Source: Escherichia coli
GTDB lineage: Bacteria > Pseudomonadota > Gammaproteobacteria > Enterobacterales > Enterobacteriaceae
NCBI RefSeq assembly: GCF_044324875.1
Contig: NZ_CP172185.1
Reading direction: 5' to 3' (one strand)
Length of the DNA: 64,000 nt
Part shown: positions 1-64,000 of the stretch, in pieces
How positions within the stretch are numbered: the first letter of the stretch is position 1
How the letters are laid out: each line of letters starts with the position of its first letter
The notes under the pieces: model-generated
Told to the model about the DNA's origin: nothing
Database searches by the model: none
Seen by the model: the letters and a program-made list of their open reading frames with translations, nothing else
Program-made: the position numbers and the translations under genes

Positions 1-558
1 CTGTGGGAACTGCCGTTCGGCACCACCGCTCGCGAGATCCTCGAAGATTACGCCGGTGGTATGCGTGACGGTCTGAAATTCAAAGCCTGGCAGCCAGGCG
101 GTGCGGGTACTGACTTCCTGACTGAAGCGCACCTTGACCTGCCGATGGAATTCGAAAGTATCGGTAAAGCGGGAAGCCGTCTGGGTACGGCGCTGGCGAT
201 GGCGGTTGACCATGAGATCAACATGGTGTCGCTGGTGCGTAACCTGGAAGAGTTTTTCGCCCGTGAGTCCTGTGGCTGGTGTACGCCGTGCCGCGACGGT
301 CTGCCGTGGAGCGTGAAAATTCTGCGCGCGCTGGAGCGTGGCGAAGGTCAGCCGGGCGATATCGAAACACTTGAGCAACTGTGTCGATTCTTAGGCCCGG
401 GTAAAACTTTCTGTGCCCACGCACCTGGTGCAGTGGAGCCGTTACAGAGCGCCATCAAATATTTCCGCGAAGAATTTGAGGCGGGAATCAAACAGCCGTT
501 CAGCAATACCCATTTGATTAATGGGATTCAGCCGAACCTGCTGAAAGAGCGCTGGTAA
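1..558 (+). CDS. nuoF: NADH:quinone oxidoreductase subunit F, C-terminal part (5' end lies outside the window)
   Basis: Open frame runs from the window edge to the stop at 556-558; translation has the 4Fe-4S cysteine motif ([10 protein letters not shown]) and sits directly upstream of nuoG. Confidence 0.9.
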
Positions 559-610
559 CCGAATTTCGATTAACGCTCAGTCTCTGACTGAGAAAACTGG
601 AAGCATGCTA

Positions 611-3337
611 ATGGCTACAATTCATGTAGACGGCAAAGAATACGAGGTCAACGGAGCGGACAACCTGCTGGAAGCTTGTCTGTCTCTGGGCCTTGATATT
701 CCTTACTTTTGCTGGCATCCGGCGCTGGGAAGCGTCGGTGCTTGCCGCCAGTGTGCGGTGAAGCAATACCAAAACGCGGAAGACACGCGTGGTCGCCTGG
801 TGATGTCCTGTATGACACCGGCTTCCGATGGCACCTTTATTTCCATTGACGATGAAGAAGCGAAACAGTTCCGTGAAAGTGTGGTCGAGTGGTTAATGAC
901 CAACCACCCGCACGATTGTCCGGTATGTGAAGAAGGCGGTAACTGCCATCTTCAGGATATGACCGTGATGACCGGACACAGCTTCCGTCGCTACCGTTTC
1001 ACCAAACGTACCCACCGTAATCAGGATTTGGGGCCATTCATCTCTCACGAAATGAACCGCTGCATCGCCTGCTACCGCTGCGTGCGTTACTACAAAGATT
1101 ACGCTGACGGCACGGACCTGGGCGTTTACGGTGCACACGACAACGTCTACTTCGGTCGCCCGGAAGACGGCACGCTGGAAAGCGAATTTTCCGGTAACCT
1201 GGTCGAAATTTGCCCGACCGGCGTATTTACCGACAAAACGCACTCCGAGCGTTACAACCGTAAATGGGATATGCAGTTTGCGCCGAGCATCTGCCAGCAA
1301 TGTTCCATCGGCTGTAACATCAGCCCCGGCGAGCGTTATGGCGAACTGCGTCGAATCGAAAACCGTTACAACGGTACAGTAAACCACTACTTCCTCTGCG
1401 ACCGTGGTCGTTTCGGTTACGGTTACGTCAACCTGAAAGATCGTCCGCGTCAGCCAGTACAGCGTCGTGGCGATGATTTCATTACCCTCAATGCCGAACA
1501 GGCAATGCAGGGCGCAGCAGATATTCTGCGTCAGTCGAAGAAAGTGATCGGCATCGGTTCTCCGCGTGCCAGCGTGGAAAGCAACTTTGCGCTGCGTGAG
1601 CTGGTGGGCGAAGAAAACTTCTACACCGGTATCGCTCACGGTGAGCAGGAACGTCTGCAACTGGCGCTGAAAGTGCTGCGTGAAGGCGGCATTTATACGC
1701 CGGCACTGCGCGAAATCGAATCTTACGATGCGGTACTGGTGCTGGGCGAAGACGTTACCCAGACCGGTGCGCGCGTCGCGCTGGCAGTGCGTCAGGCGGT
1801 GAAAGGTAAAGCGCGCGAAATGGCGGCAGCACAGAAAGTGGCTGACTGGCAGATTGCGGCAATCCTCAACATCGGTCAACGTGCGAAGCATCCGCTGTTT
1901 GTTACCAACGTTGATGATACCCGTCTGGATGATATCGCGGCGTGGACTTACCGCGCACCGGTTGAAGATCAGGCGCGTTTAGGTTTTGCCATCGCCCATG
2001 CGCTGGATAACTCCGCGCCAGCGGTTGACGGAATCGAACCTGAGCTGCAAAGCAAAATCGACGTCATCGTGCAGGCTCTGGCGGGTGCGAAGAAACCGTT
2101 GATTATCTCCGGGACGAACGCTGGTAGCGCTGAAGTGATTCAGGCTGCGGCTAACGTGGCGAAAGCCCTGAAAGGTCGCGGCGCTGACGTCGGTATCACC
2201 ATGATTGCTCGCTCTGTAAACAGTATGGGGCTGGGCATTATGGGCGGTGGATCACTTGAAGAAGCGTTAACCGAACTGGAAACCGGACGCGCCGACGCGG
2301 TGGTGGTGCTGGAAAACGATCTGCATCGTCACGCTTCCGCTACCCGCGTGAATGCTGCGCTGGCGAAAGCGCCGCTGGTGATGGTGGTTGACCATCAACG
2401 CACGGCGATTATGGAAAACGCCCATCTGGTGCTTTCTGCTGCCAGCTTTGCTGAAAGCGACGGTACGGTGATCAACAACGAAGGCCGCGCCCAACGTTTC
2501 TTCCAGGTTTACGATCCGGCCTATTACGACAGCAAAACTGTCATGCTGGAAAGCTGGCGCTGGTTACACTCGCTGCACAGCACCCTGCTGAGCCGTGAAG
2601 TGGACTGGACGCAGCTCGACCATGTGATTGACGCTGTTGTGGCGAAAATCCCGGAGCTGGCAGGTATCAAAGATGCTGCGCCGGATGCGACATTCCGTAT
2701 CCGTGGACAGAAACTGGCCCGTGAACCACACCGTTACAGCGGTCGTACCGCCATGCGCGCCAACATCAGCGTTCATGAGCCGCGTCAGCCGCAGGATATT
2801 GACACCATGTTCACCTTCTCGATGGAAGGTAACAACCAGCCGACCGCGCACCGTTCGCAAGTGCCGTTTGCCTGGGCACCGGGCTGGAACTCCCCGCAGG
2901 CGTGGAACAAATTCCAGGACGAAGTGGGCGGCAAACTGCGCTTTGGCGATCCGGGCGTGCGTCTGTTTGAAACCAGCGAAAACGGTCTGGATTACTTCAC
3001 CAGCGTACCGGCACGCTTCCAGCCGCAGGACGGGAAATGGCGTATCGCGCCGTATTACCACCTGTTTGGCAGCGATGAATTGTCACAGCGTGCTCCGGTC
3101 TTCCAGAGCCGTATGCCGCAGCCGTACATCAAACTCAACCCAGCGGATGCCGCGAAGTTGGGTGTGAACGCGGGTACACGCGTCTCCTTTAGTTACGATG
3201 GCAACACGGTCACGCTGCCGGTTGAAATCGCCGAAGGGCTGACGGCAGGGCAGGTGGGCTTGCCGATGGGTATGTCCGGCATTGCTCCGGTGCTGGCGGG
3301 CGCGCATCTTGAGGATCTCAAGGAGGCACAACAATGA
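611..3337 (+). CDS. nuoG: NADH:quinone oxidoreductase subunit G
   Basis: Long ORF whose N-terminus has 2Fe-2S/4Fe-4S cysteine clusters typical of NuoG. Start taken at the second ATG (MATIHV..., 908 aa); the ORF track starts 6 nt earlier at 605. Confidence 0.93.
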
Positions 3338-4311
3338 GTTGGATATCACCGGAACTGATTGAGATCCTGCTGACCATCCTCAAAGCGGTGGTGATCCTGC
3401 TGGTGGTTGTCACCTGTGGGGCATTCATGAGCTTTGGCGAACGTCGCCTGCTGGGTCTGTTCCAGAACCGTTACGGACCTAACCGTGTTGGCTGGGGCGG
3501 TTCGCTCCAGCTGGTCGCGGACATGATCAAGATGTTCTTTAAAGAAGACTGGATCCCGAAATTCTCGGATCGCGTCATCTTTACCCTGGCACCGATGATT
3601 GCCTTTACCTCGCTGCTGCTGGCCTTTGCGATTGTGCCAGTCAGCCCAGGTTGGGTGGTTGCCGACCTGAACATCGGGATTTTGTTCTTCCTGATGATGG
3701 CCGGTCTGGCGGTCTACGCGGTGCTGTTTGCGGGCTGGTCAAGTAACAACAAATACTCGCTGCTGGGTGCGATGCGTGCTTCTGCGCAGACTCTGAGCTA
3801 CGAAGTGTTCCTCGGGCTTTCCCTGATGGGCGTGGTGGCGCAGGCCGGTTCATTCAACATGACCGACATCGTTAACAGCCAGGCGCATGTGTGGAACGTC
3901 ATCCCGCAATTCTTTGGTTTTATTACCTTTGCCATCGCGGGCGTGGCGGTGTGTCACCGTCACCCGTTTGACCAGCCGGAAGCCGAGCAGGAACTGGCGG
4001 ATGGTTACCACATTGAATATTCCGGTATGAAGTTCGGTCTGTTCTTCGTGGGTGAGTACATCGGGATTGTGACCATCTCCGCATTGATGGTGACGCTGTT
4101 CTTCGGTGGCTGGCAAGGCCCGTTGTTACCGCCATTCATCTGGTTCGCGCTGAAAACCGCGTTCTTTATGATGATGTTCATTTTGATTCGTGCGTCGTTA
4201 CCGCGTCCGCGTTATGACCAGGTAATGTCCTTCGGCTGGAAAATCTGCCTGCCGCTGACGCTGATCAACTTGCTGGTAACGGCGGCTGTCATTCTCTGGC
4301 AGGCGCAATAA
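3334..4311 (+). CDS. nuoH: NADH:quinone oxidoreductase subunit H (membrane)
   Basis: 325-aa polytopic membrane protein; start overlaps the nuoG stop (ATGA); operon position. Confidence 0.93.
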
Positions 4312-4325
4312 GGGGCAATAAGACC

Positions 4326-4868
4326 ATGACCTTAAAAGAATTGTTAGTAGGTTTCGGCACCCAGGTTCGTAGTATCTGGATGATCGGCCTGCACGCGTTC
4401 GCCAAACGCGAAACGCGAATGTACCCGGAAGAGCCGGTCTATCTGCCGCCCCGTTATCGTGGTCGTATCGTTCTGACCCGCGATCCGGACGGCGAAGAGC
4501 GTTGCGTAGCCTGTAACCTCTGTGCGGTAGCCTGCCCGGTCGGCTGTATCTCGCTGCAAAAAGCAGAAACCAAAGACGGTCGCTGGTATCCGGAATTTTT
4601 CCGCATCAACTTCTCACGCTGCATTTTCTGTGGCCTGTGCGAAGAAGCCTGTCCGACCACGGCGATTCAGTTAACCCCGGATTTCGAAATGGGGGAATAC
4701 AAGCGCCAGGATCTGGTTTACGAGAAAGAGGATCTGCTGATCTCCGGTCCGGGCAAATACCCGGAATATAACTTCTACCGGATGGCAGGTATGGCAATCG
4801 ACGGCAAAGATAAGGGCGAAGCAGAGAACGAAGCCAAGCCTATCGACGTCAAGAGCCTGTTACCGTAA
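4326..4868 (+). CDS. nuoI: NADH:quinone oxidoreductase subunit I (2x[4Fe-4S] ferredoxin-like)
   Basis: 180 aa with two CxxCxxCxxxCP motifs ([24 protein letters not shown]). Confidence 0.95.
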
Positions 4869-4879
4869 GGAGAGGGGCA

Positions 4880-5434
4880 ATGGAGTTCGCTTTTTATATC
4901 TGTGGCCTGATAGCCATACTTGCGACCTTGCGAGTGATCACCCATACCAATCCGGTACACGCACTGCTGTACCTGATTATTTCGCTGCTGGCGATCTCTG
5001 GGGTGTTCTTCTCACTGGGCGCTTACTTCGCCGGTGCGCTGGAAATTATCGTCTACGCGGGTGCCATTATGGTGCTGTTCGTGTTCGTGGTGATGATGCT
5101 CAACCTGGGCGGTTCAGAAATTGAACAGGAACGCCAGTGGCTGAAACCGCAGGTGTGGATTGGTCCGGCGATTTTGTCGGCCATCATGCTGGTGGTGATT
5201 GTTTACGCCATTCTCGGTGTTAACGATCAAGGTATCGACGGTACGCCAATCAGTGCTAAAGCAGTGGGTATTACGCTGTTCGGGCCTTACGTACTGGCGG
5301 TGGAACTGGCTTCTATGCTGCTGCTCGCGGGTCTGGTTGTGGCCTTCCACGTCGGTCGTGAAGAGCGTGCGGGTGAAGTGCTGAGCAATCGTAAAGACGA
5401 CAGCGCGAAAAGAAAAACGGAGGAGCACGCATGA
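4880..5434 (+). CDS. nuoJ: NADH:quinone oxidoreductase subunit J
   Basis: 184-aa hydrophobic protein in operon position. Confidence 0.92.
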
Positions 5435-5733
5435 TCCCCTTACAACATGGACTGATCCTCGCGGCAATCTTATTCGTTCTTGGCTTAACCGGTCTGGTTA
5501 TCCGTCGCAATCTGCTGTTTATGCTGATTGGTCTGGAAATCATGATTAACGCCTCCGCGCTGGCCTTTGTGGTCGCCGGAAGCTACTGGGGCCAGACCGA
5601 CGGTCAGGTGATGTACATTCTCGCCATCAGCCTCGCGGCGGCAGAAGCGAGTATCGGCCTAGCGCTGCTGCTGCAACTTCACCGTCGTCGCCAGAACCTG
5701 AACATTGATTCAGTAAGTGAGATGCGCGGATGA
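5431..5733 (+). CDS. nuoK: NADH:quinone oxidoreductase subunit K
   Basis: 100-aa three-helix membrane protein; start overlaps the nuoJ stop. Confidence 0.92.
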
Positions 5734-7571
5734 ACATGCTTGCCTTAACCATTATTTTGCCATTGATTGGCTTCGTCCTGCTGGCGTTCTCCCGTGGGCG
5801 CTGGTCTGAAAACGTCTCGGCGATCGTCGGCGTTGGCTCTGTGGGCCTGGCGGCGCTGGTAACTGCCTTTATCGGCGTTGACTTCTTCGCTAACGGTGAG
5901 CAGGCATACAGCCAGCCGCTGTGGACGTGGATGTCGGTAGGCGACTTTAACATCGGTTTTAACCTGGTGCTGGACGGCCTGTCGCTGACCATGCTCTCGG
6001 TGGTCACTGGTGTGGGTTTCCTTATTCACATGTACGCCTCCTGGTATATGCGCGGTGAAGAGGGCTACTCTCGCTTCTTCGCTTACACCAACCTGTTCAT
6101 CGCCAGCATGGTAGTTCTGGTGCTTGCCGACAACCTGCTGCTGATGTACCTCGGCTGGGAAGGCGTGGGCCTGTGCTCCTATCTGCTGATCGGTTTCTAT
6201 TACACCGATCCGAAGAATGGTGCAGCGGCAATGAAAGCGTTCGTCGTGACCCGTGTGGGTGACGTGTTCCTCGCTTTCGCGCTGTTCATTCTTTACAACG
6301 AACTGGGCACCCTGAACTTCCGCGAAATGGTGGAACTGGCACCAGCGCACTTTGCTGACGGCAATAACATGCTGATGTGGGCGACGCTGATGCTGCTGGG
6401 CGGTGCGGTCGGTAAATCTGCGCAGTTGCCGTTGCAGACATGGCTTGCCGACGCGATGGCAGGCCCGACGCCTGTCTCCGCGCTGATCCACGCCGCAACG
6501 ATGGTAACCGCGGGTGTCTACCTGATCGCCCGTACCCACGGCCTGTTCCTGATGACGCCGGAAGTTCTGCATCTGGTGGGCATTGTTGGGGCGGTTACGT
6601 TGCTGCTGGCCGGTTTTGCCGCGCTGGTACAGACCGACATCAAACGTGTTCTCGCTTACTCTACCATGAGCCAGATTGGCTACATGTTCCTCGCGCTTGG
6701 CGTACAGGCATGGGATGCGGCGATTTTCCACTTGATGACTCACGCGTTCTTTAAAGCGCTGCTGTTCCTGGCATCCGGTTCCGTCATTCTGGCCTGCCAT
6801 CACGAACAGAACATCTTCAAGATGGGCGGTCTGCGTAAATCTATTCCGCTGGTTTATCTCTGCTTCCTGGTGGGCGGTGCAGCACTGTCGGCACTGCCGC
6901 TGGTCACTGCGGGCTTCTTCAGTAAGGATGAGATCCTCGCGGGGGCGATGGCGAATGGTCATATCAATCTGATGGTGGCTGGTCTGGTCGGTGCGTTTAT
7001 GACCTCGCTCTACACCTTCCGTATGATTTTCATCGTCTTCCACGGAAAAGAACAAATTCACGCTCACGCCGTGAAAGGGATCACTCACAGCCTGCCGCTG
7101 ATTGTGCTGCTGATCCTTTCCACCTTCGTTGGCGCACTGATTGTACCGCCGCTGCAGGGCGTGCTTCCGCAAACGACGGAACTGGCGCACGGCAGCATGT
7201 TGACCCTGGAAATTACCTCTGGCGTGGTCGCGGTGGTCGGCATTCTGCTGGCAGCCTGGCTGTGGCTGGGTAAACGTACTCTGGTGACCTCCATCGCCAA
7301 CAGTGCGCCGGGCCGTCTGCTGGGCACCTGGTGGTACAACGCCTGGGGCTTTGACTGGCTGTACGACAAAGTGTTCGTCAAGCCGTTCCTGGGTATTGCC
7401 TGGTTGCTGAAACGCGATCCGCTGAACTCAATGATGAACATCCCGGCTGTCCTTTCCCGCTTTGCAGGTAAAGGTCTGCTGTTAAGCGAGAACGGTTATC
7501 TGCGCTGGTATGTGGCATCCATGAGCATCGGTGCGGTCGTGGTGCTGGCACTGTTGATGGTACTGCGTTGA
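5730..7571 (+). CDS. nuoL: NADH:quinone oxidoreductase subunit L (antiporter-like)
   Basis: 613-aa polytopic membrane protein; start overlaps the nuoK stop. Confidence 0.93.
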
Positions 7572-7577
7572 GTTAAG

Positions 7578-7665
7578 GATTGTGGGCTTGCCCCTGGGCA
7601 TATAAGAACGTAGGTCGGATAAGCCGCCTTCGCGGCGCATCCGACACTACAACCACAATCCGAAG
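7578..7665. repeat. REP/BIME-like nested palindrome in the nuoL-nuoM spacer
   Basis: Inner inverted repeat gtcggata...tatccgac/catccgac around a GC-rich loop (gccgccttcgcggcg), flanked by outer inverted repeat ggattgtgg...ccacaatcc. Confidence 0.55.
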
Positions 7666-7736
7666 AGAATTTTCTGTCGTGAGAATTCGTTGAAAATCCG
7701 GTCCTGACGGGACTTTTACAAGGAATAAAGATCGCC

Positions 7737-9266
7737 ATGTTACTACCCTGGCTAATATTAATTCCCTTTATCGGCGGCTTCCTGTGCTGGCAGACCGAAC
7801 GCTTTGGCGTCAAGGTGCCGCGCTGGATCGCGCTGATCACCATGGGATTGACGCTGGCGCTGTCGCTGCAACTGTGGTTGCAGGGCGGTTATTCACTGAC
7901 GCAATCCGCCGGAATTCCGCAGTGGCAGTCTGAATTCGACATGCCGTGGATCCCGCGTTTTGGTATCTCTATCCATCTCGCCATTGACGGGCTATCGCTG
8001 CTGATGGTCGTGCTGACTGGTCTGCTCGGTGTGCTGGCGGTACTCTGTTCGTGGAAAGAGATCGAAAAATATCAGGGCTTCTTCCACCTCAACCTGATGT
8101 GGATCCTGGGCGGCGTTATCGGCGTGTTCCTTGCCATCGACATGTTCCTGTTCTTCTTCTTCTGGGAAATGATGCTGGTGCCGATGTACTTCCTGATCGC
8201 ACTGTGGGGGCATAAAGCCTCTGACGGTAAAACGCGTATCACGGCGGCAACCAAGTTCTTCATTTACACCCAGGCGAGCGGTCTGGTGATGTTGATCGCC
8301 ATCCTGGCGCTGGTTTTTGTTCACTACAATGCGACCGGCGTCTGGACCTTCAACTATGAAGAGCTGTTGAATACGCCAATGTCCAGTGGTGTGGAATATC
8401 TGTTGATGCTGGGCTTCTTCATCGCATTTGCGGTGAAAATGCCGGTGGTTCCGCTGCATGGCTGGCTGCCGGATGCGCACTCACAGGCTCCAACCGCCGG
8501 TTCCGTGGACCTCGCGGGGATCTTGCTGAAAACCGCCGCTTACGGTCTGCTGCGTTTCTCCCTACCGCTGTTCCCGAACGCGTCGGCAGAGTTCGCGCCA
8601 ATCGCCATGTGGCTGGGTGTTATCGGCATCTTCTACGGTGCGTGGATGGCCTTCGCCCAGACCGATATCAAACGTCTGATCGCCTACACCTCGGTTTCCC
8701 ACATGGGCTTCGTGCTGATTGCTATCTACACTGGCAGCCAGTTGGCCTACCAGGGCGCGGTAATCCAGATGATTGCGCACGGCTTGTCAGCGGCGGGTCT
8801 GTTTATTCTCTGCGGTCAGCTTTATGAACGTATCCATACCCGCGACATGCGCATGATGGGCGGTCTGTGGAGCAAGATGAAATGGCTGCCAGCACTGTCG
8901 CTGTTCTTTGCGGTGGCAACGCTTGGGATGCCTGGCACCGGTAACTTCGTCGGCGAATTTATGATTCTGTTCGGCAGCTTCCAGGTTGTCCCGGTGATTA
9001 CCGTTATCTCTACCTTTGGGCTGGTCTTTGCCTCTGTTTATTCGCTGGCGATGTTACATCGCGCTTACTTCGGTAAAGCGAAAAGCCAGATTGCCAGCCA
9101 GGAACTGCCAGGGATGTCGCTGCGTGAGCTGTTTATGATCCTGTTGCTGGTGGTGCTGCTGGTACTGCTGGGCTTCTATCCGCAGCCGATTCTGGATACC
9201 TCGCACTCCGCGATTGGAAATATCCAGCAGTGGTTTGTTAATTCCGTTACTACTACAAGGCCGTAA
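7737..9266 (+). CDS. nuoM: NADH:quinone oxidoreductase subunit M (antiporter-like)
   Basis: 509-aa polytopic membrane protein in operon position. Confidence 0.93.
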   Translation: MLLPWLILIPFIGGFLCWQTERFGVKVPRWIALITMGLTLALSLQLWLQGGYSLTQSAGIPQWQSEFDMPWIPRFGISIHLAIDGLSLLMVVLTGLLGVLAVLCSWKEIEKYQGFFHLNLMWILGGVIGVFLAIDMFLFFFFWEMMLVPMYFLIALWGHKASDGKTRITAATKFFIYTQASGLVMLIAILALVFVHYNATGVWTFNYEELLNTPMSSGVEYLLMLGFFIAFAVKMPVVPLHGWLPDAHSQAPTAGSVDLAGILLKTAAYGLLRFSLPLFPNASAEFAPIAMWLGVIGIFYGAWMAFAQTDIKRLIAYTSVSHMGFVLIAIYTGSQLAYQGAVIQMIAHGLSAAGLFILCGQLYERIHTRDMRMMGGLWSKMKWLPALSLFFAVATLGMPGTGNFVGEFMILFGSFQVVPVITVISTFGLVFASVYSLAMLHRAYFGKAKSQIASQELPGMSLRELFMILLLVVLLVLLGFYPQPILDTSHSAIGNIQQWFVNSVTTTRP

Positions 9267-9272
9267 ATCGCC

Positions 9273-10730
9273 ATGACAATAACTCCACAAAACCTGATCG
9301 CACTGCTACCGTTGCTGATCGTCGGCTTGACGGTGGTGGTTGTGATGCTCTCCATTGCGTGGCGACGCAATCATTTCCTCAACGCTACGCTCTCGGTTAT
9401 TGGGCTTAACGCGGCGCTGGTTTCGCTCTGGTTTGTCGGCCAGGCGGGCGCTATGGACGTTACGCCACTGATGCGCGTTGATGGTTTCGCCATGCTTTAC
9501 ACCGGGCTGGTATTGTTGGCGAGCCTCGCCACCTGTACTTTCGCCTACCCGTGGCTTGAAGGCTATAACGACAACAAGGACGAGTTCTACCTGTTGGTGT
9601 TAATTGCCGCGCTGGGCGGGATCCTGCTGGCGAATGCCAACCATCTGGCGTCTTTGTTCCTCGGTATTGAACTGATCTCTTTGCCGCTGTTTGGCCTGGT
9701 CGGTTACGCTTTCCGCCAGAAACGTTCGCTGGAAGCCAGTATCAAATACACCATTCTCTCTGCCGCAGCGTCTTCTTTCCTGCTGTTCGGTATGGCGCTG
9801 GTGTATGCGCAGTCTGGCGACCTGTCGTTTGTCGCGCTGGGTAAAAACCTCGGCGACGGTATGCTCAACGAGCCGCTGTTGCTGGCAGGTTTCGGCCTGA
9901 TGATTGTTGGCCTCGGCTTCAAACTCTCTCTGGTGCCGTTCCACCTGTGGACGCCAGACGTATACCAGGGCGCGCCTGCGCCGGTTTCCACTTTCCTGGC
10001 GACGGCGAGCAAAATCGCTATCTTCGGTGTGGTGATGCGTCTGTTCCTCTACGCACCGGTGGGTGACAGCGAAGCGATTCGGGTGGTGCTGGCGATTATC
10101 GCCTTTGCCTCCATCATCTTCGGTAACCTGATGGCGCTGAGCCAGACCAATATCAAACGTTTGCTCGGTTACTCATCTATCTCTCACCTCGGCTATCTGC
10201 TGGTGGCGCTGATTGCGCTGCAAACCGGCGAGATGTCGATGGAAGCGGTAGGGGTTTACCTGGCCGGTTATCTGTTCAGCAGCCTCGGCGCGTTCGGCGT
10301 GGTCAGCCTGATGTCCAGCCCGTATCGTGGCCCGGATGCTGATTCCCTGTTCTCTTACCGCGGTCTGTTCTGGCATCGCCCGATCCTCGCGGCGGTGATG
10401 ACGGTGATGATGCTGTCTCTGGCCGGTATTCCGATGACGCTGGGCTTTATTGGTAAGTTCTACGTGCTGGCGGTCGGTGTCCAGGCACACTTGTGGTGGC
10501 TGGTGGGTGCCGTGGTTGTCGGTTCGGCAATCGGCCTCTACTACTACCTGCGCGTGGCGGTGAGCTTGTATCTTCACGCCCCGGAACAACCGGGTCGCGA
10601 TGCACCTTCAAACTGGCAGTACAGCGCGGGCGGTATCGTGGTGCTGATCTCTGCACTGTTGGTACTGGTGCTGGGTGTATGGCCACAACCGCTGATTAGC
10701 ATTGTGCGGTTAGCAATGCCGCTGATGTAA
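9273..10730 (+). CDS. nuoN: NADH:quinone oxidoreductase subunit N (antiporter-like)
   Basis: 485-aa polytopic membrane protein, last gene of the operon. Confidence 0.93.
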
Positions 10731-10751
10731 GCAGTCAGTTCGTAAGTCAGA

Positions 10752-10782
10752 AAGCCGCCGACATGTTCGGCGGTTTTTTTTG
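10752..10782 (+). terminator. Rho-independent terminator of the nuo operon
   Basis: GC-rich hairpin agccgccgaacatgttcggcgg-type stem (gccgccgacatgttcggcgg) followed by T8, immediately after the nuoN stop. Confidence 0.75.
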
Positions 10783-10796
10783 GTGCCCTGACCCCA

Positions 10797-11300
10797 TCAC
10801 CCAACAATAACCGTCAGCGCATGATTCCCTTGTCGCAGCATACGTCGATATGCACTAATCAGCTTTTCCATATCAAGCATGATCGAAGCAAAGAGCTGCC
10901 CCTCTAACTCTTCTGAAAAGGTCACACCAGGGTAAATCTCCATTTCATTGAGTCGTTTAATGGAAAACTGTTTACGCAGCTCACTTCGATCCAGTGATTC
11001 CAGGCGATCGATTGTCGCGGCTAACTCCTGATTCCAGGTCAATCCCAGGAAGCCATCTATGCCATCTTCGAGGCTGTGTTCACCAAGCACGGCACGACTC
11101 AGCGGATCATTCTTCGCGGGATCAAAAGCAGAGGTGCCTGTCAGCCCAAAGTGTAAAAAATCCCAGCGTTTATCAATATCCAGTCGGCGTAATCCTGAAA
11201 GCGTGTCATGAATATTGTCCATTAAGGGTTTTTCAGTAGACTCAAGCAGTTGGTTAATCTTTTCTGAGTCAATTTCTGCAAAATAGCCAATCATTCCCAT
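10797..11300 (-). CDS. yfbM: DUF1877-family protein YfbM
   Basis: 167-aa ORF; translation recognised as YfbM. Confidence 0.8.
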   Translation of the reverse strand: MGMIGYFAEIDSEKINQLLESTEKPLMDNIHDTLSGLRRLDIDKRWDFLHFGLTGTSAFDPAKNDPLSRAVLGEHSLEDGIDGFLGLTWNQELAATIDRLESLDRSELRKQFSIKRLNEMEIYPGVTFSEELEGQLFASIMLDMEKLISAYRRMLRQGNHALTVIVG

Positions 11301-11402
11301 TTTATTTTCCTCCGTTGAATTTCATGTTTTGCATCTTAAAACAGACGAGGGAAAATAAAATGTACATGTCGCTTTTTCTGGACTCGCCTCGAGAAATTTT
11401 TA

Positions 11403-12374
11403 TTATTTACTGTTGTATAACAAAGTTATAACCCCATCCACTACCTGAGCCATTTTCTGATAATTCAATCTGTCTGCGGTATCACCGGGCAAGTGGTATT
11501 GTTTATTACGATAAAAAGCGGTGTCAGTAATCATTACTGCGGGAATATCGTGTTGCCAATAATTCAGGTGGTCAGAGAAATCAATACCGGGAATAAACCC
11601 TGGGGCATTCATAGAATAAACAGATAAATCCCGGGATGACAACAATGCCGCTTTTAGCTGACGAACGGCGTTGATATCCTGCATTCTGCCGACCACGGCA
11701 ATAAAGTCTCCCCGATCGGGATAAAGCCAGGACATTGCCGGGTAAGGGTAATCCTGACTACCAGGCGCAGAGTCGTAATAGCCAATCATCTCCAGCGCTA
11801 TCATTAATCTCACTGGACGCTCAAGCGAAGCTGCATGTACCGCGCTCCCCATTTCATCGCTACGAAAGAAGGGCGGTTCTTCCGACGCATAGGCGACCAG
11901 CTGCACGCCAGTTTTCGGTGCTTGCTGCTGTAACAAACGTGCCAGTTCGAGTAATCCTGCCACGCCGCTGGCGTTATCATCCGCGCCCGGCGTATAGGTC
12001 AATTGATCATTTTCATAACTACTGACAGAGTCATAGTGCGCACCAATAATAATCAGCGGTCCATCGGCAGGACCATAATCAGCAACAATGTTTTTGTAGG
12101 GGCCACCCGCAATGGGGACGTCCTGCGAGGTAACTCTGGCACCGCTACTGACAAAGACCTCTTTTATATACTCTGCGGACCTATTCAGATTATCAATATT
12201 GTCGGCACTACGTGGATGTACAGTTTGTGTAAGATAACGAACTGTTTTTTCTAATTGCTCAGGACTTGCGTGTCGGGGCGTTGGCGGTAATGCATTGACC
12301 CAAGGTTGGTAAAAAATAATAAAAGGAAGCGATAGTAGTAATGATATAAAATAAAGAGGTGTCATTTTTTTCAT
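11403..12374 (-). CDS. yfbL: M28-family aminopeptidase-like protein with N-terminal signal peptide
   Basis: 323 aa; hydrophobic N-terminus (MKKMTPLYFISLLLSLPFIIF) and a peptidase M28-like core (GAHYDS..., ASEEPPFF). Confidence 0.8.
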   Translation of the reverse strand: MKKMTPLYFISLLLSLPFIIFYQPWVNALPPTPRHASPEQLEKTVRYLTQTVHPRSADNIDNLNRSAEYIKEVFVSSGARVTSQDVPIAGGPYKNIVADYGPADGPLIIIGAHYDSVSSYENDQLTYTPGADDNASGVAGLLELARLLQQQAPKTGVQLVAYASEEPPFFRSDEMGSAVHAASLERPVRLMIALEMIGYYDSAPGSQDYPYPAMSWLYPDRGDFIAVVGRMQDINAVRQLKAALLSSRDLSVYSMNAPGFIPGIDFSDHLNYWQHDIPAVMITDTAFYRNKQYHLPGDTADRLNYQKMAQVVDGVITLLYNSK

Positions 12375-24132: not shown

Positions 24133-25781
24133 TTGGGACGATACTGAATCAGCACCAGACGCTCCTGACGATCGATGGCATCTGCGGGCGGAATGGCGAG
24201 ACTGTTGATATCTTCATTGCGGTCAACCGAAAGCACGAGTGTAATAATCCCCTCCTGACGATGTTGATTAAGCCAGTTTGCGAACTCATCACCGCTGACA
24301 AATCTCCCTTTCGCATCCGGATAATTAAGGCCGTATTTCAACTCACCTGTCTGGCGATACATGATGATGTCATCGCGTTGCAGGCTCCATGCCAGACCTG
24401 CGGCAACACCGACGCTATCAGTAAGAATATAGCGGCTTGGCTGAAGTGATTCTTGTGTCATCTCGACAAAAAATTGCGGATGTTTTCCTTCCATGACTCT
24501 GTCAGGAATTGAAAATCCTACCAGCAACGCCAGCCCCAGCGGGCAAAGCGCGGCAAAAGACCAGGTCTTTTCGACGTTTGTTAAGGTGTACCAGCCGAAA
24601 AATGCCCATAGCGAAAAAATCGACCAGGCACAAAAGACTTTATAGCTCTCGAAGGTTTGCCACACTGGCGTGTTCATTGGTCCCCATGGGGAGACCACAA
24701 ATGTGGCAATAATGCCAGTGACACCAAAAGTGATGTTAATCCAGCCATTAATCCGCAGCGCCAGAGGATTATTTTTTGCTGCCAGCAAAGCGTAATGCGC
24801 CATCAGCATTGCCAGAGGTGCAAAGCAGGAAAGAATATAGGTGGGCAATTTGCCTTTGGCGACGGAGAAAAACAGCAGCGGCATTATCGTCCAGCTCAAC
24901 AAATAGACGGTTGCGGAATGCTTGCGGTTTTTCCAGCCTGCGTACAGTGCTCCGGGGAGTAATCCCAGCCACGGCAGGCTACCGGCAATGATGACCGGCA
25001 AGTAGTACCAGAACGGAGCTCTATGCTGAGCATCATCCATTGCAAAGCGTTGAATATGCTCAACCCAGAAAAAATAGTGCCAGAAGTCAGGCTCCCGCTG
25101 CGCTATCGCCAGTCCCCAGGGGAGAACCGTCAGTACGCAACTGATGACCGCCAGCCAGCCGTAAATAAAGAGATCTTTCCAGCGTTTTTGCGTTGCAACC
25201 CATGGAAGCACGCTTAATACCGGCACGGCAAGGGCGAGAAAACCTTTGGTCATCACCCCCATGCCGCAGGTGATTCCCAGCAGTAAAAATCCTGCGCTTT
25301 TGCCTTTCCACGTCTGTGCCTGCATTGCCAGCCAGAAGCTGCACATTCCCGCCACCAGCCAGAAGGCAATAAACGGATCGAGCACGGCATAAGTGCCGAT
25401 GGCATAGACAATAAACAATGAGAGATAAATCACTGCGGCGAGTAATGCCAGACGTTTATCGCGCCATAAGCGCAGAGTAAACCAGGTCACCAGCGCGGCA
25501 GTTAACAGGGTCGCAAAGATAACGCCTGCCCGCACACCAAAGTTATTCGCGCCAAATAGCCATTGCCCAATGCTGTTAATCCAGTATCCGGCAATGGGTT
25601 TTTCGAAATAACGTAGCCCTAACAGATGGGGCACAATCCAGTCGCCGGATGCCAGCATTTCCCGACTGATTTCCGCATAACGCGTTTCATCGGGTTGCCA
25701 GAGCAGACGCGTGCTGATCGGTAACAGGTAATAGCAGGCAATAAACGCGAAGAGGCCGATAAGGTAACGTACCGATTTCAT
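24129..25781 (-). CDS. arnT: Lipid A L-Ara4N transferase (glycosyltransferase family 83)
   Basis: 550-aa polytopic membrane protein. Confidence 0.92.
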
Positions 25782-26671
25782 CAGCGACTACCCGCAATTT
25801 GTTGGCAACCCAGCCAGCCTTCACGTCCGGCAATATTTCCGCGAACAACTTGCCCGAGCGGCAACGTCCCTGATAACAGTTCGCTTAAAGGGCAAAATGT
25901 CACGCCTTCCTGGGCTGCCCGTTTCAGGAGATCCACAAAATTATGCTGATAAGCGCAGCCTTCAACTTCTGCATGAATGGTATAAACCGGCATGCCTTTA
26001 TCTCGCAGGATGCGGTTGAGTAACCAACCGTTAAAATCTTCTGCTTTCACATCCCGACCAATCACTTCATCCCAGGTGGGTAAGGTCACCGGAATTTGCG
26101 CAGTACCGGGTTTTCCTGATTCGAGCAATGGACGAAACGGCATCGCCCCACGACAATCGCTGTTGTAGCGCAAATGGAACGCTTCTTTTGCTTCGATCAC
26201 CTGCTGGTCGGCACGCCAGCCAGCGGCTGCGGAGCAAGTTACCGGTTGGCCGATAATTTCTTCCAGGGTGCGAAGGCCGCGTGCGATATCGTCGACCATT
26301 GTTTGCCGATCCCAGTTACCGCTATGGGCTTGCCATGCATGGTGATCCCAGGCGTGCAGGCCGACTTCGTGGTGTTTAGCCGCTTCACGAATGATATCGG
26401 CATTGGCATGACCAATCTCTTTACCTGGCCAGGCCGTACCTGCCAGTAAAATATCCCAGCCATAAAGCGATGCCGCGTTTGAGCGCAGCATCTTCCACAA
26501 AAACCTTGGCTTCACCAGTCGCCAGAGATGGCGGCCCATATTGTCCGGGCCGACGCTGAAAAAAATGCTGGCCTGAATATTATGCTTACTCAAGATTTCC
26601 AGCAGACGCGGCACGCCTTCACGGGTGCCACGAAAGGTATCGACATCAATGCGTAAGCCGACTTTGGTCAT
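25781..26671 (-). CDS. arnD: Undecaprenyl-phosphate-4-deoxy-4-formamido-L-arabinose deformylase
   Basis: 296-aa polysaccharide-deacetylase-fold protein in operon position. Confidence 0.9.
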
Positions 26672-28649
26672 GATGGTTTATCCGTAAGATCAACGGTGCG
26701 CAGGAAGAAATCCAGCGTTTCGTCGATGGTTTCCTGCATATCAATTTTTGGTTCCCAGTCCAGGCAGCGGCGGGCATTGCGGATGCTCGGTTTACGATGC
26801 TCTACATCCTGATATCCTTTGCCGTAGTAGCTGCTACTTTCGACAACACGAAAGCCCGCAAACGGTGGGAAGTGATGGCGCAGCGGATGTTTTTCGAAGC
26901 TCGCCAGCAGCATCTCGCCCAGTTCCTCAATGCTCGCTTCGTTATCAGGATTGCCAATGTTGATAATTTCGCCGTCGCAGCGATTTCCCGCATTTTCGAT
27001 AATGCGGTATAACGCCTCGATACCATCGCGAATATCAGTAAAGCAGCGTTTTTGTTTTCCGCCATCAATCAGCTTAATCGGTGAACCCTCTACCAGATTG
27101 AGAATGAGTTGCGTAATAGCGCGGGAGCTGCCGATTCGTGCCGCATTAAGGTTATCCAGTCGTGGTCCCATCCAGTTAAACGGGCGGAAGAGGGTGAACT
27201 GTAAACCCTCTTTTTCGCCATAGGCCCAGATAACCCGATCAAGTAATTGTTTAGACACCGAATAAATCCAGCGTGGTTTATTCACCGGGCCGACGATTAA
27301 ATTAGAATGATCCTCATCGAAGTATTTATCGTTACACATCCCATAAACTTCTGAAGTCGACGGGAAGATGATTCGCTTACGGTACTTCACGCAGTAGCGG
27401 ATAATGCGCAGATTCTCTTCAAAATCGAGTTCAAATACGCGCAGTGGGTTGCGGGTATATTCAATCGGCGTGGCTATCGCCACCAGCGGCAAGACGACAT
27501 CACATTTTTTGACGTGATACTCAATCCATTCGGAATGAATACTGATATCGCCTTCGACAAAGTGAAAATGCGGATGATTCAGAAAACGGCTTATCGCATC
27601 GCTGCCGATATCCAGACCGTAAACTTCATAATGATCTTCGCGCAGCAGGCGTTCTGTCAGATGGTTGCCAATAAAGCCATTCACCCCGAGGATGAGTACC
27701 CGGGTACGGCGTCGGGCGGCACAGGCAGGCTGGCTATTCAAGCGTGAACCTTGCACCAGGCCCAGCGTCTGCGCTAATTGCGAGCCCTGCATAGTAATGC
27801 CGTCGCCCGCCTGTCCGGTGACGATTTCCAGCGCGCCATCGCCACAGGCAATCAGCAGTGGCGCAACAGAAATCACGCTCCCCGGTTGTGCTGCGGGCGC
27901 ATGAGAATGCACGCGTGACGACCAGACGGTAAATTTCTGATTACCAACATAGCTGAAGGCACCCGGCCACGGATCGGCAACGGCACGCACCATGTTGTGC
28001 AGCACGGATGCCGGTTTATGCCATTCGAGGAAACTGTCTTCCGGTGTTCTGCGACCAAAACAGGTGGCTTCGTTTTCGCGCTGGGCGATTTCCAGAATAT
28101 TACCGTGTTTAATGGCGGGTAATGTCTGTTCCAGTAGCTGGCGCGCGGCATGGCACAATTTATGATGCAGCGTAATAGCGATATCGTCTGGCGCAATGGC
28201 AATGCGCAGTTGCGCCACAATGGCCCCGGCATCGGCACGTTTCACCATTCGGTGCAATGTAACGCCAGTTTCCGTTTCACCGTTCACCAGCACCCAGTTC
28301 AGCGGCGCGCGACCACGATATTTTGGTAACAGCGAACCATGCAGATTAAATGCACCTGCGGGAGCGAGCTGCAAAATCTCGTCGCAAATAAGATGGCGAT
28401 AATAAAAAGAGAAAATCACCTCTGGTGAGAGTTGGGCAATACGTTCCACCCACAGCGGATGATTAACGTTATCCGGCGCATAAACCGGAATGCCTCTTTC
28501 CGCCGCCAGACGAGCTACGGAACCATAAAAGGCTTTTTCACCGGGATTATCGGTATGGGTAAAAATGGCGCTAATTTCGTAACCGGCAGCCAGCAGGGCT
28601 TCAATACCGAGGCATCCCATATCGTGGTAGGCAAAAACGACGGTTTTCA

Positions 28650-28650
<1 letters not shown>
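26668..28650 (-). CDS. arnA: Bifunctional UDP-glucuronate decarboxylase / UDP-Ara4N formyltransferase
   Basis: 660 aa with an N-terminal formyltransferase domain and a C-terminal NAD-binding Rossmann motif ([10 protein letters not shown]). Confidence 0.93.
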
Positions 28651-29621
<971 letters not shown>

Positions 29622-30779
29622 TTATTGTCCTGCGAGTTGCTGAAGGGCTGTGATGACGCGGTCGGCATCGGCGGTGGTCATATCCGGGAACAGCGGCAAC
29701 GAACAGATGCGTTCGCTATTCCATTCGGTATTCGGTAACGACAGCGTGGGAAAACGCTCGCGATAATATTTTTGTGTGTGAGCGGCGCGGAAATGTAACC
29801 CGGTACCAATGCCTCTTTCTTTTAACGCTTCCATCAACGCATCGCGACTGATACCACAACGTTGTTCATTGACACGAATAATAAACAGATGCCAGGCGTG
29901 AACGTGCGGCCAGGCGGGAAGGCTTAATGGCTGAAAGGGGAGAGCTGCCAGTGCTTGCTGATATTGCAGAGCAATTTCGCGCCGACGGGTGTTGAGGTGC
30001 TCTAATTTGGCTAACTGGGTCAGGGCAATCGCGGCGTTAATATCGGTCAGATTATACTTATAGCCCGGCGTTAAGACTTCAGCTTGCGGTGCACGGCCCC
30101 AGGTTTGTCTGTCATAGGCATCGACACCCAGACCGTGAAATTTCAGCATCCGTAGCAGGCGGGCAAGGTTTTCATTATCTGTAACAATCAGGCCACCTTC
30201 CGCACAGGTAATATTTTTGATGGCGTGAAACGAAAAAATAGCGGTACCTTTTGCGCCAATATGTCGCCCTTTGTAATACGTACCGACGGCATGGGCAGCA
30301 TCTTCGATAACTGCGATGCCGTAACGTTCGCCAATGGCGCGAATGGCGTCAATATCTGCTGGCGCACCGGCATAATGCACCGGAATGATGGCTTTAGTGC
30401 GTGGCGTAATGGCTGACTCGATCGCTTCAGGCGTGACCATCAGCGTATCGCGGTCGACATCCACCATTACCGGCGTTGCACCCAACAAGGAAATCATATT
30501 GAGGGTTGAAACCCAGGTCAGGGAAGGCGTAATCACTTCATCGCCCTTGCCAATTTCCAACGCCATTAGCGTGATATGCATTCCGGCGGTGGCTGAACTG
30601 ACCGCGATGGCATGCTGATTTCCCGTCAACTGGCAAAAGGCTTGTTCAAGCGCCTGATTCTTCGGACCGGTTGTGATCCAACCGGATTCGAGAACCTCTT
30701 TAACTGCAGCGAGTTCCTCCACGCCCATTGCTGGTCGCGAAAAAGGCAAAAATTCTGACATTGCTTTTCCTTCCGCCAT
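29622..30779 (-). CDS. arnB: UDP-4-amino-4-deoxy-L-arabinose aminotransferase (PLP-dependent)
   Basis: DegT/ArnB-type aminotransferase. Start taken at [10 protein letters not shown] (385 aa); the ORF track starts 5 codons upstream at 30794. Confidence 0.9.
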
Positions 30780-30859
30780 TGAATACCTGTCCACTTATAT
30801 TTGCTATAAAGAGTGTTGTGTATATTTTGCCATTTGGAGCAAAATTTTAAGGATAGAAT

Positions 30860-30876
30860 ATTAACTTAACCTTAAG
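30860..30876 (-). promoter_or_regulatory. Putative PmrA (BasR) box upstream of arnB
   Basis: Minus-strand CTTAAG-gttaa-GTTAAT resembles the YTTAAK-N5-YTTAAK direct repeat, about 70-90 bp upstream of the arnB start; consensus quoted from memory. Confidence 0.45.
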
Positions 30877-31068
30877 AAACTAATATTAGACGTAAATATT
30901 GAAATTTTTATATTTTTTCTTATTTAGGCTTTGCATTTGGCAAAATTTTGAGGCATTTTGCCGGCATCGCAGGATTTTTAATATTACACCAACTGCTAAT
31001 TATCGCCAGAAATGTCGCTCAATTTCACGGTAATTGTCTGGTTGCGCTTGTCTATAGGTGGAGTTTAC

Positions 31069-31671
31069 GTGTTAGCTTTTTGCCGCTCTTCGTTGAAGTC
31101 AAAAAAATATTTCATCATTTTACTGGCGCTCGCTGCAATTGCCGGACTGGGTACTCATGCCGCCTGGAGTAGCAATGGTTTGCCACGTATCGACAATAAA
31201 ACGCTGGCCAGACTGGCACAGCAGCATCCGGTTGTCGTTTTGTTTCGCCATGCTGAACGTTGCGATCGTTCAACCAATCAATGCTTGTCAGATAAAACAG
31301 GTATTACGGTCAAAGGTACCCAGGATGCCCGTGAACTGGGCAACGCTTTTAGTGCTGATATCCCTGATTTCGATCTTTATTCCAGTAATACCGTCCGGAC
31401 CATTCAGTCGGCGACCTGGTTTTCAGCGGGTAAAAAGCTGACGGTAGATAAACGACTTCTTCAGTGCGGTAATGAGATTTATAGTGCAATTAAGGACTTA
31501 CAAAGCAAAGCGCCTGATAAAAATATCGTTATTTTCACCCATAATCATTGCCTGACATATATTGCTAAAGATAAGCGTGATGCGACATTTAAACCTGATT
31601 ATCTGGATGGTTTAGTCATGCATGTGGAAAAAGGCAAAGTTTATCTGGATGGGGAATTCGTTAACCACTAA
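31069..31671 (+). CDS. ais: Lipopolysaccharide core heptose(II) phosphate phosphatase Ais (PmrG)
   Basis: 200 aa from a GTG start ([14 protein letters not shown]...), signal peptide and histidine-phosphatase RHAER motif; the ORF track begins at an upstream in-frame ATG (31012). Confidence 0.85.
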
Positions 31672-31709
31672 ATTTTCAATCTGACAGCCAGTAATGGCTG
31701 TCATCATTA

Positions 31710-32135
31710 TTACAGAAGACCTTTCAAACGTAACGTTTTTCGGGTGGCGACATTCAAATCATAGTGCGCCAGATCTTCAGGTTTTACCCACGCGTAGTCC
31801 TGAAACTCTTCGTTTATTTTCACTTCTCGGTTGGCAGAAACGCAGTCAAAAATCAGGTAAATCATATAAATCTCTTCCTTGCGACCATCTGCATACGTCT
31901 TGGTGCGAATATCATCGCTGAAGGTCCACGGCGTGATTTCTGTCAAAAGCAGCTGTTCTCCCAGTTCTTCGCGAATTTCGCGGCGTAGTGCCTCTTCAAT
32001 TCGTTCGCCAGGCTCCACGCCGCCACCCGAAAGCGCCCATTGACCGGGGAAAACGCCGCGATCGTCGGCCATTTTACACAGCAAATAAGCACCATCATTT
32101 TGAATCAAAGGGCATACAATAGTCCGTTGTCGCAC
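31710..32135 (-). CDS. nudI: Nucleoside triphosphatase NudI (Nudix)
   Basis: 141 aa with Nudix box [23 protein letters not shown]. Confidence 0.9.
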
Positions 32136-32413
32136 AGGGGTATTCCTTATAAATAAAAAGAAACCATGAGAATACGGTAACTCAGAAATATGTGAAAGTG
32201 ACAGTAATCTCTTTTGCGATGATAACTACATTTATTATTATTTTTGTGTGTATCGATAAAGTGTGTTTATTTTTTCGGCGTTTAATTATTTAAGAAGTAT
32301 TTAGTTACAATAAGTGACTAGATCCCTTTTTTCGCTCATTGAATCCTCTGCGCCAGGCAGTACAATCCCGCAGCTTTGGGAATTTTGATTAATTGCTTGT
32401 GGGAAAGAGGATA

Positions 32414-32956
32414 ATGAAAAAAATTGCGCTAGCAGGTCTGGCCGGAATGCTGTTGGTTTCTGCATCGGTCAATGCAATGAGCATCAGCGGCCAGGCGGGT
32501 AAAGAATACACCAATATTGGTGTCGGTTTTGGGACTGAATCGACGGGCCTGGCGTTAAGCGGTAACTGGACACATAACGACGACGACGGTGATGCCGCGG
32601 GCGTGGGGCTGGGGTTGAATCTGCCTCTCGGGCCATTAATGGCGACCGTTGGCGGAAAAGGCGTTTACACCAACCCGAACGATGGTGATGAAGGTTATGC
32701 AGCGGCAGTTGGCGGTGGTTTGCAGTGGCAAATTGGTGACAGCTTCCGCTTGTTTGGTGAGTATTACTACTCTCCGGATTCGCTCTCCAGCGGAATTAAA
32801 AGTTATGAAGAAGCGAATGCTGGCGCGCGTTACACCATTATGCGTCCAGTCAGCATTGAGGCGGGTTATCGCTACCTGAACCTTTCTGGTAAAGATGGTA
32901 ACCGCGACAACGCCGTGGCTGACGGCCCGTATGTGGGGGTTAACGCCAGTTTCTGA
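32414..32956 (+). CDS. yfaZ: Outer-membrane beta-barrel-type protein YfaZ
   Basis: 180 aa from MKKIALAGLAGMLLVSASVNA (signal peptide), Gly-rich, C-terminal aromatic residue. Confidence 0.8.
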   Translation: MKKIALAGLAGMLLVSASVNAMSISGQAGKEYTNIGVGFGTESTGLALSGNWTHNDDDGDAAGVGLGLNLPLGPLMATVGGKGVYTNPNDGDEGYAAAVGGGLQWQIGDSFRLFGEYYYSPDSLSSGIKSYEEANAGARYTIMRPVSIEAGYRYLNLSGKDGNRDNAVADGPYVGVNASF

Positions 32957-33055
32957 TCCCTTCCGGCGCGGCATTCTGCCGCGCCATTCAGTTTCTTACT
33001 ACGCCTCATCTCCCTTTGCGTTATAGTGATTCGATAACAAAAGCAGGAGATAACC

Positions 33056-34258
33056 ATGTTAAAAGTGGAAATGCTATCCACCGGGGATGAAGTGTTACAC
33101 GGGCAAATCGTTGACACTAACGCTGTCTGGCTGGCCGATTTTTTCTTTCATCAGGGGTTGCCATTATCTCGCCGCAATACGGTGGGGGATAACCTTGATG
33201 ACTTAGTCACCATTCTTCGCGAACGTAGTCAGCACGCCGATGTGCTGATCGTTAACGGCGGGCTGGGGCCGACCAGTGATGATTTAAGCGCACTCGCCGC
33301 TGCGACAGCAAAAGGTGAAGGCCTGGTGTTGCATGAAGCCTGGCTCAAAGAGATGGAACGCTATTTCCACGAACGTGGACGAGTAATGGCACCGAGCAAC
33401 CGTAAACAAGCGGAGCTACCTGCCAGTGCTGAATTTATCAATAACCCGGTAGGCACCGCCTGTGGTTTTGCCGTGCAGCTTAATCGTTGCCTGATGTTCT
33501 TTACCCCCGGCGTACCGTCAGAATTTAAGGTGATGGTCGAGCACGAAATCCTGCCGCGCCTGCGCGAGCGTTTTTCTTTACCACAGCCGCCGGTTTGTCT
33601 GCGTTTAACTACCTTTGGTCGTTCGGAAAGCGATCTGGCACAAAGCCTGGACACTCTACAACTGCCGCCGGGGGTAACAATGGGCTATCGCTCCTCAATG
33701 CCTATCATCGAACTGAAACTCACCGGACCGGCAAGCGAGCAACAGGCGATGGAAAAACTGTGGCTGGACGTTAAACGTGTTGCCGGACAGAGCGTGATTT
33801 TCGAAGGCACCGAAGGACTGCCCGCGCAGATCAGTCGCGAATTGCAAAACCGCCAGTTCAGCCTGACGTTGAGCGAGCAATTCACCGGCGGTTTATTGGC
33901 TTTGCAACTTTCTCGCGCAGGTGCTCCATTGCTGGCGTGTGAAGTGGTTCCTTCACAGGAAGAAACCCTGGCGCAAACGGCGCACTGGATTACAGAACGG
34001 CGGGCCAACCATTTTGCCGGGCTGGCACTGGCTGTTTCTGGTTTCGAGAACGAACATCTCAACTTTGCGCTAGCCACGCCAGACGGCACTTTCGCTCTGC
34101 GTGTGCGTTTCAGCACTACGCGCTACAGCCTGGCTATCCGTCAGGAAGTGTGCGCAATGATGGCACTGAATATGCTGCGCCGTTGGTTAAACGGCCAGGA
34201 CATCGCCAGTGAGCATGGCTGGATTGAGGTTGTTGAGTCCATGACCTTATCTGTCTGA
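33056..34258 (+). CDS. yfaY: CinA-like protein YfaY (MoCF-binding domain)
   Basis: 400 aa; N-terminal CinA/MoCF-type domain (MLKVEMLSTGDEVLHGQIVDTN). Confidence 0.85.
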   Translation: MLKVEMLSTGDEVLHGQIVDTNAVWLADFFFHQGLPLSRRNTVGDNLDDLVTILRERSQHADVLIVNGGLGPTSDDLSALAAATAKGEGLVLHEAWLKEMERYFHERGRVMAPSNRKQAELPASAEFINNPVGTACGFAVQLNRCLMFFTPGVPSEFKVMVEHEILPRLRERFSLPQPPVCLRLTTFGRSESDLAQSLDTLQLPPGVTMGYRSSMPIIELKLTGPASEQQAMEKLWLDVKRVAGQSVIFEGTEGLPAQISRELQNRQFSLTLSEQFTGGLLALQLSRAGAPLLACEVVPSQEETLAQTAHWITERRANHFAGLALAVSGFENEHLNFALATPDGTFALRVRFSTTRYSLAIRQEVCAMMALNMLRRWLNGQDIASEHGWIEVVESMTLSV

Positions 34259-34270
34259 TTCCGCCACTCT

Positions 34271-34293
34271 GTGCCGGTTTACTGCACCGGCAC
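34271..34293 (+). terminator. Hairpin downstream of yfaY
   Basis: Perfect 8-bp stem gtgccggt/accggcac with a 7-nt loop; weak trailing T-tract, so it may be only a stabilising stem-loop. Confidence 0.4.
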
Positions 34294-34477
34294 ATCCCCC
34301 CTCCGGCAAAATTTGTCCAACCTGTTGTACTCAATAAGAAAAAATCCGTGCGCTAATTCACAAATTTGTGCGTAATTTCTCCAGTCCGCTGGACGAGGAG
34401 CGGGATTTGATGCGCTTCACAATTTTACTCCCCCTGAGCAACGAGACTGATTCCAGTATCTAAGACTGGAGTCCAGT

Positions 34478-35260
34478 ATGTTGGAATCAAGCAAAGTTCC
34501 CGCCCTAACACGGGCTATTGATATTCTCAATTTGATTGCCCGCATTGGCCCCTGTAGTGCTGCGACGATCATTGACACATTGGGGATCCCTAAAAGCACG
34601 GCCTATTTGCTGCTTAATGAACTCAGGCGTCAGCGTTTTCTTAGCCTTGATCACCAGGAAAATTTTTGTTTGTGGACCAAGCTGGTGGAGCTTTCCGGTC
34701 ATGCGTTAAGCAAGATGGATCTCCGGGAACTGGCTCGACCGCGTTTGACGCAACTGATGGATACCACCGGGCTGTTATGTCACCTGGGGATTATTGATAA
34801 CGGCAGCGCTTATTACATTTTGAAAGTGGAGTCATCAGCCACTATCAGCGTGCGTTCCCATGAAGGAAAAAGCCTTTCGCTTTATCGCTCCGGAATAGGT
34901 AAATGCCTGCTTGCCTGGCAACCTGCAGCTGTACAGCAAAGTATTATCGAAGGGCTGGTCTGGGAGCAGGCGACACCCACAACGATTACTCATCCACAGC
35001 AACTTCACGAAGAACTGGCGCGTATTCGCCGTCAGGGCTGGAGTTATGACAACGGCGAAGATTATGCTGATGTCCGTTGTGTCTCAGCGCCGGTGTTTAA
35101 CGCCAATAACGAGCTTACCGCTGCGATTTCGGTGGTCGGTACCCGCTTACAAATCAATGAAGAATACCGTGATTATCTGGCGGGCAAGGCCATTGCCTGC
35201 GCCAGGGATATTTCACGTCTGTTGGGATGGAAAAGTCCCTTTGACTTACAGGCCTCATAA
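34478..35260 (+). CDS. rhmR: IclR-family transcriptional regulator of L-rhamnonate catabolism
   Basis: 260 aa; N-terminal helix-turn-helix plus IclR effector domain; directly upstream of rhmD. Confidence 0.85.
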
Positions 35261-35274
35261 CAATGGAGAACATT

Positions 35275-36480
35275 ATGACCCTACCAAAAATCAAACAGGT
35301 TCGCGCCTGGTTTACTGGCGGTGCGACAGCAGAAAAAGGCGCTGGCGGCGGTGATTATCACGACCAGGGGGCAAATCACTGGATTGATGATCATATTGCC
35401 ACCCCGATGAGTAAATACCGCGATTACGAGCAGTCACGCCAGTCATTTGGCATTAACGTTCTTGGCACGTTGATTGTTGAAGTCGAAGCAGAAAACGGCC
35501 AGACCGGATTCGCCGTTTCGACAGCCGGTGAAATGGGCTGTTTTATTGTCGAAAAACATCTTAACCGTTTCATTGAGGGTAAATGCGTCAGTGATATCAA
35601 ACTGATCCACGATCAAATGCTCAATGCCACCCTGTATTACTCCGGCTCTGGTGGCCTGGTGATGAATACGATTTCCTGTGTCGATCTGGCTCTGTGGGAT
35701 CTGTTCGGCAAAGTGGTCGGGCTTCCGGTTTATAAACTTTTAGGCGGCGCAGTTCGTGATGAGATTCAGTTCTACGCCACAGGTGCGCGTCCGGATCTGG
35801 CAAAAGAGATGGGCTTTATCGGTGGCAAAATGCCGACGCACTGGGGGCCACATGATGGCGATGCGGGGATCCGCAAAGATGCCGCTATGGTCGCGGATAT
35901 GCGTGAAAAATGCGGTGAGGATTTCTGGTTAATGCTCGACTGCTGGATGAGTCAGGACGTGAACTATGCCACCAAACTGGCCCACGCTTGCGCGCCCTAT
36001 AACCTGAAATGGATCGAAGAGTGCCTGCCGCCACAGCAGTATGAAGGTTATCGCGAACTGAAACGCAACGCGCCAGTCGGAATGATGGTCACCAGCGGTG
36101 AGCATCACGGCACACTGCAATCTTTCCGTACGCTTTCAGAAACCGGTATCGACATTATGCAGCCGGATGTTGGCTGGTGCGGTGGCTTAACCACGCTGGT
36201 GGAAATTGCCGCAATCGCCAAATCCAGAGGGCAACTGGTGGTGCCGCACGGTTCGTCTGTTTACTCTCACCATGCGGTGATCACCTTCACCAATACGCCA
36301 TTCAGCGAATTCCTGATGACCAGCCCGGATTGTTCAACGATGCGTCCGCAATTTGATCCGATTCTGCTTAATGAGCCAGTGCCGGTGAATGGTCGTATTC
36401 ATAAATCAGTGCTTGATAAACCCGGTTTCGGCGTCGAACTCAATCGTGACTGCAATTTGAAACGCCCCTACAGCCACTAA
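35275..36480 (+). CDS. rhmD: L-rhamnonate dehydratase (enolase superfamily)
   Basis: Start taken at MTLPKIKQ (401 aa); the ORF track starts 4 codons upstream at 35263. Confidence 0.88.
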
Positions 36481-36536
36481 TCACTCCGGGCGTTGCTGTG
36501 ACAACGGTAACGCCCACATATTCTAAGGAGCTTTTT

Positions 36537-37826
36537 ATGAGCACCGCTTTGCTTGACGCCGTGGTGAAGAAAAACCGCGCGCGTTTAATTCCGTTTATGT
36601 TGGCGCTTTATGTGCTGGCGTTTCTCGACCGTTCGAATATTGGTTTTGCCAAACAGACCTACCAGATTGATACCGGGCTGAGTAATGAAGCTTATGCGCT
36701 GGGAGCAGGCATTTTCTTTGTGGTATACGCGTTTCTGGGGGTTCCGGCGAATCTTTTGATGCGCAAACTGGGGGCCAGAACCTGGATTGGTACGACAACA
36801 CTGCTGTGGGGATTTCTTTCGGCAGCCATGGCATGGGCCGATACTGAAGCGAAATTTCTGATCGTTCGCACTCTGCTTGGTGCTGCGGAGGCCGGGTTTT
36901 TCCCTGGTATGATTTATCTCACCTCGCAATGGTTTCCGCAGCGTAATCGCGCCAGCATTATGGGGTTGTTCTATATGGGCGCACCGCTGGCGTTAACACT
37001 GGGATCACCGCTTTCCGGCGCGCTGCTGGAGATGCATGGATTTATGGGGCATCCCGGCTGGTTCTGGATGTTTGTGATTGAAGGATTGCTGGCAGTCGGC
37101 GCTGGGGTATTCACATTCTTTTGGCTTGATGACACACCGGAGCAGGCACGTTTTCTGAGTAAACAAGAAAAAACGTTGCTTATCAATCAACTGGCAAGTG
37201 AAGAACAACAGAAAGTGACTTCTCGATTGAGCGATGCGCTGCGTAATGGCCGAGTCTGGCAACTGGCGATTATCTACCTGACCATTCAGGTGGCGGTTTA
37301 CGGATTAATTTTCTTCCTGCCGACGCAGGTTGCTGCATTGTTGGGGACAAAAGTGGGCTTTACGGCGTCGGTGGTCACCGCCATTCCGTGGGTCGCGGCC
37401 TTGTTTGGGACCTGGCTTATTCCGCGCTATTCCGATAAAACCGGCGAACGGCGTAATGTCGCGGCGCTGACATTACTGGCGGCGGGCATTGGTATTGGTC
37501 TCTCCGGGCTGCTTTCTCCAGTACTGGCGATCGTAGCGCTGTGTGTTGCAGCCATCGGGTTTATTGCCGTGCAGCCGGTGTTCTGGACGATGCCGACACA
37601 ACTGCTTTCCGGTACGGCGCTGGCGGCGGGGATTGGTTTTGTAAACCTGTTTGGTGCAGTGGGCGGGTTTATTGCCCCGATCCTGCGCGTGAAAGCAGAA
37701 ACGTTGTTTGCCAGCGATGCGGCGGGATTACTGACGCTGGCAGCGGTGGCGGTCATCGGTTCGCTGATTATTTTCACTCTGCGTTTAAATCGCACTGTTG
37801 CGCAGACCGACGTGGCACATCATTAA
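36537..37826 (+). CDS. rhmT: MFS transporter, putative L-rhamnonate transporter
   Basis: 429 aa from [10 protein letters not shown]; 12-helix MFS architecture. Confidence 0.85.
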
Positions 37827-37842
37827 TAGGTTAAGGAACACC

Positions 37843-51574: not shown

Positions 51575-51829
51575 TCACAACTCGATTTCAATATCGCCTT
51601 TTGCCCGGCAACAACAAGGCAAAATTTCCCCCGGCTGAATAAAGGCTAACGGTTCGGCAATCCAGTCCACCTGGCCTGCAACAAGGCGCGTGCGACAGGA
51701 ACCGCAGTAACCTTCGCGGCACTGGTACTCAACCGCCACATTGTGGGATTCCAGCGCCGCCAGAAGGGAAGGGTGTTCATCCTGGCACAGCAGTTGTGTG
51801 CCAGTGATGCGCAGGGTAATGCGAGCCAT
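51575..51829 (-). CDS. yfaE: 2Fe-2S ferredoxin YfaE (ribonucleotide reductase cofactor maintenance)
   Basis: 84 aa with Cys motif CREGYCGSC...CC; start overlaps the nrdB stop. Confidence 0.88.
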   Translation of the reverse strand: MARITLRITGTQLLCQDEHPSLLAALESHNVAVEYQCREGYCGSCRTRLVAGQVDWIAEPLAFIQPGEILPCCCRAKGDIEIEL

Positions 51830-52959
51830 CAGAGCTGGAAGTTACTCAAATCGTCGGTGTCCACTTCCGAGTCAATCTGCCCGACCAGATAAGAACTGAC
51901 TTCCACTTCCTGCGGAGCAACCTGCACGTTATCAGACACCAGCCAGGTATTGATCCACGGGATCGGGTTGGAGCGAGTCTGGAACGGCAGATCCAAACCG
52001 ACTGCCTGCATGCGGATATTGGTGATGTATTCAACGTACTGGCAGAGAATGTCTTTATTCAGACCAATCATCGAACCGTCACGGAACAGATAATCCGCCC
52101 AGTCTTTCTCTTGCTGTGCCGCCTGGACAAACAGGTCATAGCATTCCTGCTTACATTCTTCGGCAATTTCCGCCATCTCCGGATCATCCGCGCCGCTGCG
52201 CAGCAGATTCAGCATATGCTGAGTACCGGTCAGGTGCAGGGCTTCATCGCGGGCAATCAGGCGAATAATTTTGGCGTTACCTTCCATCAGTTCGCGTTCT
52301 GCAAAGGCAAAGGAACAAGCAAAGCTGACGTAGAAGCGGATCGCTTCCAGCGCGTTAACGCTCATCAGGCAGAGATACAGTTTTTTCTTCAGCTCGCGCA
52401 GGCTAACGGTTACGGTTTTACCGTTAACGGTGTGGGTACCTTCGCCCAGCAGATGCCAGTAGCTGGTCATTTCGATCAGCTCATCGTAATAGCTGGAGAT
52501 CCCTTCCGCACGTTTCTGGATCTGCTCGTTGGTGACGATATCATCAAACACAACGGACGGATCGTTAACGATATTACGAATGATATGGGTATAAGAACGA
52601 GAGTGAATGGTTTCTGAGAACGCCCAGGTTTCGACCCAGGTTTCCAGTTCAGGGATCGAGATCAGCGGCAGCAGTGCCACGTTCGGGCTGCGACCCTGAA
52701 TGGAGTCCAGCAACGTCTGATATTTCAGGTTGCTGATAAAGATGTGTTTTTCGTGTTCAGGCAGTGCCTGGTAATCGATACGGTCACGAGAAACGTCAAC
52801 TTCTTCCGGACGCCAGAAGAAAGAGAGCTGCTTTTCGATCAGCTTTTCGAAGATGTCATATTTTTGCTGATCGTAGCGAGCCACGTTGACCGGCTGACCA
52901 AAGAACATCGGTTCTTTGAGCTGATCATTTTTCGTCTGTGAAAAGGTGGTATATGCCAT
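51829..52959 (-). CDS. nrdB: Ribonucleoside-diphosphate reductase 1 beta subunit (di-iron/tyrosyl radical)
   Basis: 376 aa from [17 protein letters not shown]; ferritin-like di-iron fold. The ORF track's longer 5' extension runs into the REP spacer and was not used. Confidence 0.92.
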
Positions 52960-52981
52960 GAATGTGTCCTGTTGGGAGTTT

Positions 52982-53100
52982 AATGCCGGATAAGGCATTT
53001 TACGCCGCATCCTGTGCCTGATGCGACGCTGGCGCGTCATATCAGGCCTACAAACCGAGCCGTATGCCGGATAAGGCGTTCACGCCGCATCCGGCATCTC
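52982..53100. repeat. REP/BIME cluster in the nrdA-nrdB spacer
   Basis: Two or more REP-type palindromes (gccggataaggc...gccgcatcc, gcctgatgcgacgctggcgcgtcatatcaggcctac). Confidence 0.75.
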
Positions 53101-53104
53101 AATA

Positions 53105-55390
53105 TCAGATCTTACATGCGCCGCTTTCGCAGCCATCGTCCTGGATTGACGGCACCAGATCGTCTTGTGCGTCTTCAGCGCCGTCACGGGTGTTCTGATA
53201 ATACAGCGTTTTGACCCCGAATTTGTAGGCGGTGAGCAGGTCTTTCAGCAACTGCTGCATCGGCACTTTTCCTGACGGGAAGCGTGACGGATCGTAGTTG
53301 GTGTTAGCAGAGATCGACTGATCGATAAATTTCTGCATGATACCCACCAGTTGCAGGTAGCCATCGTTACCCGGCATTTCCCACAGCAGCTCATAGGCGT
53401 CGTGCAGATGCTCGTAGTCCGGCACCACCTGGCGCAGAATACCGTCTTTCGACGCTTTGATGCTGACGTAACCACGCGGCGGTTCAATACCGTTAGTGGC
53501 GTTAGAGATCTGCGAAGAGGTCTCGGACGGCATCAGAGCAGAAAGCGTGGAGTTACGCAGGCCGTGCGTTTTGATTGACTCACGCAGTGCTTCCCAGTCG
53601 TAATGCAGCGGCTCATTAGCGATGGCATCCAGATCTTTCTTATAGGTATCGATCGGCAGGATCCCTTTCGCGTAAGTGGTTTCGTTAAACCACGGGCACG
53701 CGCCTTGCTCTTTCGCCAGCTCGTTAGACGCTTTCAGCAGGTAATACTGAATGGCTTCGAAGGTTTTATGCGTCAGGTTGTTGGCGCTGCCGTCGGAGTA
53801 GCGTTTACCGTGCTTCGCCAGGTAGTAAGCGAAGTTGATCACACCAATCCCCAGCGTACGGCGACCCATCGCCCCGCGTTTGGCGGCCGGGATCGGGTAA
53901 TCCTGATAATTCAGCAGCGCGTCGAGTGCGCGTACCGCCAGAATTGCCAGCTCTTCCAGTTCATCCAGGCTGTTAATTGCGCCCAGGTTGAAAGCAGACA
54001 GCGTACAGAGCGCGATTTCACCGTTCTCGTCGTTGACGTCGTTCAGCGGTTTGGTCGGCAGGGCGATCTCCAGGCACAGGTTAGACTGGCGCACTGGCGC
54101 GATGGCCGGATCAAACGGGCTATGGGTATTGCAGTGGTCAACGTTCTGAATATAGATACGACCGGTAGACGCACGTTCCTGCATCATCAGCGAGAACAGC
54201 TCAACGGCTTTCACACGCTGCTTGCGGATGCTGTCGTCTTTCTCATATTTGGTATACAGACGTTCAAACTCTTCCTGATCGGCGAAGAACGCGTCGTACA
54301 GCCCCGGTACGTCGGACGGGCTGAACAGGGTGATATCTTCACCTTTCAGCAGACGGGTATACATCAGTTTGTTGATTTGTACCCCGTAGTCCATATGACG
54401 CACGCGGTTGCCTTCCACCCCACGGTTGTTTTTCAACACCAGCAGGCTTTCAACTTCCAGATGCCACATCGGGTAGAACAGCGTTGCTGCACCGCCACGC
54501 ACACCGCCCTGAGAGCAGGATTTCACCGCTGTCTGGAAATGTTTGTAAAACGGAATACAGCCGGTGTGGAATGCTTCGCCACCGCGAATCGGGCTACCCA
54601 GCGCACGAATACGCCCGGCGTTGATGCCGATCCCGGCACGCTGGGAAACGTATTTAACAATCGCGCTGGAGGTGGCGTTAATGGAATCCAGGCTGTCGCC
54701 GCACTCGATCAGTACGCATGAGCTGAACTGACGAGTCGGGGTACGCACGCCGGACATGATTGGCGTCGGCAGCGAAATTTTAAATGTGGAAACCGCGTCG
54801 TAAAAACGCTTCACGTATTGCAGGCGCGTTTCACGCGGGTAGTTCGAGAACAGGCACGCGGCAACCAGAATATAAAGGAACTGGGCGCTTTCATAGATTT
54901 CGCCGGTCACGCGGTTCTGTACCAGATATTTGCCTTCCAGCTGCTTAACGGCAGCATAAGAGAAGGTCATATCACGGTCGTGATCGATAAACGTGTCCAT
55001 CTGCTTGAACTCTTCTTCCGTGTAGTCTTCCAGCAGATGATTATCGTATTTGCCCATCTCGACCATTTTCACCACGTGGTCGTACAGCGCAGGCGGCTCA
55101 AACTGACCGTAGGCTTTTTTACGCAGGTGGAAGATCGCCAGGCGCGCGGCGAGATACTGATAATCCGGCGCATCACGGGAGATCAGGTCTGCGGCAGCCT
55201 TAATAATGGTTTCGTGGATGTCAGAGGTCTTGATACCGTCATAAAACTGAATGTGGGAGCGCAGTTCGACCTGGGAAATAGAAACGTTATGCAGTCCTTC
55301 TGCCGCCCAATCCAGAACGCGATGGATTTTGTCGAGATTGATGCGCTCTGTGCTACCGTCGCGCTTTGTCACCAGCAGATTCTGATTCAT
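53105..55390 (-). CDS. nrdA: Ribonucleoside-diphosphate reductase 1 alpha subunit
   Basis: 761 aa; N-terminal ATP-cone and class Ia catalytic domain. Confidence 0.95.
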   Translation of the reverse strand: MNQNLLVTKRDGSTERINLDKIHRVLDWAAEGLHNVSISQVELRSHIQFYDGIKTSDIHETIIKAAADLISRDAPDYQYLAARLAIFHLRKKAYGQFEPPALYDHVVKMVEMGKYDNHLLEDYTEEEFKQMDTFIDHDRDMTFSYAAVKQLEGKYLVQNRVTGEIYESAQFLYILVAACLFSNYPRETRLQYVKRFYDAVSTFKISLPTPIMSGVRTPTRQFSSCVLIECGDSLDSINATSSAIVKYVSQRAGIGINAGRIRALGSPIRGGEAFHTGCIPFYKHFQTAVKSCSQGGVRGGAATLFYPMWHLEVESLLVLKNNRGVEGNRVRHMDYGVQINKLMYTRLLKGEDITLFSPSDVPGLYDAFFADQEEFERLYTKYEKDDSIRKQRVKAVELFSLMMQERASTGRIYIQNVDHCNTHSPFDPAIAPVRQSNLCLEIALPTKPLNDVNDENGEIALCTLSAFNLGAINSLDELEELAILAVRALDALLNYQDYPIPAAKRGAMGRRTLGIGVINFAYYLAKHGKRYSDGSANNLTHKTFEAIQYYLLKASNELAKEQGACPWFNETTYAKGILPIDTYKKDLDAIANEPLHYDWEALRESIKTHGLRNSTLSALMPSETSSQISNATNGIEPPRGYVSIKASKDGILRQVVPDYEHLHDAYELLWEMPGNDGYLQLVGIMQKFIDQSISANTNYDPSRFPSGKVPMQQLLKDLLTAYKFGVKTLYYQNTRDGAEDAQDDLVPSIQDDGCESGACKI

Positions 55391-55467
55391 GTATGTCGTA
55401 CCTGTTTTTGGAATTCTTTCCGCAATAGTTTCATGCAGACTACCTGTAGTGAGGGAAGCTGCTTAGA

Positions 55468-55513
55468 ACACTATATATAGGGGGTATGTTTGGGATTCAC
55501 TGCAAGATAGTGT
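55468..55513 (-). promoter_or_regulatory. Candidate NrdR boxes in the nrdAB promoter region
   Basis: acactatatatagggg matches 14 of 16 positions of the NrdR palindrome acaCwAtATaTwGtgt as I recall it; a weaker half-site (atagtgtg) lies about 30 bp away. Confidence 0.5.
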
Positions 55514-56085
55514 GAAAATGGCCCTCTTGCAAGTGCATAACTTTGTGGATAACTCAGGAAGGAAAAAGTGGCTTTCGCGCACCTTAGGTCAGACAAGGTG
55601 TCCGGGAAAGTCAATGGGAAGAGAAAAATTTGTTAAAAATAACTGTTCGGCGATTTCTTGAACGGAAGAATAGGTTAGATAAATTGATATAGATGGTTTA
55701 TTAATCTTTTGGCTAATGATTGCAAAAATTGATCTAAGCACGAGTCATCACATAATCTGATGTATCAGTTATGGTCAATATATAAGCGAATGTAAGCGAT
55801 TGTTGATATCGAAATGGTTGTTTTCTCTTCGGTTGTTGTTAAATGCGAAGCCATTTTGTTAATTTACCTTATATTATAAGAAAATTATTCATTACTTTAA
55901 TTCAGTTTAAACATAACTGATATCCCTTAAGGTGATTAACTTGAATTATGACGCACTGATATTATTCATGAAATAATAACAAAATAGCCATTGCACCGGG
56001 TTGAACAATTTACAAAAGAAAAATAACCCATATCGTATAATGCGATTAAATATGCCGTCTTATAGAAAATGATGGTCAGATTAAT

Positions 56086-59000
56086 ATGCGGATTATTTTT
56101 CTACGCAAGGAGTATTTATCTTTACTCCCGTCAATGATTGCATCTCTTTTCTCTGCTAACGGTGTCGCGGCGGTCATTGATTCATGTCAGGGATATGATA
56201 TCAAAGCGAGTTGTCACGCCAGCAGGCAAAGCCTTTCAGGCATTACGCAGGACTGGAGCATCGCCGATGGGCAATGGCTGGTTTTTTCGGATATGACCAA
56301 TAACGCCAGCGGTGGGGCCGTATTTTTGCAACAAGGAGCGGAGTTTTCTCTATCGCCAGAAAATGAAACTGGAATGACTCTGTTTTCCAATAATACTGTC
56401 TCAGGAGAATATAATAACGGCGGGGCAATATTTGCTAAAGAAAACTCAACGCTGAATCTTACTAATGTTATTTTTTCCGATAACGTTGCAGGTGGCTATG
56501 GTGGCGCAATCTATTCTTCTGGTACTAACGATACCGGTGTCGTCGATTTAAGTGTCACTAACGCCGTGTTTCGCAATAACATCGCTAATGACGGCAAAGG
56601 TGGTGGAATTTATACCATCAACAATGACGTCTATTTAAGTAAAGTTATTTTTGATAACAACCAGGCATATACATCAACAAGTTACAGTGATGGCGATGGG
56701 GGTGCAATCGATGTCACCGATAATAATAGCGATATCACGCATCCGTCAGGTTTCACAATAATAAATAACACCGCATTTACAAATAACACTGCCGAAGGTT
56801 ATGGTGGGGCAATTTATACCAATAGCGTGTCGGCTCCCTATCTTATTGATATTTCGATTGATGACAGCTACAGCCAGAACGGCGGCGTGTTAATCGATGA
56901 GAACAATAGCGCGGCAGGTTATGGGGATGGTCCTTCCACTGCGGCGGGCGGCTTTATGTATCTCGGCTTAAGTGAAGTTACCTTTGATATTGCCGACGGA
57001 AAAACGCTGGTTATCGGCAATACAGAGAATGACGGAGCTGTTGACTCTATTGCTGGTACCGGGGTAATCACCAAAACAGGTTCCGGCGATCTGGTACTTA
57101 ATGCAGATAACAATGACTTTACTGGTGAGATGCAGATAGAAAACGGTGAAGTTACCCTGGGCCGCAGCAACTCCCTGATGAATGTCGGCGATACGCATTG
57201 CCAGGACGATCCGCAAGACTGCTATGGTCTGACGATAGGGAGTATTGATCAGTATCAGAATCAGGCTGAGCTAAACGTTGGCTCGACCCAACAAACTTTT
57301 GTGCACGCATTGACGGGCTTTCAGAATGGCACTTTAAATATCGATGCTGGTGGCAACGTTACTGTTAATCAGGGCAGTTTTGCTGGCACCATCGAAGGTG
57401 CTGGTCAGCTCACCATTGCGCAAAACGGCAGCTACGTGCTGGCAGGGGCTCAGTCGATGGCGCTAACTGGCGATATAGTCGTTGATGATGGCGCGGTGCT
57501 TACGCTGGAAGGCGACGCGGCAGATCTTGCCGCTCTCCAGGACGATCCGCAGTCGATCGTGTTAAACGGCGGTGTGCTTGATCTCTCTGATTTCGCCACC
57601 TGGCAGAGCGGCACATCATACAACGATGGCCTTGCAGTCAGCGGCAGCGGCGGTACGGTTATCGGCAGTCAGGATGTGGTGGATCTCGCAGGGGGCGACA
57701 ATTTGCATATCGGCGGCGACGGGAAAGATGGCGTCTACGTGGTGATCGATGCGGGCGACGGGCTGGTTAGCCTGGCAAACAATAATAGTTACCTGGGCAC
57801 CACGCAAATCGCTTCCGGTACGCTGGTGGTGAGCGACAACTCGCAGCTTGGAGATACCCATTGCAACCGCCAGGTTATCTTTACCGATAATCAACAAGAA
57901 AGCGTGATGGAGATTACTGCCAATGTCGATACTCGCTCTACAACGACTGAGCATGGGCGTGATATTGAAATGCGCGCCGACGGTGAAGTGGCAGTTGATG
58001 CGGGGGTAGACACGCAGTGGGGCGGACTGATGGCTGACAGCAGCGGGCAGCATCAGGATGAGGGTAGCACATTGACTAAAACGGGGGCGGGTACGCTGGA
58101 ACTGACCGCCAGCGGTACGACGCAGTCGGCGGTACGTGTCGAAGAAGGCACCCTGAAAGGCGATGTTGCGGATATCTTCCCTTATGCTTCGTCGCTGTGG
58201 GTCGGTGACGGGGCAACATTCAAGACTGGCGCGGATCAGGATATTCAGTCAATTGATGCTACTTCCAGCGGCACTATCGACATCAGCGATGGTACGGTTT
58301 TGCGCCTGACCGGGCAGGATACTTCCGTCGCCCTTAATGCCTCACTGTTTAACGGCGATGGGACGCTGGTGAATGCCACCGATGGTGTGACGTTGACAGG
58401 TGAGCTTAATACCAACCTTGAAACTGACAGCCTGACTTATCTTTCCAACGTGACGGTTAATGGCAATCTGACCAATACGTCCGGTGCGGTTAGCCTGCAA
58501 AATGGCGTCGCTGGCGATACGCTGACGGTAAACGGTGATTATACCGGCGGCGGTACGCTACTGCTCGATAGCGAATTAAACGGCGATGACTCGGCAAGTG
58601 ACCAACTGGTGTTGAACGGTAATACTGCTGGCAACACGACCGTGGTAATTAATCCCATTACGGGTATTGGTGAGCCGACATCTACAGGCATTAAAGTGGT
58701 TGATTTCGCAGCTGATCCCACGCAGTTTCAAAACAATGCGCAGTTCAGTCTGGCAGGTAGTGGCTACGTCAATATGGGAGCGTATGACTACACGCTGGTG
58801 GAAGATAACAACGACTGGTATCTGCGATCGCAAGAAGTAACGCCGCCATCGCCACCTGATCCCGACCCGACTCCCGATCCTGATCCCACACCGGATCCCG
58901 ATCCAACACCCGACCCAGACCCTACGCCTGCTTACCAGCCGGTGCTGAATGCCAAAGTTGGTGGATATTTTAATAACCTGCGGGCGGCAAATCAGGCGTT

Positions 59001-59838
59001 TGTGATGGAGCGACACGATCACGCTGGTGGCAATGGTCAGACGCTGAATTTACGTGTTATCGGCGGAGATTATCATTACACAGCAGCGGGGCAACTGGCT
59101 CAGCATGAAGACACTTCTACGGTGCAGCTTAGCGGCGACTTGTTTAGCGGGCGCTGGGGCACGGATGGCGAGTGGATGCTTGGGGCGGTTGGTGGCTACA
59201 GTGATAACCAGGGCGACAGCCGCTCGAATATGACCGGAACTTGCGCCGATAACCAGAACCACGGTTATGCCGTTGGTCTGACCTCAAGCTGGTTTCAGCA
59301 CGGTAATCAGAAGCAGGGGGCCTGGCTGGATAGCTGGCTGCAATACGCGTGGTTTAACAATGATGTTTCCGAACATGAAGATGGCGCGGATCATTACCAC
59401 TCATCGGGGATTATCGCCTCGCTGGAAGCCGGGTATCAGTGGTTACCGGGGCGTGGTGTGGTGATTGAACCGCAGGCGCAGGTGATTTATCAGGGCGTGC
59501 AGCAGGATGATTTTACCGCCGCTAACCATGCGCGCGTGTCACAATCGCAGGGGGATGATATTCAGACGCGGCTGGGTTTACACAGCGAATGGCGTACCGC
59601 GGTTGGTGTCACACCAACATTAGATCTGAATTATTATCACGATCCCCATGCGACGGAAATTGAAGAAGATGGCAGCACTATCAGTGACGATGCGGTGAAG
59701 CAACGGGGTGAAATAAAAGTGGGAGTCACGGGCAATATCAGTCAGCGAGTGTCCCTGCGTGGTAACGTGGCGTGGCAGAAAGGGAGTGATGATTTTGCCC
59801 AGACGGCAGGGTTTTTGTCGATGACGGTGAAATGGTAA
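56086..59838 (+). CDS. yfaL: AIDA-I-type autotransporter adhesin YfaL
   Basis: 1250 aa; N-terminal signal sequence, Gly/Asn/Thr-rich beta-helix passenger, (PDPDPT)n linker and C-terminal beta-barrel ending in W. Confidence 0.9.
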   Translation: MRIIFLRKEYLSLLPSMIASLFSANGVAAVIDSCQGYDIKASCHASRQSLSGITQDWSIADGQWLVFSDMTNNASGGAVFLQQGAEFSLSPENETGMTLFSNNTVSGEYNNGGAIFAKENSTLNLTNVIFSDNVAGGYGGAIYSSGTNDTGVVDLSVTNAVFRNNIANDGKGGGIYTINNDVYLSKVIFDNNQAYTSTSYSDGDGGAIDVTDNNSDITHPSGFTIINNTAFTNNTAEGYGGAIYTNSVSAPYLIDISIDDSYSQNGGVLIDENNSAAGYGDGPSTAAGGFMYLGLSEVTFDIADGKTLVIGNTENDGAVDSIAGTGVITKTGSGDLVLNADNNDFTGEMQIENGEVTLGRSNSLMNVGDTHCQDDPQDCYGLTIGSIDQYQNQAELNVGSTQQTFVHALTGFQNGTLNIDAGGNVTVNQGSFAGTIEGAGQLTIAQNGSYVLAGAQSMALTGDIVVDDGAVLTLEGDAADLAALQDDPQSIVLNGGVLDLSDFATWQSGTSYNDGLAVSGSGGTVIGSQDVVDLAGGDNLHIGGDGKDGVYVVIDAGDGLVSLANNNSYLGTTQIASGTLVVSDNSQLGDTHCNRQVIFTDNQQESVMEITANVDTRSTTTEHGRDIEMRADGEVAVDAGVDTQWGGLMADSSGQHQDEGSTLTKTGAGTLELTASGTTQSAVRVEEGTLKGDVADIFPYASSLWVGDGATFKTGADQDIQSIDATSSGTIDISDGTVLRLTGQDTSVALNASLFNGDGTLVNATDGVTLTGELNTNLETDSLTYLSNVTVNGNLTNTSGAVSLQNGVAGDTLTVNGDYTGGGTLLLDSELNGDDSASDQLVLNGNTAGNTTVVINPITGIGEPTSTGIKVVDFAADPTQFQNNAQFSLAGSGYVNMGAYDYTLVEDNNDWYLRSQEVTPPSPPDPDPTPDPDPTPDPDPTPDPDPTPAYQPVLNAKVGGYFNNLRAANQAFVMERHDHAGGNGQTLNLRVIGGDYHYTAAGQLAQHEDTSTVQLSGDLFSGRWGTDGEWMLGAVGGYSDNQGDSRSNMTGTCADNQNHGYAVGLTSSWFQHGNQKQGAWLDSWLQYAWFNNDVSEHEDGADHYHSSGIIASLEAGYQWLPGRGVVIEPQAQVIYQGVQQDDFTAANHARVSQSQGDDIQTRLGLHSEWRTAVGVTPTLDLNYYHDPHATEIEEDGSTISDDAVKQRGEIKVGVTGNISQRVSLRGNVAWQKGSDDFAQTAGFLSMTVKW
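58855..58926 (+). repeat. Tandem repeat encoding a PDPDPT proline-rich linker within yfaL
   Basis: Repeated cc(t/c)ga(t/c)cc(n)ac(n) units encoding PDPDPTPDPDPTPDPDPTPDPDPTP. Confidence 0.8.
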
Positions 59839-59844
59839 TCGCTG

Positions 59845-59965
59845 TCTGACCGGCACTATTGCCGGATGCGGCGTAAACGCCTTATCTGGCCTACGGGAGC
59901 ATTTGTAGGCCTGATAAGACGCGGCAAGCGTCGCATCAGGCATTGGCACGGTTGCCGGATGAATC
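59845..59965. repeat. REP/BIME cluster between yfaL and ubiG
   Basis: REP-type palindromes (gccggatgcggcgtaaacgccttatctggcctac, gcctgataagacgcggcaagcgtcgcatcaggc). Confidence 0.75.
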
Positions 59966-59977
59966 CAAACAACAACC

Positions 59978-60700
59978 TCACTTATTCTGCGTGTGCAGCA
60001 TATAGTTCACATCGACGCCGGGGCCGAGCTTAAAGGAATTAGTGATCGGGTTGTAATGCAGCCCGGTTATATGTCGCTCTTTTAAACTGGTCTGATCCAC
60101 CCAGCCCAGCAGTTCTGCCGGTTTTATAAATTTCTTCACGTCGTGCGTACCTTTGGGCACCATGCGCAAAATATATTCCGCGCCAACCACCGCCATCAGC
60201 CATGACTTGCCGTTGCGGTTAAGCGTTGAGAAAAAGACATCGCCGCCCGGTTTCACCAGTTGCGCACAGGCTCTGACCACTGACTGCGGATCGGGAACGT
60301 GCTCCAGCATCTCCATGCAGGTCACCACATCATACTGCCCGGCATGTTTTGCCGCGTGCTCTTCCACGGTTTCCTGCACGTACTCTACCTGAATGCCACT
60401 TTCCAGCGCGTGCAACTTTGCCACCTGCAATGGCTCAAAGCCCATATCCAGACCGGTCACCGTCGCGCCTTCGCGCGCCATACTCTCGGCCAGAATGCCG
60501 CCGCCACAACCGACATCGAGCACCTTTTTGCCAAATAAACCGCCAGCACGCTCGGCAATATAGCCCAGACGCAGCGGGTTAATGCGGTGCAGCGGTTTGA
60601 ACTCACCTTCAAGATCCCACCAGCGGGAGGCGACAGCTTCAAATTTAGCGATCTCTTCGTGGTCTACGTTATGGTTTACCGGCGATTTTTCGGCATTCAT
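59978..60700 (-). CDS. ubiG: Ubiquinone biosynthesis O-methyltransferase
   Basis: 240 aa from [14 protein letters not shown]-binding motif VLDVGCGGG; the ORF track extends 16 codons upstream. Confidence 0.92.
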
Positions 60701-60846
60701 TGGCACTTCTACTCCGTAATTGGCAAGACAAACGAGTATATCAGGCATTGGATGTGAATAAAGCGTATAGGTTTACCTCAAACTGCGCGGCTGTGTTATA
60801 ATTTGCGACCTTTGAATCCGGGATACAGTAGAGGGATAGCGGTTAG

Positions 60847-63474
60847 ATGAGCGACCTTGCGAGAGAAATTACACCGGTCAACATTGAGGAAGAGCTGAAG
60901 AGCTCCTATCTGGATTATGCGATGTCGGTCATTGTTGGCCGTGCGCTGCCAGATGTCCGAGATGGCCTGAAGCCGGTACACCGTCGCGTACTTTACGCCA
61001 TGAACGTACTAGGCAATGACTGGAACAAAGCCTATAAAAAATCTGCCCGTGTCGTTGGTGACGTAATCGGTAAATACCATCCCCATGGTGACTCGGCGGT
61101 TTATGACACGATCGTCCGTATGGCGCAGCCATTCTCGCTGCGTTACATGCTGGTAGACGGTCAGGGTAACTTCGGTTCCATCGACGGCGACTCTGCGGCG
61201 GCAATGCGTTATACGGAAATCCGTCTGGCGAAAATTGCCCATGAACTGATGGCCGATCTCGAAAAAGAGACGGTCGATTTCGTTGATAACTATGACGGCA
61301 CGGAAAAAATTCCGGACGTCATGCCAACCAAAATTCCTAACCTGCTGGTGAACGGTTCTTCCGGTATCGCCGTAGGTATGGCAACCAACATCCCGCCGCA
61401 CAACCTGACGGAAGTTATCAACGGTTGTCTGGCGTATATCGATGATGAAGACATCAGCATTGAAGGGCTGATGGAACACATCCCGGGGCCGGACTTCCCG
61501 ACGGCGGCAATCATCAACGGTCGTCGCGGTATTGAAGAAGCTTACCGTACCGGTCGCGGCAAGGTATATATCCGCGCCCGTGCTGAAGTGGAAGTTGACG
61601 CTAAAACCGGACGTGAAACCATTATCGTCCACGAAATTCCGTATCAGGTAAACAAAGCGCGCCTGATCGAGAAGATTGCGGAACTGGTAAAAGAAAAACG
61701 CGTGGAAGGCATCAGCGCGCTGCGTGACGAGTCTGACAAAGACGGTATGCGCATCGTGATTGAAGTGAAACGCGATGCGGTCGGTGAAGTTGTGCTTAAC
61801 AACCTCTACTCCCAGACCCAGTTGCAGGTTTCTTTCGGTATCAACATGGTGGCATTGCATCATGGTCAGCCGAAGATCATGAACCTGAAAGACATCATCG
61901 CGGCGTTTGTTCGTCACCGCCGTGAAGTGGTGACCCGTCGTACTATTTTCGAACTGCGTAAAGCTCGCGATCGTGCTCATATCCTTGAAGCATTAGCCGT
62001 GGCGCTGGCGAACATCGACCCGATCATCGAACTGATCCGTCATGCGCCGACGCCTGCAGAAGCGAAAACTGCGCTGGTGGCTAATCCGTGGCAGCTGGGC
62101 AACGTTGCCGCGATGCTCGAACGAGCGGGCGATGATGCTGCGCGTCCGGAATGGCTGGAACCAGAGTTCGGCGTGCGCGATGGTCTGTACTATCTGACCG
62201 AACAGCAAGCCCAGGCAATTCTGGATCTGCGTCTGCAGAAACTGACCGGTCTTGAGCACGAAAAACTGCTCGACGAATACAAAGAGCTGCTGGATCAGAT
62301 CGCAGAACTGCTGCGTATTCTTGGCAGTGCCGATCGTCTGATGGAAGTGATCCGCGAAGAGCTGGAACTGGTTCGTGAACAGTTCGGTGACAAACGTCGT
62401 ACTGAAATTACTGCCAACAGCGCCGACATCAACCTGGAAGATCTGATCACCCAGGAAGATGTGGTCGTGACGCTCTCTCACCAGGGCTACGTGAAGTATC
62501 AGCCGCTTTCTGAATACGAAGCGCAGCGTCGTGGCGGGAAAGGTAAATCTGCCGCACGTATTAAAGAAGAAGACTTTATCGACCGACTGCTGGTGGCGAA
62601 CACCCACGACCATATTCTGTGCTTCTCCAGCCGTGGTCGCGTCTATTCGATGAAAGTCTATCAGTTGCCGGAAGCCACTCGTGGCGCGCGCGGTCGTCCG
62701 ATCGTCAACCTGCTGCCGCTGGAGCAGGACGAACGTATCACTGCCATCCTGCCGGTGACCGAGTTTGAAGAGGGCGTGAAAGTCTTCATGGCGACCGCTA
62801 ACGGTACCGTGAAGAAAACTGTCCTCACCGAGTTCAACCGTCTGCGTACCGCCGGTAAAGTGGCGATCAAACTTGTTGAAGGCGATGAGCTGATCGGCGT
62901 TGACCTGACCAGCGGCGAAGACGAAGTAATGCTGTTCTCCGCCGAAGGTAAAGTGGTGCGCTTTAAAGAGTCTTCTGTCCGTGCGATGGGCTGCAACACC
63001 ACCGGTGTTCGCGGTATTCGTTTAGGCGAAGGCGATAAAGTCGTCTCTCTGATCGTGCCTCGTGGCGATGGCGCAATCCTCACCGCAACGCAGAACGGTT
63101 ATGGTAAACGTACCGCAGTGGCGGAATACCCGACTAAGTCGCGTGCGACGAAAGGGGTTATCTCCATCAAGGTTACCGAACGTAACGGTTTAGTGGTTGG
63201 CGCGGTGCAGGTAGATGACTGCGACCAGATCATGATGATCACCGATGCCGGTACGCTGGTACGTACTCGCGTTTCGGAAATCAGCATCGTGGGCCGTAAC
63301 ACCCAGGGCGTGATCCTCATCCGTACTGCGGAAGATGAAAACGTAGTGGCTCTGCAACGTGTTGCTGAACCGGTTGACGAGGAAGATCTGGATACCATCG
63401 ACGGCAGTGCCGCGGAAGGGGACGATGAAATCGCTCCGGAAGTGGACGTTGACGACGAGCCAGAAGAAGAATAA
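60847..63474 (+). CDS. gyrA: DNA gyrase subunit A
   Basis: 875 aa; active-site and quinolone-resistance region ([20 protein letters not shown]) and acidic C-terminal tail. Confidence 0.97.

Positions 63475-64000: not shown

Follow-up and report, generated by a model that had tools for sequence, protein, structure and literature searches.

A REP element enclosed by a locus-specific helix in the nuoL-nuoM spacer of Escherichia coli

The nested palindrome between nuoL and nuoM

The spacer between nuoL and nuoM of Escherichia coli carries a nested palindrome, in which one hairpin is enclosed by a second, perfect inverted repeat, and the whole sits inside the nuoA-N transcription unit. Is it a device that acts on the nuo mRNA, or a palindromic repeat of a known kind? 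Intercistronic REP elements are textbook features of E. coli. We analyzed the locus within a 64-kb stretch of E. coli DNA (the window). Our preferred reading, which we regard as probable, is that the palindrome is a REP, the one survivor of a pair that has decayed, within a locus-specific helix, and that it is no regulatory device.

A 221-bp query over the site found matches in 5,420 of the 5,426 complete E. coli genomes. In the window the nuoL-nuoM spacer measures 165 bp; its features and those of its flanks are as follows.

5730..7571, + strand: nuoL CDS, with its TGA stop at 7569-7571 (ORF list and RefSeq annotation of a 100% identical stretch)
7577..7585, + strand: 5' arm of the outer helix, GGATTGTGG, starting 5 nt past the nuoL stop codon
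7589..7600, + strand: stub hairpin of 12 nt with a 4-bp stem, UGCC/GGCA, in the fold; probable remnant of a left REP
7610..7650, + strand: REP element, GTAGG head first; the core, 7610-7645, is GTAGGTCGGATAAGCCGCCTTCGCGGCGCATCCGAC, and the stem reaches 7650 in the fold
7653..7661, + strand: 3' arm of the outer helix, CCACAATCC, the same arm as in Citrobacter R56
7667..7688, + strand: small AU-rich hairpin, GAAUUUUC/GAGAAUUC, part of the conserved spacer backbone and outside the nested palindrome
7700..7714, + strand: conserved hairpin, GGUCCU-GAC-GGGACU, upstream of the nuoM ribosome-binding site
7720-7724, + strand: nuoM Shine-Dalgarno sequence, AAGGA (sequence and fold)
7737-9266, + strand: nuoM CDS (ORF list and RefSeq annotation of a 100% identical stretch)

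Positions 7662-7736, toward the 3' end of the spacer, form a backbone that is conserved from genus to genus; the spacers of 76 bp consist of this backbone alone. Its AU-rich hairpin is nearly invariant across genera, and three pairs of the 7700-7714 hairpin are changed on both sides in the cross-genus comparison. The nuoM ribosome-binding site lies about 60 nt beyond the palindrome and does not pair with it in the predicted fold.

The two outer arms, GGATTGTGG and CCACAATCC, are 9 nt each and 100% complementary, with 67 nt between them. A 96-nt segment folds into a predicted three-layer structure (-45.7 kcal/mol, z = -5.6, 48% of the ensemble) with the outer helix present in both the minimum-energy and the centroid structures, and neither helix nor structure changes when the segment is folded in 325 nt of context. 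The palindrome would thus be transcribed in the nuoA-N mRNA and fold there into a stable three-layer structure 5 nt past the nuoL stop. An earlier note on this DNA had placed at 7578-7665 a REP-like inner hairpin bracketed by a perfect 9-bp inverted repeat about 60 bp apart, and had suggested a large stem-loop within the polycistronic nuo transcript. RNA folding, run here, predicts just such a stem-loop, and the inner hairpin has a REP core (7610-7645) that folds as a hairpin. The repeat is perfect and at the site named, but its gap is the longer one just given, and the span starts one position off and ends 4 nt beyond the 3' arm.

The inner hairpin is a REP, probably one half of a decayed pair

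REPs are imperfect palindromes of about 35-40 nt with a GTAG(G) head and a CTAC tail, dispersed in many extragenic copies, and the inner hairpin conforms on both counts. Its arms of 14 nt are 86% complementary; an inner 5-bp helix (7623-7627/7632-7636) forms in the fold, and GUAG/CUAC pairing extends the stem to 7650. The window has six occurrences of the head motif GTAGGYCGGATAAG, allowing up to two mismatches, where 0.39 would be expected, and the other copies lie in repeat clusters of the REP/BIME type. These other window elements, at 51527-51563, ~52985-53097 and ~59862-59943, are typical single REPs or BIMEs. The K-12 annotation table (NC_000913.3; our loci L211 and L086) carries no repeat features whatever over 50 kb, so the missing REP label there is uninformative. 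An Rfam search of the spacer gave no family at threshold (the REP-derived naRNA4 scored 23 bits against 59.5, on both strands), and the alternative spacers described below likewise gave none at threshold.

A full BIME or REPIN, with two inverted REPs and a short linker, is not what the window holds at this site: the left partner is the 12-nt stub. Orthologous loci do hold it. In Citrobacter sp. R56, Citrobacter sp. NCU1 and a metagenomic locus, L140 (the three being L013, L007 and L140 of our set), two full inverted REPs stand between the same arms, and the region of about 100 nt is predicted to form one long hairpin (-65.5 kcal/mol in Citrobacter R56). When E. coli is aligned to Citrobacter R56, a full REP stands where E. 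coli has the 7589-7600 stub, and on this alignment the stub appears homologous to the left REP, which in E. coli would have suffered an internal deletion. On this view a REP pair (BIME/REPIN) would have decayed at the tip of a long imperfect palindrome, the outermost 9 bp of which are peculiar to the nuoL-nuoM spacer.

The outermost helix lies outside the repeated unit of REPs and is unique to this spacer. Within the window the 9-mer GGATTGTGG is present at the two arms only, and this flank is absent from the other REP loci there. Across 4,699 E. coli genomes, a query consisting of the non-REP flanks alone gave a single location in each, and in every case the REP interrupted the match. The idea that the arms belong to a mobile repeat is ruled out by these two observations. 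Thus the E. coli locus resembles known REP (PU), BIME and REPIN elements in its head motif, in belonging to a family dispersed in many copies within the window, and in the full two-REP inverted arrangement of its Citrobacter orthologs; it differs in having one intact REP and in the 9-bp helix outside the repeated unit. We found no description of a closing helix at nuoL-nuoM in the literature, and as a locus-specific feature it is a minor detail.

Spacer alleles within E. coli

The 165-bp allele of the window, with its perfect outer repeat, was found at 99% identity or more in 323 genomes, about 6% of the 5,426 complete E. coli. The majority allele, K-12 included, is 163 bp long, with two A's fewer and a right arm reading CCCCAGTCC. 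Intermediate right arms occur as well, CCCCAATCC in strain HYM1 and CCCCGGTCC in another genome (L005). The imperfect alleles keep nine pairs by a register shift, in which GGAUUG(U)GGG pairs with CCCCAGUCC, the helix containing a bulge and one G·U pair; the 163-bp-type allele has a predicted fold of -42.4 kcal/mol against the -45.7 kcal/mol of the window allele. Citrobacter R56 has the right arm of the window and its 7-nt linker, so that the perfect form looks ancestral or retained, not newly made. We also considered a template-switch origin of the perfect right arm and ruled it out: the 11-mer AACCACAATCC is common to Citrobacter R56, and copying of the left arm would predict another base than the one seen.

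A third spacer is unrelated to these. In 725 of the 5,426 complete E. coli genomes (13%), O157:H7 and E. coli C among them, nuoL and nuoM are separated by this spacer, of 230 bp. The element is therefore dispensable, being missing from these strains, from Salmonella enterica subsp. arizonae and from many other enterobacteria. From the start of the 230-bp spacer through nucleotide 60 of nuoM, the sequence matches S. arizonae (L006) at 100% identity, and in the carriers that we compared, E. coli NZRM4165 and B25FEP (L001/L002), the adjacent nuoL is only about 85% identical to S. arizonae; to judge by these identities, the spacer looks like a very short patch of inter-genus recombination. One single genome, E. 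coli O157:H7 TR01 (L087, 2001-2230), has a chimeric spacer whose ends (left arm and beginning of the REP included) are K-12-like and whose interior is Salmonella-like, with junctions at short shared sequences; this could be a real recombination product or an assembly artefact.

ERIC-like repeats at the same spacer

Other palindromic repeats have also come to lie between nuoL and nuoM. An element of about 150 nt (positions 690-850 of L001) fills the spacer in S. arizonae, several Citrobacter, Raoultella, Kosakonia, Pantoea and Erwinia (equivalents in L009, L011, L027, L030, L033, L052 and other loci), and in such lineages an ERIC-like repeat of 150 nt occupies the position of the 7700-7714 hairpin. 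The element is multi-copy in E. coli, with a median of 4 places per genome, and is distantly ERIC-like (17-18 mismatches over the 44 positions of the ERIC core; no Rfam match). In Serratia the elements at this spacer are true ERICs: the core query, as we take it from the ERIC primers, gave 6-9 mismatches in three of four Serratia loci and 13 in the fourth. The likeness of the nuoL-nuoM locus to ERIC/IRU elements is thus one of address, since they or their relatives occupy the spacer in Serratia and in S. arizonae, 13% of E. coli, Pantoea and Erwinia; the window spacer itself differs in having no ERIC similarity (23 of 44 mismatches, against a background mean of 24.2 and minimum of 20). The spacer would be a permissive site at which small palindromic repeats land and turn over.

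Published K-12 transcript data

If the palindrome acted on the transcript, its effects might appear in K-12 data, all of which concern the 163-bp type of allele, different from that of the window, under laboratory conditions. In the window sequence itself, no promoter-like or terminator-like site was found in 7300-7900; in particular there is no intrinsic terminator, i.e. a GC-rich stem with a direct U tract. For K-12, a transcript running the full length of nuoA-N is predicted from direct RNA sequencing (PMC11481537). Since no such site was found, we rule out a terminator or an internal promoter. Over most of the 14 kb of nuo, the mRNA has a lifetime of about 4 min (PMC4332155). The Term-seq ends tabulated in the supplement of PMC7815308 include none in the spacer (K-12 2393042-2393204); the same table places 3' ends inside nuoL, nuoN and nuoG (K-12 2394829, 2391429 and 2399938, minus strand). 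The first of these lies 217 nt into nuoL, at about window position 5947, and none of the three is near the palindrome. The study of differential decay in PMC5927463 covered 390 operons, nuo among them, and nuo is absent from its supplementary tables of differential decay and of RNase E sites, although absence from thresholded lists of this kind is weak evidence. Our literature search on nuoL or nuoM with REP, BIME, RNase III or RNase E found nothing specific.

A close precedent for a function is the intercistronic REP stabiliser of malE-malF (Newbury et al. 1987, as summarised in PMC5927463 and PMC6061677). The nuoL-nuoM palindrome is likewise a stable REP hairpin between cistrons, just past the upstream stop; in the K-12 sources named above, however, nuo has neither a stability difference between upstream and downstream segments nor a 3' end at the hairpin, so on data from the 163-bp allele it does not behave as an mRNA stabiliser of the malE-malF class. 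REPs resist exonucleases (summarised in PMC6061677), and at most the palindrome would play this generic part, as a barrier to 3'-to-5' exonucleases that protects decay intermediates. It would be no dedicated processing site, terminator or setter of distal-subunit ratios, and its presence is probably close to neutral.

The suggestion of the earlier note that the stem-loop influences mRNA processing or the stoichiometry of distal subunits thus finds no support in the uniform lifetime, the 3' ends or the RNase E tables, which, for strains of the 163-bp allele, speak to some extent against it. The note would have given the idea up if the structure were absent from closely related nuo operons and no processing site were detected, and this has come about by half: 13% of E. 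coli lack the structure, and no processing site has been recorded. The comparison with other enterobacterial nuo operons that it proposed gave a divided answer, the helix being present in Citrobacter, Klebsiella and Superficieibacter but absent in S. arizonae and many others.

Conservation of the closing helix and alternative readings

Taken alone, the outer repeat is unremarkable, because the window holds 29 perfect 9-bp inverted repeats with loops of up to 100 nt, against 20.6±5.1 in dinucleotide shuffles. It stands above chance because the same closing helix is predicted at orthologous spacers in four other genera. We extracted the spacers of 80 Enterobacterales nuoM loci, which range from 24 to 289 bp; many have no such hairpin, other genera have short spacers of 24-76 bp, and in several the 76-bp core stands without a palindrome. 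The loci that do have complementary arms are:

Citrobacter sp. R56: GGATTGCGG / CCACAATCC
Klebsiella oxytoca and K. michiganensis: GGATTGTGGG / CCCGCAATCC
Superficieibacter electus: GACTGTGGGA / TCCCACAGTC
Citrobacter sp. NCU1: TGATTGT / ACAATCA
L140, a metagenomic Citrobacter-like contig: GGATTGTGG / CCGCAATCC

In Citrobacter, Klebsiella and Superficieibacter the closing helix encloses different REP sequences, each species-specific. The outer helix is part of the minimum-energy structure of all eight sequences folded, and the closing stem of all nine sequences re-folded, from five genera. In an alignment of the arms only, 88.9% of cells are paired, against 29-52% with slid partners. Two pairs of the helix are compensatory (U-A to C-G via a U·G intermediate, and G-C to U-A), and the alignment scores 0.191 for covariation, where shuffles score 0.138 and 18 of 500 reach the observed value. 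In these alignments the conservation of complementarity is clear and the covariation only modest, coming from about six independent lineages. Species sampling for covariation is small because a metagenome scan with a 16-mer backbone pattern, which was too short, gave L140 as the only nuo spacer among 120 fetched loci.

Such conservation could mean that selection maintains the outer helix as an intercistronic RNA structure which predates the enclosed REPs, clamps the REP into a large, three-way fold and modulates decay, processing or translation where nuoL and nuoM meet. Constraint at the RNA level is hinted at by several comparisons: (i) the arms stay complementary over five genera around divergent interiors; (ii) two compensatory pairs have arisen; (iii) the K-12 allele retains its nine pairs through the register shift; (iv) where the two strands differ, G·U pairs make the helix more stable in the sense than in the antisense strand in five of six cases, a strand preference that is itself weak. 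A terminating ribosome would open at most the first few pairs of a helix starting 5 nt past the stop, and the helix would begin just beyond the footprint of such a ribosome. The nuo operon itself supplies a precedent in the nuoG RNA motif (Rfam RF01748), a conserved hairpin between cistrons at window 561-603 on the + strand (50.3 bits against a gathering threshold of 33) and the sole above-threshold Rfam match in the 64-kb window. Like that motif, the palindrome is an intercistronic hairpin of the nuo operon; it differs in position and sequence, and it is far more variable between strains and genera, with no Rfam family above threshold. Against selection speak the absence of the element from a share of E. 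coli and from many genera, the K-12 sources above with no signature of decay, 3' ends or cleavage at the site, the small number of lineages behind a statistically modest covariation, and the standing of the perfect form as a minority allele. On balance we consider a selected helix doubtful, and retain the reading of a REP in a locus-specific helix.

A related possibility, which we judge unlikely, is that the outer helix is an ancestral nuo hairpin, maintained by selection, into which species-specific REP pairs have repeatedly been inserted and turned over; the 7700-7714 hairpin, with its ERIC-like repeats, would be a second host of this kind. The closing stem would then have been kept by compensatory evolution, and it would follow that small palindromic repeats nest preferentially in existing RNA or DNA hairpins and that closing stems carry function.

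REPs and BIMEs have been reported with roles at the DNA level or in Rho attenuation, and Espeli et al. 2001, cited in PMC6061677, is said to describe such roles. The palindrome might therefore serve as a gyrase, IHF or HU site, as a substrate of the REP-associated transposase, as a cruciform with an effect on local topology, or in Rho attenuation as in some BIMEs, and the window allele is a symmetric palindrome, both strands of which fold equally well. We hold this to be very unlikely: E. coli retains a single intact REP, the linker, read by eye, has no recognisable IHF-like motif, and the full-length nuoA-N transcript and the uniform lifetime speak against strong attenuation. Least probable of all is that the outer repeat is a coincidence beside a REP, of no significance of its own; the abundance of such repeats in the window and the imperfect version in most E. 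coli strains fit it, but it is already disfavoured because the arms are conserved across genera, with complementary arms at the orthologous site in Citrobacter, Klebsiella, Superficieibacter and the metagenomic contig and with pairing far above that of the slid controls.

Meaning of the nuoL-nuoM palindrome

The feature is an element of a kind already known, a REP/BIME remnant, in the best-catalogued of bacterial genomes. As it stands the palindrome matters little, being an ordinary intercistronic REP with no regulatory signature. The spacer is of some modest value: E. coli has at least three natural cassettes here, the 165-bp and 163-bp REP alleles and the unrelated 230-bp spacer, which together make a ready-made natural experiment on whether an intercistronic REP affects the expression of downstream complex I subunits. 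The closing helix, kept around divergent REPs, gives a small hint of how palindromic repeats may nest in hairpins or grow from them.

Follow-up and report, generated by a model that had tools for sequence, protein, structure and literature searches.

The PmrA (BasR) site of the arn promoter has been described for E. coli, Salmonella, and Klebsiella, and the box considered here is that already known site. Members of the PmrA regulon that carry CTTAA-N5-CTTAA include yfbE (arnB), yjdB, yibD, ugd, and ais (PMC1525208). The pbgP promoter is treated as PmrA-activated and Fe3+-induced in Salmonella and Klebsiella (PMC2565834); in E. coli, pbgP has been treated as PmrA-activated and Fe3+-induced, and ais likewise as PmrA-activated (PMC3140997). 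Additionally, serum RNA-seq data show a joint decrease of ais, arn, yibD, yjdB, and ugd (PMC4145685). A 2023 study of an EPEC strain marks CTTAAGGTTAAGTTAAT in its arn promoter as the PmrA consensus "with a slight modification" (PMC10729948). A full-text literature search for a pmrG or ais promoter found nothing. The Salmonella pbgP site was reportedly footprinted by Wosten and Groisman in 1999, and BasR binding is said to be reported in the BasR SELEX paper of Ogasawara et al. from 2012.

The published consensus, YTTAAK-N5-YTTAAK, is a direct repeat of two half-sites 5 bp apart, with an 11-bp period. Verified Salmonella boxes have the form CTTAAG-N5-XTTAAT, in which the first base of the second half-site is free (PMC3973317). 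The pbgP PmrA box1 of K. pneumoniae (TCTTAATATTATCCTAAGC) likewise has two hexamers in direct repeat, 5 bp apart; they are bound head to tail, and the first half-site is the stronger (PMC2565834, PMC3973317). About 23 bp separate the end of this box from the start of PmrA-dependent transcription. The sequence CTTAATATTATCCTAAG has been footprinted by PmrA, with protection from -22 (PMC2565834), and has been bound in vitro and characterized by NMR and calorimetry (PMC3973317).

The sequence analyzed here, termed the window, is a 64-kb stretch of an E. coli chromosome. Among 5426 complete E. coli genomes, 5418 match a 701-bp query spanning the box, and 5414 contain the 140 bp surrounding it. On the minus strand, arnB, the first gene of arnBCADTEF, occupies positions 29622-30761 in the RefSeq (PGAP) annotation, or 29622-30779 with the start used in K-12. 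On the plus strand, ais (pmrG) is annotated by RefSeq at 31069-31671, starts with GTG at 31069, and encodes the LPS core heptose(II)-phosphate phosphatase. The spacer between the two genes is 307 bp long (289 bp with the K-12 start) and has an A+T content of 67%; the region 30795-31068 extends from the start of the longest possible arnB reading frame to the ais start. Three in-frame arnB starts are candidates on the minus strand: ATG 30761 (PGAP, 379 aa), the ATG equivalent to 30779 (K-12 RefSeq, 385 aa, 18 nt upstream of the PGAP start), and GTG 30794, which opens the longest reading frame. A motif at these starts, ATGGC.GAAGGAAA...ATG, is kept in E. coli, Salmonella, and Citrobacter. The wider neighborhood, menE-pmrD-arn-ais-nudI-yfaZ, has been rearranged repeatedly, such that arn (with or without pmrD) is missing in several lineages and ais in others.

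Within this spacer, the box CTTAAG-GTTAA-GTTAAT (CTTAAGGTTAAGTTAAT) lies at 30860-30876 on the minus (arnB-sense) strand, with half-site 1 at 30876-30871 and half-site 2 at 30865-30860. It occurs once in the 64-kb window, exactly in the form CTTAAG-N5-GTTAAT given by an earlier note made from the sequence alone. That note had placed it 70-90 bp upstream of arnB, which is roughly right: the arnB-proximal end of the box (30860) is 98, 80, or 65 bp from the start codon at 30761, 30779, or 30794, respectively. The box matches the published consensus at 11 of 12 positions, the single mismatch being a G at the first base of half-site 2, and it fits the Salmonella form CTTAAG-N5-XTTAAT exactly. K-12 is identical in the box, in the promoter-like hexamers on both sides of it, and in a second conserved element on the ais side that is described below.

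The closest comparison is with Salmonella enterica, in which pbgP (pmrH/arnB) and pmrG have the same genes, synteny, and divergent layout (arnA-arnC-arnB facing pmrG-nudI-yfaZ). The E. coli box aligns column for column with the site in the Salmonella pbgP/pmrG spacer, CTTAATGTTAATTTAAT, which matches the consensus at 12 of 12 positions. In both organisms a -10 hexamer follows 10 bp downstream of the box, and the element TTTGCn-N17-GCATTTT is present on the ais side, in Salmonella 110 bp before pmrG. The two differ in detail: Salmonella has a 12/12 box with the -10 hexamer TAGGGT, whereas E. coli has an 11/12 box with TAAAAT, and the box and the ais-side element are 43 bp apart in the former and 53 bp apart in the latter. 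In the Klebsiella and Raoultella loci, CTTAATATTATCCTAAG is found 153-156 bp ahead of the ATG. The Klebsiella loci resemble E. coli in having TAnnnT 10 bp downstream of the box, but their second half-site is CCTAAG, and the greater distance to the ATG is due to a second, PhoP-dependent promoter between box and gene; no PhoP box is reported in the E. coli lineage (PMC2565834). A search of the 2 kb upstream of arnB revealed no ais homologue in the Klebsiella loci. Within K-12, the boxes of eptA (pmrC; CTTAAGGTTGGCTTAAT) and waaH (yibD; CTTAATAGTTTCTTAAT) are followed, like that of arnB, by a -10-like hexamer after 10 bp, and eptA has CTTAAGGTT in common with the arnB site. Unlike the arnB box, both match the consensus at 12 of 12 positions and each serves a single gene or operon rather than a divergent pair.

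A short AT-rich consensus may be matched by chance, and the counts within the window are of little help in this respect. With at most one mismatch allowed, the window contains 4 matches to YTTAAK-N5-YTTAAK, where 2.84 are expected, and a site of at least 11/12 arises in 17% of dinucleotide shuffles of the spacer. By itself, the consensus match is weak in so AT-rich a spacer. Since neither the window counts nor the shuffles are significant, the case rests on comparative data, and in these the conservation and fixed geometry of the site are decisive. Orthologous boxes are present in at least 80 Enterobacterales genomes, at a fixed distance from a -10 hexamer. Additionally, a weight matrix built from 46 distinct non-Escherichia orthologous sites scores it at 24.6 bits, which ranks first among approximately 128,000 window positions and more than 10 bits above the next best (13.9 bits); the same matrix gives 16.7 bits for the K-12 eptA box and 13.3 bits for the waaH box. 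That the box is a functionless chance match, as the shuffles and the unremarkable window-wide count would allow, is thus scarcely credible, and the comparative data exclude a pure chance match. The PmrA/BasR assignment, put forward tentatively in the earlier note, is borne out by the Salmonella alignment, the promoter geometry, the weight matrix, and the published annotation (PMC10729948) alike.

One further box-like site in the window was rejected. The sequence TTTAAGAAGTATTTAGT at 32289-32305 (plus strand) matches the consensus at 11 of 12 positions and lies about 108 bp upstream of yfaZ. Its first half-site is not conserved, only the second half (TATTTnGTTACAA) being kept in Salmonella and Citrobacter, and it is probably no PmrA box and likely a chance match. 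The conserved yfaZ promoter is apparently TTGATT...TACAAT, downstream of this site.

The arrangement of the arnB promoter was compared across 82 arnB loci, of which 80 are from other Enterobacterales and two are Salmonella loci reached via the PmrG protein. For each arnB upstream region, the best box on the sense strand was taken as the anchor, and Markov-1 sequences served as controls. In this set of loci, which are phylogenetically related rather than independent, a sense-strand box of at least 11/12 is present in 63 of 82 upstream regions (control mean 5.1, maximum 13), and TAnnnT lies exactly 10 bp downstream of the box in 73 of 82 (or 73 of 81) loci (control mean 1.0, maximum 4). On the antisense strand, TAnnnT at the same 10-bp offset was found in none of the 82 regions. 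In the window, the fixed 10-bp gap is ATTCTATCCT (30850-30859, minus strand), and the predicted arnB -10 hexamer is TAAAAT (30844-30849, minus strand), in place of which E. albertii has TAGCAT, Salmonella TAGGGT, and Citrobacter TAATCT or TATCCT. Only two islands of the spacer are conserved in an alignment of six species, and one of them consists of the box with its immediate flanks (TTTCTTAAGGTTAAGTTAATATTC). The layout is that of OmpR/PhoB-family activators, with the box taking the place of the -35 element. In promoters with PhoB pho boxes, direct repeats with an 11-bp period lie 10 bp upstream of the -10 and replace the -35 element, although their recognition sequence and regulator differ from those of the PmrA box.

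From this geometry, arnB transcription is predicted to start at 30836-30838 on the minus strand, about 7 nt after the -10 hexamer. A start near 30837 would place the box at about -39 to -23, which is consistent with the K. pneumoniae PmrA footprint starting at -22 (PMC2565834). A sigma-70 scan returned two other candidates, TAGACG-16-TATATT (30887-30914, plus strand) and GTGAAA-18-GATAAT (31028-30999, minus strand); both lie in non-conserved sequence and were rejected as main promoters.

Several further features of the arnB leader were observed. A conserved C(C/T)AAATG at 30831-30833 (minus strand), a few nucleotides past the predicted arnB start, opens a tiny upstream reading frame, the product of which, read by eye, is MAKYTQHSL* in E. 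coli, MAKYT* in E. albertii, MR* in Salmonella, and MK* in several Citrobacter; the motif could be either a start-region signal or a mini-ORF. A gapped direct repeat relates TTTGCCATTTGGAGCAAAATTTTAAGG (30828-30854) to TTTGCATTTGGCAAAATTTTGAGG (30930-30953), so that the -10 and start region of arnB resembles the ais promoter element, and this repeat may be an old internal duplication. In Citrobacter amalonaticus (locus L005, positions 1700-1990), about 210 bp of extra sequence, presumably an ERIC-type intergenic repeat, separate the PmrA-dependent promoter from arnB, and the box lies 310 bp from the ATG.

The second conserved island lies at approximately 30929-30962 and, read towards ais, has the invariant core TTT[A/G]AGGCATTTT in the six-species alignment. 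It is separated from the box by an AT-rich, poorly conserved spacer (30877-30929), the length of which is 53, 43, 40, or 32 bp depending on the species. Its bipartite element, TTTGCn-N17-GCATTTT (30930-30959), was seen only in loci carrying ais; it is present in all 12 of these, in which its columns are the sole invariant ones besides the box and the ribosome-binding region. On the plus strand, the candidate -35 region is TTTGCAT (30930-30936; conserved as TTTGCnTT), and the candidate -10 region is GCATTTT (30953-30959), the hexamer CATTTT (30954-30959) of which follows TTGCAT by 17 bp; both regions are invariant in the 12 ais loci. Directly downstream of GCATTTT, the sequences of these loci diverge completely, which fits transcription starting there. 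TTGCAT (30931-30936) and CATTTT are poor sigma-70 matches and were not called by the promoter scan; together, they are likely to be a weak sigma-70 core promoter of ais with a start near 30966. The predicted start interval, read from the bipartite element, is 30964-30967 and would imply a 5' UTR of about 103 nt to the GTG at 31069. The expectation in the earlier note that the same spacer must also hold the ais promoter is thereby supported by a conserved, ais-linked element, with a start that is predicted.

Natural deletions bear on this assignment from both directions. In seven Citrobacter loci without ais, the box and the arnB -10 are kept and the bipartite element is missing; in C. werkmanii, for instance, nudI directly precedes arnB. 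Conversely, arn genes are absent near ais in Intestinirhabdus alba, C. rodentium, a C. freundii assembly, and one metagenomic contig, and in C. tructae an arnT-like gene faces ais. These five ais loci without an adjacent arnB retain both a box of 10-12/12 and the bipartite element. The reciprocal deletions thus support the assignment of the element as the ais promoter. The spacer contains one box and two conserved promoter-like elements, and the box stays with either gene after reciprocal deletion. In the arn-less loci, TAnnnT is also still present at 10 bp from the box where arnB used to be, and survival of the box in them could reflect recent deletion of arn rather than selection via ais.

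Each of the 12 ais loci has, 32-53 bp upstream of the bipartite element, a PmrA box that matches at 10-12 of 12 positions. The gap between the two changes mostly in steps of about one helical turn, which is suggestive only, hinting at face-of-helix activation from approximately -98, -88, and -77, and the spacing classes (53, 43, and 32 bp, with a single 40 bp) rest on about three independent indel events. The possibility that the box replaces the -35 element for ais as well was rejected, there being no conserved TAnnnT 10 bp away on the ais side. No second full PmrA box for ais (at least 10/12) was found in the spacer, except for the reverse reading of the CTTAAGGTTAAGTTAAT site. A TTTAAG half-site is present beside GCATTTT in most species, and E. 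coli has TTTGAG at this position. An RNA element in the spacer was also considered and rejected: an Rfam scan gave no match, and Salmonella does not keep the inverted repeat that E. coli has at 30939-30962.

Two other readings accept the box as a genuine regulatory site and differ in what it does. As proposed for EPEC, it may act mainly via QseB, the closest PmrA paralogue, with bound PmrA blocking RNA polymerase and repressing arn (PMC10729948). That study reports a gel shift by QseB~P, the protein used being QseB and not PmrA, of a 60-bp oligonucleotide identical to window positions 30838-30897, and a constitutive rise of arnB in a pmrA qseC double mutant (PMC10729948). A repressing PmrA is difficult to reconcile with an activator geometry (the box in place of the -35 element and 10 bp from the -10) that is conserved in 73 of 82 loci and shared by the PmrA-activated eptA and waaH promoters, or with work that treats pbgP as PmrA-activated and Fe3+-induced in E. 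coli (PMC3140997), Salmonella, and Klebsiella (PMC2565834). Cross-binding of QseB to the PmrA box is plausible and fits with PmrA activation, which it does not replace; control mainly through QseB, with PmrA as repressor, is therefore considered improbable.

Alternatively, the box may serve arnB only, with ais under an independent regulator at 30930-30962 and its co-regulation with arn indirect. About 98 bp separate the box, which is reversed relative to ais, from the predicted ais start, the ais side lacks a second full PmrA box, and the inverted repeat GGCAAAAT-N8-ATTTTGCC (30939-30962), which overlaps the predicted ais -10, could bind another dimeric protein. This repeat is not conserved in Salmonella, however, and all 12 ais loci, including the five without an adjacent arnB, keep a box of 10-12/12 at 32-53 bp upstream of the element. 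Furthermore, ais (pmrG) is reported to be PmrA-activated (PMC1525208, PMC3140997). An arnB-only box is thus unlikely, and the preferred reading is that of a divergent arnB/ais control region with one PmrA (BasR) box, for which the probability is estimated at roughly 0.85. Established directly here are the sequence itself, its orthology with the boxes of Salmonella and Klebsiella, the fixed distance from box to -10 hexamer, and the association of the second element with ais; the literature supplies the binding of PmrA to boxes of this type and the dependence of pbgP and pmrG expression on PmrA in E. coli.

Under the shared-region reading, PmrA~P would bind the arnB-sense strand as a head-to-tail dimer, with one subunit on CTTAAG (30876-30871) and the other on GTTAAT (30865-30860). 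Positioned in place of the -35 element, 10 bp upstream of TAAAAT (30849-30844), it would recruit RNA polymerase directly, in the style of the PhoB family, and arnBCADTEF transcription would start near 30837. For ais, the same box would lie in the opposite orientation about 98 bp upstream of the predicted start, and PmrA would activate the weak TTGCAT-17-CATTTT promoter (30931-30959) from a distance, across the AT-rich spacer. Both transcription starts and the distance activation of ais are inferred. A more specific proposal is that both back-to-back promoters are driven, in different ways, from one asymmetric site for a PmrA dimer, namely by -35 replacement at arnB and by action from approximately -98 (-88 or -77 elsewhere) at ais, and that the box persists without arn because ais needs it; the chances of this proposal being correct are judged to be about even.

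A natural insertion in the box was observed in one human faecal isolate (strain 266917_2, NZ_CP026723.1), in which IS1 lies inside half-site 1 with a 9-bp target duplication corresponding to 30868-30876. A complete box stays on the arnB side, and the ais side retains only CTTAAGGTT, about 0.8 kb from the complete box. This insertion, which splits the box, is a possible test of shared arnB/ais control.

Overall, the PmrA/BasR site at 30860-30876 switches on the arn operon and probably also the neighboring ais gene. What is added here to the known site is a quantification, across Enterobacterales, of how well the arrangement of box, 10-bp gap, and -10 hexamer is conserved, together with a predicted ais core promoter, its relation to the box, and comparative evidence for both genes using one box. 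The addition of aminoarabinose to lipid A by the arn operon is a main route to chromosomal polymyxin and colistin resistance, which makes the control site of the operon clinically relevant.

Follow-up and report, generated by a model that had tools for sequence, protein, structure and literature searches.

The intergenic gap between the divergent genes nrdA and yfaL in this Escherichia coli strain is the well-studied E. coli nrdAB control region joined to AT-rich upstream DNA of yfaL of the H-NS type, a real and ordinary feature that is already known. The best overall explanation, with a probability of about 0.9, is that the gap is made of two adjoining DNA pieces of unlike history. The genes nrdAB encode the essential aerobic ribonucleotide reductase, and their promoter is a classic case in which DnaA and NrdR link the supply of dNTPs to replication. 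Sites, statistics, conservation and mosaic structure reported below come from the present analysis of a 64-kb stretch of DNA (the window); binding and regulation are taken from the K-12 literature and, we infer, would hold in this strain as well. Nothing in the main finding exceeds what has been published for K-12. The analysis pins each element to window coordinates and distinguishes a control module that is old and conserved from a young region of H-NS type upstream of yfaL.

Organization and mosaic structure of the nrdA-yfaL gap

The gap occupies positions 55391-56085 (695 bp). On its left, nrdA is a 761-aa ORF on the minus strand (53105-55390) with its ATG start codon at 55388-55390; on its right, yfaL is a 1250-aa ORF on the plus strand (56086-59838) with its start codon at 56086-56088. 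Both genes carry these names in the RefSeq annotation of a 99.9% identical genome, where the nrdA start is also annotated, and the RefSeq product of yfaL is the AIDA-I family autotransporter adhesin YfaL/EhaC. The first-pass annotation, which had described a gap of about 700 bp between divergent nrdA and yfaL, was therefore correct on this point. The gap was recovered at a coverage of at least 80% in 5423 of 5426 complete E. coli genomes, and its annotation reads nrdA/ypaB/yfaL. The corresponding nrdA-ypaB-yfaL gap of K-12 (NC_000913.3 2344170-2344864) has the same length, 695 bp, with segment identities of 94-100%. Common to the two are the -35 and -10 hexamers, the DnaA boxes, NrdR boxes 0 and 1, the HusR boxes and the ypaB ORF, and they differ by scattered substitutions within the AT-rich part.

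Base composition changes sharply along the gap. The GC fraction per 100-bp window was 0.41-0.46 beside nrdA and 0.22-0.34 beside yfaL, and AT content rose from 57.5% at 55391-55665 to 71.2% at 55666-56085, the window averaging 48.6%. Of all 420-bp stretches in the 64 kb, 55679-56098 has the highest AT content; it nearly coincides with this distal part and confirms the earlier remark that the roughly 450 bp next to yfaL are very AT-rich. The accompanying mention of long A/T tracts was overstated, as the longest run made of A and T only is 11 bp; tracts of at least four A or four T occur at 21 per kb, compared with 9 per kb in the window.

The change in composition is matched by a change in conservation. 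The nrdA-proximal part (55391-55665, minus strand) is delimited as a conserved nrdA control module by its identity to E. albertii (84.1% in the leader, 98.2% in the promoter and DnaA boxes, 92.0% at 55553-55665) and to Pseudocitrobacter (77-91%). The distal part, 55666-56085, is hypervariable, its identity to divergent Escherichia and to Pseudocitrobacter falling to 38-56%. Comparison with divergent Escherichia alone gave the same mosaic, 84-100% identity in the proximal part and 45-56% in the distal part, and 55666-56085 diverges together with the yfaL allele. Across Enterobacterales, ubiG lies immediately before nrdA in 68 of 80 loci and yfaL is present in 4 of the 80. These comparisons showed that yfaL, together with the AT-rich DNA upstream of it, was inserted into an ancestral ubiG-nrdA arrangement in a restricted set of lineages; the AT-rich piece would have arrived with the adhesin gene as it inserted between ubiG and nrdA.

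NrdR boxes of the nrdAB operator

The near-consensus NrdR palindrome noticed in the first pass was located at 55468-55483 (ACACTATATATAGGGG). It has 2 mismatches to the 16-bp NrdR consensus tested (two partially palindromic 16-bp boxes, acaCwAtATaTwGtgt) and no other position in the window comes within 3 mismatches of it. The chance expectation at that threshold is 0.53, so that the match alone is unconvincing, and the single DnaA pattern TTWTNCACA was likewise unconvincing alone (7 observed and 5.1 expected in the window, a lone box not being above chance). The weight was therefore put on a matrix trained independently, on pairs of boxes and on phylogenetic footprinting instead of single-motif tests.

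The independent NrdR matrix was trained on the four nrdHIEF and nrdDG boxes only. Among 63,985 positions it placed the palindrome, read on the minus strand as box 1 (CCCCTATATATAGTGT, 55468-55483), at rank 1 with 17.1 bits; box 2 (TCACTACAGGTAGTCT, 55437-55452, minus strand) at rank 2 with 11.3 bits; and box 0 (TCACACTATCTTGCAG, 55500-55515, minus strand), which includes the -10 hexamer TATCTT (55504-55509), at rank 15 with about 8 bits (7.75-8.0). The pair scores of 28.4 for boxes 2 and 1 and 24.8 for boxes 1 and 0 both exceeded the maximum of 19.3 in 200 simulated sequences, so the NrdR box pairs lie above background in the matrix scan that had been proposed as a check. The three boxes are in phase, with linkers of 15 bp between boxes 2 and 1 and 16 bp between boxes 1 and 0 (31-32 bp from start to start), and lie 47-125 nt before the nrdA ATG of the ribonucleotide reductase operon. 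According to published criteria, the critical NrdR positions are C4, G13 and A6, with a contribution from T11; boxes 1 and 2 carry all four bases, and box 0 has C at position 6. Each of the 79 Enterobacterales genomes scored has a high-scoring box (10.7-18.6 bits) at the place of box 1; its distance to the nrdA ATG downstream is 73-161 nt, in most cases 90-125 nt. The earlier claim of a half-site about 30 bp from the palindrome holds insofar as such a site exists; there are two rather than one, box 0 and box 2 flanking box 1 on either side.

The same sites constitute the published E. coli nrdAB operator (PMC12176259). In that work, NrdR bound K-12 box 2 (GTACTACAGGTAGTCT) together with box 1 with a KD of about 113 nM, and boxes 0 and 1 with a KD of more than 6000 nM in vitro. 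An earlier gel-shift study, to the extent that it is recounted there, found no effect on binding of a box 0 mutation and loss of binding upon mutation of box 1 (PMC12176259). A C6A change in box 0 has been published to raise NrdR affinity 10-fold. By analogy with these 2025 data, the functional nrdAB operator would consist of boxes 1 and 2, with the classical upstream half-site, box 0, excluded from it. Box 2, within the nrdA leader, would be the functional partner of box 1, and the present analysis adds to the first pass that the half-site upstream of the palindrome, which overlies the -10, is probably not that partner. The present box 2 starts with TC and the K-12 box with GT, and it thus differs from the tested oligonucleotide at the first two bases.

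The classical view pairs the boxes the other way: NrdR would act through boxes 0 and 1, occluding the -10 and the start site, both of which box 0 spans in its published description, and box 2 would be incidental. Conservation speaks for this arrangement, since the upstream box with its 16-bp linker is the conserved partner in Enterobacterales, with median scores of 11.4 bits in 53 genomes with one promoter architecture (type B, see below) and 7.4 bits in 26 with the other (type A), while the downstream position has a median score below 0 outside Escherichia; the pair score of boxes 0 and 1 also surpasses every simulation. However, the difference in KD, the gel-shift results as recounted and the C at critical position 6 all argue against box 0, and its conservation in type-A promoters is explained by its overlap with the -10 hexamer. 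We consider it unlikely that boxes 0 and 1 form the operative operator and favor boxes 1 and 2. The latter resemble the nrdHIEF and nrdDG operators, which have two 16-bp boxes with a 15-bp linker and C4 and G13. Unlike those operators, that of nrdAB has a third in-phase box over the -10, and its functional pair would lie downstream of the start site, within the leader.

Promoter, DnaA, HusR and Fis sites

The nrdA promoter has the -35 hexamer TTGCAA (55527-55532, minus strand), conserved in type-A genomes, and a 17-bp spacer to the TATCTT of box 0. The leader is about 110 nt long (55391-55500, minus strand), its start at about 55497-55500 being inferred from the -10 hexamer, and its predicted RNA structure did not go beyond that of shuffled sequences (z = 0.06). 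A consensus promoter scan of the gap returned 6 promoter-like sites where 3.7 ± 2.0 were expected. The nrdA promoter escaped it because this promoter matches the consensus at only 8 of 12 positions; a scan that overlooks the true nrdA promoter is uninformative for locating that of yfaL.

A scan for DnaA sites, also proposed earlier, revealed tandem boxes beside the core promoter (55532-55552, minus strand). In pattern searches, TTATCCACA (55544-55552) has no mismatch to TTATNCACA and TTATGCACT (55532-55540), which abuts the -35, has one; the two are 12 bp apart and form one of only two same-strand DnaA box pairs within 30 bp of each other in the 64 kb. The spacing between TTATCCACA and box 1 is constant in 26 type-A genomes. 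The case for DnaA rests on the tandem pair and this conservation across genomes, and binding itself would follow by analogy with K-12, for which DnaA regulation of nrdAB has been reviewed (PMC8203912). Further upstream are two HusR (YnfL) boxes (55555-55605), CACTTTTTCCTTCCTG (55555-55570, minus strand) and the palindrome CAGACAAGGTGTCCGG (55590-55605), which match exactly the boxes listed for the ypaB/nrdA gap (PMC12844172). A Fis-like site, GGTCAATATATAAGC (55773-55787), matches GNNYAWWWWWTRNNC exactly, as do only two other sites in the 64 kb, and is situated about 280 bp upstream from where nrdA transcription would start; Fis binding at the nrd region is cited in the literature, the same review included (PMC8203912). 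A repeat search of the gap gave short matches only, as expected in AT-rich DNA, among them a 31-nt direct repeat with 74% identity, and a published '45-bp inverted repeat' was not recognised in it.

Taken with the K-12 literature, these sites suggest how the promoter may work. A sigma-70 promoter (TTGCAA, 17-bp spacer, TATCTT) would place the start of transcription about 110 nt ahead of the nrdA ATG. DnaA, through the two boxes abutting the -35, would activate or repress according to its level and bound nucleotide. NrdR would bind in the presence of dATP plus ATP or ADP, and at this step nrdAB transcription would be shut off when dNTPs are plentiful, with box 0, over the -10, as a weak third site in phase. 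HusR would act from its boxes further upstream, where Fis and IciA sites probably lie too.

The ypaB reading frame

RefSeq annotates a 47-codon ORF, ypaB, on the plus strand (55518-55661), where it overlaps the -35, the DnaA boxes and the HusR boxes; CRISPRi work likewise noted that ypaB contains the nrdA promoter (PMC6242692). The first-pass suggestion that the spacer might hide a short ORF is borne out to the extent that one is annotated; this ORF sits over the promoter, on the nrdA side of the gap, and does not look like conserved coding sequence. No Shine-Dalgarno sequence is visible before its ATG. The start codon is CTG in the B2 strain JJ2434, the annotation is absent in 4 of 4 sampled genomes of the roughly 90% haplotype, E. 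albertii has a TGA stop at codon 18, and of the copies on mobile elements the P7-type one is frameshifted and that of pEC19 stops at codon 35. A search for a YpaB family in NCBIfam, Pfam and PHROGs gave no match at E <= 1, and the second YpaB residue, Thr in K-12, is Ala in this strain. An intact ORF with a ribosome-binding site kept in relatives and membership in a curated family, as looked for in a small-protein gene, are thus both missing from ypaB.

Positions 55596-55650 are nearly invariant at every codon position. Together with the broken copies in relatives, this points to constraint on DNA rather than on a protein, and the sequence comparisons suggest that ypaB is probably not a conserved protein-coding gene but an artefact that arises from the conservation of regulatory DNA. 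Several observations would instead fit a genuine stress-induced small-protein gene transcribed away from nrdA, with coding constraint behind the conservation of 55553-55665: the ORF is annotated in most E. coli, RT-qPCR showed a HusR-dependent rise of ypaB in stationary phase (PMC12844172), published RNA-seq showed 9.6-fold induction by AZT, no more than about 5 bp separate the end of the conserved block from the ypaB stop codon, and P1 and P7 have a counterpart ORF, UpfO. The defects in start, frame and family described above weigh against such a gene, as does the DNA-level pattern of invariance, and the underlying -35, DnaA and HusR sites explain the conservation. A coding role for ypaB is accordingly improbable in our estimate, and we keep to the reading of conserved regulatory DNA.

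The AT-rich DNA upstream of yfaL

H-NS has a high-affinity motif, TCGATAAATT, reportedly defined by Lang et al. 2007. TAGATAAATT (55676-55685, plus strand) matches it at 9 of 10 positions and serves as no more than a weak indicator; when up to 2 mismatches are allowed, the gap contains 2 sites, a density of 2.9 per kb compared with 1.1 per kb outside it, which is a slight enrichment. High AT content and lineage restriction, both expected of horizontally acquired H-NS-type DNA, were found in 55666-56085. The K-12 yfaL/ypaB gap, the counterpart of this part, is one of 78 published 'promoter islands' and is itself recorded as bound by H-NS in every ChIP-chip study that was compared (Panyukov and Ozoline 2013, PMC3661553). 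Like these islands, the present region is AT-rich and adjoins a lineage-restricted gene; unlike what the label implies, a simple consensus scan of the present gap gave only the weak excess of promoter-like sites mentioned above. In addition, phenotypes of yfaL, including biofilm, have been studied by placing a constitutive promoter before the gene (PMC3764049). The ChIP-chip data, this experimental practice and the lineage-restricted insertion support, by analogy for the present strain, the earlier proposal of H-NS-type DNA before a silenced adhesin gene. In this mechanism, 55666-56085 would keep yfaL silent, and H-NS and Fis bound there would also modulate nrdAB. Part of the region may also serve nrdAB by carrying candidate upstream nrd elements (Sun et al. 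1994). An agn43-style Dam/OxyR phase switch for yfaL was considered and rejected, there being one GATC only in the gap, at 55731.

The first pass had also raised the idea that the spacer hides a small RNA. An unannotated small RNA or further small gene in the AT-rich spacer might be expected from its 420 bp without an annotated feature, from several promoter-like hexamer pairs on both strands and from the short abortive RNAs described for 'promoter islands' (PMC3661553). However, a permissive Rfam search of the gap gave chance-level matches only, the best of 19-20 bits against gathering thresholds of 50-94 (IS605-orfB-I at 19.5 bits, gathering 94, and two snoRNA models), and a scan for intrinsic terminators in the gap found none. 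ORFs of at least 30 aa inside the gap are confined to the proximal part, and the distal sequence is not conserved, with 38-56% identity between Escherichia lineages that have the flanking genes in common. A hidden gene of this kind is very improbable, and no sign of a small RNA was seen.

Promoter architectures across Enterobacterales and copies in phages

In a comparison of Enterobacterales from which Salmonella and Shigella were left out, the nrdA promoter showed two architectures. Type A (26 genomes, among them Escherichia and Pseudocitrobacter) has the DnaA boxes upstream of the -35; in type B (53 genomes, among them Citrobacter, Klebsiella and Enterobacter) they form an inverted pair in the leader. 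These three type-B genera are equally close by nrdA sequence. The DnaA boxes of Escherichia and Pseudocitrobacter are one helical turn closer than those of Yersinia and Serratia. A strong downstream NrdR box 2 occurs in the Escherichia lineage only, and elsewhere in Enterobacterales the upstream box 0 is the conserved partner.

Copies of the E. coli-type promoter are carried by P1/P7 phages and P1-like phage-plasmids, where an 'nrdA-like promoter' with a DnaA box lies upstream of hot (GenBank M95666, NC_005856). The P7-type copy is 95.4% identical to 55514-55643 and the P1-type copy 82.6% to 55514-55628. They reproduce the gap exactly at the -35, at the DnaA boxes and over most of the spacer (as far as CCATTTTC), and they have a ypaB-like ORF, UpfO. 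Unlike the nrdA promoter, the phage copies have TATTGT or TACTGT as the -10 and are without NrdR boxes; where nrdA would stand, they have a conserved leader and a hydrophobic ORF of 45 aa. This ORF had no family match, and an Rfam scan of the P1 region found no known type I toxin-antitoxin RNA. Tentatively, these comparisons raise the possibility that the E. coli nrdAB promoter is a laterally exchanged module, not orthologous to the promoters of the nearest genera, and that the Escherichia NrdR operator has moved by one box. If the side observations hold, they would represent clear promoter turnover, possibly with phage-mediated exchange, at an essential gene.

Identity and composition of the nrdA/yfaL gap

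The first-pass annotation read the region at 55391-56085 as the spacer between divergent nrdA and yfaL. A 761-aa ORF on the minus strand at 53105..55390 bears the RefSeq name nrdA in the best-matching genome, and a 1250-aa ORF on the plus strand at 56086..59838 is annotated by RefSeq as the AIDA-I family autotransporter adhesin YfaL/EhaC. Megablast with 55300-56200 matched 5425 of 5426 complete E. coli genomes (coverage at least 80% in 5423), and the best match, at 99.9% identity, carries nrdA, ypaB and yfaL. The gap in K-12 has the identical length of 695 bp. Therefore, the ORF limits and the annotated genomes agree that 55391-56085 is exactly the nrdA/yfaL intergenic region. It is a thoroughly studied nrdAB control region together with a known H-NS-bound island; the original observation was confirmed and its interpretation was essentially right.

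The GC content per 100-bp window is 0.41-0.46 on the nrdA side versus 0.22-0.34 on the yfaL side. AT content is 57.5% in the nrdA-proximal part (55391-55665) and 71.2% in the distal part (55666-56085), against 48.6% for the whole window, and the most AT-rich 420 bp within the 64 kb is 55679-56098. The description of long A/T tracts goes too far: no run of A/T alone exceeds 11 bp, and tracts of four or more A or T occur at about twice the window density. A 31-nt direct repeat in the AT-rich DNA upstream of yfaL (55909-55939 and 56019-56049; 74% identical, 110 bp apart) is probably a chance match in low-complexity sequence.

The nrdA promoter and its NrdR operator

Read on the nrdA (minus) strand from promoter to gene, the elements are DnaA boxes TTATCCACA (55552-55544) and TTATGCACT (55540-55532), the -35 hexamer TTGCAA (55532-55527) and, after a 17-bp spacer, the -10 hexamer TATCTT (55509-55504), which lies inside the classical upstream NrdR box 0 (TCACACTATCTTGCAG, 55515-55500). 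A 16-bp linker separates box 0 from NrdR box 1 (CCCCTATATATAGTGT, 55483-55468) and a 15-bp linker separates box 1 from box 2 (TCACTACAGGTAGTCT, 55452-55437) on its nrdA side; the order ends with the nrdA ATG at 55390. The second half-site noted about 30 bp from the NrdR palindrome is present, but there are two of them, boxes 0 and 2, flanking it on both sides.

A consensus search of the whole window allowing up to three mismatches returned box 1 alone. Since 0.53 matches are expected by chance, this search is weak by itself, and a matrix independent of nrdAB was therefore built from four nrdHIEF and nrdDG boxes (PMC12176259). Among 63,985 16-mers, the matrix ranked box 1 first (17.1 bits), box 2 second (11.3) and box 0 fifteenth (7.75). 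The box pairs at 31-32 bp spacing scored 28.4 and 24.8, compared to a maximum of 19.3 in simulations of 200 first-order Markov sequences, so that the NrdR motifs stand clearly above background.

With K-12 oligonucleotides, NrdR bound boxes 1 and 2 with a KD of ~113 nM versus >6000 nM for boxes 0 and 1, and Rozman Grinberg et al. (2025, PMC12176259) concluded that the true NrdR site lies downstream of the promoter and consists of boxes 1 and 2. A 2026 preprint blamed the failure of box 0 on C at position 6 and named C4 and G13 as crucial. Boxes 1 and 2 of the window have C4, A6, T11 and G13, and box 0 has C6. The only differences between this box 2 and the K-12 box 2 used in the binding assay are at positions 1-2 (TC here, GT in K-12), which are polymorphic within E. 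coli (TC, GT, TT or GC). Taking the nrdA start site as ~55497-55500, the operator of boxes 1 and 2 lies at about +18 to +64; NrdR therefore probably works from a position immediately downstream of the polymerase and not by masking the -10.

Of 5658 matching records, 1139 are 90-95% identical, a band that includes a haplotype of ~90% identity. JJ2434, the sole genome of this haplotype examined, has a 13-bp deletion (GGAATTCTTTCCG, window 55410-55422) in the nrdA leader between box 2 and the ribosome-binding site.

DnaA, Fis and HusR sites

The window contains 7 DnaA 9-mer matches versus 5.1 expected, so a single box is not above chance. Tandem pairs of this kind occur only twice in the 64 kb, and one of them is the pair that abuts the -35; the distance from TTATCCACA to box 1 is fixed in all 26 genomes with a type-A promoter (described below). 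A strict Fis pattern has three exact matches in the window, among them GGTCAATATATAAGC (55773-55787); the position of this Fis-like site, ~280 bp upstream of the start site, would agree with a distal Fis site at the nrd promoter. DnaA control of nrdAB is well documented (PMC8203912), and both HusR boxes published for the ypaB/nrdA gap are matched exactly, at 55555-55570 and 55590-55605 (PMC12844172). An inverted repeat, CACCTT-N9-AAGGTG (55583-55603), overlaps the palindromic HusR box, and the type-B genera keep a related GCCTTAT...ACTTAGCG element about as far upstream of nrdA. The two elements may mark a common binding site of a LysR-type regulator (HusR or ArgP/IciA).

The short ORF ypaB and the small-RNA question

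The first-pass annotation suggested that the spacer could hide a short ORF or small RNA. RefSeq annotates ypaB, a 47-codon ORF on the plus strand (55518-55661), which sits over the -35 and over both the DnaA and the HusR boxes, but it is most likely not a protein gene, and there was no sign of a small RNA. A functional YpaB protein would be in keeping with the HusR-dependent rise of the ypaB transcript in stationary phase (PMC12844172) and its 9.6-fold induction by AZT. However, ypaB has no Shine-Dalgarno sequence, its ATG at 55518 is CTG in the B2 strain JJ2434, and the annotation is missing in all four sampled genomes of the ~90% haplotype. Codon 18 is TGA in E. albertii, a frameshift interrupts the copy of the P7 type, and a further plasmid copy ends at codon 35. 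In addition, 55596-55650 is almost invariant with all codon positions alike, and no protein family in NCBIfam, Pfam or PHROGs matched. A functional protein gene is thus quite improbable, and the conservation of this region is most likely regulatory.

A small RNA in the gap was also rejected. An Rfam search of the region gave no match near threshold, terminator prediction found none in the gap, the nrdA leader folded no better than its shuffles, and the distal 420 bp, the sole unannotated stretch, is not conserved.

Insertion of yfaL and its AT-rich upstream DNA

The gap was aligned from K-12, an O157-type strain, a B2 strain, the divergent 'E. coli' L010, E. albertii and Pseudocitrobacter. E. 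albertii is 84% identical in the leader, 98% in the promoter and DnaA boxes and 92% over 55553-55665; distally, its identity falls to 56% and 46%, and L010 and Pseudocitrobacter follow the same pattern. The break tracks yfaL, which is 66-72% identical in these three genomes versus 87-97% for the adjacent nrdA at the DNA level. Among 80 Enterobacterales loci, 68 have ubiG as the immediate upstream neighbour of nrdA, on the same strand and with its end 350-634 bp from the ATG, and no yfaL in the spacer; the loci with yfaL number four (E. coli, E. albertii, Pseudocitrobacter and Enterobacteriaceae bacterium RIT691). Taken together, the distal drop and this synteny show that yfaL was inserted, along with its AT-rich upstream DNA, into the ancestral ubiG-nrdA spacer. 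The yfaL alleles diverge strongly: when those of L010, L011, L016 and L031 were compared with 56086-59838, amino-acid identity was 74% for L010 and E. albertii, 70% for Pseudocitrobacter and 56% for RIT691.

The K-12 yfaL/ypaB gap is listed among 78 'promoter islands' and was scored as bound by H-NS in every ChIP-chip study compared (PMC3661553), repression of nrdAB by H-NS has been published, and the yfaL biofilm phenotype was obtained with a constitutive promoter placed before the gene (PMC3764049). The earlier view of yfaL as an H-NS-silenced adhesin gene would fit the inserted AT-rich DNA, the K-12 island and this promoter insertion. According to the title of Sun et al. (1994), cell-cycle control of nrd also needs an upstream AT-rich sequence; going by that title, the AT-rich part is therefore probably common to nrdA and yfaL.

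Two nrdA promoter types in Enterobacterales

In a survey of 79 Enterobacterales (loci L010-L089; 230 nt upstream of nrdA, with the ATG at locus position 3001), nrdA promoters split into two clean types. Type A, with TTATCCACA upstream of the TTGCAA -35 and the -10 TATCTT within box 0, was found in Yersiniaceae, Hafniaceae, Budvicia, Dickeya, Brenneria, Escherichia and Pseudocitrobacter. Type B, found in Citrobacter, Klebsiella, Enterobacter, Kosakonia, Pantoea, Erwinia and Pectobacterium, has the -10 TAGAAT, ACTCACCATATAGCGT as box 0 and no upstream DnaA box; in its leader, TTATCCACA begins one base past box 1 and an inverted TGTGGATAA follows ~31 bp beyond. The nrdA coding sequence of Pseudocitrobacter is 86.8% identical to that of E. 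coli and those of the type-B genera 85-89%, which leaves Pseudocitrobacter no nearer to E. coli than they are; the distribution is therefore patchy. Escherichia and the phage copies have the DnaA box at -69 from box 1, 10 bp nearer than the -79 of the remaining type-A genomes.

The score of box 2 is 11.3 bits for E. coli (55437-55452), 7.7 for E. albertii and 6.9 for Pseudocitrobacter; for the remainder of L010-L089 the median is below 0. A high score for this downstream box 2 is peculiar to Escherichia. At its position in other genera, the half-site (A/T)CAC(T/A)A alone is widely kept, and the upstream box 0 is the conserved partner, scoring 11.4 bits in type B. The strong box 2 in Escherichia alone and the type-B box 0 score suggest that the NrdR operator moved by one box in the Escherichia lineage.

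Copies in P1-like phage-plasmids

Window 55514-55643 is copied directly upstream of hot, which encodes a theta-subunit homologue, in P1, P7 and about 300 P1-like phage-plasmids, with some 318 plasmid records matching (P1, 1501-1615 of L005; L004, 3001-3129; L002, 3001-3115). The P7-type copy is 95.4% identical over 130 bp and the P1-type copy 82.6% over 115 bp. Within the copied segment lie the DnaA boxes, the -35 and most of the spacer, together with a ypaB-like ORF; UpfO is the phage counterpart of YpaB, and GenBank M95666 and NC_005856 already label the segment 'nrdA-like promoter' and 'dnaA box'. This promoter faces a highly conserved leader of ~200 nt, in which a 21-codon ORF and a hairpin accompany a strong ribosome-binding site (AAGGAG).

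After the leader lies an unannotated hydrophobic ORF of 45-46 aa (MTAFFQFLSAFLDAPVISQILAIILIIVLILLLRSVKNGIMHWLT) on the minus strand (P1, 1094..1231 of L005; L002, 2575..2715; also in the P7-like copy in L004). The region has no family match in Pfam, PHROG or Rfam. Most of the differences in this ORF between P1 and pEC19 fall at third codon positions or are conservative, which points to a genuine small membrane protein. Two annotated promoters on the plus strand, P1upfM and P2upfM, run antisense to this ORF, a layout that recalls type I toxin-antitoxin systems.

Follow-up and report, generated by a model that had tools for sequence, protein, structure and literature searches.

The YfaL autotransporter of Escherichia coli carries, between its passenger and its translocator domain, a proline-rich tract whose length varies in frame from strain to strain. 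We propose that this tract is a spacer that tethers the end of the passenger to the helix preceding the outer-membrane barrel, and that slippage or recombination between short repeats would have given it a stable, lineage-associated length polymorphism, without turning it into a switch; we put the probability of this reading at roughly 0.8. The tract was analysed in a stretch of E. coli DNA of 64,000 nucleotides (hereafter the window). The repeat is confirmed to be a known kind of element in a gene that is well annotated in E. coli K-12, and it is ordinary for proteins of this type.

The identification of the gene as yfaL, made in the original prediction, holds. The encoded protein matches the NCBIfam equivalog NF007285, "AIDA-I family autotransporter adhesin YfaL/EhaC", with 2786.6 bits for a cutoff of 1459, and the match covers positions 1-1250 of 1250. 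In addition, the gene order around the reading frame is nrdA-ypaB-yfaL-ubiG-gyrA; the flanking ORFs of 761, 256 and 875 residues in the window correspond to nrdA, ubiG and gyrA, which are annotated beside yfaL in NZ_CP077436.1. Pfam detects PATR and Chlam_PMP passenger repeats, AC_1 (PF18883) and the Autotransporter beta-domain (PF03797). Together with the AlphaFold model and the homology to 4MEE, this gives the architecture of an autotransporter, with a beta-helical passenger, an autochaperone, a helix and then a 12-stranded C-terminal barrel. Judged by eye, the N-terminus of YfaL, MRIIFLRKEYLSLLPSMIASLFSANGVAA, looks like a Sec signal peptide. An antisense ORF overlapping the repeat (58576..59022, 148 residues, GTG start) was set aside as a mechanical product of ORF listing, given that the full-length match of 2786 bits backs the reading frame of yfaL. 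The features of the region are collected in Table 1.

Table 1 Features of yfaL and of its proline-rich linker in the window
Feature	Position	Strand	Basis or remark
yfaL/ehaC CDS, AIDA-I-type (type Va) autotransporter adhesin	56086..59838	+	1250 aa + stop; ORF list, translation, NCBIfam, Pfam
Autochaperone (junction) domain, Pfam AC_1, C-terminal end of the passenger	58465..58797	+	aa 794-904, E 2.2e-18
CTGATCCCAC, upstream direct-repeat copy (codons ADPT, inside the autochaperone domain)	58712..58721	+	sequence
Whole Pro-rich linker TPPSP(PDPDPT)4PAYQP	58840..58941	+	aa 919-952 (34 aa); predicted unstructured or extended coil
Four 18-nt units encoding PDPDPT	58855..58926	+	aa 924-947; same peptide in all four, DNA identity 67-83%
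CTGATCCCAC, downstream copy, 168 nt from the first, within linker unit 2	58880..58889	+	sequence
Predicted alpha-helix after the linker	58951..58995	+	aa 956-970; model residues 176-190
12-stranded outer-membrane beta-barrel (translocator), predicted	59041..59832	+	aa 986-1249; model residues 206-469; PF03797 aa 989-1228

The repeat had been described as separating the passenger from the translocator domain, and three lines of evidence bear this out: it lies between the AC_1 and beta-domain matches, in the gap of the alignment with 4MEE, and in a coil of low predicted confidence. In a phmmer search against PDB sequences, 4MEE (AIDA-I) aligns to YfaL residues 807-915 and 956-1243 (E 1.5e-34). 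The 40 YfaL residues left between these two stretches (916-955) match only about 11 residues in AIDA-I. The autochaperone region of YfaL also aligns to IcsA (3ML3), and the IcsA autochaperone structures 3ML3 and 5KE1 likewise stop at the WYL(T)SQ motif, whose YfaL counterpart, DWYLRS, occupies residues 910-915.

The AlphaFold2 model, computed for residues 781-1250 from an alignment of 19 sequences, has a mean pLDDT of 86.4 and a pTM of 0.82. In this model, the beta strands of the autochaperone reach approximately residue 919 (model residue 139), and residues 920-950 (model residues 140-170) form the sole low-confidence coil, with pLDDT values of 51-56 and no secondary structure, while the remainder stands at 80-97. 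Twelve long barrel strands follow, with pLDDT values mostly of 85-97. By homology with AIDA-I, the helix would plug the barrel pore; from autotransporter topology and the 4MEE homology, the linker would then sit at the outer face of the barrel, on the extracellular side. The linker, with a proline content of 44-46% in E. coli alleles and no predicted regular structure, most likely serves as a flexible but extended spacer. We picture a tract rich in proline, aspartate and threonine, either unstructured or polyproline-II-like, that would join the folded autochaperone (junction) end to the alpha-helix ahead of the 12-stranded barrel. Such a role would tolerate changes in length. Indeed, the natural range, 22-42 residues in E. 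coli and 10-100 residues in homologues, supports length tolerance, as far as sequence comparison can tell.

The coordinates originally given for the repeat (58855-58926) are exact. It had been called perfect, which is true of the peptide, repeated four times without change, and does not extend to the DNA. The codons are CCT GAT CCC GAC CCG ACT and CCC GAT CCT GAT CCC ACA for units 1 and 2, then CCG GAT CCC GAT CCA ACA and CCC GAC CCA GAC CCT ACG for units 3 and 4. When the four units are compared, 28 of the 36 third codon positions differ, against 0/36 at the first and 0/36 at the second position. Tandem Repeats Finder places an array of period 18 (3.4 copies, 76% matches, score 73) at 58853..58913, and the longest exact DNA repeat is 9 nt. 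The tract is the sole tandem peptide repeat in YfaL, and 17 of the 32 prolines of the protein fall within residues 916-952. A chance origin of the repeat is excluded, because 18 consecutive residues copy the preceding unit and because a tract is present at the same site in 5,419 of 5,426 genomes.

The statement that short in-frame repeats of this kind are prone to slippage has to be divided accordingly between alleles. In the window allele the codons are scrambled and no exact repeat exceeds 9 nt; it is therefore a poor substrate, which should slip rarely. Other alleles do carry repeat-bounded events, described below, for which slippage would be a plausible mechanism. In the window allele, the absence of non-synonymous differences between units, set against 28 nearly saturating synonymous ones, hints at a constraint on the peptide itself, beyond a need for just any spacer. 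One could go further and suppose that the linker is more than a passive spacer: the (PDPDPT)n peptide would be functionally constrained, its length would be selected for adhesin reach or for evasion of antibodies or phages, and lineages would alternate between "locked" codon-scrambled alleles, like that of the window, and "evolvable" ones whose perfect 12- or 18-nt repeats readily change in number; we regard this proposal as improbable.

We then turned to the copy number in other strains. A query of 221 nt around the repeat gave a single match per genome, in yfaL, for 5,419 of the 5,426 complete E. coli genomes. Allele length was obtained by comparing the query span with the record span in three evenly spaced samples of 60 rows, taken with different queries and hence from different rankings (Table 2). 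Overall, the window length accounts for about 66% of the genomes, the -18-nt class for about 21% and the +6-nt class for about 6%; the -24-, -12-, -36- and +24-nt classes are rarer. The seven length classes, from -36 to +24 nt, are all in frame and differ by multiples of 6 nt, that is, by whole Pro-X dipeptide blocks. About one third of complete genomes thus differ in length from the window, and the linker between DWYLRS and YQPVL spans 22 to 42 residues in E. coli. The suggestion that repeat length can vary between strains is borne out by this comparison, in which the length is clearly not invariant. As for lineages, the sampled K-12, B and O157:H7 genomes share one common length, the standard one, and O111:H8 provides an example of a short linker.

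Table 2 Linker length relative to the window allele in three samples of complete E. coli genomes (60 rows each)
Length class	Sample 1	Sample 2	Sample 3
Same length as window	40	40	39
-18 nt	13	13	11
+6 nt	3	4	4
-24 nt	2	2	1
-12 nt	1	0	0
-36 nt	1	0	3
+24 nt	0	0	1
168-nt deletion	0	1	0
Partial match, length not readable	0	0	1

Length differences in a low-complexity region could be errors of sequencing or assembly. Some draft or long-read contigs are erroneous here, such as L022 and L023, which miss C residues in C runs, and short-read contigs stop inside the tract in many cases for Shigella sonnei and in some for E. coli. However, the variants of Table 2 were read in complete RefSeq genomes, never break the frame and recur in many independent genomes, at consistent frequencies in the three samples. 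Moreover, different strains can share one protein accession (two strains in the case of WP_021519829.1). The chance that the polymorphism is an artefact is thus practically negligible, and we take the length classes as real.

In the many draft assemblies of S. sonnei that break within the linker, the left-hand contig ends are staggered over the tract like a ladder, and the contig on the right invariably begins at CGGCCCCTACG. In the two S. sonnei contig ends that were inspected, the linker is native and free of IS sequence; IS insertion, coverage drop-out or heterogeneity may each account for the breaks. Among complete E. coli genomes, the best match to the S. sonnei query is 97.5% identical, and none reaches 99%.

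Twenty-six E. coli alleles were read, the peptides being taken between DWYLRSQE and AYQPVL (Table 3). A minority of genomes carry the window's exactly perfect (PDPDPT)4, at most 142 of the 5,419 being at least 99% identical over the 221-nt query. Two Logan contigs (L022 and L023), candidates for novel frameshifted alleles, were discarded as error-laden, single C bases having been lost. The linker was also considered as the source of all length variation in yfaL. This was ruled out by Nissle and E10, both B2-type, whose yfaL measures 3759 nt with a linker of standard length; these alleles carry another 6-nt indel elsewhere in the gene.

Table 3 Linker peptides of E. coli yfaL alleles
Allele	Peptide
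Window allele	PPSP(PDPDPT)4
K-12, B and most strains (common allele)	(PDPDPT)3 PDPEPT
O157:H7	Pro>Gln in unit 3
+6-nt alleles	end PDPAPDPT
-12-nt allele (L003)	one 18-nt block fewer than the +6-nt type
-24-nt allele	PDPDPT PDPT PDPEPT
B2-type alleles	begin NPTPPP
"Type II" family	PDPDPDPT(PDPDPT)n PDPI, n = 0, 1 or 2
Strain 1105	three PDPT units, +24 nt

In several alleles, the ends of the length changes coincide with direct DNA repeats. Type II alleles contain the perfect 18-nt unit CCTGACCCAACACCCGAT once (L006), twice (L004, L015, L016, L017 and L032) or three times (L014), and their exact DNA repeats measure 20-38 nt, the maximum of 38 nt being reached in the rarest allele, L014. The one-unit allele L006 differs from the two-unit alleles L016 and L032 by 0+1 SNPs in flanks of about 1,240 nt, and the three-unit allele L014 differs from the two-unit allele L015 by 1+1 SNPs in the flanks. 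Judged from such closely similar flanks, both comparisons appear to capture recent single-unit events. The single-unit allele (-36 nt) is found on three different flank haplotypes, which suggests either recurrence or recombination. Outside the type II family, strain 1105 (L029) has three copies of the 12-nt unit CCCGACCCAACC, which is present once in related alleles, and the deletions of L003 and L005 fall between CCTGATCC-type repeats. The largest event is seen in VTB97022v (L024). In K-12-type alleles, the direct repeat shared by the autochaperone domain and the linker is 12 nt long, CTGATCCCACGC; in VTB97022v exactly the 168 nt between the two CTGATCCCACGC copies are deleted, leaving one copy and removing 56 residues in frame. 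These end-points point to a mechanism in which the tract, whose DNA is built of short direct repeats (CCN-GAY-CCN..., 6, 12 or 18 nt per unit), would gain or lose whole P-X dipeptide blocks in frame, by replication slippage or by recombination between short repeats.

A tandem repeat within a surface-adhesin gene also recalls hypermutable simple-sequence loci that switch expression on and off, and a switch of YfaL by phase variation would fit with haplotypes that carry 0-2 SNPs in flanks of about 1.2 kb and differ by one unit. However, the units measure 6, 12 or 18 nt, multiples of three, and every natural variant, including the 168-nt deletion, is in frame, which argues against a phase-variation switch. 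Neither is there a long homogeneous DNA tract: exact repeats do not exceed 9 nt in the window allele or 38 nt in L014. Of the yfaL pseudogenes, L010 has its frameshift outside the tract (a gap at upstream alignment column 278), and L014 has an annotated internal stop with the linker reading frame intact. Finally, the single length of the sampled K-12, B and O157:H7 genomes does not suit a hypermutable locus. Overall, a contingency locus is very improbable.

The 1,143 aligned nt of flanking sequence from 18 alleles, with 191 segregating sites, are free of in-frame indels. The tract, at most 100 nt long, has many and is therefore a local indel hotspot. On the other hand, yfaL is mosaic, with upstream and downstream flanks that cluster differently, and the length classes mostly track flank haplotypes. 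Hence, the polymorphism is mostly stable and inherited, not hypervariable. Part of the pattern could correspond to a few old events spread by recombination instead of frequent slippage.

The association with lineages also invites an adaptive reading, in which selection on linker length would set the distance between the outer membrane and the YfaL beta-helix according to the O-antigen or capsule layer found in each lineage. The shortest and longest linkers are 20 residues apart; in an extended tract, with polyproline-II geometry, this could alter the reach by several nm, and the short linker of O111:H8 against the standard one of K-12, B and O157:H7 would agree with such tuning. Yet the same association is expected from descent alone, and nearly identical haplotypes differ in length. 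A tuning of reach thus seems quite improbable.

Selection might instead act on the tract as an exposed, immunodominant epitope, whose repeat number and residues would diversify under pressure from host antibodies or phages, a view that has been put forward for the GGXXP and PQP repeats of pertactin. Both copy number and residues do differ between strains (D>E, D>A, D>N, P>Q, P>S, T>I and S>L). Furthermore, yfaL has been reported among positively selected E. coli genes (PMC9110714), and the repeat regions of pertactin are polymorphic enough for typing (PMC12243275). However, in the accessible part of the former article the selection signal covers yfaL as a whole and is not localised to the linker. 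Two thirds of the genomes share one length class, and the four units of the window allele lack non-synonymous differences. We consider antigenic variation unlikely, and retain a length-tolerant spacer with inherited length classes.

With its seven in-frame classes, and about one third of genomes differing from the usual length, the allele series could find minor use as a typing marker. It also calls for caution when the C-terminus of YfaL is used as a surface-display anchor, and in the short-read assembly of yfaL. In addition, it shows on a small scale that one kind of peptide can be encoded either by codon-scrambled or by perfect DNA repeats.

Both elements of this picture have established precedents, proline-rich linkers at the same position in TibA and copy-number-polymorphic proline repeats of autotransporters in pertactin. 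In the literature that we searched, yfaL is nowhere mentioned together with "proline-rich". In TibA, a self-associating autotransporter of ETEC, a proline-rich domain is described that separates the junction region from the membrane-embedded domain (PMC3835316). The YfaL tract occupies the same architectural place, from AC_1/junction to helix and barrel, and shares the characters of such a linker: it lies between the autochaperone and the membrane domain, is rich in proline and has no predicted regular structure. TibA is nevertheless another protein with another linker sequence, and the YfaL linker is shorter (34 residues) and built of PDPDPT units.

The (PQP)n region of Bordetella pertactin is situated toward the C-terminal end of the passenger, and pertactin repeat regions are known antibody targets; to our knowledge, nothing comparable to this antibody targeting is known for YfaL. 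Isolates can be typed by the copy number of the pertactin (GGXXP)n and (PQP)n repeats, which varies among them (PMC12243275). Pertactin and YfaL have in common proline-containing tandem peptide repeats in an autotransporter, located in the passenger in the case of pertactin, with an isolate-dependent copy number, whereas the motif and the genus are different.

AIDA-I (4MEE) is the closest solved relative of the C-terminal region of YfaL, and both the autochaperone and the helix and barrel align. With about 11 residues in AIDA-I facing 40 in YfaL, the repeat linker is an insertion relative to AIDA-I. More distant homologues, about 30% identical (Citrobacter, Stenotrophomonas and metagenomic sequences), carry a Pro/Asp-rich or tandem-repeat segment of 10-100 residues at the same site. 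The protein search that retrieved them gave mostly fragments and few full-length cluster representatives, and was used for linker peptides, not for frequencies. As in YfaL, the low-complexity linker stands between WYL(R/T)S and Y/L-R/Q-P-x-x-G-A-Y, and several are tandem repeats, such as the (VTPVDPDDGGSD)n repeat of a Citrobacter homologue and the eight PDPxPT-like units of the metagenomic homologue P0082. Their repeat units are mostly unrelated to those of YfaL. Therefore, with such varied linkers at one and the same site, a variable low-complexity linker is general to AIDA-I-type autotransporters, of which the (PDPDPT)n tract of YfaL is one form.

A yfaL allele in strain VTB97022v (NZ_CP178670.1, hereafter L024) carries a 168-nt in-frame deletion whose ends coincide exactly with two copies of a 12-nt direct repeat, CTGATCCCACGC. 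Fifty-six residues are lost, among them the end of the autochaperone domain together with linker units 1 and 2. The resulting gene, 3585 nt in length, is still annotated as intact. At the other extreme, the longest linker among the E. coli seen is that of strain 1105 (NZ_CP023388.1; +24 nt relative to the window allele, yfaL of 3783 nt). This linker is built by a perfect 12-nt unit, CCCGACCCAACC, present three times (PDPT x3), and the allele is B2-type. In four other B2-type alleles (L012, L013, L027 and L028, from Nissle 1917, E10, 4/4 and CLSC36, respectively), yfaL measures 3759 nt despite a linker of standard length; there is therefore a second length difference, of 6 nt, elsewhere in the gene.

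Features located in and around the yfaL linker
Feature	Sequence	Positions	Strand
Repeat copy bounding the L024 deletion, first	window equivalent	58712-58721	
Repeat copy bounding the L024 deletion, second	window equivalent	58880-58889	
Antisense ORF, 148 aa, GTG start, opposite the yfaL linker region	window	58576-59022	minus
S. sonnei contig region at the linker break	L021	1780-1909	
S. sonnei contig region at the linker break	L018	1-120	
S. sonnei contig region at the linker break	L020	1-120	

Near the linker, yfaL displays unusually high polymorphism and a mosaic structure (window 58179-59600 compared with alleles L001-L017 from other genomes). Among 18 alleles, 191 sites segregate in 1,143 nt, and the linker flanks of the window differ from those of the other alleles by 29-87 SNPs. 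Because the alleles cluster differently in the upstream and downstream flanks, their sequences indicate recombination, with a breakpoint near the linker. The antisense ORF opposite this region is presumed to be spurious.

Dozens of partial YfaL proteins (P0012, P0026-P0117), most of them derived from Shigella sonnei draft assemblies and some from E. coli, break off within the Pro-rich linker, at every possible position. One C-terminal fragment of 306 aa, starting with APTPAYQPV, belongs to a cluster of 303 members, and in three assemblies the right-hand contig begins at the identical base, CGGCCCCTACG. No IS sequence was visible at the two S. sonnei contig ends read in the linker. The first linker unit of S. 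sonnei YfaL is PNPNPT.

A 1.4-kb yfaL query matched 5,431 places in 5,419 records, some genomes having two. Across the yfaL searches, a single match out of approximately 5,419 is in a record that carries a plasmid label instead of a chromosome label. Some complete genomes have yfaL annotated as a pseudogene, with a frameshift outside the repeat in NZ_CP032073.1, and an internal stop in NZ_AP042510.1, where the linker reading frame is intact.

A metagenomic protein of 445 aa (P0009), seen once, has YDYT fused directly to PAYQP and is devoid of the entire LVEDNNDWYLRSQEV...PEPT segment. Either the linker was lost in a larger natural deletion, or the sequence was misassembled. At the junction where YfaL has its linker, distant autotransporter homologues from Citrobacter and relatives (P0099, P0112, P0102, P0109) possess tandem repeats of their own, for example (VTPVDPDDGGSD)n, whose unit number ranges from 1 to ~7 depending on the protein, and (GNVDPVKPDDGNN)n. 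These junction repeats suggest that other genera have independent, copy-variable linkers.
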